Source: Perna viridis
Lineage: Eukaryota
Length of the DNA: 64,000 bases
Assembly (NCBI GenBank): GCA_037379345.1
Contig: CM074513.1
Location: 32,236,885-32,300,884 of the forward strand
Reading direction: 5' to 3'
A model generated the notes under the pieces. The model had not been told where the DNA came from. It was given only the letters and a program-made list of their open reading frames with translations, and did no database searches. The position numbers and the translations under genes were made by a program. Numbering within the stretch: position 1 is the first letter of the stretch; the number at the start of each line of letters is the position of its first letter. Positions 1 through 64,000 of the stretch are shown here, piece after piece.

Positions 1-99
1 TGTCGAAGTAATCTGAAACCTGCGTCTGCGAGACCGCAGTTACTATATCCAATGAGAAAACCTTACAAAATCGTGATGAAAGAATTCATTTGTATATCC

Positions 100-621
100 A
101 ACGGATTCTGTAAACTAATTTGCATACAAAATTGACCTTTGTGACACAAAATTGAATCTTGTCTCACAAAATTGAATTAGTGTCACAAAATTGACTTTTG
201 TTTCATAAAATTGACTTTTGTGACACAAAATTGAATTTTGTGTTAATTCTGCAAAATTGATTTTTATTATGACAGAATTCAATTTTGTAAACACAAATTT
301 GAATTTGAATATTTCTAAGTTTTGTATCCAAATTAGTTCACCGAATCCAAACTTAACTAATTTGCATACAAAATTGACTTTTGTTACCCAATATTCAAAT
401 TAGGTAACAAAAAAATAAAGTCTGTGATACAAAAATGAATTTTGTCATGACAAAAGTAACTTTTGTCCACTGACAGATTACTTTATATGACAAAATTTAA
501 ATTTGTAGTATGTTATAAATTTTGTTAATCTGAACTCATTTTTGTTGAACAAAATTCACTTTTGTCTGTACAAAATTGAATTTTGAGTAGAAACCACATG
601 AGTCCCATTCGGCGCCCTGTA
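100..621. repeat. Degenerate ~21-bp tandem array (CACAAAATTGA[C/A]TTTTGTGA-like, internally palindromic), probably the interior of a non-autonomous DNA transposon
   Basis: Many copies of acaaaattga(c/a)ttttgt, spaced ~21 bp apart in 125-240 and more degenerate to ~590; no unique spacers. Confidence 0.7.
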
Positions 622-813
622 GTGAAAGGATACTTAAAACAAGATGCAAAACGGCGCATTTTATGCACCTTTGATTAAATGCTAATAATGCAATCGAAAT
701 ATAGTAACAACCGGTATTGATAATTGTTCTGATATTGAACGTATCATTCCTTCCATTTTATCTTTCATCAAATCATCAAACCCTGATATTCTTAAACTTT
801 TTCAGTGACATGA

Positions 814-1430
814 TGTAATATCGTATTGGTGTTATTTTATGGCCTGGGAACTAAACTCATTGTTTTGGCTATCGAATCTAATCTATAGGATACAAGAGCG
901 CAATTATTCACAATGCCATTTCCGTATGGGGGGGAGTCTTCACTTTCACTTAAATCTAAAAATAGATCCGGGAGAAATTTCTCTAATCTAACGCAATGTT
1001 ACTAAAATACACCCATACAGCTTTTAAATTTTTAAATAAAAACCATGTCATGCGGCGTTTCTACCCGTAAATTAAGGTTCAAAAAGGGGGATACTTTTCC
1101 AAACATCATTATTTCAGTAGCCACCATAAATCCTCACGTGATCCAAAAATACACATATATGGGCTGCTAGCTTTCAAATTCGATACTTTTGGTTCCTTAC
1201 TGTTCGTACAATTTTTTTCATGAAAATATCTTTTTTATTATCCACCAATCGTGAACGTTTCTGTATTTTCCACTGGGCTGCATGTTGAAATAAAGATCTG
1301 GCTGAATACCAAGAGACATAATTGCGCTATTGTAATCTATAACTTAAGATACATAATACAGACTTAGACATAAATGCACGTGTAGCATGCAAGACAAATT
1401 CACACACTATTGGCTTATTAATACATTTCA
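814..1430 (-). repeat. 3' LTR, interrupted by a MITE at 888-1337
   Basis: 814-887 plus 1342-1430 align to 4675-4843. Polypurine tract AAGGGAGAAA (minus strand, 1431-1440) abuts it. Confidence 0.88.
888..1337. mobile_element. MITE inserted in the 3' LTR
   Basis: Imperfect 20-bp TIRs GGATACAAGAGCGCAATTAT / ATAATTGCGCTATTGTAATC. TATA is duplicated at 884-887 and 1338-1341, whereas the other LTR has a single TATA. Confidence 0.85.
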
Positions 1431-1627
1431 TTTCTCCCTTGTTTTTGAATTTAAACTTCACTTTAGCAAAATAATTAATTTTACTGTAAATGTCAGTAGA
1501 AAGATATTCATCAACCATGAAACTGTAAACATATCATTCCAGTTAAAGAAATTTTAATTATCCAAATGCGTCTATAAATCTATCACTCTTCCCCTTACAC
1601 ACAACAAAACTAATACTAAACATTTGT

Positions 1628-2705
1628 TCAAGTCCCAGTACACTGTCTATTAAGCGGACACAAACCGTTAAATCGTCGAGGTTTCTTCTTATCTCTTCGT
1701 GGTCGATTATTAACGGAATAGTCGTCCCGATTTTGTCTGTTTGTAAATTGTCCGTAGTACGGTCTGACATGCGAGACGTTTCTATAGAAAGTTTGACCGT
1801 TATCTGACCTCACATGGACACTTGTTCCACTTTGCTTTACAACTTTGTACACTTTATTTTCAAACTTTGCCGAAGGTTTTTCTCCACCTCTCTTTGTAAG
1901 AATTACATTTTGTCCTTCACGAAATATCTGGTAGTTCTTTGCTTTTGTCTTATCGGCATTGTGTTTCTCGGCAGCTTTCTTTTTAGCATCTCGTTCTTTC
2001 CGTCTTTTGGGCACATTGTTGTTGATCAAGCAAGGTAATTTGATCTTTACAGTTCTGTTAAATAGTAGAGCATATCCAGTCGTTGAATGAAGTGTTGCAC
2101 GGTACAATAATAGGGAATTGTACAATTCGTCATGCCAGTTTTTTCCTTCAGCACATGCGGCGCGTATAGTTTTCTTTAAAGTCTTATTGAAATTCTGTAT
2201 AAGACAATTAGCACGTGGCCAATACGATGTGACACGGGTGTGTTCTATATCATTATCATTAAGAAACGCTTTGAATTCGTCCGACACGAATTGACTGCCA
2301 TTATCAGAAACTATTTCTGCGCACAATCCACGGACTGAGAATATTCGGCGCAATTTGTTAATATTGTAGCACTCGAAATTTGATAATCTCAACCTCTGGA
2401 AATCTGGAATAATAATCGATAACTACTAACAGATATTCGTTGTTTGAATACGGACCGCTTAAATCGATAGCTATTTTTCCCAAGGACCGTCAGGTAACTC
2501 TGACATTGTAAGAGTTGGCGGTCGAGGCGGATTTGATACTAACTGGCAAGCACGGCACATTTTGAATCATTGATTCTACATCGGAGTCAATATGTGGCCA
2601 CCAAACTTTTTCACGTAGTAACTGCTTTTTTTTTTACTACTCCCTGATGCGATTCGTGAAGAAGACTAAGAACGTGTTTTCGCTGATTACTTGGGATCAC
2701 TATTT
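1628..2705 (-). pseudogene. Gypsy integrase (frameshifted)
   Basis: IVIP..LHESHQG and WWP zinc-binding region; IVSDNGSQFVSDEF core; YWPRAN..IQNFNKTLK where the catalytic E of the usual ERF motif reads Q. Confidence 0.85.
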
Positions 2706-3533
2706 TTGCTTCAAGGTTAGATTCTTTTCGCGGAGTCGGGCAAGCAAGGCACGAAGTGTTTTATCATGTTCTTCTTAGTTTTGCGCATAGAAAATTATAT
2801 CGTCGGCAATATTTTTACAATCTGATATGTCTTGTATTGTCTGCTCAATAACACGTTGATGTAACTCGGGTGCGGAATTAATTCCAAACATTAGTCTCTT
2901 GTATCTGTACGGGCCTTTGTGACATACGGATGTGGTGATATAACGCGACTCTTCTTCTAATTCTATCTGATGAAAAGATTGGTTTAGATCTAGTCGAGAA
3001 AATATCGCAGATCCATTCATCTGTTGCAGAGTATCCTCTATATTTGGAATCGGAAAACGTTCTCACTGAACAGCTACGTTTGCTTGTCGCATGTCTACGC
3101 ACAGACGGACTTAATTGTTTTTCTTAGGCACTACTACCAAGCCTGAAACCCATGGCGTCGCACCACTGACTTTCTCTATTACGTCGGAATTCTCCAGTTC
3201 TTTTATTTTTATTTCTACTTGTTTTCTCATTTTAAACGGAATTTTTCGTACTGGCTGAGCAACAGGTTTTATTGATTTGTCTATGTGCAATTTCAATTTG
3301 AAGTCTTTAAGTTTACCAAGACCTACGAATCTGTCTTCATATGAACTGATTATCGTGTCTGTGTTGGAGTTAGAAAGGTTGTTGACACTATTTAACATTT
3401 CGATGTGGAGCAATCCTAAACCAGTAGCAGTTTTATAGCCAATTAACAGCCTTCCATCTCCGTTAATTATGTGAAATTCTACATCATGCTTGTTATCTTC
3501 GATAGTCATGCTCAATTTAATCTTGCCAAGCAT
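2706..3533 (-). pseudogene. Gypsy protease-RT linker and truncated reverse transcriptase
   Basis: PVAQPVRKIPF, TPWVSGLVVVPK, FSRLDLNQSFHQI, YRYKRLMFGINSAPE and IADDII motifs split over several frames with stops; RNase H absent. Confidence 0.85.
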
Positions 3534-3612
3534 TTCTAAAGGTGTTTTGCTACCGTACGGAAATACATTGACAGCACATTTCTGAACTCGAGATTTTGAT
3601 ACCTTTAACTTC

Positions 3613-4539
3613 TCAAATGTTTTTTCTGTCTGTTACGTTGATAGAAGCTCCTGAATCAATGAGAAAATCGACAACTTTACCTTCAATAGAAAACGGAACG
3701 ACATCATTGTTTTTTCCATACAATGTGAATATTTCCAATTCTTCGTCCACAATCGCGTGAACATTTTTTGTTGATTTTGTCTTGCACATTTTTGCAAAAT
3801 GTCCGATTTTTCCACATTTGCGACATATAATATTTCGAGATATTCTGCAATCTCTTCCGTAATGTTCCGTATTTCCACATCTGTAACATTGAGCAGTTGC
3901 GTGTGACGATTTCGGAGCACCTCCAGGTTTGAATTGCTTCCGTTTTTGTCTGATTTTGTTTATTTCTGGATCTTCTATACACGTCTCGGGTTTGTTGCTA
4001 TTTTCCATCTTCTTGGAGTGTGTTACAGCTAATTCAAATGTTCTGCCAAGTCTCTGAACTTTTTCTAAAGTTAGATCTTGCGCTGCTAGTAGCTTCCTTC
4101 TTAATTCGGTTGATTTACACCCATCAACAATTTGGTCTCGAATCATATCTTCACGTTGGTCTGGCCTAAAGTCACAAGCGATGCAGAGTTTTGAAATTCT
4201 CACAATAAAATCATCTATTGTTTCTCTGTCGTGTTGCTGAGCTTTCCTGAACATATGTCTCTCAAACTGTATATGTTTTTTTGGTTCAAAATAATTGTTC
4301 AGTGCCGTAACAGCTTGATCATATTTAGTTCCCGGATCTGGAAATGTTTCGAAAATGTCTTGTACTTCATGTCCAGCAATGTGTAGTAGCATAGCTCTCT
4401 TCGGTTCATCTTTAGACACTCCGGTTGCTTTTACGTAGTACTCGAACCGTTTTAAATATTGTTCCCAGGATTTTTCAAGATTTGTTTCACTAATAACTTT
4501 GAACGGTTCTGGTGCATGCAAGTCCAAATGTCCAGCCAT
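3613..4539 (-). CDS. Gypsy Gag with two CCHC zinc knuckles, running into aspartic protease (frame disrupted downstream)
   Basis: CYRCGNTEHYGRDC and CRKCGKIGHFAKMC knuckles; FLIDSGASINV protease motif. Confidence 0.85.
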   Translation of the reverse strand: MAGHLDLHAPEPFKVISETNLEKSWEQYLKRFEYYVKATGVSKDEPKRAMLLHIAGHEVQDIFETFPDPGTKYDQAVTALNNYFEPKKHIQFERHMFRKAQQHDRETIDDFIVRISKLCIACDFRPDQREDMIRDQIVDGCKSTELRRKLLAAQDLTLEKVQRLGRTFELAVTHSKKMENSNKPETCIEDPEINKIRQKRKQFKPGGAPKSSHATAQCYRCGNTEHYGRDCRISRNIICRKCGKIGHFAKMCKTKSTKNVHAIVDEELEIFTLYGKNNDVVPFSIEGKVVDFLIDSGASINVTDRKNI

Positions 4540-4654
4540 TGTTTTAATGTGAAATCGGAATTTAATCCTATCACGTATATATCAGAACTTAATCTTCACT
4601 AAAAGTTTTATCGGAATTTAATCCTCATCCTCTATTTGTTGTTTTATAGAGAGA

Positions 4655-4673
4655 ATCACCATCTTTGTCGCCA
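4655..4673 (-). promoter_or_regulatory. Primer-binding site, tRNA-Ser(GCT)-like
   Basis: Minus strand TGGCGACAAAGATGGTGAT, 1 nt after the 5' LTR; resembles the complement of the tRNA-Ser(GCT) 3' end (TGGCGACGAGGATGGGAT). Confidence 0.7.
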
Positions 4674-4674
4674 A

Positions 4675-4843
4675 TGTAATATCGTATTGGTGTTATTTTA
4701 TGGCCTGGGAACTATTGTTTTGGCTATCAAATCTAATCTATAACTAAAGATACATAATACAGGCTTAGACATAAATGCACGTGTAGCATGCAAGACAAAC
4801 TCTGCCCATCTTTCATACTATTGGCTTATTTTAATACATTATA
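4675..4843 (-). repeat. 5' LTR (~169 bp)
   Basis: Homologous to the uninterrupted parts of 814-1430; flanked by the PBS and the TSD. Confidence 0.9.
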
Positions 4844-5261
4844 CATGATGTCGACAATATCCAGATACTTAGCTCTAATAATGCGTTTAGCATCAAAATA
4901 CATCTTTTTGATTTCGGTGTAAGCTCCCAAGGGCTATCTGTTTCTACTTTTGATTATATCTTGGTTCTAGTATAGTTTTTTTTAACAAGGAAGTCAGTTA
5001 TTGATTTTCTTTATCTTCGTAAAGTAAAAGAAGAAGTATACGCAACTTATTTTAGATACCTGAAACCGATTTGACTATTTCTTATTATCTGCAAAATCCT
5101 CTTTGACCCCCCACTATTAATCGAAATTCTATACATGTAGATATCTCCCAATTCAAATTGTTCTTTTATATCTAAACTTTCAGCCTTCAAATGATGTTAC
5201 GTACTACATTGAACTGCTTCTTATCAGTTATCTCTTGTATATTTCAAATATTCTGAAGTTC

Positions 5262-7021
5262 ATGCCAAGTACAATGGAAACCTTTGTGTTCACCAAAATC
5301 TGTCCTCTTTTTTTGCTTGCGTTAGTACCTTTACTAGCGTCCGCTGACTCCAATGACCTGTTGACCAGAATGGAGAAGCTTGAAGGGCATTTTTCTGGAC
5401 ATTCGCAAAAGATCAATATACTTGAGGGCATAATCGATACTCTAAAGGTTGAAGTCAAAAACTTGAAATTGGAAAATTTCCATCTAAGGCATTCTAATGC
5501 TCTCGATAAAGTGTACCAGCATTTAGGAACGGATTACAGGAAGATGTCAAAACGGTTACTTGTAGGTAAGTTGGTAAAGTGCTTACATTGCAACTAAACG
5601 GATCTATTTTTCCTGCATGACAAATTCATGAAATTCCTTTTGGAAAAAACAAGTTCGTTTCATCTAAACCGAGCACATAAATTAAAAGATAATATTTGAT
5701 CACTTCAAAAGTCTATGCTTTTACATGTGGATGTTGTGTCAAAGTCCTCGGAGATAATCCAGAATGTGACGTTTGTCGTAGAGTTTCACGATGTGTAGTA
5801 TACGTCTGGGGGACTTTTTTCTTAAAGGGGGGGGAGGGGCTTTTATTGAGATATATTTTTCCTCAAAAGTTATCATCAGACAAATGTGAAAATAAACACC
5901 TCTCGAAAGTAAAAATGGAATTTACGATATAAACGAATCACGGGTACTTCCAGCATGAATGGTCCCGTCCACCCCTTGTTTCCTTGAGAACATTATTTCT
6001 GACAGATTCATAAATTAAAAAAAGGCACTTTTGCCATTTTTTTTATCCATTTATTGAATGTATCAGAAAGAAAATGCAATATACAAATACCTAATTAAAT
6101 ATATCTACGCTCTTGCTGTAAGTTCAAGTATGACAACCAATCTCGTCAGACAGAAGATGATTCATACATGTCAAACGCCAACAAAATTCACAGTTACAGA
6201 CCACATGACCGGTCTCAGTTTGTTGTTCGGTTGTTGCATGTTTTAAATAAAAATTGTATAGATTGTAGATGAAATTAACACTTTGACAGTTATCATCCTT
6301 GGATTGGTTGATTTAACTTACAGATGAATGCATGTTGTTTGTTTGTTTGTTTGTTTGTTTTTCAAAAATGCGAGTCTGTAGACACAAAAGAATATATATG
6401 GAGATTAAAAAAAATCCGTTTGTTCGGTGGTTTTTGGCTCCCCGAATTACCTCTGACATTGGCAGTGTGCCTGACTATTTTAAGGATTGGTATTGAAGTT
6501 TATTTGATTGTTCGGAGATTTAAAATTTCGGACGACATTAATCCGACAACACACAAAACTGCTACCCGTCCTTTACTTATGTTTGAATCACACTTTTTTC
6601 TTCTATTACAGGAAGTGAAACAGTTGACCAATATGGCTTCTATGCCTATATGTCACATGATGAACCTGAGCCTGGGGGTCATCATATTTTTGTCTACGAT
6701 GTTGCTGAAACCAACGTTGGGCATGCTTACAACAATTTCACGGGGATATTTACAATTCCACAAGATGGCCTTTACTCGTTTACGTGGTCTACTCGTGTTC
6801 AATGCTCAAAAGCGCACACAACTGAACTAGTGTTAAACATGAAGATTCTTGGAAGCACTTATGCCTATTGTGGATGGAATACTGTGACCGGCCATGTCGT
6901 TACTCGTGCTTCACAGGGTGATGCAGTATTTGTGAGAACACATGGAACATCACCAGGACAAGGTGCAGTGAAAAGTGACGAGTTTGGTAGATCAGCCTTT
7001 TCGGGCTTTCTGATCGCTTAA
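5262..7021 (+). CDS. Secreted C1q-domain-containing protein (signal peptide, coiled coil, gC1q); 2 coding exons 5262-5565 and 6612-7021
   Basis: Hydrophobic leader (LFLLALVPLLASA) and heptad segment. Phase-1 intron GTAAGT(5566)...TTACAG(6611) joins in frame to GFYAYM...NVGHAYNNFTGIFTIPQDGLYSFTW...SAFSGFLIA*. AATAAA at 7092. Alternative start ATG 5274. Confidence 0.9.
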
Positions 7022-7379
7022 TATCAAACTCTTCGCGACAATTGTTTGCTTGATTTAAAATTACTTTTGTAGATAAAGTGCATAGTTATGAAATAAAACA
7101 ATGCACGATCAAATATAGTATTTATGGTATTAAAACATGAATAAAATTTAAAATGTGAGACTTGAGAGAGTGTGATATTCTGAAAATTCCACCTTTTCAC
7201 TATTTTTTGTTATTATTGTAATCATACACCTGAGAATTAAACGTCTGGTAAGACCCGCTGTTGTGGATTCGTCGTTTTCTTGAACATATCAATATCCAAA
7301 TAAAAAAGAGGAGGGTTGCAGGGTCAGAGGAAATTCAGACTAATATATGGTATGAATATTTTAAAACATAACAGTTGTA

Positions 7380-8850
7380 ACTTGATCTAAAAGGTCAAGG
7401 TCACTTAAAAGTCATGAAAGTAGCCGAATCATTGTCTTATGGTGATTCAACCACGCACCGAAAATGGATGGCGTACATAAAACGACAAAAAAGTTGTGTC
7501 CCAGACACGAATCCATGTAAACAAAATATGTAATTTCGACCTGGAGGTCAAGGATCAAGGCCATGTACAGATCATAAATGTACGCGATGCCTATGTTGAA
7601 GAACGAAGTAGTTATCCCGGAAATGAGGTCGAAGTTCAAAGGTCATAAACCTCTATCCATGGAATGTGACACATCTTAAGGCGATCAATCCACATGCCAA
7701 ATATCAAAAGCCCACATCGAAAGACAAAAAAGTTACAGCCTGGACACAAGTTTTTCACAAAAAAATACAGAAATTTGACCTTGCGGTCACTGTTCAAGGT
7801 CATATGTCCAAATCTATGGTACGTGACACATCATCTCCGAGAGATCCACCCACATGTCAAATATCAAAAGCCCACATCGAAAGACAAAAAAGTTATAGCT
7901 TGGACAAGAGTTTGTCAACGACAAAAAATGGAATTTGAGCTTGAAGTCGAAAGTCAAGGACATAAACCTATATCCATGGAATGCGACACATCGTCTTAGG
8001 GCGATCAATATACATGTCAAATATCAAAAGCACACATCGAAAGACAAAAATGTTACAGCCTGGATACAAGTTTGTCACAAAAAAACCCACAGAAATTTGA
8101 CCTTGAAGTCACAGTTCAAGGTCATAGGCCCAAATCTATGGCATAAGACACATCATCTTGACGTGATCGACCCAATGCCAAAATATCAAAAGCCCACATG
8201 AAAAGATAAAAAATTACAACCCGGACACAGGTTTGTCATTGAAAAAATAGGTATTTGACCTTGAGGTCAAAGTTCAAGGTCATACGTCAATATCCATGAT
8301 ACGAAACACGTCGTCTTTAATGAACTACCAACATGCCAAATATCAAAAGCTCACATTGAAAGACAAAAAGTAACAGCCCGGACACAAGTTTATCACTAAA
8401 TAACAGTAATTTGACCTTGACGTCAAAGTTCAAGGTCATACGTCAATATCCATGATACGAAACACGTCGTCTTTAATGAACTACCAACATGCCAAATATC
8501 AAAAGCTCACATTGAAAGACAAAAAGTAACAGCCCGGACACAAGTTTATCACTAAATAACAGTAATTTGACCTTGACGTCAAATTTCAAGGTCATACGTC
8601 AATATCCATGATACGAAACACGTCGTCTTTAATGAACTACCAACATGCCAAATATCAAAAGCTCACATTGAAAGACAAAAAGTAACAGCCCGGACACAAG
8701 TTTATCACTAAATAACAGTAATTTGACCTTGACGTCAAATTTCAAGGTCATATGTCAATATTCATGGTACGATACATATCGTCTTAAGGTGAACTACCCA
8801 CATGCCAAATATCAAAAGCCTACATCGAAAGACAAAAAAGTTACAACCCA
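7380..8850. repeat. Tandem array of ~156-160-bp units (TTGACCTTGA.GTCAAAGTTCAAGGTCA...AAATATCAAAAGCCCACATCGAAAGACAAAAAAGTTACAGCC), Helentron-type satellite
   Basis: Unit starts near 7775, 7934, 8097, 8255, 8411, 8567, 8723; the units from 8255 on are near-identical; related array at 34350-34715. Confidence 0.88.
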
Positions 8851-9700
8851 GAGGGTGATAGATAGTTTCACCTTGAAAATACATTAACAACGATTTTCTC
8901 GGGGAAACAAACTGCTCTATCACCCGCTTAGCTATTTAAGAAATAATTCGTAGAGGGGTAGATTTGTACTCATTTTAACATGGGTTTGACATTTATATTC
9001 TCATTTAACAAATCGCTGTCGCTCGGTGTTCAATAATCGAATAGAAATGCCGTACCCATGTTAAAATGAGTACAAATCTACCCACGGAAGAAATTATTTT
9101 TTTTCTAATATGACAAATACGGTAATTTTTTGTGACAAAAATTTCCCTAGGCGTAGCCAAAATAACGGCTGTTCCGTTTAACCTCCCCCGTATGGAAGTT
9201 GGATTAAACTTGTATATTTATGTCATCGTATGTGTTAAATGTGTGTATTATTATAATTTATTTCAATTAGATAACATCTCAGCCATTAAATAATCGCGTG
9301 AACGTTTTTTTAATGAGTGTTTTGTCTCGAACGAAAACGAAAGAAAAGAGACAGTGCGCATGTGTTAAAGGTGGGTTGTACCGACATAAACTGTTTGACG
9401 ATATGAAGACGTCATATTAGAAATGTTATTTATAATTAGCACAATCTGTCGCACTTTGAATTAACAAATTTACACCGGTCTTTGTCATCTATATCATTCC
9501 CATACGGGAGGCGCCACACAGGGACCATATTATAGAATTCGTATTAAGAATAATATTCCCCGTTCATGAAAATATTTTATTATTACAGTATAATCACAAT
9601 AATAATGTTTTGACTTAACATAAAAGGAATACATGTAAAAGGATTCGGTTTCTTCGCCTCATCCTTTTATGTGAAGTAAAGACACTATCATTGTCTATAT
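8851..9700. mobile_element. Cluster of hairpin-bearing non-autonomous elements (possibly Crypton-like)
   Basis: Inverted repeats at 8853-8925, 8940-9098 (29-bp perfect core arms GGGTAGATTTGTACTCATTTTAACATGGG), TTTCTAATATGAC 9102-9114 / GTCATATTAGAAA 9411-9423, 9185-9198 / 9497-9511, and 9590-9700. Family assignment is inference. Confidence 0.55.
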
Positions 9701-10439
9701 AAAAGTGAAAGTAAATTTGTTCATTTATCGACAGCTTTTAATTTATCGAAAAATCACATAAGCCATGTATTTTCGCTTACTCTAACTATTTAAATAGTTC
9801 TTTCAGTTTCATTTATGCATCATTGAGCTAAAAAATGTATGTCGTGGAATTTCAGTGAAAATGTATACATTTTTCATTTTAACCTTACATATACCACTAT
9901 ATTTTTCAAATTTTGAACTTTAATGTATAGGTTTTTGTTATAAGATACGGTTTCAATCATTAAAAGCAAACTTTATTGCAAAAAAAATGAATAATACTCG
10001 ATATTTCATACACTACGCAATAATAGGCTACACGGCAATTTTACCATTTTTCCATGATCGTATATTTCAGCTCACGAATAGACTAAGCTTACTTTTGGAT
10101 ACATTCAGTGTGAAAAAAATTCAACTTCTTAATTATCTGGTTCTATAAATATCGAACTTGAAAAAGTTTCATACGGTTATACGAACAATTCGGTGTTATT
10201 GTTTTTTTTTATGTGGATATGAGTTTGCATAAACTTAACAATTAACGGTTGTTTCAAATATATTGTTTTGATTTGGTAGTTTATAAAAGAAACAATTTGT
10301 CATGTTGGTTGTGTTAACTGAGCAATTTTGTTTTGCGGTCGTGTAGAAACTACCGTTTGACCAACAGGCACTATCAATGGCCGGTTACGATCCATGCTAT
10401 TATATTCATAAATGATCGTATCAGACACATGCCTGTGGT

Positions 10440-11345
10440 TTTACCCCTACAGTTTGTCAACATATCAAAGTTCTGTGTACAATAACATGAAAATAGCAAA
10501 AAAAAAACAAAAAAAAACGTCAAAATAGGGCAATAACTCCAACATGGGTCAACAGATATTCACGAATATTTCTGGATGGATAGATTCCAGCCTGATGAAC
10601 TATTTCATCGATGGTAGTGTTTGTCAACCAATAGTTATAAGAGATATTTGCTAAAAGCTGTAAGGAATAATATCAAGTTTGGTTCTAATCAGTAGTTTCT
10701 GAGGAAAAGATTTTCAGAAATGATATGAAATCGCTACTTCAGTGGCCACAAGTCCATTTAAGTTCTCTTTAATTCGGACTCGTATCCTCATTACGATTGA
10801 GAATTAAACTCTTTGAGCTAACTGTTATACTTTTAAAGTTATTAACCGAAAAATGCAAAAATATACCTTACAAAAATATATTTTTCAAGAATAAAATGTA
10901 TAAGATGGGGAATAACTCAACTTACTTAAATTAGCAGGAAAGCTGATAAAAAACATTATTTTTGGGGGAGTGGCCCAATTTATTACCCCCTTTACTAAAG
11001 AACGGTGCAAGATAATTCTACTATGAAAAATCTTTAAAAACATATTTTAAAAGAAACACATTATCATTGACATCTGATGCACCAGAATAGGATTAACAAT
11101 AAACTTTCTCTATCATGATGAACACAATTTTTCTCATTTTAGCCCTTAATTTTCAAAAAGGTGGGGCAAAAAGTAATAATAAAGGTCGCTTCGTCATGTT
11201 ATTTGGAAAGATGTGTTACAATTTTAAAAAGATCGGGTAAGTTTTACTCAAATTATTGTAAATAAACGAAAGTTAACGGACGATGTCACCGACGACGACA
11301 GGGTGATTATAACAAGACAAAAACAAAAATTTCCGGTCGTAAAAA
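10440..11345 (+). repeat. Degenerate Helentron-like repeat remnants
   Basis: GGGCAATAACTCCAACATGG unit shared with 22140, 28030 and 49720; GACGACGAC microsatellite with 3' hairpin near 11290-11345. Confidence 0.5.
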
Positions 11346-11477
11346 AAATGAAAAGGATGTGAATTACTGGTATAACAATTTAATAGAGCAGTAAAACATT
11401 AACAATCAACTCCTTTGGAATGTCTCACTTATATTGTTTAGGAATGTCGAATTTCATTGCTGAAAGTAAGACCGGAA

Positions 11478-13415
11478 TCAGCGATCTCCGCAAAAATAAT
11501 TGTAGTGAAGCAACAGAAGTTTGTCAACGGTGTCCGGTGAAAATTTAGCATTCTTCACAGTAGCATTTTCACTAATACAAAAGTCTGTCATGCACAGATA
11601 CCGCCGCGCCAAGCGAGATAACACAGGGTAAATGTTCTCTCGTTTTGCCCACCACTCTAAAGGCATAGTAGACGACTGTTGTGCTGAGAGATAGTGATCT
11701 ATTTCTATCATGACTTTTTCTTCTTTGTCAGTACTATTCTCAATATTTTTGCTCTTGGAGACTACGTCAGCCAACCAATCGTCCGTATCAGTAGCCAGTT
11801 TCGGTCTTTTTGCCATTGGTTCAATGCGGATAACGTCGCCAGATTCTTCCAGAACAATAACCTCACTACTGCATCCGTTTTGCTTGTCGTTTTTCCCATG
11901 ATTTTCTCGATACAACTCAGTTGCAACAGTGCTTAGAATGTCCCTAGCTCGAGCTCTCTCGGGAACATCTACAAACTGCAGTTCTTTGTAACGGGGGTCA
12001 AGCAGAGAACTGATTAACAGAAAGTTTCTTAAGTCTGGCTTTTGAAATGGCTCAGTTACGCTAAGCCAAGTTGCTCGTTTTAAAGTTTTGGTTAATTCTA
12101 AGTCCCTTTTCTTTTTAGTCAAGACGTTGTCCAATTTTTTAATCACTGGGAGAACCATTGACGAGACTACATTTTTGTGACCAGAGAACAAGTTGTAGGC
12201 TTTTAGTAAAGGCGAAGCGATCTCGGCGATTTCTTCCATCTCTTTCCATCGCTCCTCGGAAAATGTTTCTTCGTCGAATACATTTTTCATTATTGTCTCT
12301 TTGTGCTCAATGACACAAGATATGATTTCACTGAATGTTGTCCAACAAAGTGTTGTTTGATTTATTTCTTTATAATCTTTGACAATGATTAAAACCTTCT
12401 GGTAAAGCTCAGAAGGACTCTTGCTTTGAAGAATTACCCCAATCATGGAGATAATGAACTCTACCAGCTTTTTTGTAGACAAGTTGGTTGTCAGGTCGTT
12501 GCCAGCTGCAAAGAATACCTTTCTACAAAATGGTATATTGACTGTGGTGACCGAAGGCGACTGAAAGACGTTCTCTAAAAGTTTCGAACCATCGTTTACC
12601 AACCCAATTGGTCGGTCTATTCCCCATTCTTTGTATGTTCCCTGTAGTAAAGCAATAAATTGAAGGTCGTTTTGAATGCAACCCATTGATACAGTTTTCA
12701 ATAAGAACGATCTCATTATCCACTGAGTATTGATTAACTGGCATGATATCGAGACAAACTTTACACCGGTGATCGATTCCCAGAATTCAGTGGAAATAAT
12801 CACCTCGTTTCCTGATATTTCAGCTTCAATCGATTGTTTGACTTCGTTGTAAGACTGCTGTACTAATTGTCCATACAAATAATCCTTGTCCGGTACAACA
12901 TACATCGGATCGGCAACAGCAATCATAGAATAAAACGATGTACTTTCTACGATTGATAACGGCAGTAAATGTTCGATAAAGAAATTCACAATAGTGTCAT
13001 TGAGTTGCTGGTGTTTGGACCTTTGGTCGGTCCGATATTCATCCATCGATGTAGACTGTATTTGCTCTTGTTTAATATCCCCGACGGTCGACTGAACAAC
13101 TACGGGGTCAAAAGTGGGAGGAGAATGCACAACCACTTCACCCTGTTTCCGATGTTTATTTAAATGACAGTGCAGATTCGTTGTATTTCCAGAATATCGA
13201 ATTCCTTGATAACAAATTTTACAAACAGCTTTGCTTTTATCCAATAAACCATCTGGCCCCTTTTGAAAGCCGAAATGATTCCACACTGAACTTTTGGAAC
13301 GTCCTGGAAACTTGTATATGTGTGACTCGTCAACAATGTCACCTCCATGTTCTTGTTTAATATCAATCGCCTTCATTTCCACTTTAATCGGTGTTGATAA
13401 CATCATTTCCGACAT
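11478..13415 (-). CDS. ZBED1-like zinc finger BED domain protein (domesticated hAT transposase), single coding exon, 645 aa
   Basis: BED finger SSVWNHF...CKIC...TTNLHCHLNKH; hAT blocks LLPLSIVESTSF and SLLDPRYK; C-terminal dimerisation domain PLEWW...YPVLSRLARRYLCM. ORF uninterrupted; no TIR/TSD seen. Confidence 0.9.
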   Translation of the reverse strand: MSEMMLSTPIKVEMKAIDIKQEHGGDIVDESHIYKFPGRSKSSVWNHFGFQKGPDGLLDKSKAVCKICYQGIRYSGNTTNLHCHLNKHRKQGEVVVHSPPTFDPVVVQSTVGDIKQEQIQSTSMDEYRTDQRSKHQQLNDTIVNFFIEHLLPLSIVESTSFYSMIAVADPMYVVPDKDYLYGQLVQQSYNEVKQSIEAEISGNEVIISTEFWESITGVKFVSISCQLINTQWIMRSFLLKTVSMGCIQNDLQFIALLQGTYKEWGIDRPIGLVNDGSKLLENVFQSPSVTTVNIPFCRKVFFAAGNDLTTNLSTKKLVEFIISMIGVILQSKSPSELYQKVLIIVKDYKEINQTTLCWTTFSEIISCVIEHKETIMKNVFDEETFSEERWKEMEEIAEIASPLLKAYNLFSGHKNVVSSMVLPVIKKLDNVLTKKKRDLELTKTLKRATWLSVTEPFQKPDLRNFLLISSLLDPRYKELQFVDVPERARARDILSTVATELYRENHGKNDKQNGCSSEVIVLEESGDVIRIEPMAKRPKLATDTDDWLADVVSKSKNIENSTDKEEKVMIEIDHYLSAQQSSTMPLEWWAKRENIYPVLSRLARRYLCMTDFCISENATVKNAKFSPDTVDKLLLLHYNYFCGDR

Positions 13416-14192
13416 CTTCAGTTCATATTTACCAAGTGATCATGCGCGAAGTCCGATTTATCGAGAAAAAAAAAACAATGCGAAATAACTTTGTCCGACA
13501 GTTTACAAAACCAAGTCCTATATCGATTTACAACTTATCATTGTGATAAAGGCCACGCTGTCTACGTGTTCAGATCGGTATTTAATCATGTGGTTCGATA
13601 TGTACGATTACCTGAGGCATAATGTGTGTCATTGATTTATCAGTTTGTGTAGTTGACCTGAAATTTGGTCGTTACATGATAACAGGTGCACTTACCTTCT
13701 ACTCAGCCAAGCAAGTCGTGTTGTAAAAGTAGAATAACACAAACGATCATTATCGATCACCTTGTCTTTCTACATTCAAAAGTTATATTTATAATTTTTT
13801 GCGTGCTATTATCATTTAATATTATAACCCGATAACACCGTTTATTTCCTGCGACAAATAATTTGTAACATTGCATAAAGATCGCTTGAACAAAATTCCA
13901 GATATGTGATATAAAAAAAATCGAATGCACATTGCAGATATTTAAAAGTACATGTTGGGATCTTATTTTAAAATCTTTCGATGGATTTTATTAGCTTATC
14001 CTCTGTTATCATTATCACACAATAGGGTCAATATACACAAGTTTATTAGCCACGATTTGACTAGGAAAATGAAAATATGCATGATGATTGATTTGATACT
14101 CACGTTTTTCTTTGCGTGTGTTTGTTTTTTGTTTTTCATAATATACAATGTTAAATAATGGTATGTTACATCGTAGTTGATTAATTGCATAC

Positions 14193-14536
14193 AGGCAGCA
14201 ACCATTTTTGTTTCTCGGGCGGGGAGGGGGAGGGGGAGGGGGGCTATGGATTTTTTTTTCGGAGACAGATCCTGAGATTTTTTCCTCTTGAGCGAAAATA
14301 ACTTGTAATTTTTTCCAAGGCCAATTAAAAAAAAACAAATAACTTTTTTTCACTTTTTAACCATCTTTTTTTTTTGTCATTTCACTACTACATAGCACCT
14401 TCCACATAGACAGCATGATTTTTTTATCATTGTTTTAAAACAAACTTTAATTTATCTACAGTGATTAGTCGATTTATGTTTTCCAACATTTTCCAGAAAC
14501 AAACTTTTTCCCCAAAAAATCCATAGCCCCCCCCTT

Positions 14537-14572
<36 letters not shown>

Positions 14573-14588
14573 CAAATGGTTGCTGTCT
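14193..14588. mobile_element. MITE
   Basis: TIRs AGGCAGCAACCATTT / AAATGGTTGCTGTCT; subterminal GGGGCTATGGATTTTT / AAAAATCCATAGCCCC inverted repeat; long internal poly-A. Confidence 0.7.
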
Positions 14589-16831
14589 AAGTGATTAAAC
14601 GAACTTGCAGTGTGCACGCTCACATGCCCTGCCCATCATATTGAAGGAAGGGCGTCCACATTGACCGTATTACCGTATTATCAGATGGGAGGAGTTTTCA
14701 AGATTTACTAATTTCGTAGGTGCATAACTCCTACAAAAATTGAGAGTTCAATATTTCCTGACAGCAATACTAACCCTGCACGACTACATATGGAATATTT
14801 AAACTACATGTATACTACAAGTACTTAGATTCTGCTCAGTAATTTGAAAGCAACTGCGATGACAGGTTATTTAGTGTACTTTTTGGAAACCAACGTTAAA
14901 GAGGCGAATCAATGGAATATGACGGGTAAATTAATGGAATGTATGTTTATACCATGGCCTCCGCAACTAGTCTTTGGTGGGATATAAACAATCGTGTAAT
15001 AATTTATTTAAAATCATTTTTACTAAATCAAAATTATTCTTGCACAAGCTTATAAAGACTTAAGATGATCTGATTAATTGAAGATATTTGCTTACGTAAT
15101 TTGCATTGCATCATCGCACTCAACTAACGGTTTGATAATAAGCCTGTAGTATTGATTAAATCATTCAATGAAGGATCGAACACAACTCCCTTATACTTTC
15201 CGTTAAGATGAATTTCAGTATCCCATCGCTTTCCATTTAAATAATGCCTTGCAATTTTATGATTTATTATTTAAGTGCTGATCTCTATAAGAATTAGGCA
15301 ATGGGTGAAAAATGGTATTAAAACCCAATCATTTCGAAAGAGTATTTTAAAAATTGCACTATAAGAATCTAGAAAAAAAATACCATTTTATCACTTTGGT
15401 AAATGGAATTGTAATTTCATTGAAATGCACTGAAAATGAACCTCCTAAGGGCAGTCAAAATCTCACTTTTCTGGCATTTAATTGAAAAACTTCTGAGTAA
15501 ACCCAGTGTTACAGAGATCAAAATGTATATCTTTTTAAAGAGAAAAGCATACTGGAGTGGAATTGAATAGTCAGATGGGTGTGTTTTCGCCATGCATGTT
15601 TCTGATTTTTCCCATTTTGCCTGATTCTTACTAATACTTACACTTTAAAATAACATCTCCAGTGTAATTGGTAATAAAATGATCAATCATATGGTTGTCA
15701 CAAAGCATAAAAATAATTTATGGATTAATGATTTAGATTAATGAAGAAAGTTCTGAATGCAGTCATGTTAACCACTAATTAGACATACCAAGGGATTTCT
15801 TATATCTACATCAGTGGGGGGAGAAGGGTTGTGTACTTATTGTACAACTTTTGATGTAACATGCCTCTCAACATGGGAAGAATTGGGATTGATATTGCAT
15901 ACAATGAAGACACAAATTTTTGTAGGTTTGAACTGGTCTGGAGCTGATCAGTTAACTGCTAGTAGTCCTTTGTTTGTGCATTCATGTATTGTATAATCAG
16001 TTTCTTCATTTCTATTTTCAGAAGGGACTCAGACTTTTTAATTGTGTTTAATTGTGTACCAATATTTTTTCCACAGTGCCCAGATTTAGAAGGGGGAGGG
16101 TTGTGATCGAGTCAAAGTACTTTGATCCTGACACATTTTTTTTGCGCCCGTCCCTAGTCAGGTATTTCTGGCCTGTGTGTATTGTTTTGTTTCCACTTTA
16201 CTTTTATGTTGCTGGAGTATATAGGGACAACTAATTTGCTGTACCTGTGTATAATGTTTTAAGAACAGCTACATCCTACCCTGTGGTGTGACAGTTTCCT
16301 TCTTGTTAAGGGGATTTTAGGTGATATAGTTTCATTCTGGTGGGGTTATTTATTGTCTCTTTGACATATTCACCACATCACTTCTCGTTATATGGAAGTT
16401 TACTTAGAGATTTTGATAGTATTGTGTAAAATTTGTATTTTAATAAAAATGCTTTTACTAGTATTTTATAATTGTACCTAAGGTAAAATGCAAATTAATT
16501 TGATATATATTGTATTAGTGGTGGAGAAAACAGAACTCATCTTGTTAATTTCATACCATCAAAAGCATTACTTCGGATAAGCACTATAATGTTTAATCTT
16601 TAAAAACACAAATGTATCTAGAACTTTTCCAAAATAACATTGTTTTCTGATGTAAAAACAATTTCTAAAAAGCTTCTTCAGAGAGTGAAGAATTATTCCC
16701 TTCATTTTAAATGACCTATTTAAATCTGACATAACAGATCAGATTCTTGTACAAATAACTTCATAACACTGTCCTTATGGAATTGATACAATGAAATGAC
16801 AATTAACAAAAGAACAACAGATGACGAGACT

Positions 16832-19800
16832 TCATGACCGTAATGCACAAAATTGTTGGAATATTTCCAAAATGTGAAAATCAATGTCACTGGTGAATAA
16901 TAATGTCTCTAATGTACTGATGTATCTGTAGACCAATTCATGATGCTGAAACATAAAAAGAAATGTACAATAAAGAGAAAACAGTACCAATTAAGGAATA
17001 CAGAAAATCATACTGTATTTCCGGCATAAAATTTGCACAATTCATTTTGGAGTTTTTATACAGACTGCTAAAATATACCAAAATTAGCACCCCAAGAAAA
17101 TTAAGCACTATATGGTAAATAGCCAAGCCTTGTTTTTTTGATAAAGAGGAGGACTCAGTCTGATTGGAGGGTAAATACAGTTTTCATGTTAGTTCAAACT
17201 AATACATGTAACACTAAATTCTTTTAACAGAAGCACAAGTAAATGGGTTCTAATAATTGATTGCCTAGGTTTATTATTCAGATTAACAGTTTATATACAT
17301 GTAGTTTAGAAAGAAAGTGAATTTTACTGTGACAGTACTAATGTTCGTGGGGTACCAATTTTCGATGTTTTCGTGGATTGTTTAAACCAAAAAGTTTGGT
17401 TCCCAATGAAAAGGAAAAACCCTCAAAACAACGAATTCAAGCACCCTCGAATTTAAGTTTCTTCCCTAATCCATGAAAATTGGTATCCACGAATTAAAGT
17501 ACTTTCACATTAATTGCTATGTTTGTTGTAACAAGAAATTTCATTGGATAACACAATTGACTTTTTCAAATATTTAATGCATACAGTTATTGTAGACTTA
17601 CAATTAGAAAAATTTGCTGTAATCTTTCAATGCACCATTTGTACCAAGGTGTGTTATAGTCTATTCCATTGGACTCACAGTTAGCAAGATGGTCTGATAA
17701 AACCATGATAAATCTCTGCAAAAAAGTTCAATAATAATAATCTAATATTGTTTCCAAATTGGTATTAATCATATTTTGTTATTGATTGAAATAAATCACA
17801 TCTTAGTTTTTTGTCTGACCAATTATTATGATCCTTGGTCTGTAATACTTAAGAATAAAGGTCTTGGACTTTTAAAATCAATGGTTACTTAAGGAAATTC
17901 AAAGGTCCATAATAATGTTTATCAAAAAGGTTATGGTTCGGGAAAAAGTTAAATGAAATTTCAATGGTTGAGGGTACCAAACCTTGGATCACCACTAATT
18001 TGAAACCCTACTGGAATCTGTAAATATGTTGGCGACTAAATACACTAATATCAGGTTTCTATTACAAATATTAAGGCCACTTTGAAAGAATTTTTTGGTT
18101 TTTTTTTTAAATTATTGTTGTAAAACTTAAGCCCTTAAAGGATATGTACTGACAGTGCTCAGCAGAGGCTCCAGTGTTAAGGAGTCAAAAGTCCTTATAT
18201 AAAGAAAGCTGAGACATTTGATGACATGAGATTATCGGTTGATTTCATTAGTGAATTGGCTTTAACCCAACAGAGTTAAATTTCAAGAAAACAAATTTTG
18301 TTTTAGTTTTGTCATGCTTAAAGTAAATCTAGTCTTAGGAGTTGTTATACTCTGCAAGTTACAGTACAATAAAATTCTTGAAATAAAGTACTGGCCATTT
18401 TTACTGGTTTTACCTGAAAAATGATGAGGAAAAGTCTTTTCTGTTGATTTTGTGCCAGATCCAATCTTTCCTCCATTCTTTCTATAATTCCCTCTGTAGG
18501 TACATCTTCATCATCATCATCATCTAAACCATCATTTATCTTTAAGGAAAGGGTTCAAGAATGTTTATCGTAGTGTATCAAAGTGTAAGTGTGTAAAAAA
18601 TAATTCATAAGGACTGACCGACACATGCAAATCAGTAAACCCCATCACCTACATTAGGGGAGTATAGTTGAGAGGAAGATATGTGCACATTTTTAGATTT
18701 GACTATTTTTTAAATATTGACACAATAAGTAACTCAAGGAGAAATAATATTACTCCATTTACCCTAAACAACCACTGAAAAAATAGCACCTTCTTATGTA
18801 AAATCAGTGCAGATTTCATACACAACAAATTTACAGATTAGTACCCATATAATCTAAAGAACATTTCACTAAATACGCTGTTTTAGAATCATACAGGTCA
18901 AGCTTTGAATATTTAAAAAAATTTCTTAATTCTTCTAGCAGACTGGTTTGGGATAGAGTTGTTTCTCTTCGTATGGATTCTTCCTCAATAAGTATTATCT
19001 GTTATTGTAAAGCAAAATAATTCCCCATAGAAAGCAATGTAACATCAGCATGCAATAAATTTCCATATTGCACTTTTAAAAATATAGTTAAAATTTGTGA
19101 TGTTATCCGTGACAAAGGTTCATTTTTAACATGACTATATTATATTGCCCTACAATAAAAGGATTATAGCATGAATATTGGGGAATACTATCCCTCGTAC
19201 TCCTAAACTCATGCAATATAAAATTCTACTGAGATAATATTCCCCAGTATTCATGCAATAACCCTATATTATGACTTATTGTAATCTTGTTTACTTCCAA
19301 TGAAAACAAAAACAAAGAACAATGTAATAATAAAAATACCATGATTTATTTAAAAAAAACTTCACTACCTTACAAAACCAACACCTATTAAAACTTGTAC
19401 CAGACATAATTTGATTATTATTTTTAACCTACCATATAACTTTTTTTTTTCACGTTTTTCTTCGAAAACTGGGGAGATTTTTTTGCAAAATGTAATTTTC
19501 CTGGCAGACAATTTTTTTAATGAATGATACAAAGATGAATAACTCTATTTTATCTTCAAAAATATTTTGCATAATTTAATTTTTATATTCAAAGTTTGAC
19601 CGTGAATATAAAAAAAATTAAATCACTGCGAAAATAACCATTTATAAGGTATTTTAGTTTCATACCCTTCTTTTGTAAGCATCAAGTTTATCTTTAGCAT
19701 CATCAACTTCTTTCTGCAACTTGTCTACATGTTTACTCATCTTGGTAATCGTACTGTGCATGATTTCCCATACATAAAACCTTAAAATCATATAAATGAA

Positions 19801-22800
19801 AAATCAAGTAAATTGCAATACATAGAGATGCTAAAAAAATCTTTTGTGTTATAACAAATATTTTGTTTTTAGTTTGATAGAGAATACATAAAGTGAATAC
19901 TGTAAAAGTTATTTTATTTAAGAATTGGCTATGATAAAAATTTTGTCTGTTGAAAAATAACATAAATTTTCCATGTGCATATTGTTTATTGCGCGAAGTG
20001 CAATAAACAAAATATGCACATGGAAAATTAATGTTATTTTTCAATAGACAAAATTTTTATCATAACCAATTCATATAAATTAATATTAAAACATAGTTTT
20101 ATCTTTAAACAAGAGAAAAATAGCTCTGAATTTAACTGAATAAGGGGGTGTCAATATTTTTTTATCCATTGAGATATAACAAAATCATTTTAACCAATCA
20201 GATTACAGTATTTATCTCAAATTAATTTATTTGTGGATATCAATTTTTGTGGATTGCAGACATATCATTAGTTCGTGGTTTGACATTCCCACAGCACAAA
20301 TAAATGGAAAATATGTCTGCTTAGTTTCATGGTTTGAATCAATCATGAAATCCATGAATATTGGTACCCCATGAATATTAGTACTTTCACAGTAAAAAAA
20401 AAGGTCCAGTAAATGTAGCTTTTTTTTACAAGTTTTGTGTTCACTTAAAAAGAAGTCGTAAAACAAGTTCTTTTTTTAAACTCATGTTTAATTCTTTCGG
20501 TTTTCAATGTCAAATGCCTACATTTTAATTATATATTTTCTACAGTTATCCAGATATTAATGTACTTCACCATACACATCAAAGACTTACTTGGTAAATT
20601 CTGGTTGCATTTCACTTGAGAACAACCAGTTAGCTACAGCTGATGGTTCAATGATTTGGGTTTTTAACAACTTGTCCACTAAAACAACCATCATCTGAAA
20701 CATACAAAAATGCATTGAGTATTGGATATCCATAAAAGACAGGTTTCAATTTGCCACACACATAATCATATCAATAATAATTAATTGAATATCTTATTCC
20801 CCCTTTCAAACATGCAATATTGATCAGAGAATGTACTTTGATACCTAATTCATCAAAAATAAACCACTTTAAACACCTTAGGGCTATTCCTGAAAAAAAA
20901 TGTGTCAGGAGGTTGGGGTGTGGGCGGTTATTTTGAACATTTCTTACAAGACGAATGTATTGGATAAAATTTTAATGTGTTGGTGGTACCCCTATATATC
21001 ATGGGCATTCTGCCACCAGCAAACATTTTTTTATGGAATAGCTCTTATCAGATTTTAAAGGAGAAAGGAATTTTGAAGTGTTTATTTGTAGAACCATTCT
21101 TAGATATTATGAATAACTACATTTTGTAAAGTCAAGTTTATATCTTTTATTGCACTGACATACAAAAAGTCTATAGACTTACTTGTTGATGAGATCTCCA
21201 TACTTCAAACATGGTCCTTAACACCCATATTTGCCCTTCCTCTGTATCTGCTAATAACTTCAGGATGTGATGAAATCTGTGAGACAACATATCAATACAA
21301 TAAATTTAATGTCTTAAAGAAATCCTAGTTTGAAACTGTTGTACCTATTGTCCAATTATGTTAACATACAATCTTTAAAAATAGACGTTTTCCTGGTTAC
21401 ATATTCTAAATCTTCTCATAGAAAAGTTGGTCTGCTATAATTTGTAATAAAGCTCAATACACGTTTCTAAGAGGGGGAACCAAGGTTCTAGCAGGCAAGA
21501 CTGGACCCATGCAGCTATCAAATGTATGTAAAATTTTTCCATAATACAGGGGCGGATTCACACACTATGAAAAGGAAGAGCGCCAGCTGGGGTTCCTCAG
21601 AACAAGAGGCTCCCAGGAGCCTGAATCACTCACCTGGTTGAATTTTGCCTTTCAAGGGCAATAATAAAACAAGTTGTTCAACAATTTTGACTCAAGGAAA
21701 CTTTGATAGGACTTATCTTAAGGATCATTTCAGTAAATGAATGTCTAAATGTATCATAGTTTTCAAGACATTGGCTGAAAACTGTAATAAAAAAAAAACC
21801 TCCCAAGAGCAATAACTCTTATAAGAAGGCATCTGACAAATTTTATACCTGAAGACTTTTGTAGTCCTAAAAATAAGGATCATTATAGCTATTGAAAGAA
21901 TTTGGCTAAACCTAACAGTTTTGGAGATATATGCGAAAAACTACTGTCTGACCCCTATGTTCTATTTTTAGTAACAGTAGCCATGTTTTTCAACGGATCG
22001 AAAAACACCACTTCAATTCTATGCAGGAAACCCCAAGGAACACTTATACTAAGTTTTGTTTCAATTGGTAAAATAGTGTCAGAGGAGAAGATTTTTGAAA
22101 GAAATAATATTAAAAATAGCAAAAAACTTTAAAAAAGGACAACAACTCCAACATGGCTTAATAGATTAAAATGAAAATTTGAATGCAGATAGATCTCATC
22201 ATGCTGAACACTTTTACCCCTTTCAAAATGGGCTAAACCTAACCGTTTTGGAGATATATGCAAAAAACTATTGTCTGACCCCTATGTTCTATTTTTAGTA
22301 ACAGTGGCCATGCTTTTCAACAGATCAAAAATCCCCACATCAGTTCTATGCATGATACCCTAAGGAACATTCATACCAAGTTTGGTTCCAATTGGTCAAG
22401 CAGTGTCAGAGAAGAAGATTTTTAAAAGAAATAACATAAAAAATAGCAAAAAACGTTGAAAAAGGCCAATAACTCCAACATGGCTTCATAGATTAAAATG
22501 AAAATTTGACAGCAGATAGATCTCATCATGCTGAACACTTTTACCATGTCAGAATTTGGCTAAACCTAACCGTTTTAGAGATATTTGCGAAAAACTACTG
22601 TCTGACCCCTATGTTCTATTTATAGTAACAGCAGCCATGTTCTTCGATGGATCAAAAGTCCCCACAACAGTTCTATGCAGGATACCCCAAGGAACATTCA
22701 TACCAAGTTTGGTTCCAAATTGTTAATGACAACGACTGACACCAAGTGATGGCAATAGCTTATAGAACAAAATTTGCCATTTTTTGTCAATTTTACACAT

Positions 22801-25800
22801 GAAAATGACAAATTTTGCAATAAAAAGGAGGGATGCCAACCTCCTTACCCATGGATCCGCCACTGTCATATCTTCAATATACAATATTCATGTACAAACA
22901 TGATGCAAAGTTCAAACAATAATTGTTCAATACCTTTTGAGTGACGCAAAGTATGTATCCGCTAAGTGTGATGGATGGAAGGATAGAGAAGAGCTGCAAC
23001 TAGACCAGCTTAAACTGTTGGTGACACGGGTAAAGAAGAGAAAATACAGTAAGATTTAATGCATACTTACTTAGCAATAGCAGCAAATGAATGACTGAAT
23101 GATTTGTTCCCAAGATGAAGGAGTGTTGATACAAAAACATCAATTCTCAAGGGATGATATGTAGGGTCAGCTAAAAGTGTAAAAAAAATAACCATATAAA
23201 TAATAAGACTTTTAGCCAGTTCTATATATAAAATAAAATGAGCCAGAAACTGTTTTTGTGATATACAAACATATACAATATATATATATATATATATGTA
23301 AACAAGTCTAAACTACACCCCAACTCTAGAGTCAATGCAAGTTGCAAATTTGCGATGCAAATTTGGTCGCTCCCTCAGCAGGATTCGAACCCCTTCTCTT
23401 CTCCGACATCTATGGCAACACCGCCTGCACTAAGTCCAACACTCTAGACCACTCAGCCAACTTGGCTATAAAATATAGCTTTCGTTAACCGAGTGATACT
23501 TCCTAGTAAGTAAATCTAGAGCGCAAATGTTAGCACATGATGTAACTGAACAGGACAACCTCTGAAGGTATCGAGTAAGACAATAGAGGATCTATAACAG
23601 TATACAAATACAGCCACACCAAGTATATAATACATATAAGAAGTCTAATGGGGTGAGGCAACTTTACCATCTTACTTGCTAGTACATTACTATGTAGATA
23701 CATAGCATGCACGGCGAGGATCAACATAGTATGTTAATACAAGGATGCATACATATATATAATCAAGTCTAAACTACACCCAACTCTATATATATCTGCC
23801 TGAGTGCATGAAATGACAGTTTGAGATAAAGGATACTACAGACACTGTGAGGTCAGCCTCATATCTTGACCTACACTTAAAAATTGATAGTAAAGGAAAA
23901 CTATTGACCAAACTTTATGACAAACGTGATGACTTTTCATTCAAAATTGTCAACTTTCCTTTCATCTGTGGCAACATCCCTTCAGTACCTGTGTATGGAG
24001 TGTTCATATCACAACTCATACATTATGCCAGAGCTTGCCGAGACTACACAGACTTTTTGTATTGCACTACAATTCTAACAAATAGGCTTCTGAAGCAGGG
24101 TAATGTTGCTACAAGATTGAAGTCATCACTACAAAAGTTTTATGGTCGTCATCATGAACTTATGGATCATCAGTTTTTAGTGGCTCATTTGCTTTTGTTA
24201 CTTTGTATGAATGATTTTAGTTACTTTATGTTCTTTGTTGTGTATGTATGTTTTCCATGTCTGGTCTTTATCCCTAGATTACATTCAAAGATTTAAATAA
24301 ATAAATACTTAATATCTTAATATAATGCATTTATACACTTCATGTATATATAAAAAAATGTTTTAAATAAACAGAAATCTTACTTTCATCATCTTCCTTA
24401 AGGGGATTGGGCAGATCTTTGAGTATGACCATAGTTTCCTCTGGTGTACACTTTGATTTGATGGCCTGTATCAGCTGATGAGCTGTCATAGTCCCTGGCA
24501 GGGAACCAGAACCTTCCTTCTCATACTTAAAATTGGACTGAGGTTTCTCTGGTATCAAGGAAGCAAAATCCTCAGGACATGTCTCCACAATTCTTTGATG
24601 GTATGATAATCTGGAAAAAACATACAAAAATCATTATCTTCATAAATTCCAATCATTTACACAATTGCTAAGACATTTCTTTCAAAAGGAGCCAATGAAT
24701 GTAGTTACTAGTTTATATTTTCTTGATATAAGATAAAAGCAGTGTGTAAGAAAAAACATAGACAATTTATCAGGGCATATAAATAAATCAGGTGAAAACT
24801 TTTGGTGAAATACATTGGCCTTTTATGTTTACATTTTAAAAGTAGTGAATAACATAGTTTACTTGGGTTGCACTAAAATTCTTGAAAGGTATAAACATAT
24901 GGAATTTATCAAATATTAATCTGATAAAATAAGAAGCATAATTTTAGACATTGTTCAAAGCAAAAGGTAGAACAGCATGAACAATCATGATTTAAAATTC
25001 CCCCCCATTACTGAACAATGTATATTTAAAAATAAAGAAAATTGTATGTGTCTTACAGATAGATATCGCATGTAAATGCCGTACTAACCTCATACATTTG
25101 ATTAATACTTCTTTGACAAACTTTGGTTTGGGTAATTCAGGATCCATCTGTAGGCATGAATTCCAATCATCCCAACTCCATCGAAATTGGAAATTACTCA
25201 AATGATATGCAAACCAGTTTGCAAATCTGAAAAAATAATTTATGCATAAATGCTGCCCCACACATATAATGTTTTGCATGTTTTTTGGGGGATCAACACA
25301 CGCGCGCCCCCCCCCCCCCACTAGTACAAAAGCCCCCCATGAGAAATTATTTCATCAATTATGAATAATATTTCTATTAGTACTAAAAGTGTAAAATTGA
25401 AATTTTATTTCTAAATTGTTAACATTTTAACCTTTTGTTTCTTTTTTTAAGAAAATATTTTATCAATAAAATGATAACAGTTGTCAAATATACACTCTTT
25501 AAAAAGGAAATATATCTAAAAATAGTCATTTTGTTTTCTTTTTCAAAAACTGTATTACTGACAGCTTTCCTTATTTCATTGATGAAATTTCAAATGATTC
25601 TGGTAATAAGAAATACAATATCAAATATAAGTACACCCTTGAAAGCAAATACACAGAAATTGAACCATTTTAATACAAACAAAAACTTCCTAAATAAACT
25701 AAACAGAATTAAAAATTACACAACAAAAAAGACAAACATAAGTTAAATGCAATACCAATATAAAAAGAACAGTCAAAACAAAAGAAAAAAAAATACACAA

Positions 25801-28800
25801 AATAATACCAAACAAACAAAAATATCATATAAATATATATTTTTACATTATGGGGGCTTTTGTCTGGGAGGCTTTTATCAAGGGGCTTTTGTCTGGGGTG
25901 GGGGTGGGGCTTTTATCCAGGGGCTTTTGTCTGAGGGGCTTTTTCTGGGGGGCTTATGTCCTAGACCCTTTTTTTTATTAAAACAATGCAGACCTAAAAT
26001 GTCATATTTCTCAAATACATGCAAGGGTAGAAGGCAAATCCACAATACTATATAAAAGCATTTCTATCATCTGATACCAGAATGCATTACTCATTTTCAA
26101 AACATAATAAAATGCCTTGCTGTGTGCAGCTTGATATGACTGCATAGGTCAAACCCTGAATACTTGGGCAAGTATGGACACACCAACTAGCTTGATACAG
26201 CTCTGAATTTAATTCTGATTTTAAAAAAATGACACTGAATAAGACTATAAGACTTTCACAGGATCAAAGTGGCTCCTTTTTGGCCAATGATATCAATGAT
26301 TTCAGTTACAAGCCTCAAAATCAATCAAAGCTTTCCTTCACAAGTATAACACTTTGTCGTACAAAGTCACAGAGATCCATTCACTGTAAGTCAAGTTAAT
26401 GTTTAGATAGCATGAAAATGCTTGTTTCTGACCCTTTTTGGCACCTAATTCCTATAATGTGGAAAAAAATCAACCCAAGCCTTCCTTTTGTGTTATGCCT
26501 AGCACTTTTTGGTTAATTTCATAAAGATCCATACTTATACTCAAGTTATTTTCTGGAAATCAAACTGCATGGATGCCAGACAACGACAACACTGACAACA
26601 ATGACACTAACAATAACAGCATAATACCATAATAAGACCACATTTTTTTTGGGGGTGTATAAAAAATATTATTTTACCTTTCTATACAAGTTAAATTCAT
26701 TGTATCCAATCTTTCAAACAGAATTTCTGTTGCCTGTGCCAGCTGTAAATGTTAAGAAAAAGTGCAGCAAATTTGATTCTTACTGTTCTATCTAAATCAC
26801 AAATATATGTACAGTGTACCAAAGATTGAGTAATTTAACAATTATTTTTGACTTTGCATACAACAATAAAAAAAAAAGTCTGTAGTTAAATTTCTTTTCA
26901 GTTCAGTATAAGGTATTCTCTTAATCCAAAGGATGAAATTTTATCTTGAAGACAAAAATTTTGTTTTTGTATTTTTTTGATAAATTAGTTTTTTTACAAT
27001 TATACTCAAAGCCTATGGTTAAACTACTTTACATCTCATCCAATGATTCACAACCAGTCTTTATCTTATAAGCTTTCAATTTTTCTTCAAAGGCCTAATT
27101 CACACAAAAAATTTGTATGGACTGTTGTGGATTATTTAGACAGAATTTGGTGCCTGTGGAAAGGTCAATTGACCAGTAGTCGTGTATAAAGTATATGCAG
27201 TCTTTAGTTAGTATAGCCACATAATTAGCTTAGCTGTAGCCTCAATTTATATGATGTCTGAACTGAACTGGGTCATTATGCACCATAGGAAAAGACATTA
27301 AAACTTGCAGAGGTAATTTCACTTTTAGCCAGGGTGTGCCTCTGAGAAGTCATGATTTAATTATGATGTTAGAAATTTCATGAGAGAGTCATTTTTGGCA
27401 TGAAGCTAGGACCTAGGAAAAAAAGTAATGGTAAAAATTTCATCCAGTATAAATTGTAATTTAAAAAAAAAACTATTGGTCAAATTCCAAACCGATTCTT
27501 CCGCCAAGTGCCTTCAAGATTTTTCTTTTGTATAACTAGAAAGGCTGAGGAGTTCCGATTGAACAATCTTTTGTCATCACCATTCAACTTAAAATGCCTA
27601 GAACCCTAAAAGAATTATGCCAACTTTTATTAAATTTAGTTGCAATTGGTTTTAGAGAATAATACACATGAAAAATGAGAAAAAAATCTGTTTCAGGGGC
27701 CATAACTCCTTTAACAGGCAACAAAACATTTTGAAAATTTCAACAAAGACCCATCTTCTGATGGTGAACAGTAATAATCTCAATCAAAATTTTGCTAAAT
27801 CCAATGGTTTTTGAGTTATTTGCAAAAAAAAACTGTATTTTGACCCCAATATTCTATTTTTAGTAACTGCGGCCAAGTTTTTTCACCGATCAAAATTCCA
27901 AATGGTCAAATTATGAAGAATACCCTAAAAAACAGTATTACCAACTTTCATTTAACTTCGTACAGTAGTTTCTGTGGAGAAGATTTTTTAAAGTAAAAAC
28001 AGAAAAAAAACAGAAAAAAAACCATCCAAAAAGGACAATAACTCCAACATAGGTTAACAGATTATCGTCAAAATTTGAACAAAGATAGATCTCATTATGC
28101 TGAACAATGTTATCTATGTTAGAATTTGGTGAAACATAACGGTTTTGGAGCTATAAGAGAAAAACTATTCTCTGACTCTTATCTTCTATATTTAGTAACG
28201 GCAACCATGTTTTTCAACTGATCAAAAACCAAATAATCATTAAATGCAGGATACCCTAAGGAACAATCATGCTAAATTTCATCCAAATCCATTCAGCAGT
28301 TTCAGAGGAGAAGAAGTCTGAAAAATTGTTAATGACGACAACGAACACCAAGTGATGGAAATAGCTCACACTGCCTTAGGCCAGATGAACTGATCATTAA
28401 TTGGATTACTAATTGGTAAATGTGTGTGTCTCATCCATTTATAAACTTAAAACTTTCAGTGGCTGTGAGAGCTAATAATTAAATGGATTACTAGTTAGAA
28501 AATGAGTGTCTCATTCATTTATAAACTTAAGACTGTGAGTTAGTCTCAGTCATAAGAATGATATTGATGTAAAAAGTATTAACTGAATGTATAAACATGT
28601 ACTCTAGCAGCACATTGAATAAGCTTTAGTAGTTAATCTGTGTGTCAGATTTCACTTTGCCAAAGTGCCAAAGTACAATGTCTTTGGTTGTGACTGGGCC
28701 CCAAGTGACTCATTTACTGCCCATATATTGGTGCATATCATGAAAGGATACAACTTGTGGCATTGAGCCTGGCTGTAGTTTACACAGCTCAATAAATGTA

Positions 28801-31800
28801 GAACCAAAAAATATCTCTAGTTTAGGATATCTTGGTAACAGGAACAGCTGTCCAAACATAACCTGAAGCAATAGATCAAAAAATAATACAAATTAGAAAT
28901 AAGTTACTGTAGATACATTCCTAACTAAATGCAAAATACTTTTAAGATCTAAGCATTATTTATATGAGTTGTGCAATATTTTAGGTTCTCATGATATGTT
29001 TCAGTCATGATGTTGTAAAGATGCAAATTTATACATCAAGGTAACAAAGATGTTTCAAGTGACTGAAAATAATTACTTGTCTACCAAAACTTGTTTCAGG
29101 TGTACAGGTAAGGATTTTTATTTAGGTAATATGGTTAAAAGTGTTTCTCCAGTCACGAGAAAATTTGAATTTTAAACATGCAAGCTATGGTGAGCATTTT
29201 TGAACATGGCATGAACAATATATCTATCCAGATCTGAGACTAACTTCAGAAAATCTCTTAACAGAAATTTAAGTGTGTAAGTATCAGACAATGACTGAAA
29301 AGGGATAAAACACTACTTTGAAAATGTAATTCATAATTTGTACTGACAGATTTACCATAAGAATATGGTCAATATAAGTACTGGGGTCCATTATAAATGA
29401 AAATGTACCATTAAATTGGTTAATTTATGATATGCTTATTATAATTCAAATTTAATCTCTGCCTGGAGGTTTAACAAGACCATGAGAAATATTAGGGTAA
29501 ACAATGATATGATTCCTACCTCAACAATCATGTAGTTGATAGGAACTTTACTCTTCGCATGGAAACTGAGTAATGTGGCTGCACTGAAATCAAAGTATAT
29601 TACATTTGATGTAAATAACAAAAATTAGGTAGGTAAGTATTATTGTTCACTTATCTTCAATTAATACATACATGTGTGTTGCATCAATAAGTAATTTATA
29701 CATTTTGTCATTGGTGAAAATAACATTTATTATTGGGATTAACAGATGTCAATACACAAAGTATGTTCCACTTTGCATTTGCTTCAATAATATTTAGTAC
29801 TCTTGTTCTGCAAGTTCTTTTCTAATTAAACAGCAATCCAGCTAATAATCATGCATAATGTGATTTAGGGGTAAAAAGCCTACATATTTTTATTTTTGAT
29901 ATTTTGTTTGAATTGCAATACATGTAGTAAACATAAATTAACATTGAGTTTTTCACATAACCTGTGTTCTTAGGAGATAAAAATAATGAGAACGCACTGT
30001 AGATTTCTAAATTAAGGGAGATAACTCTGTAAATAACACTCAAATACAGACAAACCTTGTTAAGTCGAAGGAACCATGCAAAAATGTTCAAGTTATCCGA
30101 TGTCGAGGATAAACTGGAAATACTAGTAGTTTGGTCAATGATTGTTTCTGCATTTATATCATTTGTCATGCGTGTACATGTACATGTACTTCACGTTACA
30201 TGGTACTTCATTATGTCTTACCTTTCATATCAGAAGATATTTTTTTGTATGTTGTATAGTGTTCTAGCTAGAATTTGAAAATAGAGGGGCACTGGGAAGA
30301 GGGCACTTTAACACGTAGCATGTTTTTTCTCAACAAAAAAGGGACATTGATTTTCAATTTGTATTCTTATTGCTTACCTGCCAACTTTTGAAAATGAAGG
30401 TTGTATCATTATTTGCAAACTGAGTAAATTTGACTGCATGATTAACGTATGCACGACACCCTTATTGTATTGAAAGACCTTTCTCAGATGACCAAGTGCT
30501 TTTAGAAAACAGATACGTCTTATATAACACATGTAAATAGAACTTCTATTAATTCAATTTCAGTATGATCAGAATACTTGTCAGTGTTTACGTAGTGAGG
30601 CAATATGTTTACAGATGGTGGTGATATGGGCAAGTGATTCTTTACATTTCTGACATGCTATGAGGTGAAATGTTGCATGAAATGTTACAAATATTCCATA
30701 TTGTTCCAATTAAATATCAAAATCTTAAGTAAGTAGAAGAAATATTATTTCCTATAACTATCATCAATCATCTTAAAGTCGAATGGAAACAATTTAATAG
30801 TCATGGAAAGCATTTAACTATTATAAAATATCCACGGATTAAATTTAATATTAATTATTCTCCAGTGGAAAGTATTTCACACAGGATACTATTGGAAGTT
30901 ACATACGACAGCACCACATTTTTGGTAGTTGTGTCTCAGGCTCTTTATATTTAGTCTAAGAAGATATGTGATTAGTGAAACATACCAATCTTTTCTATCA
31001 TAAGAATGTGCACAGACAATTCTCCTGAGTTGTTCCTCAATAAGGTACCTCTCAATAGCATGGCTTCCTGGTAAACAGGGTCCCTAAAAGTAATTGATCA
31101 TAACTGAACTAATGTATGACACATGATCTTTCCAATTTATCATTTCACAATGCAACAAGTAGTTTTTAATAGTTTATAGTTGATTTTAACAGAAAAATGT
31201 ATCAAATGCAAATTATACATTGATTAATGTCAAGTACAATGTAATGTTGATGTAATTTACTTCAAGGCATTTAGTTATAAATTATGTTTTCTACAAGATC
31301 TTGGGACATTTTCCTTTCCTTGAAAACAACACCTACCTCAGGTACATCTGTGTAATCAAACATCCTGAAGACAATTCTTGGTAAAGGGTAGCTCATCTCA
31401 TCATTGTGTGAGGGAGGGATGATCTGTGGTAGTGTATGTTGGAGAGCTTCACATAACACACCATCAAAAGCAAGGTATGGTCTTGTTATCTGTTTTTCTG
31501 CCCATTTAGCTGCTCTAAGATTATTGATTTGGGACCATAGACAGTCTAAATACTGTAATTAGAACAACACAATGCCAAACTTTTAAAATAATTTTTCCTA
31601 TTCCCGTCATCTAAAATTGTTTGGGAAGGAAAACATAATGTCAGGAACTGGAAGGGCTGTAAGAAATATTGAAAAAGAGAAATGTACATAAACTGGATTG
31701 ACTTAAGTGAGGTTGAAAAATCAGGAGGCAACGATTTTCCTCAGCGAAGCCTCATTAAAAAATGATTAATCCTTAACATCAGGATCTGAGATTTTCTTTC

Positions 31801-34800
31801 TTGTACTCACACTGGTGTTGGGTTCTCTACAGAACATGGCCTGGTTTCAATAAACAAAATCTCAAGTTGAGAATTTCCTCAAATTCTGAGATTTTCCTGA
31901 AATCTCCCTTTTCAAGTGATCTGATTGGTTGAAATTGGAGTTGACGAAGGGTTTAAGGAAAATCTCAATTTGAGATTTTTTATGGAATGGGCACAGTCCT
32001 CTTAATAGTGATCATTGTAGGCAAGTATAACTGTGATCAACAAGTCTTAATGTAACAATCTTTATTAACTATAGCTAACTGAAAAGACAATAACATGGCA
32101 TCCAGATATAACTTATACATGTACCTCTTCTTGTGGATGAGGATCATCAGAGGTCCAAGCTCTCAATGTAGGGGCATGAATCTTCTGTCTCTTGCTATAA
32201 AATATTACAATATCATTCTAAAAACATATTTTGATATCAAGTACAACTAGAAGAAATGTATGTATATGACTCAGATGGCAGACGGTATGAAATTTACAAG
32301 TTTCAATTTGTTGCTCAAGCCAACTGGGCCCAGTGGTAAATAACTGCTTGATAAATATATATCCACAGGAAAAATTACACATATTTCTACTTAAGTCTTG
32401 GATGTTCATGTGTGACCAAACATAAATGTTGTAAACCCAGTACAATCCAGCATGCTGAAGCAGCATATCAAATTTAAAGCATTCCTAGAATTATCCAAAA
32501 ACGTCTGCTATTTTTTCTGGATATCTTTTATTTTGTGTACTTCTTAAATATATCTTTTGAGTTGAATCTTCCTAAGTATAAGGTTCTAATATGAAACAAA
32601 ATATGTATTCATTAAGCATTTTTGTAATTTGAAATTGATTTGCAAATTGGGTAAGCGATGAGTTATGCCTAATGCTGATGTGAAAAACATTACCTGAATA
32701 AAAGTTGAACATAATAAGAATACAAAACAATACCCACTCTTCAATCTGTGAGGAACAACAATTTTTTACAATCGGTACTGCCATTTTATCTTTTGTTGAA
32801 ACAGAGACATACTTACAAACCAATTACACAGAAGGCTACACAAACATACCTAATATAATTGTCAATTGATAAAATCATTTTCTGAAATTCTTGTTCCTTT
32901 TTTTCTTGAAGTTCTTTGCCAACCTAGTATGTAAAATAAAATGATAAAAGTTACACAAAAAATAAGCATTCATTTTATGGTAATCACAAAACTTTTGAAA
33001 AAAGGTATTATTTGTTTAATTTTAAATCAAATGCAGAAGGAATAAAATGCTTTGCTGGTTGCAACTTGATGTGACTGCAGAGGTTGAACCCTGAACAGGT
33101 AAAGAGTGGATTCACCATTCAAGCTCAATACATCATTAAAATCTGACAGCTATTAAATATTTTACACAAGATAAGAATTTGAACAGAATCAAATTGGTTC
33201 CACTAGAGTCCTTATTCATTAATGGTTCCAGTTACAACTCCCAAAAATAATTCCAGCCTGAATTTGTGGCACTTATTTACTTATTCAATGTGTTTACATT
33301 TAGTAACAAGCAGGATGACTGAGTTTGGTTAAAACTGATTTGTCCAGAAAAATTCTGAGAAGATAAAAACAATGAACATACTTTTTCTGTTTTATTTTAA
33401 ATAAATTTACTGCAGACAAGGTTTTGAATTCTTTTTATATACACTGTTATCACATGTTGGAAGGCAAGATAGAAAAGTTGAGTTATTAAATGTAAAGGCA
33501 AAGATACAATGTCTTTTAAAATGCTCTGTAATGGATAAGTGCTATCAAGATCCTGATTAACATAATTAATTTTACATACCCAAGGCAAAGATGCAATAAC
33601 AACATATATGTAAAAGTCTGACCGGACCTGAAAGAAATGTTGTATCATCATAATAACTGATTGCCAATACATTACATATTGTAAAGTAAAACATAAATGC
33701 AACACTTACGCTTCAATCAACACCAACTTTTCAGCCAAAAAAATGTATGAAATGTAAATGAATGAATTGTTAATCAGTCTTGTACATGTAACTTAACTTG
33801 GTGAAAAAAAACCTAAATAAGGCATTAGATGCTACATATAGAACAACATACAAAAATCTTTATGCCTACTATTTAAAAATTTTTTAAATTCATGTACCGG
33901 TACATAACAAATCTTATATGACTAACACTGATGTATAATAGACAATTGTTATAGTGCTTTTACAATCTTTAGATCTTGAACACAGAAATACATTTTGCAC
34001 GGTCTAATATAGAGAGAGAAATGAGCAAACACTTCTCTTTGTTTGTGCCCATTTCTCCCATTTTTCTTAGACAGGGAGAAGTTTTTGTAATAGATACCAT
34101 AGACAAAACTGTCAATATTGTTATCTTTAAAACAGAGTTTAACTAAATATCATTGAGATGGAATCCATATCTGTGGGCCCTGCTGAGGAAAAAATTCTGT
34201 ACATTAGCCATGCTTATATGATTGATTGATTGTTGGGGTTTAATGCCTGAGCAGCAATATTTCAGCTTTATCCAGGCTATTTTAAAAATTAAATTTATCA
34301 TGCAAAACTCATTACAGTCGAGACACAAACAGCTGTGCAAAAATCATTAGTTTTAACCTGGAAGTCAAAGTTAAAGGTCATTAGTCAGCAACTAGAGTAT
34401 GCAACACATCAACTTCAGGTGATCTACCACAAGAAAATATCAAAAACCTACATCGAAAGCCAAAAAAGTTACAGCCCTGATACAAGTTTGTCATAAAAAA
34501 ACAGAAATTTTCCTTGAAGAAAAAGTTCAAGGTGGAAGGCCACAATCCATTGTATTTGATTTGTATGTGACACATCATCTTTAGGTGATCTATCCACAAG
34601 CAAAATATCAAAACCCTACATCAAAAGACAAAAAAGTTACAGCCCAGACACAAGTTTTCAACAGACGCACAGACAGCCAGAGCGATCACTATAGGGCCAA
34701 CACCAGGCCCTAATAAAACTTCTCATTGTCATTAATGTCTAGATTAGGCCTTCACTGTTGTTGCTTTAAATCAATACAATTGCCATACCTGTGGTATATT

Positions 34801-37800
34801 ATCTTCAAGGGATACCTCTATGAAGTTATCAAACATTGCAAGTAGTGAACCTGCCACAATCACATGACAATTCACTAAATCTGCCAAAAAACGTACCTGA
34901 AAACATAAGGTAGCATTTGTAATTTTTTTTCTATTGTACTAATGGATGCCCTTATTTCCTGAAGTATTCATCTATCTTTATGGCACTATATTAATAGTTC
35001 AAATCAGATCACAGTATAAAGCGAAGATATCTTAAACTGCAATGCTAAATACAAATGATACATAAAAAAGAACATGTCTCAAACACAACAGGTAAAATCA
35101 TATCTACACTGTTCAATTTTAATAAGTAAATAAAAAGTAAAAAATTTGCAACAAAAAAAAAAAATACAATACATAAAATGAATAGGAAGAATATAATTTG
35201 ATGATTATCATTTATATAAACAACCACATCTTTTGTATGTATATTCACTTACAATCAACAGAGCATTATCATATTCCCCAGTCTTCAGCGCTTCTTTTAA
35301 ATGTCTTACAAGCAATTCTGTAAACTAAAATAAAAATGGCTAAAAATGAGATGAAATAGTCATACACAGGAACCTGTAAAAGATTTCATCAACAATGACA
35401 AGTAACTTTAATGTTTTATTGAAAAAGTTTGATTACAAAAAAATGTAAATATTTGCAGAAAAGCTAATTTTTCTGTAAGGGAAATCTTTAAAAATACTAC
35501 AGTATTTTTTTTGTTGTTTTGGTGTACACTGAAGCTTAGTTTAGGTGGGAATTTTCAGCTATAGCCCAATACAATTATGTAAGTCCCAACATTTTGATCT
35601 ATGGGACCAACTGTCATTTGGTAGATGTTATAAAATGAATAGAAACACAGTTTGCTAGATAAATCCCCACTCATAGAAAAATGTAGTTGATATTAAACAG
35701 CAACTAAAACTGCCAACATTGTATGCCCTATCTATACAAAACAACATACCAAACCTCAAACTAATTGCAATGAAATTAGGTCAAATATACACAGTGATTC
35801 TAATATACCGGTACCACCCACTTTTTAATGTGGTTATAATAATAGACTGACAGTATTTGCTAAATGACCCATCTTTATCTTGGTTCAAAAGACATTGACA
35901 CTTTTGGTTTAGATCCAATGAGATCTTGACAGTTGTTCCTGGGAGCATAAGTACTCACTTCTCCACCACAGTTGTAGTTTTTGGCATTCAGGAGCCCAAC
36001 TAATGTAGTGTACACTGCCATCTTCTCCGGTAATGCTGTTACACTGAATATAAAATACAATTTTCATTACTTAACCAACCCCCACAAAAATGAAATAACT
36101 TTCATTTATGAGTTTCTTGTAAAAAGTTTCTAGATTTTCAGTACCATTCATTTGGAGGGTCTCTGTGCAAGTTCTACACATATGACCCACTTTGTCTTAT
36201 GGTATAAAAGTGCTTTTCAATAAGGATTTCTTAATCAGATGATGATATGAACTGTCTAGAACAATGTTATTTAATGTTCACAATGTAGCAAATAAGAAGC
36301 TGCTGTTCATTGTAAAACTTGCTCAAATATAATAAAATGCTTTGTGGGATGCAGCTCAAAATGACCATAGCAGTTCATGCTTGAAACAGATTGTTTTATT
36401 GTTTTTCCTTTTTTTTATTACTTTTTACTTACTTAATTCTTTTTCTCCTGAGGGAGAATAGGACTGTATTTTTTTATTACAGTAAGACATTTGACACAGA
36501 ATAAGTCTTTGACCAAACACAAGACCCCAAAAATCAATCCCAGTCTTCTAGGGCCAAAAAAAATTCAAGTCCTTCTTTGGTAGTATGGCACCTCATGGTA
36601 CAATTTGAAAAAAAAGTCCAATTATTTATTGTCAAGTAATTGTCAACACATAAGGAAAATGCTTGTTTCTGGCCCCTTTTTGGCCCTCCTTATTCATAAG
36701 CATTGCAAGTCTTAGCCCCCCCAAAATCAATCCTAGTCTGCTTTTTGTGGTATAAAATGTTATTGAGTAATATCATAAGACTTCCATTTGCTCATGCTGG
36801 AGTTATTTACTATTTAAGTTCTATGAAATGCTGGCTTTTGGTCCCTTTTTGACCTTTTTTCCCAAAACTTTAACAGATGGGCCATAACCCTAAAAATCCA
36901 ATCAGAACTCCTCAGCCTTTCTAGTTACAAAAAAAGAAAAACCTCAGAGGCACTAGGTGGAATCTGTGTGATCTGGTTCTAAAATTATAGTTTTACTGGT
37001 TGAAATTTTTACCATTACTTTTTTCCCTAGCTCCTCACTTCACGCCAAATTTCTTGACAGAGTTATTGTTCTTTAATTGTAGTGATATCTAACCAATTTC
37101 TTAACACCACCTGGTTGATAGAACTACTTTAAGTCACTTATGCAAATTTAAAGGAAGAATTTCTCCTTTCTGCATCTGAGGTTATTTTTTAGTGTAGGGG
37201 AAAAGGCTTAGTAGTTCCCTAAAATCAATACCAACCATCCTTTTGCAATTTGGAACCTTGTTACAAAATTTTATAAAGATCAACCTACTAATATACATGC
37301 TATCACACAAAAACTAAATGTCAACAGAGCACAACCATTTTCCAACACAATTTATTTGCAGTAGTACAAAAACTAAACATACAATTTTTATGTCAGGAGT
37401 CATTGCTTGGGTTGATTTCTGAAGGAACTTTTTTAAACTTCTTTCATCTATTAAATGATCTTCAAAAACAATTTGTTCTCCTAGTCAAGATTTTACTTCA
37501 GCATAAAATTGTAAGCATGATTCAGCATTCTTGCATAGATGGTTTTTTTTAAAGATTTCATTGAAACTCTTACACTATAATTGTTAATTCATGTCCATGA
37601 GCACACTGAGATTTTTGGAGCAATTTAAAATTATACTTGTTGAAAAATACCTACCATTCTACCAAAATTTTAAGAATTTTTGTTTTGTAGTTCTGTAAAT
37701 CTGCTTCTAGAACACTAGCTAATCCTTCTAAATTACTTTCCAGTGATGATGTACTCTGAAATTATCAAATGTGATCACATTTAAATTCCATATGACTGTT

Positions 37801-40800
37801 AAGTAAAATGTACCAGGCTAGCAAATACTACAAGTAAATAACATTATTCATAATTGAAGTGAAAGCAAGGATACAAGGAAACTTTACATGGTAGCCTCAC
37901 CACAGCCCAATATCCTGATTTCTAAAAAAATAAATATGTATCTTTCAGTGTTTTGAGTCCTAAAAAAATCACCTAGGTTCAGTTTAACCCATATACATGT
38001 ACTTCAAAATTCTCATCAATAAAGTTATGACATTTGCATATTTATACACTTTTGAATGGTTGTGTCAGAGGGGAATAGTAAATTTATTACCACCTAAGAT
38101 AATATTTGGTATACAGAGATAAATCAATTTAAAGTTTCTCTGAAGTAACAGTTGACAAATTGTTTTATCTTATTGAACCACAATTATGTTTTCATAATCC
38201 AGAAGTAAATGAATGGTGCGACCATGATTGTTGATTGTTGTCTGATGACATTATATCAGGTTCTAATGTTGTTCAATAATAAACCCTGAGATCATCTGAT
38301 CTTTGATTAGCAAGTTCAAATCAAGTGGAAAAACCTATGAAGCATGAGTATGGCACTACTGTCCCAATCAATAGTAAAAAAAAACTGTAATCACAGAGAC
38401 ATATCTCTCCTGTAGCAAAAGCTGTTCATATCGATTTGAAGTACCTGTATTCAGAAAAATTAATGTTCAAATCATAACAAGAAATTTCAAATTTCAAAGT
38501 CAATAGACAATGACTGCACTGTTGTGATGTAGTCATAATAATGCAACTGCATACCAAATATAAATGACTAAGAAATTCCAAAGTCAATAGACCGTGACTG
38601 TGGAGGCCTTTACATAAAAGGATTTGTGATAATGTGATGCTATTGAAACAGCATAACAAATAACAATTTAGGCGCTGCCTATTAGGGACAGGGCATCTGT
38701 ACTCAAATTACATTTAACCTTAATTTATTGATTATGCACCATTATGCTGTTATATCGCTGATGTATCAACCAACAGGAATATGTCAGACTTCATATAACA
38801 CATAATGCGCATCTGCATCAAAAGTTCAAATCACATCCTAACTGCATCCATTACTTCAAACAGAGGATTTACATGCTCCATCCCTATGACTGACCTAGCA
38901 CTAGTGGTTTTTATAAAAATTGATGTAATAAAAAAATTTAGCATTAAAATATTAACAACAAATTTGAAATTTCAGTCAATAGACTGTGACTGCTGGGGCA
39001 TTTGCACGAATCATACACAGCATAATGATGTAGTAATGCTTATGCAACTGCATACCATATATGATTGACCTAGCACAAGCATTTTGTATTAAACTTATCT
39101 AATCAGAAAACTTAACATAAACATAAAATCCTAACATGGATGCCAATGCCTAAAAAGCAATACCTTAATCTCGACTTCCATGACCATCAATGCGGGCAAA
39201 ACAAAACTGTTGACTAGCTTACTTTTCTTACAGTTCTTTTGAAGTAATTTGTTAAAATGTTAAAGTTGATTTACTATACAAAATAAATATATTTTGTTTT
39301 GAAGTATAATAAAAAAAAATTGTTAACACTTTATAGTACATTGTCATTTGAAACTTAATTCATACCTTTTCTCCAACTCTTGTAATAAGAGATTCGAGTC
39401 TGTCTTCAATATCAACATTTTCTGACACTCTTCTTCTCTTACGAACTGATGGAGGTCCTTTAAGTTAAAAATAAAACTCTTTTGTTAGAATAGGTAGGAA
39501 ATAATGTCTGCTTTTTTGAAACATAAAATAGCCATCAGTTGCAGTTCAAATCAGAGGAAAATCATTGATTACAATGTAGAAAAATCTACATGTAAGGACG
39601 TCATCTCATGTTCCATTCAGAGAAAAGCTACATGTATATACATGTATACAATTTGAAACTGCAGGTTGCTCCAGAGTCACATTTTTTTTTATAGTAAATC
39701 TGAAGTTGCCACACAACACCACATTTCACTAGGCCAATTTCAGGTCTGTTCTTGGTAAAATGAAGATTTTAAACATGTACTCAGGGCTTAATCTAGCCAT
39801 TAATGACAAGGAGAAGTTTTGGTAAATTCTATTAGAAAAATTACAATATTGACATTTTTGTCTGTGTAATCTATTACAAAAACTCCTCCCTGTCAAAGAC
39901 AAAAGGAAGAAGTGAGCACAAAGAAGAAGTTATTGCTCATTTCTCCATCTAGATTATGCTCTGTGTGTTTTAAGTACTTTCAAACACATTATTAAAAATC
40001 AAATTCATATTGGAAACAGATAAATAAAGGAAAAAAAATAGCTAAAAACCTAACCTCTAGCATCTGACATGTTTATAAAAATGCAAATTTGTTAATTCCG
40101 ATGAAATATGTTTTGCTTTCAATATTTCATGTCATACAGAATCTTAACCCTATTGGTACATGTAATTGAGCAATAAAAATCCTTAATTAATGTTAAATAT
40201 GGAGAAATATTTTAGATAGAACTGTTTTCAAAACAACCAGATATTTTGGAACAGGTAACTATTTTGCAGAATGAACAAAAAAAATTTTATGAACTAAAAT
40301 TTTAATGATATTTGTAATTCGATTGTTAGTTTCAAAATTTTGTTTTTCATCTTAAAAAGCACAATTTTATAACATATACAGATGAATTAATTCAAAATGT
40401 TAAATGAATTTCCAGGAATACTTGATTTTCTTAACAACTGAATTAACCAAAAAGATGATCCTTCTCCCCCAGACACAAGGATACAACTATCTGATCCTTT
40501 AAAGCCCTTTGCAACTCAAAAATAACAATATTCATTCTTTAAATGACTACAAAAAAAATTTTTGAAGTTTTTTCTCATTCTGAGCATGTAAATGACCAAC
40601 TAAAACATCCAATTTCGTCAGTTAAATCTGATAAAATGACAAAAATGGGCTGTTAAAATTTCAAGACCCATTGATGGAACATTTATTTTTTCCTGTCTCA
40701 TCACTGTTGTACATGGCATCCAACATTGTATTATGTGGTACATCTGTCATTGCAAGTCTTTATTATGTGCTTAAAATGAATGTATGTTATATGTAATGCA

Positions 40801-41239
40801 ATTTTAATATACATGTATGTAAAGTATCATTCTCCATGGGTCCAATCATATAATCATATGGATAATAATCCTTCATTTTCTTCTTCAGCAAGTACACATG
40901 TAGGGTATACATGTTTCTCTGATTTTAGCACCATTTCATGTAAAACAGTGAGTTAAGAAACTATATCATAAGCTTGAAAATATCAACTTATGAGCATAAT
41001 TCCTTCCAACAATCCCGACCCCGCATATTTATTTTTTCACTACAAGACTAGTCTTGCACATATTCTTTAAAAGTGAACTGTAGAAAAGGAGAAATAATTT
41101 GTGACATTACGACTATGCTCATTTGAAGATTTAATACAAAAATAGCCCTGAAAGCGCAAAAATGGGTTCTTTTGCATTATAAGAAACGTTTACCATCCTC
41201 TTCGTCGCTGTACGAGTCGTGTCGTCGACGACCAGACAT
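16832..41239 (-). CDS. NCBP1: Nuclear cap-binding protein subunit 1 (CBP80), 23 coding exons, 793 aa
   Basis: Exons in transcription order: 41194-41239, 39366-39457, 37655-37755, 35959-36043, 35253-35324, 34789-34896, 33580-33627, 32850-32923, 32125-32194, 31337-31552, 30986-31083, 29520-29583, 28752-28862, 26678-26742, 25089-25226, 24384-24610, 23071-23170, 21183-21276, 20591-20694, 19666-19780, 18414-18539, 17602-17715, 16832-16945. All introns GT-AG with consistent phases; 2382 nt total. CBP80 peptides: [98 protein letters not shown]. Confidence 0.96.
17325..17512. mobile_element. TA-flanked MITE (Tc1/mariner-type); related partial copy at 20230-20394
   Basis: TA-CTGTGACAGTACT ... AGTACTTTCACAT-TA termini; the second copy ends AGTACTTTCACAGTA. 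Confidence 0.6.
19163..19265. repeat. Imperfect foldback in NCBP1 intron 20
   Basis: GGATTATAGCATGAATATTGGGGAATA / TATTCCCCAGTATTCATGCAATAACC arms. Confidence 0.65.
19922..20072. repeat. Long foldback (~72-bp arms) with GCGC-GAA-GTGC tip, NCBP1 intron 19
   Basis: GAATTGGCTATGATAAAAATTTTGTCT...TGCATATTGTTTATTGC pairs with GCAATAAACAAAATATGCA...AGACAAAATTTTTATCATAACCAATTC. Confidence 0.85.
20880..21045. mobile_element. Short MITE
   Basis: AGGGCTATTCC / GGAATAGCTCT termini. Confidence 0.55.
21547..22865. mobile_element. CAGGGGCGGATCCA-type MITE split by a Helentron-like element (21601-22761) carrying ~328-bp tandem units
   Basis: Outer TIRs CAGGGGCGGATTCA (21547) / TGGATCCGCCACTG (to 22865). 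Inner element starts AACAAGAGGCTCCCAGGAGCCTGAATC, repeats GCTAAACCTAAC..TTTTGGAGATAT near 21905, 22232 and 22559, and ends GACAACGAC...CCAAGTGATGGCAATAGCT. Confidence 0.75.
23279..23795 (-). mobile_element. tRNA-derived (SINE/retrozyme-like) unit bounded by direct repeats within (TA)n
   Basis: Minus-strand A box TGGCTGAGTGG (23449-23459) and B box GGTTCGAATCC (23381-23391). CAAGTCTAAACTACACCC(C)AACTCTA at 23303-23328 and 23764-23788. TA runs on both sides. Confidence 0.65.
23815..24285 (+). pseudogene. Penelope-like element RT C-terminal fragment plus 3' end
   Basis: SASYLDLHL...[22 protein letters not shown]....[14 protein letters not shown], typical of Penelope-like RT; same family as 45205-45800 and 50080-50460. 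Confidence 0.8.
25852..25965. repeat. GGGGCTTTT(G/A)TC minisatellite-like G-rich tract
   Basis: About seven degenerate copies; complementary AAAAGCCCCCC near 25328-25338 suggests MITE subterminal repeats. Confidence 0.6.
26105..26665 (+). repeat. Helentron-like dispersed repeat; relatives near 33040-33260, 36330-37372 and 48710-49085
   Basis: Shared head AATAAAATGC(C/T)TTG..G(T/A)TGCAGCT and ACCCTGAA motif; GACAAC microsatellite and hairpin at the 3' end. Confidence 0.5.
26743..28751 (-). other. U12-type (minor spliceosome) GT-AG intron 13 of NCBP1
   Basis: Donor GTATCCTTTC (28751-28742); branch point TTTTCTTAAC (26760-26751) only 8 nt from the exon; no polypyrimidine tract. Confidence 0.9.
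27535..28392 (+). mobile_element. Helentron-like element inside the U12 intron
   Basis: Same internal unit and 3' end (GACGACAACG..CCAAGTGATGG.AATAGCTCAC) as 21601-22761 and 49275-50061. Confidence 0.65.
31838..31994. mobile_element. MITE with palindromic subterminal motif (PIF/Harbinger-like ends)
   Basis: AAAATCTCAAGTTGAGAATTTCCT / AGGAAAATCTCAATTTGAGATTTT arms. Confidence 0.5.
34350..34715 (+). repeat. Two units of the ~160-bp satellite with Helentron-like 3' end
   Basis: AAATATCAAAA..CTACATC.AAAG.CAAAAAAGTTACAGCCC repeated; ACAGAC microsatellite followed by ATCACTATAGGGCC...GGCCCTAAT hairpin. Confidence 0.7.
39782..39963. mobile_element. hAT-type MITE
   Basis: CAGGGCTTAATCTAG / CTAGATTATGCTCTG termini; related inverted fragment near 34005-34210; no clean TSD. 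Confidence 0.5.
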
Positions 41240-41279
41240 ACTTCTTACGCCGGTCACCACAACTTTCTTTTCACGCTTT

Positions 41280-41345
41280 GTTTTTCCCGGAAGTTTCAAA
41301 CGATGTGAAGTTTTCTTGATTTTCGATTGGACAAAAATGGCAAAT
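41280..41345 (-). promoter_or_regulatory. NCBP1 proximal promoter (TATA-less)
   Basis: ETS site CCGGAAGT 41287-41294, CCAAT box (CCAATCGAAA on minus) 41321-41330 and YY1-like AAAATGGC 41334-41341, just upstream of a CpG-rich exon 1. Confidence 0.55.
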
Positions 41346-41789
41346 ATTTAATTTAATACCAAAAGTTACTTTAATCAAGAAGTGCACAACAACGACCACA
41401 TAAAAACCTATAGGGCAGCAAAGTACTTCAAATTTGTTGGCATTTAAAAGTGCTATGCATCACATGATTGCCTCCTTAATGATTTTTAAAAAAGTGTACT
41501 GGCAGCCCTATTTAATGTAAATGGAATGCTATTTTTTTGCAATCAAAATCAGTTGTTGAGATAAAGGGATAATTATGCACTTTAAAGGCCTACTCGTGTT
41601 GACTTGACATCGAGTTCATTACTTTCAAGATCGACTTAATAAAGATACTTTTCCCTGTATAATAAAACGCTGCCGCGTAATGGAATGGTCAATTGATAAA
41701 TCTGGCTTCCAATTCATTTCTTTTAACGACTATGCATTATTCGATGATTGAAGACGGGATGAATAATTCTAAATTAAAAAAAAAATTAT

Positions 41790-41890
41790 TACAAATTCGC
41801 TTTGGTAAAGCTTTATACAGTCAGATTGTTAGTATACCAGTGGCCACTAAATATGCTCCGCTCATAGCAGATTTGTTTCTTTAGCGACTG
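41790..41890 (+). pseudogene. Penelope-like RT fragment
   Basis: RFGKALYSQIVSIPVATKYAPLIADLFL, a degenerate form of the GIPMGTNCAPLLADLFL motif. Confidence 0.55.
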
Positions 41891-42599
41891 TCATGGCTAA
41901 TTACGATTGATTCAAAAATCCATCCAAACAAGGACCACAGAGTCCCAATATCAAATATGCAATTGAGAATTGTTTTTTTTTTACGGTCTTGACTATCCTT
42001 ACGAATCTCGCACGGGGATTCTGTTAGTAATGCCAGTTAGTGGTGGAAGGTAGCGGAGCCCAGCTTCCGGATACCTGACAGAAGAGCTCAGTCAGAATAT
42101 GTCCTACTAGCGGCTGGGCTGCTGTGTTGACGCTCTGGTCTACTCCCAGACACCACGTGGGTCCGAGAGAGTTTCCCCACTCTAACTATTTGTTAGTACG
42201 TCGACGTGTAGAGTGTAAATATGAAATTCGGCTTATTCTTGTATATATACCAGTCGATCGGACGGTATATTCTAGTATTTGATAGTGGAATTAATCTAAC
42301 CACTGTGAGTCGACTAAGACTAACAATAACTGATTCCGTATGTATTTTATTCTGCATGTGTACATTTATGAATATATCAGAATAGTCTCTCATAATTCTT
42401 AATAGAATGGCATTTGTATACTGCTTTTCATACTTTTATGTCTTTTATTGTTGACTTTTAAGCATAAGTATGTTGTATGAATTATGGTATTTTATATGTT
42501 ATGCAAGTGGTGAGACTTTAATAAAATAATAAGTCTTGAATCTTGAATCTATAAAAATTGAACATTTTGAAAAGATTTGTGTATCTTTGGACACTCAAC

Positions 42600-42960
42600 T
42601 CCCAATTTCTAGTGTAAGAAAAAATAAAAGAACTAGGGAAGAAATGTGTATTTGCACGCGCGGATAGAGCGGCTAAGAACGTTGTTATCATGATGTATTA
42701 TACAGAAGTACTTCGCAACGAAATAAATAACTCGAGTACTTTCCAATTCACGAATACTGAAAAGAGTGAAATGGCTAAAGAACATCATAAATCAGCTGCT
42801 GTTTTGTGTACTAACACCGATTATATGACTGTTCCAACCTTATATTGAATACCGAAACTTCATCCTCTTGCAAGTGTATTACCACTAATATGTCCAAGTT
42901 ATTAACGACAGCTTAAGTTCTTTTGGGTAGATATCTTGAACACGTTCTTTTTTCGAAATT
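42600..42960 (+). pseudogene. Highly decayed Penelope-like RT N-terminal fragment
   Basis: ADRAAKNVVIM and VPTLY*IPKLH peptides resemble DKAxNN and P.LYW.PKLHK motifs. Confidence 0.45.
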
Positions 42961-43539
42961 AGGATTATTTTACGGCCAAAATATCATCAAGATATCTAAA
43001 GATATTATTAAATTCACGCAACCGATAATGTTATGGAGGATCTTTAAAGAGTTTACAAAAGATTACGAAGAAGAATAAGAGTTGTTCATTAAAGTGCAAT
43101 TTGAATTAATATAACATTATTACATGCGTACATATTTAAATCTTCAGCCAGCCAAATAGGCGTATGATGCACTGTTAAATAATTATGTCCAAACACAATA
43201 CAGGGACTTTAACTTTAAATTGTCAAGTGTCATGTTAAATGAACTATTTATTTCGGATTTCAAAACTAGAAATATTACCAAAACAAAGAAATATAGATAT
43301 ATCAGTGTGTCTGAGCTCCGATTTGAGATATATCAGTGTGTCTAAGCTGTGGTTTGATAACTATCTGCCATAAAATTTGCTACGAGTTGGTAAGTTTAAA
43401 ATAAGAAAGAATTCATAAAATTTACCATCATCAGAAAGACCAGAAATGTTACGATAAACTTTACATATGTCTACAAACAGTTTGTTTCTTTCAGCTTCAT
43501 ATTTCGCACGACGTATTAGGACACGTGTGTTGTCTTCAA

Positions 43540-44592
43540 CTGAATTTGTAGTAAATGAATTAAAAAAAAAACTCCAATTCTAGTATGAAATCGATATATT
43601 GTAAACTTTTTAATGTATTTTTTTTCTGGAATTATTCCAGAATCTTGGACGACTGGAATTATTATACTTATTTACCAATAAATAAGGGGTCTCAAACAAA
43701 CCCAAGTAATTATAGACCTATTACTTTAATTAACTGCATTGGAAAGCTATTTACATCGAGTTTAAACATTAGAGTAAATTTCTTTGCCAATAAGATTTCT
43801 CTTATATCGGAGAATCAATCTGGTTTTTGTAAAGGATATGCAACTGTAGATAATGTTTTTTTGTGTTACATGCACTTATTGAACTGTATTTTACTTTTGG
43901 CAAAAAGCTTTTCTGCACATTTATTTATTTTAGAAAGGCTTTTGACACAGTTTTTTAGAATTTGTCTTTGGCAAAAGTTAAAGTTGTATAGCATAATGGG
44001 AAAATGTTTTAATATTATATTTAATATGTACAAAGGTATAAAATATTGTGTAAGATATAACTGAGTAACTTCTGATTTTGTTCATGTAACATTGGCGTTA
44101 GACAGGCAGAGAACTTTTCACCCTTTCTTTTCATGTTATTTTTAATGACTTAGAGGAATATTTAAGAAATTTAGGAGGAGCTTCGCTTGATGTGTTGAAA
44201 CAGAAATTTTCTGATGAATTACATATATACTTTGAATTGTTTGTCATTTTATATGCAGATGATACTGCTATTTTATCCGAATAAAAAATGGTATGCAACA
44301 GTCCCTAAATATATTCCAGTCATATTGTGATCTATGGAAATTAGATGTAAATGTAAAGAAAACCAAGGTGATGGTGTTTAGTAAAAGGATAGTCCAAAGA
44401 TAAATATGAATTTACACTTCAAGGCGCTAAATTAGATATTGTTAAATCTTTTTCATATCTTGGCGTTATCTTCAAATACAACGGTACATTTTTTTGATAC
44501 TAGAAAGAAGTTGATAGACCAAGCGCAAAAGTCTTTGCATTTTATATATAAATGCATCAGAATTGAAATCATTCCTATTGATTTACAGTTAA
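43540..44592 (+). pseudogene. CR1/L2-type LINE ORF2 RT fragment
   Basis: KG....PSNYRPITLINCIGKLF, ISENQSGF..G.ATVD, GVRQ, LYADDT (~44250) and VNVKKTKVMVF; many stops and frameshifts. Confidence 0.85.
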
Positions 44593-44593
44593 C

Positions 44594-44750
44594 TAAGAAA
44601 TAATTTATCGAGGGGGTAGATTTTAACATGGGTACGGCATTTATATTCGATTATTTAACATCGAGCGACAGCGAGTACAAATCTACTCCCAGAAGGAATT
44701 ATTTCTTTTCTAATATGAAAAATACGGTAACTTTTGTGACAAAATGTTTC
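44594..44750. mobile_element. Second (partly deleted) copy of the 8937-9140 hairpin element, core inverted
   Basis: Flanks co-linear with 8937-9140; core CGAGCGACAGCGA is the reverse complement of 9013-9025. Confidence 0.8.
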
Positions 44751-45204
44751 TAAGCAAAACAGAAAATGCCATTTATGTAATACTAGTGATGTCGGTGATG
44801 AGTCTCATTAGTTATTTATATGCAAATATGACCATTTAGCTTCTCAAAGATGTAAACTTATTTCTAGTTACTTTCTTAAACATCCAAACATATCGAAAAT
44901 GATAGGATTACTCTCTATATGTAATGTTGAGGTGTATAAACGGTTGTCGTTATTTATTAAGAAGATAGCCTTATTGTTCTAGTTCTAGAATTATTTGTTA
45001 TTTATTGTTTTCATGTTTGATGATGATGAATGTGCTTCATTTATATTTAATAATGTTATGAAGTTATTTTTTCGTGTTATTTAAATGTATCTGTTTAATT
45101 CATATATCTAATATATTAGGTATCAAATATGTTTCAATTTATTTTGCTCATATCACATGTATTCCATGTCTGAGTTTACTAAATGAAAAATCTTGAATCT
45201 TAGA

Positions 45205-45800
45205 GATCGATGGTATGGAAAAATATTGACCAAACTATACGATGACTTTTCATTCCATTTTGTCAACTTTCCTTCCATCTATGGCATCCCTTCAGCACCT
45301 GAATATGGAGTTTTAATACCACAACTCATACATTATTGCAGAGCTTGCTGTAACTAAGCAGACATGTTGTATCGCTCTACAATTCTTACAATTAGGCTTC
45401 TGAAACAGGGTTATGCTTGTACATGATTGAAGTCGTCATTAGTTTTGTGGTCGTAGTCATGACCTCGTGGATCGTTGCGGTGTATTCATCTGCATGATGA
45501 AAACTGATTTGTTCAACGTGTTTTCCTTTCATCTTTCATCTACCACGGACTTGACTTTTTATGAGTAACTCGGTGGGTGTTTCTTGAAAAGCAGAGGACG
45601 CTAACCTTACCGGTGCACCTTGTCCATGCACCCAGTTTTTAGTGGAGTCCGAGTTGCTCATTTACTTTAGTTACTTTGTATGTATTATTTTGGTTATTTT
45701 TGTTCTTTAATTGTTGTGTTTGTCTGTTTTCCATTCCTAGTCTTCGTCCCTGGAAGATTTTCGGTAGAATCTTGGTTCCCTTGATTACTCTTTGCATTGT
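45205..45800 (+). mobile_element. Penelope-like element 3' fragment (RT C-terminus plus structured 3' region)
   Basis: Homologous to 23885-24285 (TKLY.DDFSF..VNFP...IPSAP.YGV). Confidence 0.75.
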
Positions 45801-46247
45801 TTACACTTCGTGTCTGTTTAGCTCAATACATGTATCTTTTATCTTTGTTTCTAGTTCTTGGATTTTATTGTCAGCTTGTGCAAATTCTAATGTCATTTCA
45901 TTGTTCAGTTTCTCAATTTTCTCCTTGATTTCTCTGGTAAAGTTTTTCCCTAAATTTTTCATTCTTTGCTCTAACGATTGTCTCATACTTTCCTGGTTGT
46001 CTCTGATGGTTATTAATATTTGGAATAAATCATCCAGGGATCTCTCTGATTGTGACAGACGTAGTGGGTTAGCTTGTGACGATGTGGCGCTTGCGGATGA
46101 CAATGTGTTTAATCGTTTGGGGTTGGGATGAAAGAGCGGTTCGTTGTCTGTATCGGAAAAACTTTTTGGTCTGGTGTATTTTGGGCAAAACAGGGTTTGT
46201 TTTTGTATCTTGGCGTGAGTGGGTGAGTTCATGAAGAAGATAGGCAA
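45801..46247 (-). pseudogene. Coiled-coil ORF fragment, probably LINE ORF1-like, truncated at the Penelope insertion
   Basis: Basic/Ser-rich N-terminus followed by heptad repeats (LFQILITIRDNQESMRQSLEQRMKNL...IQELETKIK); ends at the repeat junction. Confidence 0.4.
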
Positions 46248-46364
46248 TGCAGAATTAATGAAGAGTTGCCATATACATATAATACCTCTTTCAATACTCC
46301 CTTTATCGATGTTTTGTCAACAATAACATGGAGAACTAAATAAAGACAACAATACAGGTTAGTC

Positions 46365-46590
46365 TCATTCCCAATATGTCAAAATGACAAAAGAGACGAT
46401 TTTGATTTTCCATTCCTAGATGGTGATATTCCCGAAGCACCCTCCTCGATATTAAACATTTCATAACTGGTCCGTTTTGCTCACATTTGTTGTAAAGTGT
46501 CAGGTTTTAAAGGACAAAACAGATTCATCATAGAAAAATTTTGCACCAGGGGTATACCGATTTCACAAACTTCTAAAAACATTTACTAAT
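46365..46590 (+). pseudogene. Decayed Penelope-like RT fragment (different subfamily)
   Basis: DKRDDFDF..FPFLDGDIP...SQLVRFA-like peptides. Confidence 0.5.
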
Positions 46591-47840
46591 TTATTAGGAA
46601 AGGATACGATTTTCAAACTTTTCACAAATACAGATATTCGACCCTTAATTGTAACCCTACATAAAACTGTCATTTTTTAGCATTGCACTACATCAAATCT
46701 TACCTATTACTTCTCCAAATCCAGTCTACTGGAATTGTAGTGACCGATCATTTTTAATGCTGGAAATTTTTATGGTATTGTTGTTCTTTAATATGTTCTC
46801 AGTTAGCTTTCAGTAACTGCGACCGTTCTTTTATTGGATATCATGTATTTAGATATATTCCATGAATGATAATTTGATATATTACTGAGTGAATTTTATG
46901 GTGTGTTTATTCGCTGTTTCAGTTCATTTTTGAACTTACATTAAAGGAGGATAGTCAATGCCTTTTAAAACTAGTTTAACCCCACAGCAGACATATGCAT
47001 GTCCACTGTCAGGATATGTCTGTCATTGATGACCATTATTGTGTTTTCGGGTCGTCATTTGACTTTTTATTTTTTTTTTATTATTTTGGTCATCGTCCTG
47101 TTACCATTGCAATAATGGCGTTTCACCATACCTGTTCCTTTTTCTATCCATATATGTATTCAGAGCATTTCATAAAATATAAGCACTACACTGTGGTACA
47201 TTTGGTGAAGTTTTGTTGATCACCTTTTAAAAAAGACTAAGCGTCACATGATTTTGATACAAAGTTGAGAAAGCCAATGCTATCTTGCATTATCGTGCAT
47301 TCTCAGTCGATTCCGCATATCTTCGTAACATGTTTCTCTATTTTTTTTCCATCGAAATAATTGTCAACATTCACAAGATAGTCCTGTCTTTTTAAGTAGT
47401 ATAAATAACATTTCTGTATACACAAAGGACATAGCTAACTGCTATCCGTTATGTACCGCCCGTGTGTAAGTGTTACATTTGGGAAGTACTTTTCTGTTCT
47501 TTATCTATTGTTCAAGTGTGCCGAATTTAAATGCCGCCACCCCCGTGCCTTGTGCGGATTCCCATCTACATTTCAACAAACTAGAGACTTGACCAACCAT
47601 GCAGCAATCGCGAGAAAGGAGTCAGCGACGTAAGAAAAGCCCGTTTTAAAAATATATCTTTTAAATAAATTTAAAATTGTTGAAGTAAAGATGCGCGACG
47701 AGGTAGTAGGATGTTAATGAGATGTTTAGGACTGCGTAAGTCTCTTTTACTCATTATGAATTTAAAAGTTTAAAATATCATAGTTTAGTTAGGAGTGAAA
47801 AATATTTGTTGTATTGAAAGCATTTTTTTCATAGGAAAGT

Positions 47841-48281
47841 CATCATCCCAAGTCAGGGTTTTGAGTCCACCCTCGCTCCCTCAAACCCCTGACATCACTC
47901 ATTCATATTTAGAGGGTATCGTCCAGCGCCATCTAGTGAGTTACCTAAATTTAACCCGGATCCGAAATCCAAAATTCTTCGATATTACTTACAAAATGGC
48001 TACATACACATAACGTCATTTTTGTCGCTAAAGACTCCAAACTGAATCTACATTTATCATTCATATTGAATCATTTGTGACATCTTACAACTATCAGTTA
48101 CTCGTGTCATTGTTTACCTTTCCGCAGACATTTTATGTCAAATCAATTTTCATTGGTGCCTCGCACCAGAGTAGCAACCAATCGGAATTGGCTGGACGAT
48201 ACCCGCTAAATATGAATGAGTGATGTCAGGGGTTAGAGGGAGCGATCGAGGGTGGACTCAAAACCCTGACTTGGGAGGATG
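47841..48281. mobile_element. MITE with ~70-bp TIRs and 9-bp TSD (Mutator-like signature)
   Basis: TSD TAGGAAAGT at 47832-47840 and 48282-48290; TIR CATC(A/C)TCCCAAGTCAGGGTTTTGAGTCCACCCTCG...TGACATCACTCATTCATATTTAG. Confidence 0.92.
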
Positions 48282-49274
48282 TAGGAAAGTATACTTACAT
48301 TTTTATATAAAAAATACAAGCATTGGAAACCTTATATATGGATACACATTCTTATAAGAAACTTGGTTTCATTTTGTGTTGAAATAGGTATATGAAATAT
48401 TTACTGCTTAAATTTATATTTTTTAAAAGATCTTATCAAAACGTTTCTTGTAATGTTGACATCTAAATCTTGTTTTCATTTTAAGCTTGCGAAAGGAATG
48501 AATTTAAACCATTACAACAATTGATACTTGAACTAAAAATTGTGAGTAAAGCTCCATAAAGGATGCATCCACTACCCTTTCAAGAAACTAAATTTAACCA
48601 GCAGATCATATTATTATTGGAAAATCTTGAAGTCAAATAGAAGTTCATGTCGCTTCCACGAGTTAGCTTATAAAACCAGCCAAAATAACAAGTGGCTGGG
48701 ATAAGTAGTTAAAAGCTTTGCGGATCACAGCATGATACGCGGTGGTTAACCTTAACAGTTGGGGCAAGTGTGGACAAAATATCAAGTTTTTGACACACTT
48801 AAACAGAGGGACTTACAATTCATTATGGACATAATATAGCACAAAACTTGAAATTCCATTAAAAATGTTCAAAATCAGACAAAAATATAATAAAAAGTTT
48901 AGTCAAACGCAGCATGATACAACCGCAATGATCGAATCCCGAACAGTTGGGCAAGTGTGATTTTTGCCATACTCAATAAGGAATTGCAATTAATTATGGA
49001 CACATCAAATGGTTTGGACGCTATATTGCACAAAATTTTAATTGCATTAAAAATTTTCAAAATCAGACAAAAAAATAAAAAGTTCGATTTCTTCATGTGA
49101 CTCCTTTTGAAATCCGATCAAGAGCAAAAAATTAGATTTTTACCGGTGTGGTTCCTTTGACCCCATTATAACTCGGGAACCGTAAGAGATTTCTGAAATC
49201 CGATTGAAAAACGCTGGCAGGAATTTTTTTATGAGGAATAAAATTAAATAAAAATGAAATCGGACCCAAAATGA

Positions 49275-50061
49275 AAAGAGGCTCCCAGGAGCCTGAATCG
49301 CCTACCTGGTTAAATTTTTGCCTTTCAATGGCAATGACTCTAACAAGGAGTTGTCCGATAATTTTGACTCCATGAGGACCATATCATCAATTGAAAGTTT
49401 CATAACTGTTACATGCAGTCGTCTGACAAGTTTGATCCCTTGGAGACATTTTAGGCCTTATAATAAGGATCAATTCAGCAATGGAAAGACATTGGCTAAA
49501 CTTAACTGTTTTGGAGATACATGCAAAAAATTGTTGTCTGACCATGTTCTATTTTTAGTCACGGCGGCCATGTTTTTAAATGATCAAAAACGAAACGGTA
49601 ATTTTGTTTAGAATACCCTAAAAAATACCAACGTTCATCGAATTAAGTACAGTTGTTTGTAAGGAGAATGTTTTTGAAAGTAATAAGATCAAAAACAGCA
49701 AAAAAGAAACGTCCAAAAAGGGCAATAGCATGGGGTAACAGGTTTTTACCAATATTTGCTTACAGATAGATCTGATCATGCTGAATACTTTTACCCTATG
49801 TCAGAATTTGGTTTAACCTAAGGGTTTTGGAGATACATGCAAAAATCTGCTGTCTGACCTCTATGCTCTATTTTTAGTAACGGCGGCCATATTTTTTAAC
49901 AGATCAAAAATCGTAACAGTCATTTTATGAAGGATACTCTAAGGAACAATCATCTTAAGTTTCATCCAAATCCATTCAGTAGTTTCAGAGAGGATGTTTG
50001 AAGAAATTGTTAACGAAGACGACGACGGACGCCAAGTGATGGCAATAGCTCACATGGCCTA
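49275..50061 (+). mobile_element. Helentron-like element
   Basis: AAGAGGCTCCCAGGAGCCTGAATC head, two internal units, GACGACGACGGACGCCAAGTGATGGCAATAGCTCACATGGCC tail. Confidence 0.72.
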
Positions 50062-50079
50062 ATGCAAGCCCTGGCATAA

Positions 50080-50460
50080 CGTACGAGTTGTGATATGAAC
50101 ATTCCATACGCAGGTGCTGAAGGGATGTTGCCACAGATGACAGGAAAGTTCACAATCTGAATGAAAAGTCATCACGTTTGCCATAAAGTTTGGTCAAGAT
50201 ATGAGGCTGACTTCACAGTGTCTGTAGTATCTTTTATCTCAAGTTCTTTGGGGTAGATGCGATGTATCAAATCCCCGAAATTAGGATTGTTAAAGATAAT
50301 ACATCATCTATACAGCGTAAACTGAGATTAAAGGATCTAGCCAAACGATATCCTTTCTTTCGGATCAGATCAGCTATAAAGTCAGCCTCATAAGAGTGTA
50401 AGAATAAGTCAGAAAGTAGAGGAGCACAGTTTGTTCCCATTGGAATGCCGACCGATGTAA
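50080..50460 (-). pseudogene. Penelope-like RT fragment
   Basis: GIPMGTNCAPLL.DLFLYSYEADFI on minus; reverse complement matches 23821-24020. Confidence 0.8.
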
Positions 50461-51940
50461 ACTATCGGAAAGGGAGCCGTCCAACAAGTTTGATCCCCCG
50501 CAAACTTTCGTAGGCTGTATCATAAGGATCATTTCAGCAACTGAAAGTTTCGTTCTATCTACTATAGTTGTCAAGATATTGGCTGAAAACTAAGTTGGTT
50601 AATAACTAAAATAATCGCACGAAGTACACCCAGAAGACGACAACGCAATAACATATGACCGCAATTTTTTGTGGTCGAGTAAAAATTCCCGCCTGAATTT
50701 TCACACTGTAACCAGTCAAAAAATATTTCAAGATAAGAAGCAAATGTGGCTCTTCAAAATGGATTATCAAATTTAGAGGACGCACTACTACTTTTTTGAC
50801 CGGCATTTTTGTTATCGGTTTGTAAAAGTTTAGCTGAAATTGTCAGAAATTAACAAAACGTTTATCCCAAACCTGGTCAGTTAATGCTATACAGATAGTC
50901 TTTGTTTCACGGACATTTCTCTCGCATGACGGGTGTGATTCGAACCTATTCATAACAAGCAATTACCACACGACGGTCATTACAGACCAAGTCACGGTGA
51001 GTGTTTTCTTTGTTATCTGTGATTCTTTGTGTCGAAGTTGCATTCCATTAACTTGATGTTCAGAAGTTTACAGGACAAATCTATCACTGTTAACAACTTT
51101 TAATTTACTTTGAAGTCTTAATTGCTAACCAGTTCAGATTTGAAACTTGTATATATTAAAATATTCTCAAACAAATTAGTATGATACAGGATAGGTAAAC
51201 TCAACCCCACTTCAAGAGAAATCTCTCCATGCAAAACAGCTGGAAGTAGTGTAAACGTAACCACTCTTCCATTCCAACACCTGGCCTTCCACATGGTATT
51301 AAATTTCGCATTAAATGCTGAATAGGACCACAAGTGTAACTCTACACAGTTCAGACATAATGAAAACCACTATGTTTGGATCGTGATTAAATGTTGACGG
51401 ATACAAGATTTTATAGTTTGCCGACTAATTCCAGTACCAGCCTCTTGCCCCTTAAAATCTATTAAACCTTCTCTTCGTTGTACTACACCTTTTACTTTAT
51501 ATGAAAAAAAAATATCCATACTTTCGTTTTCTTTGTGTCATAACATCAGGAAAATGTTGCTGGTCCCTTATTTTATAAGTCGTTCAATGAAGTAAACCCC
51601 TCAACTCAATCCAAGCAGAGGTAATGGAAGGTCAATGAAAAATTTCCAAGATTTGTACTCAAGTCTGGAGACCAAACGTAAAGAAACCATCAATGCCAAC
51701 CAAGCCTTTTCATTATGGAACTGCAACTTTTTGCAGGTCTCCAAAAGCAAATTACAGACACTGAACAAAAATATCAACAACATACAACAAATGTAATATT
51801 TTGTATCTTTAATAGTTTGCCAAAAGGTAAAGGTCAAATTTACTATCCATGAATTTTTTGAAAACGTTCTAATCTTTAAAAAAAAGTTATAATTGCTTTT
51901 TTAATAAGATTTTAAAAAGTTCCACTGAAAGATTGATCAT

Positions 51941-53818
<1,878 letters not shown>

Positions 53819-56199
53819 CTAATGCTATTCATATCTACATTTTGTATTTAACACACAATTTAGACATTATCACACACATGGTAACATTTACGACACATCA
53901 AGTTGACAACAATAAATGTAATAATGTACCTTACCAGGATATAAGAAACAGGATTTTGCCTGATGATAGGATAAATACACTAGGTATCTTAATTTGTCCA
54001 CGATATCGCAATATGTAATTGTGCAACCCTTATATATATTATGTCAAATAAAATTTAGGTATGACAAATAAGTAAACAACAATAAACTTGATACAATTCA
54101 CAATTTTGATGGTATATTGATGTTTGACAAGATTTTGAACAGATCGATAGTGGTCAAAGAATTTGAACTTATACATTAGTAGGCAGTTAGATATCAGAGA
54201 TAATGAAAAAAAGTGTGTTTCAGATTAACATGTTAAAGTTGTTTTCTAACTGATCAACAAAAGCTACTACAACTAGACATTTCCCCTGATGAGACTAATA
54301 CTCCTGCATACTTTAAATCCTGTACATTGGGGAGCCAATATGGACACATGATGCATATTGGACACAATCTTATGGTAGATAGACTAATAGACTAAACATG
54401 ACACACAATTTTGCTGCAATTTCTAAAACATCCAACTTGACACCATGATCAGTACTTTTTTGTAGTTGTCAATACAATGACCAAATATGACAGCAAATTT
54501 AATTTTAACATAAATTCCTTACAATATGCACATTCCAATATGGATTTGTGGACAATGCATGAGTTTTGCTGAAAAATGCAAGTTCAAACAGCCATCAAGT
54601 CTACAATTTTTGTATAAAAATTATAATTTTTTTTCAAATACCGGTGAAAAGATTTGAGTAAACTAACACAGCCTGTGAATGAAAACAGGACTGGCCAGTT
54701 GGTGTCACTTTTTTTATTTTCTTACAGCTGCATAAAAAAGCTAAAATCCAGGAAGATCCGAAGTATTGTTGGTCAGGTAAGAGGAAACACAGCAATATTT
54801 TTTGCCTAATTGAATGCTTGTTTTACCCATTTTGCTCTAATTCGATTAGGATCATAATTAATTACTAGAAAACTGAAAAAAAAATGTTTCTTTTTGGCCC
54901 ACCATTACTTATTGATAAAGAAGTCATTCTATGCTGGACTTTGGTGGCATGGAACTTAAGAGATACAATTTTGTAGTGATCCTTACACTTGTACTTATAA
55001 GTTATATAATATAGTTATATTATACATAATTGAGTAATAACAATACTTTCTTTTTGCATCTTTTACTCCAACCCAAAAACCGGTAGAAACCTTTCTCTAG
55101 TATAATGGACCTCACTGAACCATTTAACAAGATCCAATCACTTTTATCTCGCACATTTGGCTTTTTTTCAGTCTCTTATTCTAAATAGTTCCATGTCTTA
55201 AAGTACAAGGACACAATTAATTTCGTAGTGCATTTCAACAGACCCATCTTGACAAATAAAAAAAAATTCCACAGCTTCAAACTCATTCAAACTTCACCAA
55301 TATGGAAACATATATAAAAGCAGATTTTTGTAAGAGTGCCCGAAAAATTCACCATCATTTTTTTATTTTTAGCAACTTTGCTTCGCAGACCCTGTAGACA
55401 TGAAAAGTGACCACTGCCAAATGTCCTAAATTTTGACCTTCTTTCATAGGACCAAATCACAATTTTCTCATAAAATTATAGAATGAAAAAAATCCCTTGT
55501 AAATTTGATCCTTGCCCTACATTTCTGAAGTTAATACTAAGCAATAAAGTTTATGACAGCAAAGAAAAAATCAGGAAGAAACACAAAAAAAAAGGAACTA
55601 TATTCGTATACAATGAAAAGTCAAGGGGAATTAATTGTGATCTCGTACCTAATAATCCCCAAAATCAACCCTGTATAAATTTACTGTAGCAACTGTTCTG
55701 GGGTCGTTAAGGTCCTTAATTTTTCATCCCAATCATGGATTTAGACCTTAAATCCCAAAATAAAAATCTAGTTTTCTCGACCAATGTTCAAATGAAAACC
55801 CAAGCGTCTGTGTCCCAAATTTTAGTTATACTATACAATAATTTTATAGAGTATAGAGAAACACAATTCAAATCTATACTTTAAAAACAACGCCCAGTAC
55901 AACTGTTGAACTGACAAGATAACTTGAAACCTACGTACTATCATTCAAGAAACAATAAAACTCGAATAATAACAAATATCGAACAAACGTTCACTTAACG
56001 ATGACATAGCACAAAGCTTTCAAGTATAAAAGGTGATCAACAATATATCATACATTCAAAATGGCCACTGAACTTCCTGCAAATGTTTATAAATTTCCTT
56101 TCACTTTCAAATTATTCACAAGGACTTAAACAGGATGTACCTTCTAAGTTAAACTAGACTTTATAAAATGCACAGAAAACTATAATAAATATTACTTAC

Positions 56200-56350
56200 G
56201 AATCCTTTATCTGTAAGTTTTAAGTTTCTTACAGTATTTAACGGATGCTCGTCGTTTTGTTGCGTCTGAAGAATAAAATGGCGAACTTCATTATTTATAC
56301 TACAACGTCAGTCATGTGATATTCACCTTTATTTCGATTGGAATGTTCTA
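56200..56350 (-). promoter_or_regulatory. Polyubiquitin non-coding exon 1 (~56200-56270) and core promoter
   Basis: Donor GTAAGT at 56199, giving intron 53774-56199. Inr-like TCAG ~56269-56266; TATAAAT 56299-56293; TGACGT 56309-56304; CCAAT 56341-56337; two-unit heat-shock element GAAtgTTC 56341-56348. Confidence 0.7.
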
Positions 56351-56894
56351 AGTGACATCATAAAAAGATTTCTTCTGCTAAAATTAGACATTACAATTAT
56401 TTTTATATCACATGATCATTTTATCGAACAAGATTCACTTTCACAAAAAAAAAAAAAAATAAAAAAAAAAAAAATGTGAAGCTACGTAAAATCAAAGCAC
56501 TCATGTACTGAATCAATGTATATTTTACTCCTCAAGTAATCGTCAAATTTCAAAAATATGAGAATAAAGGAAAGAACAGGGATCGAATTCAAATGTATCT
56601 AAACACACACGCTTATCGTTGTAAATGGTTAATTGAACTCATTGATTTATTTTAAAATTCACCATGCTGATTACGAAGGACATAAAATACACACATACAG
56701 ATTCGGTGTTGAGTTACATGTATGGACACAAAAATCTCCGACATATTTGAACTACAAACTCCAGTTGGACTTTCTCAGTTTCTAAATTTAATTTATCGAC
56801 CTTCAGGTCGAAACTGTCTGTCAACAGGTTGTAGAATATATATGTGTCATGTAAAAGCGCTTAGTATCTGGGCACCTAGTTCCAGAGATTCCAG

Positions 56895-57008
56895 AGACAT
56901 AATTGTGAAAATTATATTATAAGACTTGGGCGTTTAATGTATTAAACACTGTAACGTTTAATACATTAAACGCCCAAGTCTTATAATATAATTTTCACAA
57001 TTATGTCT
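56895..57008. repeat. Perfect inverted repeat, 53-bp arms, 8-bp spacer
   Basis: 56895-56947 is the exact reverse complement of 56956-57008. Confidence 0.95.
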
Positions 57009-57389
57009 GATGCAAGAAACAATATTCATGCACTTTAAGGTCCTGGAGAACACACAGTTCTATAGCTCTATTACTATAACACATAGCCAAACAGCCAAAT
57101 AGAACGATTATTCATTAGACGACAGATTGACACCATTTCTGAGAAATGCACTATCGAAATTTCCTGCAATCGTCTAAGAGAAGTTTTATATTTGCTCGTC
57201 ATGTCCGGGCTTTCTGATGTCACCAGGCAGTAACCGTGATAAAAATACACGATCCAGTGGGTGATGCATCAGGGGGGTTTCGGGTGCTATGCTACCTCTG
57301 TTAAAAAAAATGCAAAAAAATATTATATTTGAGTGGCAAATAACTGCATGGAACCCCTTTCTTTAAATAAGTTTCTTGATGGAAACCAC

Positions 57390-58140
57390 TATTTATAATC
57401 TCGTAGTGGCTTCATTTATAGCTAAACATCAAATTGTTTATTAACGCAGTTGTAGCCAACTTGCATATTTATCGACAGTGAACGACTAGTTTATTCGGGT
57501 AAATGCATATCAATGAACAAGTACTGATAAGAGGTTAGAGGTCAACTATTCTTTAATACAAACCAAAATAATCAGAATATTTAGTTGTTAGTAAAGTTGG
57601 TAATATTAAATTTCTTTTTTGTATCAAGTCTAATCTGGAGAACCATGAATTTACTTTTGACAGACGTAGATGTTTATTACACATACAGGCATCGTATAAT
57701 AATCCACCATTCAAACCTTCTAGTCTATGAAAATAAATTAAAACCATGTATTTACTTTAGACGGAAGTAGATATTATTTACAAATACAGGCATCGTATAA
57801 TAATCCATCATTCAAACCTTCTAGTCTATGAAATTATTTTAACATTTGATAAGATAACTGTAAATCTACCAAAGTCTGACACCACAGCTATATTGCTTGA
57901 TTTTCTATTAAAACCAAGAATGTATTTCATGAATTTGTTATGTGACCTTTCATTAGTGTCTTGAGAAAGACCTTTTCTAAAATATATTCTTTTCTTACAT
58001 GCAGCAGAATCGGTATTAAACATTCCCAAAAATTTCAGAACCATACAAAAGAATAGGTTTTATTGTATGATAGTACAAATGTATAAAGTTTGAAATGCTA
58101 AGATTAGAGGAAGACAGACATCTGTAACGTAAATCATGCT
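57390..58140 (-). pseudogene. Decayed CR1/L2-type LINE ORF2 3' fragment with internal ~65-bp duplication
   Basis: HNKFMKYILGFNRKSSNIAVVSDFGRF peptide; direct repeat at 57666-57731 / 57767-57832. Confidence 0.6.
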
Positions 58141-58899
58141 TTTAGTGTTTTTAAGTCGCTAATATTGTTAGCGACGTCGTGCACTCCGGTCGTGATTTCA
58201 GCACTTTATATTCGCATATGATATGCGTAAATATATAAATATACACCACGTAATACTGCAGATTTGTGCCGTGTTTACCGCCATAGCGTCATAATTCTAG
58301 CTTTATACGAGATAAAAATGAACCTCTTAAATATCATACACGTGTTTCTCTTGCTTGTATCAGAACGGGAAGCTTACATGAAATGATCGGTTAGCATTGA
58401 ACATTACCCAGTTTCCGGTTCAAGCACAGGGCTCGTTACAAGACTATATAGGTCATATACATTATCAGGGCCCCGATATCTATGAATATTCATTGCAAGT
58501 TGTTTAATCTGGTTCAATCTGGTTCCCTGGTCAATATCATAAACGAACCAAAGATCCCTATCGTACTTCTTTTAAAAATATATTTTTTCGTTCGATGAGA
58601 ACGGAAAGTTTACATTAAAAAAATGAAATGATCGGTTAATTAGCATCGATTTTATGTAATATTACCCAGTTTCCGATTCAAACACGGGGGTTCGTAATAA
58701 TTGACTATATTATTTACTTTATTTCCTCTTATGCAATCTTATGATTATGAGTTTTTTTTCTTCACATTAATAAAGAAAGGGCAAAACGATTATCAATATA
58801 CACATGAATTACATAAACATGTACTTATTATCAGGAAGAAAATGAATGAGAGCGAATCGCTGAAAGTTACAACGCAAGTGGTCAGCAATGTCCTTTATA

Positions 58900-60350
58900 G
58901 AAAGTTTTGCACACACAGAAGGTATTCTGTTCGTAAATTTTATTGAAAAGTCAAGCTCATCACTTTCTAGTTCGAAATCAGTATTGCAGGATAAGATGAT
59001 AACAGTAAAGTTAATTGGTGCTAGACAGTCTAGGTATACCCTAAACTGAATTGGAATAATGTTAATAATGTCTTTTCAAAGATCATCACGTTGGTCTTTC
59101 AATGTACTGCATAAGACTAAGATGTACTCTACAATTTTTGAAAAGAACATCCCACATCGATCACATAGTAATATTTTATCGTCTTGTTTAGTAACAGAAC
59201 ATAAGTCAATAACATATTTAGCTGCTTCTCGTACTTCTGGGTAAAGTTTTGCTATAGTTTAATTTCACTGTATATACGTCTGAATTAATAGGTAAAAGTC
59301 TTCGTCGCTTGATAGCCTCGAATACCACTCAAAATGTTTATTCGTTTTTTCTGATCCCTGACAATAGCTGACCATGCTTTCTTTGATGGAAATTTACCAG
59401 AGTCTATAAATATAACGAGGTATTCTGTCATATCGTATTTATGAGCAAGTCTATACACATCAGGAATAAGACCAAGTTTACTTATAGTGCATTTATATTT
59501 TAATTCGACTGGCATGGTCTGCATAATTCTTCTAGGCAATGCATTCGATTTTAGTCTACATATTCTGCCAAAGAATAATAACTTGCATTAATCAATATAA
59601 TATTTGATGCTGAACCAACCTAACAGACTTGTACACTTGTCCGAATGTGTTCGTTTCGGGAGTCCTTGTAATGTTTTACATGCGAATTTATGTGAACGTT
59701 CAAACATCTCACTTTCAGATTGAGTAAAGTTACTTCAAAGTTCATACCCATAGAAGGATATTATGTAACACAACTGTTGTACTATCTTTGAAAAAGTCAG
59801 CGGGTTTATAATTTACGGGTGAATTCCAGGGTTGATAACAGACAACACAGAAGAGCGTAAAGACCGGCAGGCATTGAAAGTTTTGTTCGTTGATTTTAAA
59901 GATATCTCCAAAAGTATCCCAACATGTTTAGAAGAAATAACTAAGGGTATTGTGTAACCATACAATGTCAGTTTGTTTGAAGCATTACGGTAGTTTTACC
60001 ATTATGTAAAACTTGACTTTTCGGCGGAGAGAATTTAAACGTCTATGAAGTGCTTCATATATTGTTCACATAAATCTATGAGATTTTGCATTTCGTGTTC
60101 GTTTGATGATATCAGAGCTATATCATCTGCTTTCACAGAAGTGCTGACACAAATGTCAAGTAACATAGCACCGCTTTTTGACCTGTCAATATCATGAAGT
60201 AGATCCAGGTAAAATCGAGCTGACCAAACACCACCTTGTCGTACACCACGTTCAAGAGTAAAGCAACGAGACATATCGTTTTGAAACCTGCAGCACACAA
60301 CTGGTCATGACATTGTACATGTTATCAATCAAACTCCATATGTTCCCGTA
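58900..60350 (-). pseudogene. Decayed non-LTR retrotransposon ORF2 (RT plus C-terminal region)
   Basis: F.LERGVRQGGVWS..FY and ADDIALIS motifs; downstream KHVGIL-like peptide; many stops. Confidence 0.75.
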
Positions 60351-60994
60351 TAGGTCATTTATATTATCAGGACACCATTATCTATATATAGCCATTGCCA
60401 GTTGTTTAATCTGGTTCCGGGTAATTGAAAGCATTCGGGTCATCACAATCAGATCAAGGGAACCAAGATTTTAGCACGGAAGTTACCCGATTTTAGAGCA
60501 TATCGCATTTGTGCCACTTCGGAAGTTGAAAGCAAGCCAAAATCAGTGACAGAGAATATTTGACAATTAACGACTTTGAAAACTTCAGTCTGATTTTTTT
60601 TGTAAAGTCATCTTTACATGCTGAAATTTACCACTAGCTGTAAACATAATTCCAAGATATATATTGAACTTTGTAACTGAAAACAAAGTGCGCAGTGAGA
60701 GCTTTCGGGTGAAGCCTGTTATTTGGAATGAAGAGAAAGTCGACCTTGCTGTGTTGCAACGTATAGCAAACTAGTTCATCAGTCGTGGATTTTCACTTGG
60801 TTGGTCTTAAATAAAAAAAGAAAACACCAATTTGTGAAGGAGAATATCGTAGCCATGTAGGGGCATTATCCCCCCCCCAAAGATCTATTGTACCGAAATT
60901 AAATCTTTTAATTCTTAGTTGGTGGTATACATTTCGTCTCGAGTAGTACCCCTGTTAATAGTCGTTTGTTGAATTTGAGAGAACTATCACACAA

Positions 60995-62507
60995 CAGGGG
61001 AGAATTCAGGCGGGGAGTGGCGGGCGTGCGCACCCTAAAACGTGCAATGCATGGGTTTTCAGGAGTAGATTTAGGCAGTTTTAGGTTGAAACTTTAATTT
61101 ATCGCTAATTTTACCACAAAAGATATCTACATTGCACCCACTGTAGAAGATTATTTAAAAAATTTTACCTCCAAAAAAATTTCGCCTCGCTCCGCTGTGC
61201 GCCACCCAGTAAGCTAAAATTCTGGATCCGCCCCTGCAGGAGACTCAGAAGATGTAGAAGGCTCGTTAATGTGACAAACATTCATAGTTCCTACAACATC
61301 GGAGTACGAGTAGTTTGAAAGCTTACATTAACTATGTTCCTCAAAGGTTAGAAAAGTTCGAAAAAATCATAGAGTCGTAAAAATGATTTTGGGAACTCCT
61401 TTGGCAATTGGAACGTTTGGGGAATATTTAAGTTGGTGTCCAACACAATATCATCTCATACCGCGAAATCAGGGATCAAATCTAGTTTATTTTAAATAAT
61501 GTTCGCGTAACTTACGGAAAATCCCAGCCATTGAGTAGGTTACGGAATTCAGGTGGCAGACAAATATACAGATATGATAGGCTTTCTCGATGAAAGAAGA
61601 AAATTTGTAAGTAACATCAAAACACTTCAATGAAATGCGTGTATGAGCTAAAACCGCTACTGCAAGAAGTTACTTTAGATTACGCTTCTATATCTGCTCT
61701 TAACATTAATATCCGTGAATACTGTCTCAGCTTTTGTTAGTTTAGATGTAAGATAACTAGATCTATTTACATTCCTTTGATTGATTCGAGGAATAATTCT
61801 TCAAAGTTATTAGGACGACAATTATAGAAGTAGAAAAAAAATCTGTACTGGATCCATTAGGCACAGAATGGTTGTTAAAATAAGCAATTTACAAACAAAA
61901 GCTATTTTGTATGATTATCAATTAATAAATAATTATCACCTGGATCCAGAGATTTTGAAAAATAGGAAATTAACAAAATTAGGCAATTAAAAGTGAAGAT
62001 TCCGAATCTGGGTCCTCCTTGATCCACCACCGAGTTTACACTACAGATCAAACGGCTTTATATATGTACCATGCACGTACATGCTCTTGACTTAATCATG
62101 TTAATTCGGTTTTCTGCCAACAGTTTCAGGGGCGGATCAAGGAGTGAAAATGGGGCGCCTTGGACTCCCTGAGACCTGGACCCGCCCCTGCAGTTTCATC
62201 ATCGCACAAGTATAAATCACTTTTATGAGAATATTATAGAAAACATAAATAGAAAACTTTATTGCAAAATTAGCGTATAATTATTGTAAATTATTGTAAA
62301 TCCTCCCTAATCCGTTCTTATCAAGCGCGGATTCATAGGGGCGGATCCTGGCCTAGGGGAGTGCAAGGGTTTGGTACCCTTTTACTGGAAAATTTGTCAT
62401 TTTTATATGTAAAATCTACAAAAAATGGTAAATAATGCCCTAGACCTCCCATTTTTTAGGAACCCCGGTTGGAACCTTTCCTTTCCAAGTGTGTGGACCC
62501 GCCCTTG
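60995..62507. mobile_element. Three CAGGGGCGGATCCA-type MITEs (60995-61236, 62128-62189, 62336-62507)
   Basis: Each has AGGGG(C/A)G..TC.. / TGGA(T/C)CCGCCC(C/T)T termini; the 62-bp copy is flanked by (A/G)CAGTTTC. Confidence 0.7.
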
Positions 62508-63184
62508 CGACCCCCCATACTCCTCCATAAATTGGGAATTTGTAAAAATTGAAATTTTTATTTTTCATAAATTCTACCCTTCCAATTGTCTTGCCTCGAT
62601 TTGCATGACCTTCATATATATATTGGCATTATTTATTTACGCCCTGACGTGGAAAGGGTTGCAGAAATTGAAAAAAATATAGTCAGAGTTATATTGGACC
62701 GAGTTGTCCTGATCGGCCCCATTCGTTATGAACACATAAATTGATGACGTTTACGCAATCAACACCAAGCTTTTCATTTATAGACGAAATACTAAAGACA
62801 TGCCGCCGAAATACAAGTTTCAAGAAGGTTAACATGAACAAAATGCGTTTTTAAACATAAAGAGTGTAGTTTATATTTCTAAAACTAAATGTACATATTG
62901 TTTGAATTATTTTTTTCCCGAATCGACGATAGCATTTCACAATCACATGCTCCAAGTCACTAATAATCCCAAATTGGGCAAAAAGGATTAATGCTCTAAC
63001 TCGAAGTCCCTTGCACAAAAAATAAGATAAAAAAGAAAGAAAATGGATGAAAAAAATATATTGAAAATAATGCTCCATGGGACAATATTCTGATTCCCGG
63101 CGTTTGTCCTTATAAAAAGTGAGATCTGCTATGGTTATCTATATGCATGTTAAACTGGCTTATCTTTTCCTTACAAGTTACAAG

Positions 63185-63680
63185 ATCCAGGCACTTAGAA
63201 GTTAGAGATATTGGAGGTGATACAAGATGCTATTGGTTTAACATACATATAACCCCGATAGCTAATTTCAAATCATTTGCAGCTGTCATCTTTATATTCA
63301 TAAACAACCTTCTTTTAAACAATCTTTAGAACAGTTTCTTAAGTCCAGGGCATTTTAAAACTTTTTTTCTATATTTGAAGATATTTAGTTTAAAAAAAGG
63401 ATTTATCTATCTTGGCATCCAAGCACTTACAGAGATATTGGAGGTGACACTTTGTAGTTGCTACTGGTTAACATACATGTACAGTGTACATACATTGTAC
63501 AAAAGAAAACCCTGAAAGATAATTGAAAATGTGTGGCAGCTGTCATCTTTACCTTTATAACAAACAATCGTCTGTTAAACAGTCTTTAAAACAGAAAGTC
63601 TAGGGCATTTCAAATATTTATTTCTATATTGGAAGATATTTAGATTGAAAGTAAGGATTTTTTTTATCTCTTGGCATATG
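63185..63680. repeat. Diverged tandem duplication of a ~230-250-bp unit
   Basis: AGAGATATTGGAGGTGA, GCAGCTGTCATCTTTA and GAAGATATTTAG...TCTTGGCAT each occur twice in the same order. Confidence 0.75.
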
Positions 63681-64000
63681 GACTTAGTAGTTTTGAATGG
63701 CTTCTGGTCAGTTTTTAATTCCCTAAATTGACCAATCAAATGAAAGTGTTATATCACACTGAGAATGAGAATAAGATTCATCATTACCTTTTGACAAATA
63801 TGGGCTTAATTCAACTTAAGGCTCACCCTACTGGGCAATTTGGGTAAAATTGTCCCTTTGGTGTATCCCCCAGTTTGCCTTTAGATGACATAAAAATTCT
63901 CATATACTCTATTTAATGGGAGTTTTGTTTCTGGAGATAAAAACTTTTAAATTGCATTTTTGAAATACTGTTCTGTCTTGGAACTGCTGTACATGTAAAT

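Follow-up and report, generated by a model that had tools for sequence, protein, structure and literature searches.

Two related hairpin sites in the window

The window analysed here, a 64,000-nucleotide stretch of the Perna viridis genome, holds two related sites, copy 1 and copy 2, each carrying a hairpin. Their features are as follows (window coordinates).

8936..9422, minus strand: copy 1, a full-length non-autonomous element of body type M1; ends from an alignment of 30-90 genomic copies together with empty-site and nested-insertion comparisons
8938..9102, no strand: terminal hairpin of copy 1, imperfect, 165 bp; marker state.xxxxx.
9013..9025, plus strand: hairpin tip of copy 1 in the inverted state, core TCGCTGTCGCTCG
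9090..9114, no strand: internal junction of copy 1, ICR-like, complementary to the two joined element ends
9323..9353, plus strand: small body stem-loop of copy 1; holds a second GCGNNAGC motif in relatives, degenerate in copy 1
9411..9422, no strand: far end of copy 1, the 5' end of the sense strand; inverted repeat of 9103-9114
44593..44744, minus strand: copy 2, majority core orientation; marker state ....--.
44662..44674, plus strand: hairpin tip of copy 2, core CGAGCGACAGCGA, in the family-majority orientation

Both sites are members of a non-autonomous family of hundreds of copies, here called family A. The preliminary description had placed the element at 8937-9140; the hairpin is as described there, but the element runs from 8936 to 9422, and the 13-bp inverted repeat noticed at 9102-9114 and 9411-9423 is present. 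The minus strand of copy 1 is the sense strand of the parental tyrosine recombinase (YR) gene, the gene direction being taken from the longer copies L136 and L137. The internal junction of copy 1 consists of the end of the inner hairpin arm plus the 12-bp repeat of the far end. The hairpin of copy 1 folds with −42.4 kcal/mol (z = −11.4), and none of 200 shuffles folded equally well. Two deletions within the hairpin of copy 2 have removed 10 nt from the outer arm and about 40 nt from the inner right arm; the copy ends near 44744, the body missing beyond about 35 nt. It interrupts a decayed LINE reverse-transcriptase frame (window 44000-44900) in which a YADD motif is visible.

Co-oriented flanks around an inverted core, the observation from which this work started, were confirmed: 9013-9067 matches 44620-44674 in inverted orientation (95%), and 9068-9140 matches 44673-44744 directly (89%). 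The accompanying claim that the asymmetric positions of the hairpin are swapped is correct for the inner markers and the core but not for the outermost marker, which is unswapped in both copies. Set against the family majority, it is copy 1 that has inner markers B and C and the core inverted, with outer marker A in place. The mini-hairpin motif GCGACAGC lies on the minus strand in copy 1 (9013..9025) and on the plus strand in majority copies. The second GCGNNAGC motif, in the body stem-loop, was found on the same strand in 34 of 79 bodies and on the other strand in 0 of 79. Public contigs over copy 1 reach only 26-27 nt into the element at its right junction and do not phase its orientation in other samples.

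The window also contains tandem arrays of 156-bp (7692-8849) and 327-bp (21897-22726) units, both with dispersed relatives, and copy 1 lies directly after the first. We take these arrays to be of the type usual in bivalve repeat-bearing mobile elements. Eight further tandem units of 228 bp, 97% alike, occupy 51957-53770; by their period and their minus-strand reading they presumably resemble polyubiquitin.

Family A copies and their ends

The genome searched was a 723-Mb assembly of 46 contigs. With copy 1 as query there were 651 candidates, of which 40 were scored. The junction of hairpin and body, which lies outside the invertible part, supplied a 23-letter pattern; it matches the genome exactly at 140 places, its reversed control at none, and 90 of the 140 were analysed. 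The element is about 490 bp long and consists of TTAAG, the 165-bp imperfect hairpin, immediately after it the 12-bp repeat, then 325 bp of body, and at the far end the repeat once more in inverted form. There are two types of body, M1 and M2, which are separate internal deletions of a longer element, more of whose sequence is kept in copies of up to about 870 bp; the family is non-autonomous, as the preliminary description had proposed. Copies differ by about 6% from their own majority sequence, and the only variation they share is CpG decay.

The ends at TTAAG and TTAGAA are set by a nested copy (L066), an empty-site homologue (L047 versus L219), and a head-to-tail joint (L363). Both motifs belong to the element, and neither is present in empty sites. 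No target duplication was found in the flanks of 76 two-ended copies, where the only preference is for AT-rich sequence, and the 4-6-bp terminal direct repeats of fungal and oomycete Cryptons are absent from family A. The empty-site comparison covers one copy of family A and five of the related family B (see below); these five show precise insertion without duplication, and a sixth is one base off. The joint at L363 is the one end-to-end joint found in the genome; it has the predicted letters and unites two different families, so it fixes the ends without being proof of a circle. The family A copy there stands head-to-tail with a member of a third hairpin family (L363:1220-1510, 290 bp), whose terminal motifs are as in family A and whose hairpin has a relative in L068. 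Rfam models returned for the hairpin were only sub-threshold microRNA-precursor models, which match any long stem.

Remnants of the parental recombinase gene

Longer copies of family A carry extra sequence with a reading frame directed towards the hairpin; the decayed copy L136 has 1.2 kb of such further sequence and a hairpin remnant. Two pieces of a Crypton YR gene are kept in these copies (remnants in L135, L136, and L137), representing only the first ~150 residues, i.e., the N-terminus and first helix. The N-terminal piece in L136 is 47% identical to the Mytilus YR P0110 (pairwise E 4e-11), the second piece matches the same protein with a pairwise E of 3e-4, and a genome-wide search with P0112 finds the second piece within the same copy, L136 (E 6.8e-4). 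P0110 has DUF3504 and phage-integrase domains; it and P0112 are the full-length relatives, both of them YRs that match DUF3504 or phage integrase, and the nearest named proteins are from Mytilus, which suits a bivalve host. An exhaustive search of representative sequences with the remnant gave 13 homologues (best E 1e-14), and homologues of the first L136 piece run on into a helix that matches the second; one of them has DUF3504. The link between the remnants and YRs came only from this full representative search: Pfam gave no match on the L136 frames, a word-indexed homologue search with the 53-aa piece gave none, our own profiles (380-570-aa YRs; 10 N-termini) gave no significant match to the remnants (best E 1.9-2.9, and none), and the best ESM Atlas score, 0.83, was under the lead threshold.

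Because longer copies contain remnants of a YR gene, family A is a non-autonomous element of Crypton type with its hairpin at the 3' end, as had been suspected. The autonomous partner that was to encode a tyrosine recombinase or an HUH protein has been traced in part: there are YR remnants and YR-encoding sister families, but no HUH domain among the 27 frames scanned and no intact YR of the family's own. The catalytic part of this YR is lost in all copies found, and searches of the genome found neither an intact YR copy of the family A lineage nor a second copy of the parent interior. The catalytic R, HxxR, H/W, and Y residues are present in the homologue P0110, and HxxR-W-Y in the sister families. 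Non-autonomous copies would have been mobilised in trans by a YR no longer intact in the assembly.

Another YR-encoding element, with its own 140-bp hairpin, lies at L191:378-2996. It was rejected as the autonomous parent: its YR points away from the family A hairpin, it has no interior in common with L136, and it has its own hairpin. We read it as a second Crypton nested in a family A copy with a truncated, homogenised hairpin. At L187/L223 (G000 C11:23.91 Mb) there is a single 379-aa open frame, 45% identical to P0112, in which the catalytic HxxR and H motifs are altered and which may be a domesticated Crypton gene.

An end architecture common to YR elements

Full-length YR elements in the genome (L203 and L204, which are 4.3 kb long and 97% identical, L206, and L213; range 4.3-4.5 kb) have the same layout as family A: around a single YR gene, the reversed 5' end is repeated just before a long 3' hairpin. 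The asymmetric inverted repeat measures 12-21 bp and the terminal hairpin 165-195 bp. In family A and in L203/L204/L206 the two ends, once joined, have their complement in the internal junction, except for the last 2-3 nt of the hairpin end. Among 27 of the 47 frames of at least 60 aa in the full-length sister elements, those that were scanned, the only domains were DUF3504, phage integrase, QRICH1, and one weak MARVEL match; no reverse transcriptase, gag, HUH, polymerase, or telomere-resolvase domain was found in these 27.

On the strand opposite the gene, purine-purine mismatches stand to pyrimidine-pyrimidine mismatches as 8:0 in majority hairpins of family A (p = 0.008); the bias is weaker in family B (6:1, p = 0.125), and the inner family of L191 has 4:3. 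The same strand of majority hairpins has tandem GA facing GA, and its tips are GCGACAGC in family A and GCGAAGC in family B. Both tips fit the motif GCGNNAGC/GCGNAGC, also written GCG(N)NAGC, a very stable mini-hairpin (PMC13037366). The L203 hairpin has the tandem GA and lacks the mini-hairpin motif.

Within 10 kb around 20 DUF3504 loci, such a hairpin occurred at 8 and was clearly tied to an element at L203, L204, and L206. Long palindromes are not specific to YR loci, since control stretches gave 46 matches in 506 kb, many of them from AT-rich arrays, and we therefore claim no enrichment. The window itself has a long imperfect hairpin at 19919-20075 (65-nt arms, 94%), of the same family as the hairpin that adjoins the DUF3504 locus L198/L205, and a perfect 53-bp inverted repeat with an 8-nt spacer at 56895-57008, unrelated to family A.

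Core orientation and hairpin damage in family A

Orientation was determined in 106 copies selected on sequence other than the core: the junction pattern supplied 89 (one duplicate dropped), and 17 came from the 30 copies found by an interior search, the remainder of which were already included or had no junction. Family A hairpins were scored at four nested asymmetric markers. The core has the majority, copy 2-type orientation in 67 copies and the inverted, copy 1-type orientation in 8, and is uncallable in 31; an earlier scoring of 90 copies had given 53, 6, and 31, respectively. Inverted cores are thus found in 8 of 75 callable copies, about 1 in 10 (95% interval 5-20%; p = 1e-12 against 1:1). 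Copy 1 is of the minority and copy 2 of the majority orientation. The count over genomic copies that the preliminary description had called for shows recurrent inversion, not a one-off template switch.

The boundaries of the inversions vary (.xxxxx., ..xxx.., ...xx..,.xxxx..,.xx.x-., x.x-xxx), and in many events inversion and homogenisation occur together. Clean inversions are less common than homogenised arms and deletions: 54 of 106 hairpins are of full length, 35 are internally deleted, and 17 have no outer end, and the outer marker is homogenised in 10 of the 54 full hairpins. In one copy, L119, the outer marker is swapped on both arms. Inverted copies occur in both body types, have the same divergence of about 6%, and share no diagnostic body site. 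It had been considered whether the two orientations form separate monophyletic subfamilies; on a tree of 58 bodies, 12 changes were needed for 12 inverted copies and a single clade was rejected (AU p = 1.3e-4), a result driven largely by the M1/M2 deletion types, whose unrelated middles are aligned together, and obtained with 58 rows that include finds made with an inverted query. The 14 inverted copies hold 5 private mutations mirrored on both arms where 1.9 would be expected (p = 0.024), a slight excess that is absent from the 41 unchanged copies (6, expected 6.7).

Family B and the timing of the changes

Family B encodes a YR and is young, its copies being about 1% off L206, which is full-length with a near-intact YR. 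It is represented by 243 candidates (L206:3000-7460, L213, L253-L362; G000 C5:13.46 Mb, C12:15.13-15.16 Mb). Identity between copies reaches 100%, internal deletions have arisen independently many times, and on C12 four or more copies with a near-intact YR stand 8.6 kb apart; the family may have been active recently.

All 98 exact junction matches of family B were scored. Full hairpins without swapped markers numbered 24, full hairpins with swaps 12, deleted hairpins 44, and hairpins truncated or otherwise broken 18; in 5 of the last 18 nearly the whole hairpin is missing through one identical deletion at a five-base repeat. Of 49 callable cores, 10 are inverted. Each of the two families shows six or more boundary patterns, and in L318 all seven scored markers are swapped. 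Copies of equal body length differ in the state of their hairpins. At L320:1495-1954 the outer arm has been replaced by a fold-back copy that extends about 16 nt beyond the internal junction.

Among family B copies without a substitution in ~110 bp, 37 of 45 are already rearranged, and the proportion does not rise with divergence; unchanged copies are not significantly younger (p = 0.12). Nor are inversions more frequent in the older family A than in family B (8 of 75 versus 10 of 49, p = 0.19). Two sets of copies are duplicates of single insertions. L305, L306, and L307, whose flanks are 99-100% identical, comprise one intact hairpin (L306) and two deleted ones, and in the other set, L282 and L323, flanks are 97-99% identical and the two copies are in different states at an arm marker. 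Since duplicates of one insertion differ, at least some such changes arise in the chromosome after insertion. This evidence amounts to one marker swap and one deletion, both in family B; no informative duplicate pair was found in family A.

Origin of the inverted core

We consider host template switching between the hairpin arms, after insertion, to be the probable main cause of these changes, the inverted core of copy 1 included. It is favoured by the existence of one majority orientation, the varying boundaries, the recurrence in both body types, and the differing duplicates of family B. Template switching between imperfect inverted repeats produces homogenised arms, inverted spacers, or both (PMC8604942). 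A switch to the opposite strand would invert the stretch between two switch points, a switch within a strand would copy one hairpin arm onto the other, and slippage at short repeats, to judge from the deletion joints, would delete part of the hairpin. We give appreciably less weight to the possibility that most of the changes date from transposition itself, through copying or repair of a folded single-stranded intermediate whose arms are mismatched, although early rearrangement in family B (37 of 45) together with the lack of excess inversions in the older family A also fits damage at insertion. A folded single strand would likewise suit the element ends, the complementary internal junction, the mini-hairpins confined to one strand, and the outer arm of L320 as a fold-back copy past the internal junction. 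Yet the duplicates that differ place at least some events later, a divergence of ~1% would still leave very many generations, and in several copies the outer end is lost near the tip, a pattern like that of chromosomal breakage and repair. Post-insertion switching and damage during transposition are mutually compatible.

The preliminary description had viewed the two orientations as flip/flop isomers, arising by terminal hairpin resolution of the parvovirus or poxvirus type or by site-specific inversion through a YR. This now seems very improbable: both orientations do recur, the enzyme of the family is a YR, L119 has the outer marker swapped on both arms, and L318 all seven scored markers, but 8 of 75 and 10 of 49 are both far off 1:1, and the boundaries are variable with no fixed one, by which the reading is largely refuted. 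Homogenised states, which together with deletions are commoner than clean inversions, are unobtainable by inversion alone, duplicates of one insertion differ, and the 27 scanned frames of full-length relatives offer no HUH, polymerase, or telomere-resolvase domain. A hairpin-bearing intermediate is possible for reasons of end architecture; the core flip is no evidence for it. That architecture, a short asymmetric inverted repeat at the 5' end and again just upstream of a 3' hairpin, without target duplication, matches Helitron2 (PMC3627910), and the family might be a non-autonomous Helitron2/Helentron whose 3' hairpin is unusually long and which acquired Crypton sequence. We think there is little chance of this, as 0 of 14 Helitron Rep (PF14214) loci share element sequence within 1.5 kb, a single YR gene lies within this layout in L203, L204, L206, and L213, and the hairpin is 165-195 bp instead of 20-30. 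It is hardly credible that assembly or polishing errors at a palindrome created the inverted copies, even though the longest perfect stem, ~32 bp, is near common k-mer sizes. At the inverted copy L003, one error-free 61-nt contig among the public short-read contigs of run X10 links the unswapped outer marker to the swapped inner marker without mismatch, and X2 public contigs agree on the inverted state; inverted copies are therefore not only an assembly artefact, with the reservation that the X10 run may come from the source sample itself. A simple flip would also not be expected to give partial or homogenised states or mirrored mutations.

A possible role for the hairpin

Why the hairpin exists is a separate question from why its core flips. 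Because of the internal junction and the one-strand features, we put forward, as a tentative model that may well prove wrong, that this animal Crypton group moves as folded single-stranded DNA. Both ends would anneal next to each other on the internal junction and so form a duplex site for the YR, the hairpin would mark the strand, and the YR would join the ends and integrate the circle by single-strand exchange. The strand used would be the one opposite the YR gene, 2-3 bases would stay unpaired, and the tip mini-hairpin and purine-purine mismatches would mark the strand. A cruciform or a double-stranded circle is possible instead of a folded single strand.

The flip is a known and ordinary mutational process, and it is the end structure that is the lead worth following. 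No description of this end layout for Cryptons was found in the papers accessible to the search, and the layout may already be recorded in Repbase, Dfam, or supplements. According to PMC13565253, the mechanism of Crypton transposition lacks experimental demonstration. The exact ends, the complementary internal junction, and the strand-biased hairpin are concrete substrates for a YR assay, and family B, ~1% off a full-length element with a near-intact YR, supplies enzyme and substrate together. If true, the folded-strand model would make these elements the first eukaryotic case of a tyrosine recombinase transposing folded ssDNA and would tie Cryptons to the end structure of DIRS elements. Elements with a layout that mimics Helitron2 may be misfiled. 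The ~200 scored copies also serve as a natural experiment on how unstable palindromes are in an animal germ line.

Comparison with known systems

The flip/flop ends of parvoviruses and poxviruses are two inverted-complement forms of an imperfect hairpin, equimolar and made with a fixed nick. In the families described here the isomers are not equimolar and the boundary is not fixed. Template switching at imperfect inverted repeats (PMC8604942) has the same outcomes as seen here, i.e., arm homogenisation, spacer inversion, both in one event, and recurrence; the difference is that they are read here from two transposon hairpins that carry three to four nested markers and are present in ~200 dispersed copies. 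At integron attC sites the substrate of the YR is one folded strand that contains unpaired bases (PMC3458562); we propose this as an analogy.

Helitron2/Helentron elements (PMC3627910) share with the present elements terminal inverted repeats that are asymmetric, of which the 3' one immediately precedes a terminal hairpin, and the absence of target duplication; they differ in that the enzyme here is a YR and not RepHel, and the hairpin is about six times longer. The internal complementary region (ICR) of DIRS elements lies near the 3' end, its 5' half complementary to the element start and its 3' half to the element end, and DIRS1-type elements also resemble ours in having a YR and no target duplication (PMC8969392). 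Unlike DIRS1-type elements, ours had no reverse transcriptase or gag in the scanned frames and no inverted terminal repeats, and the 3' half of the region is extended to an 80-95-bp arm.

Cryptons of the CryptonA/DUF3504 group (PMC3212892, PMC13465315) have, like the present elements, a single YR gene with DUF3504 and phage-integrase matches, no reverse transcriptase, abundant non-autonomous deletion derivatives, and no true target duplication. These papers report Cryptons with short direct repeats or, in animal groups, without terminal repeats, the 4-6-bp terminal direct repeats being assigned to fungal and oomycete Cryptons and none to animal ones in PMC3212892. Unlike the Cryptons described, the parent YR here has an additional N-terminal domain of ~50 aa without a Pfam match, and three structural features occur together in the elements: an asymmetric inverted repeat of 12-21 bp, a hairpin of 165-195 bp at one terminus, and an internal junction to which both ends are complementary.
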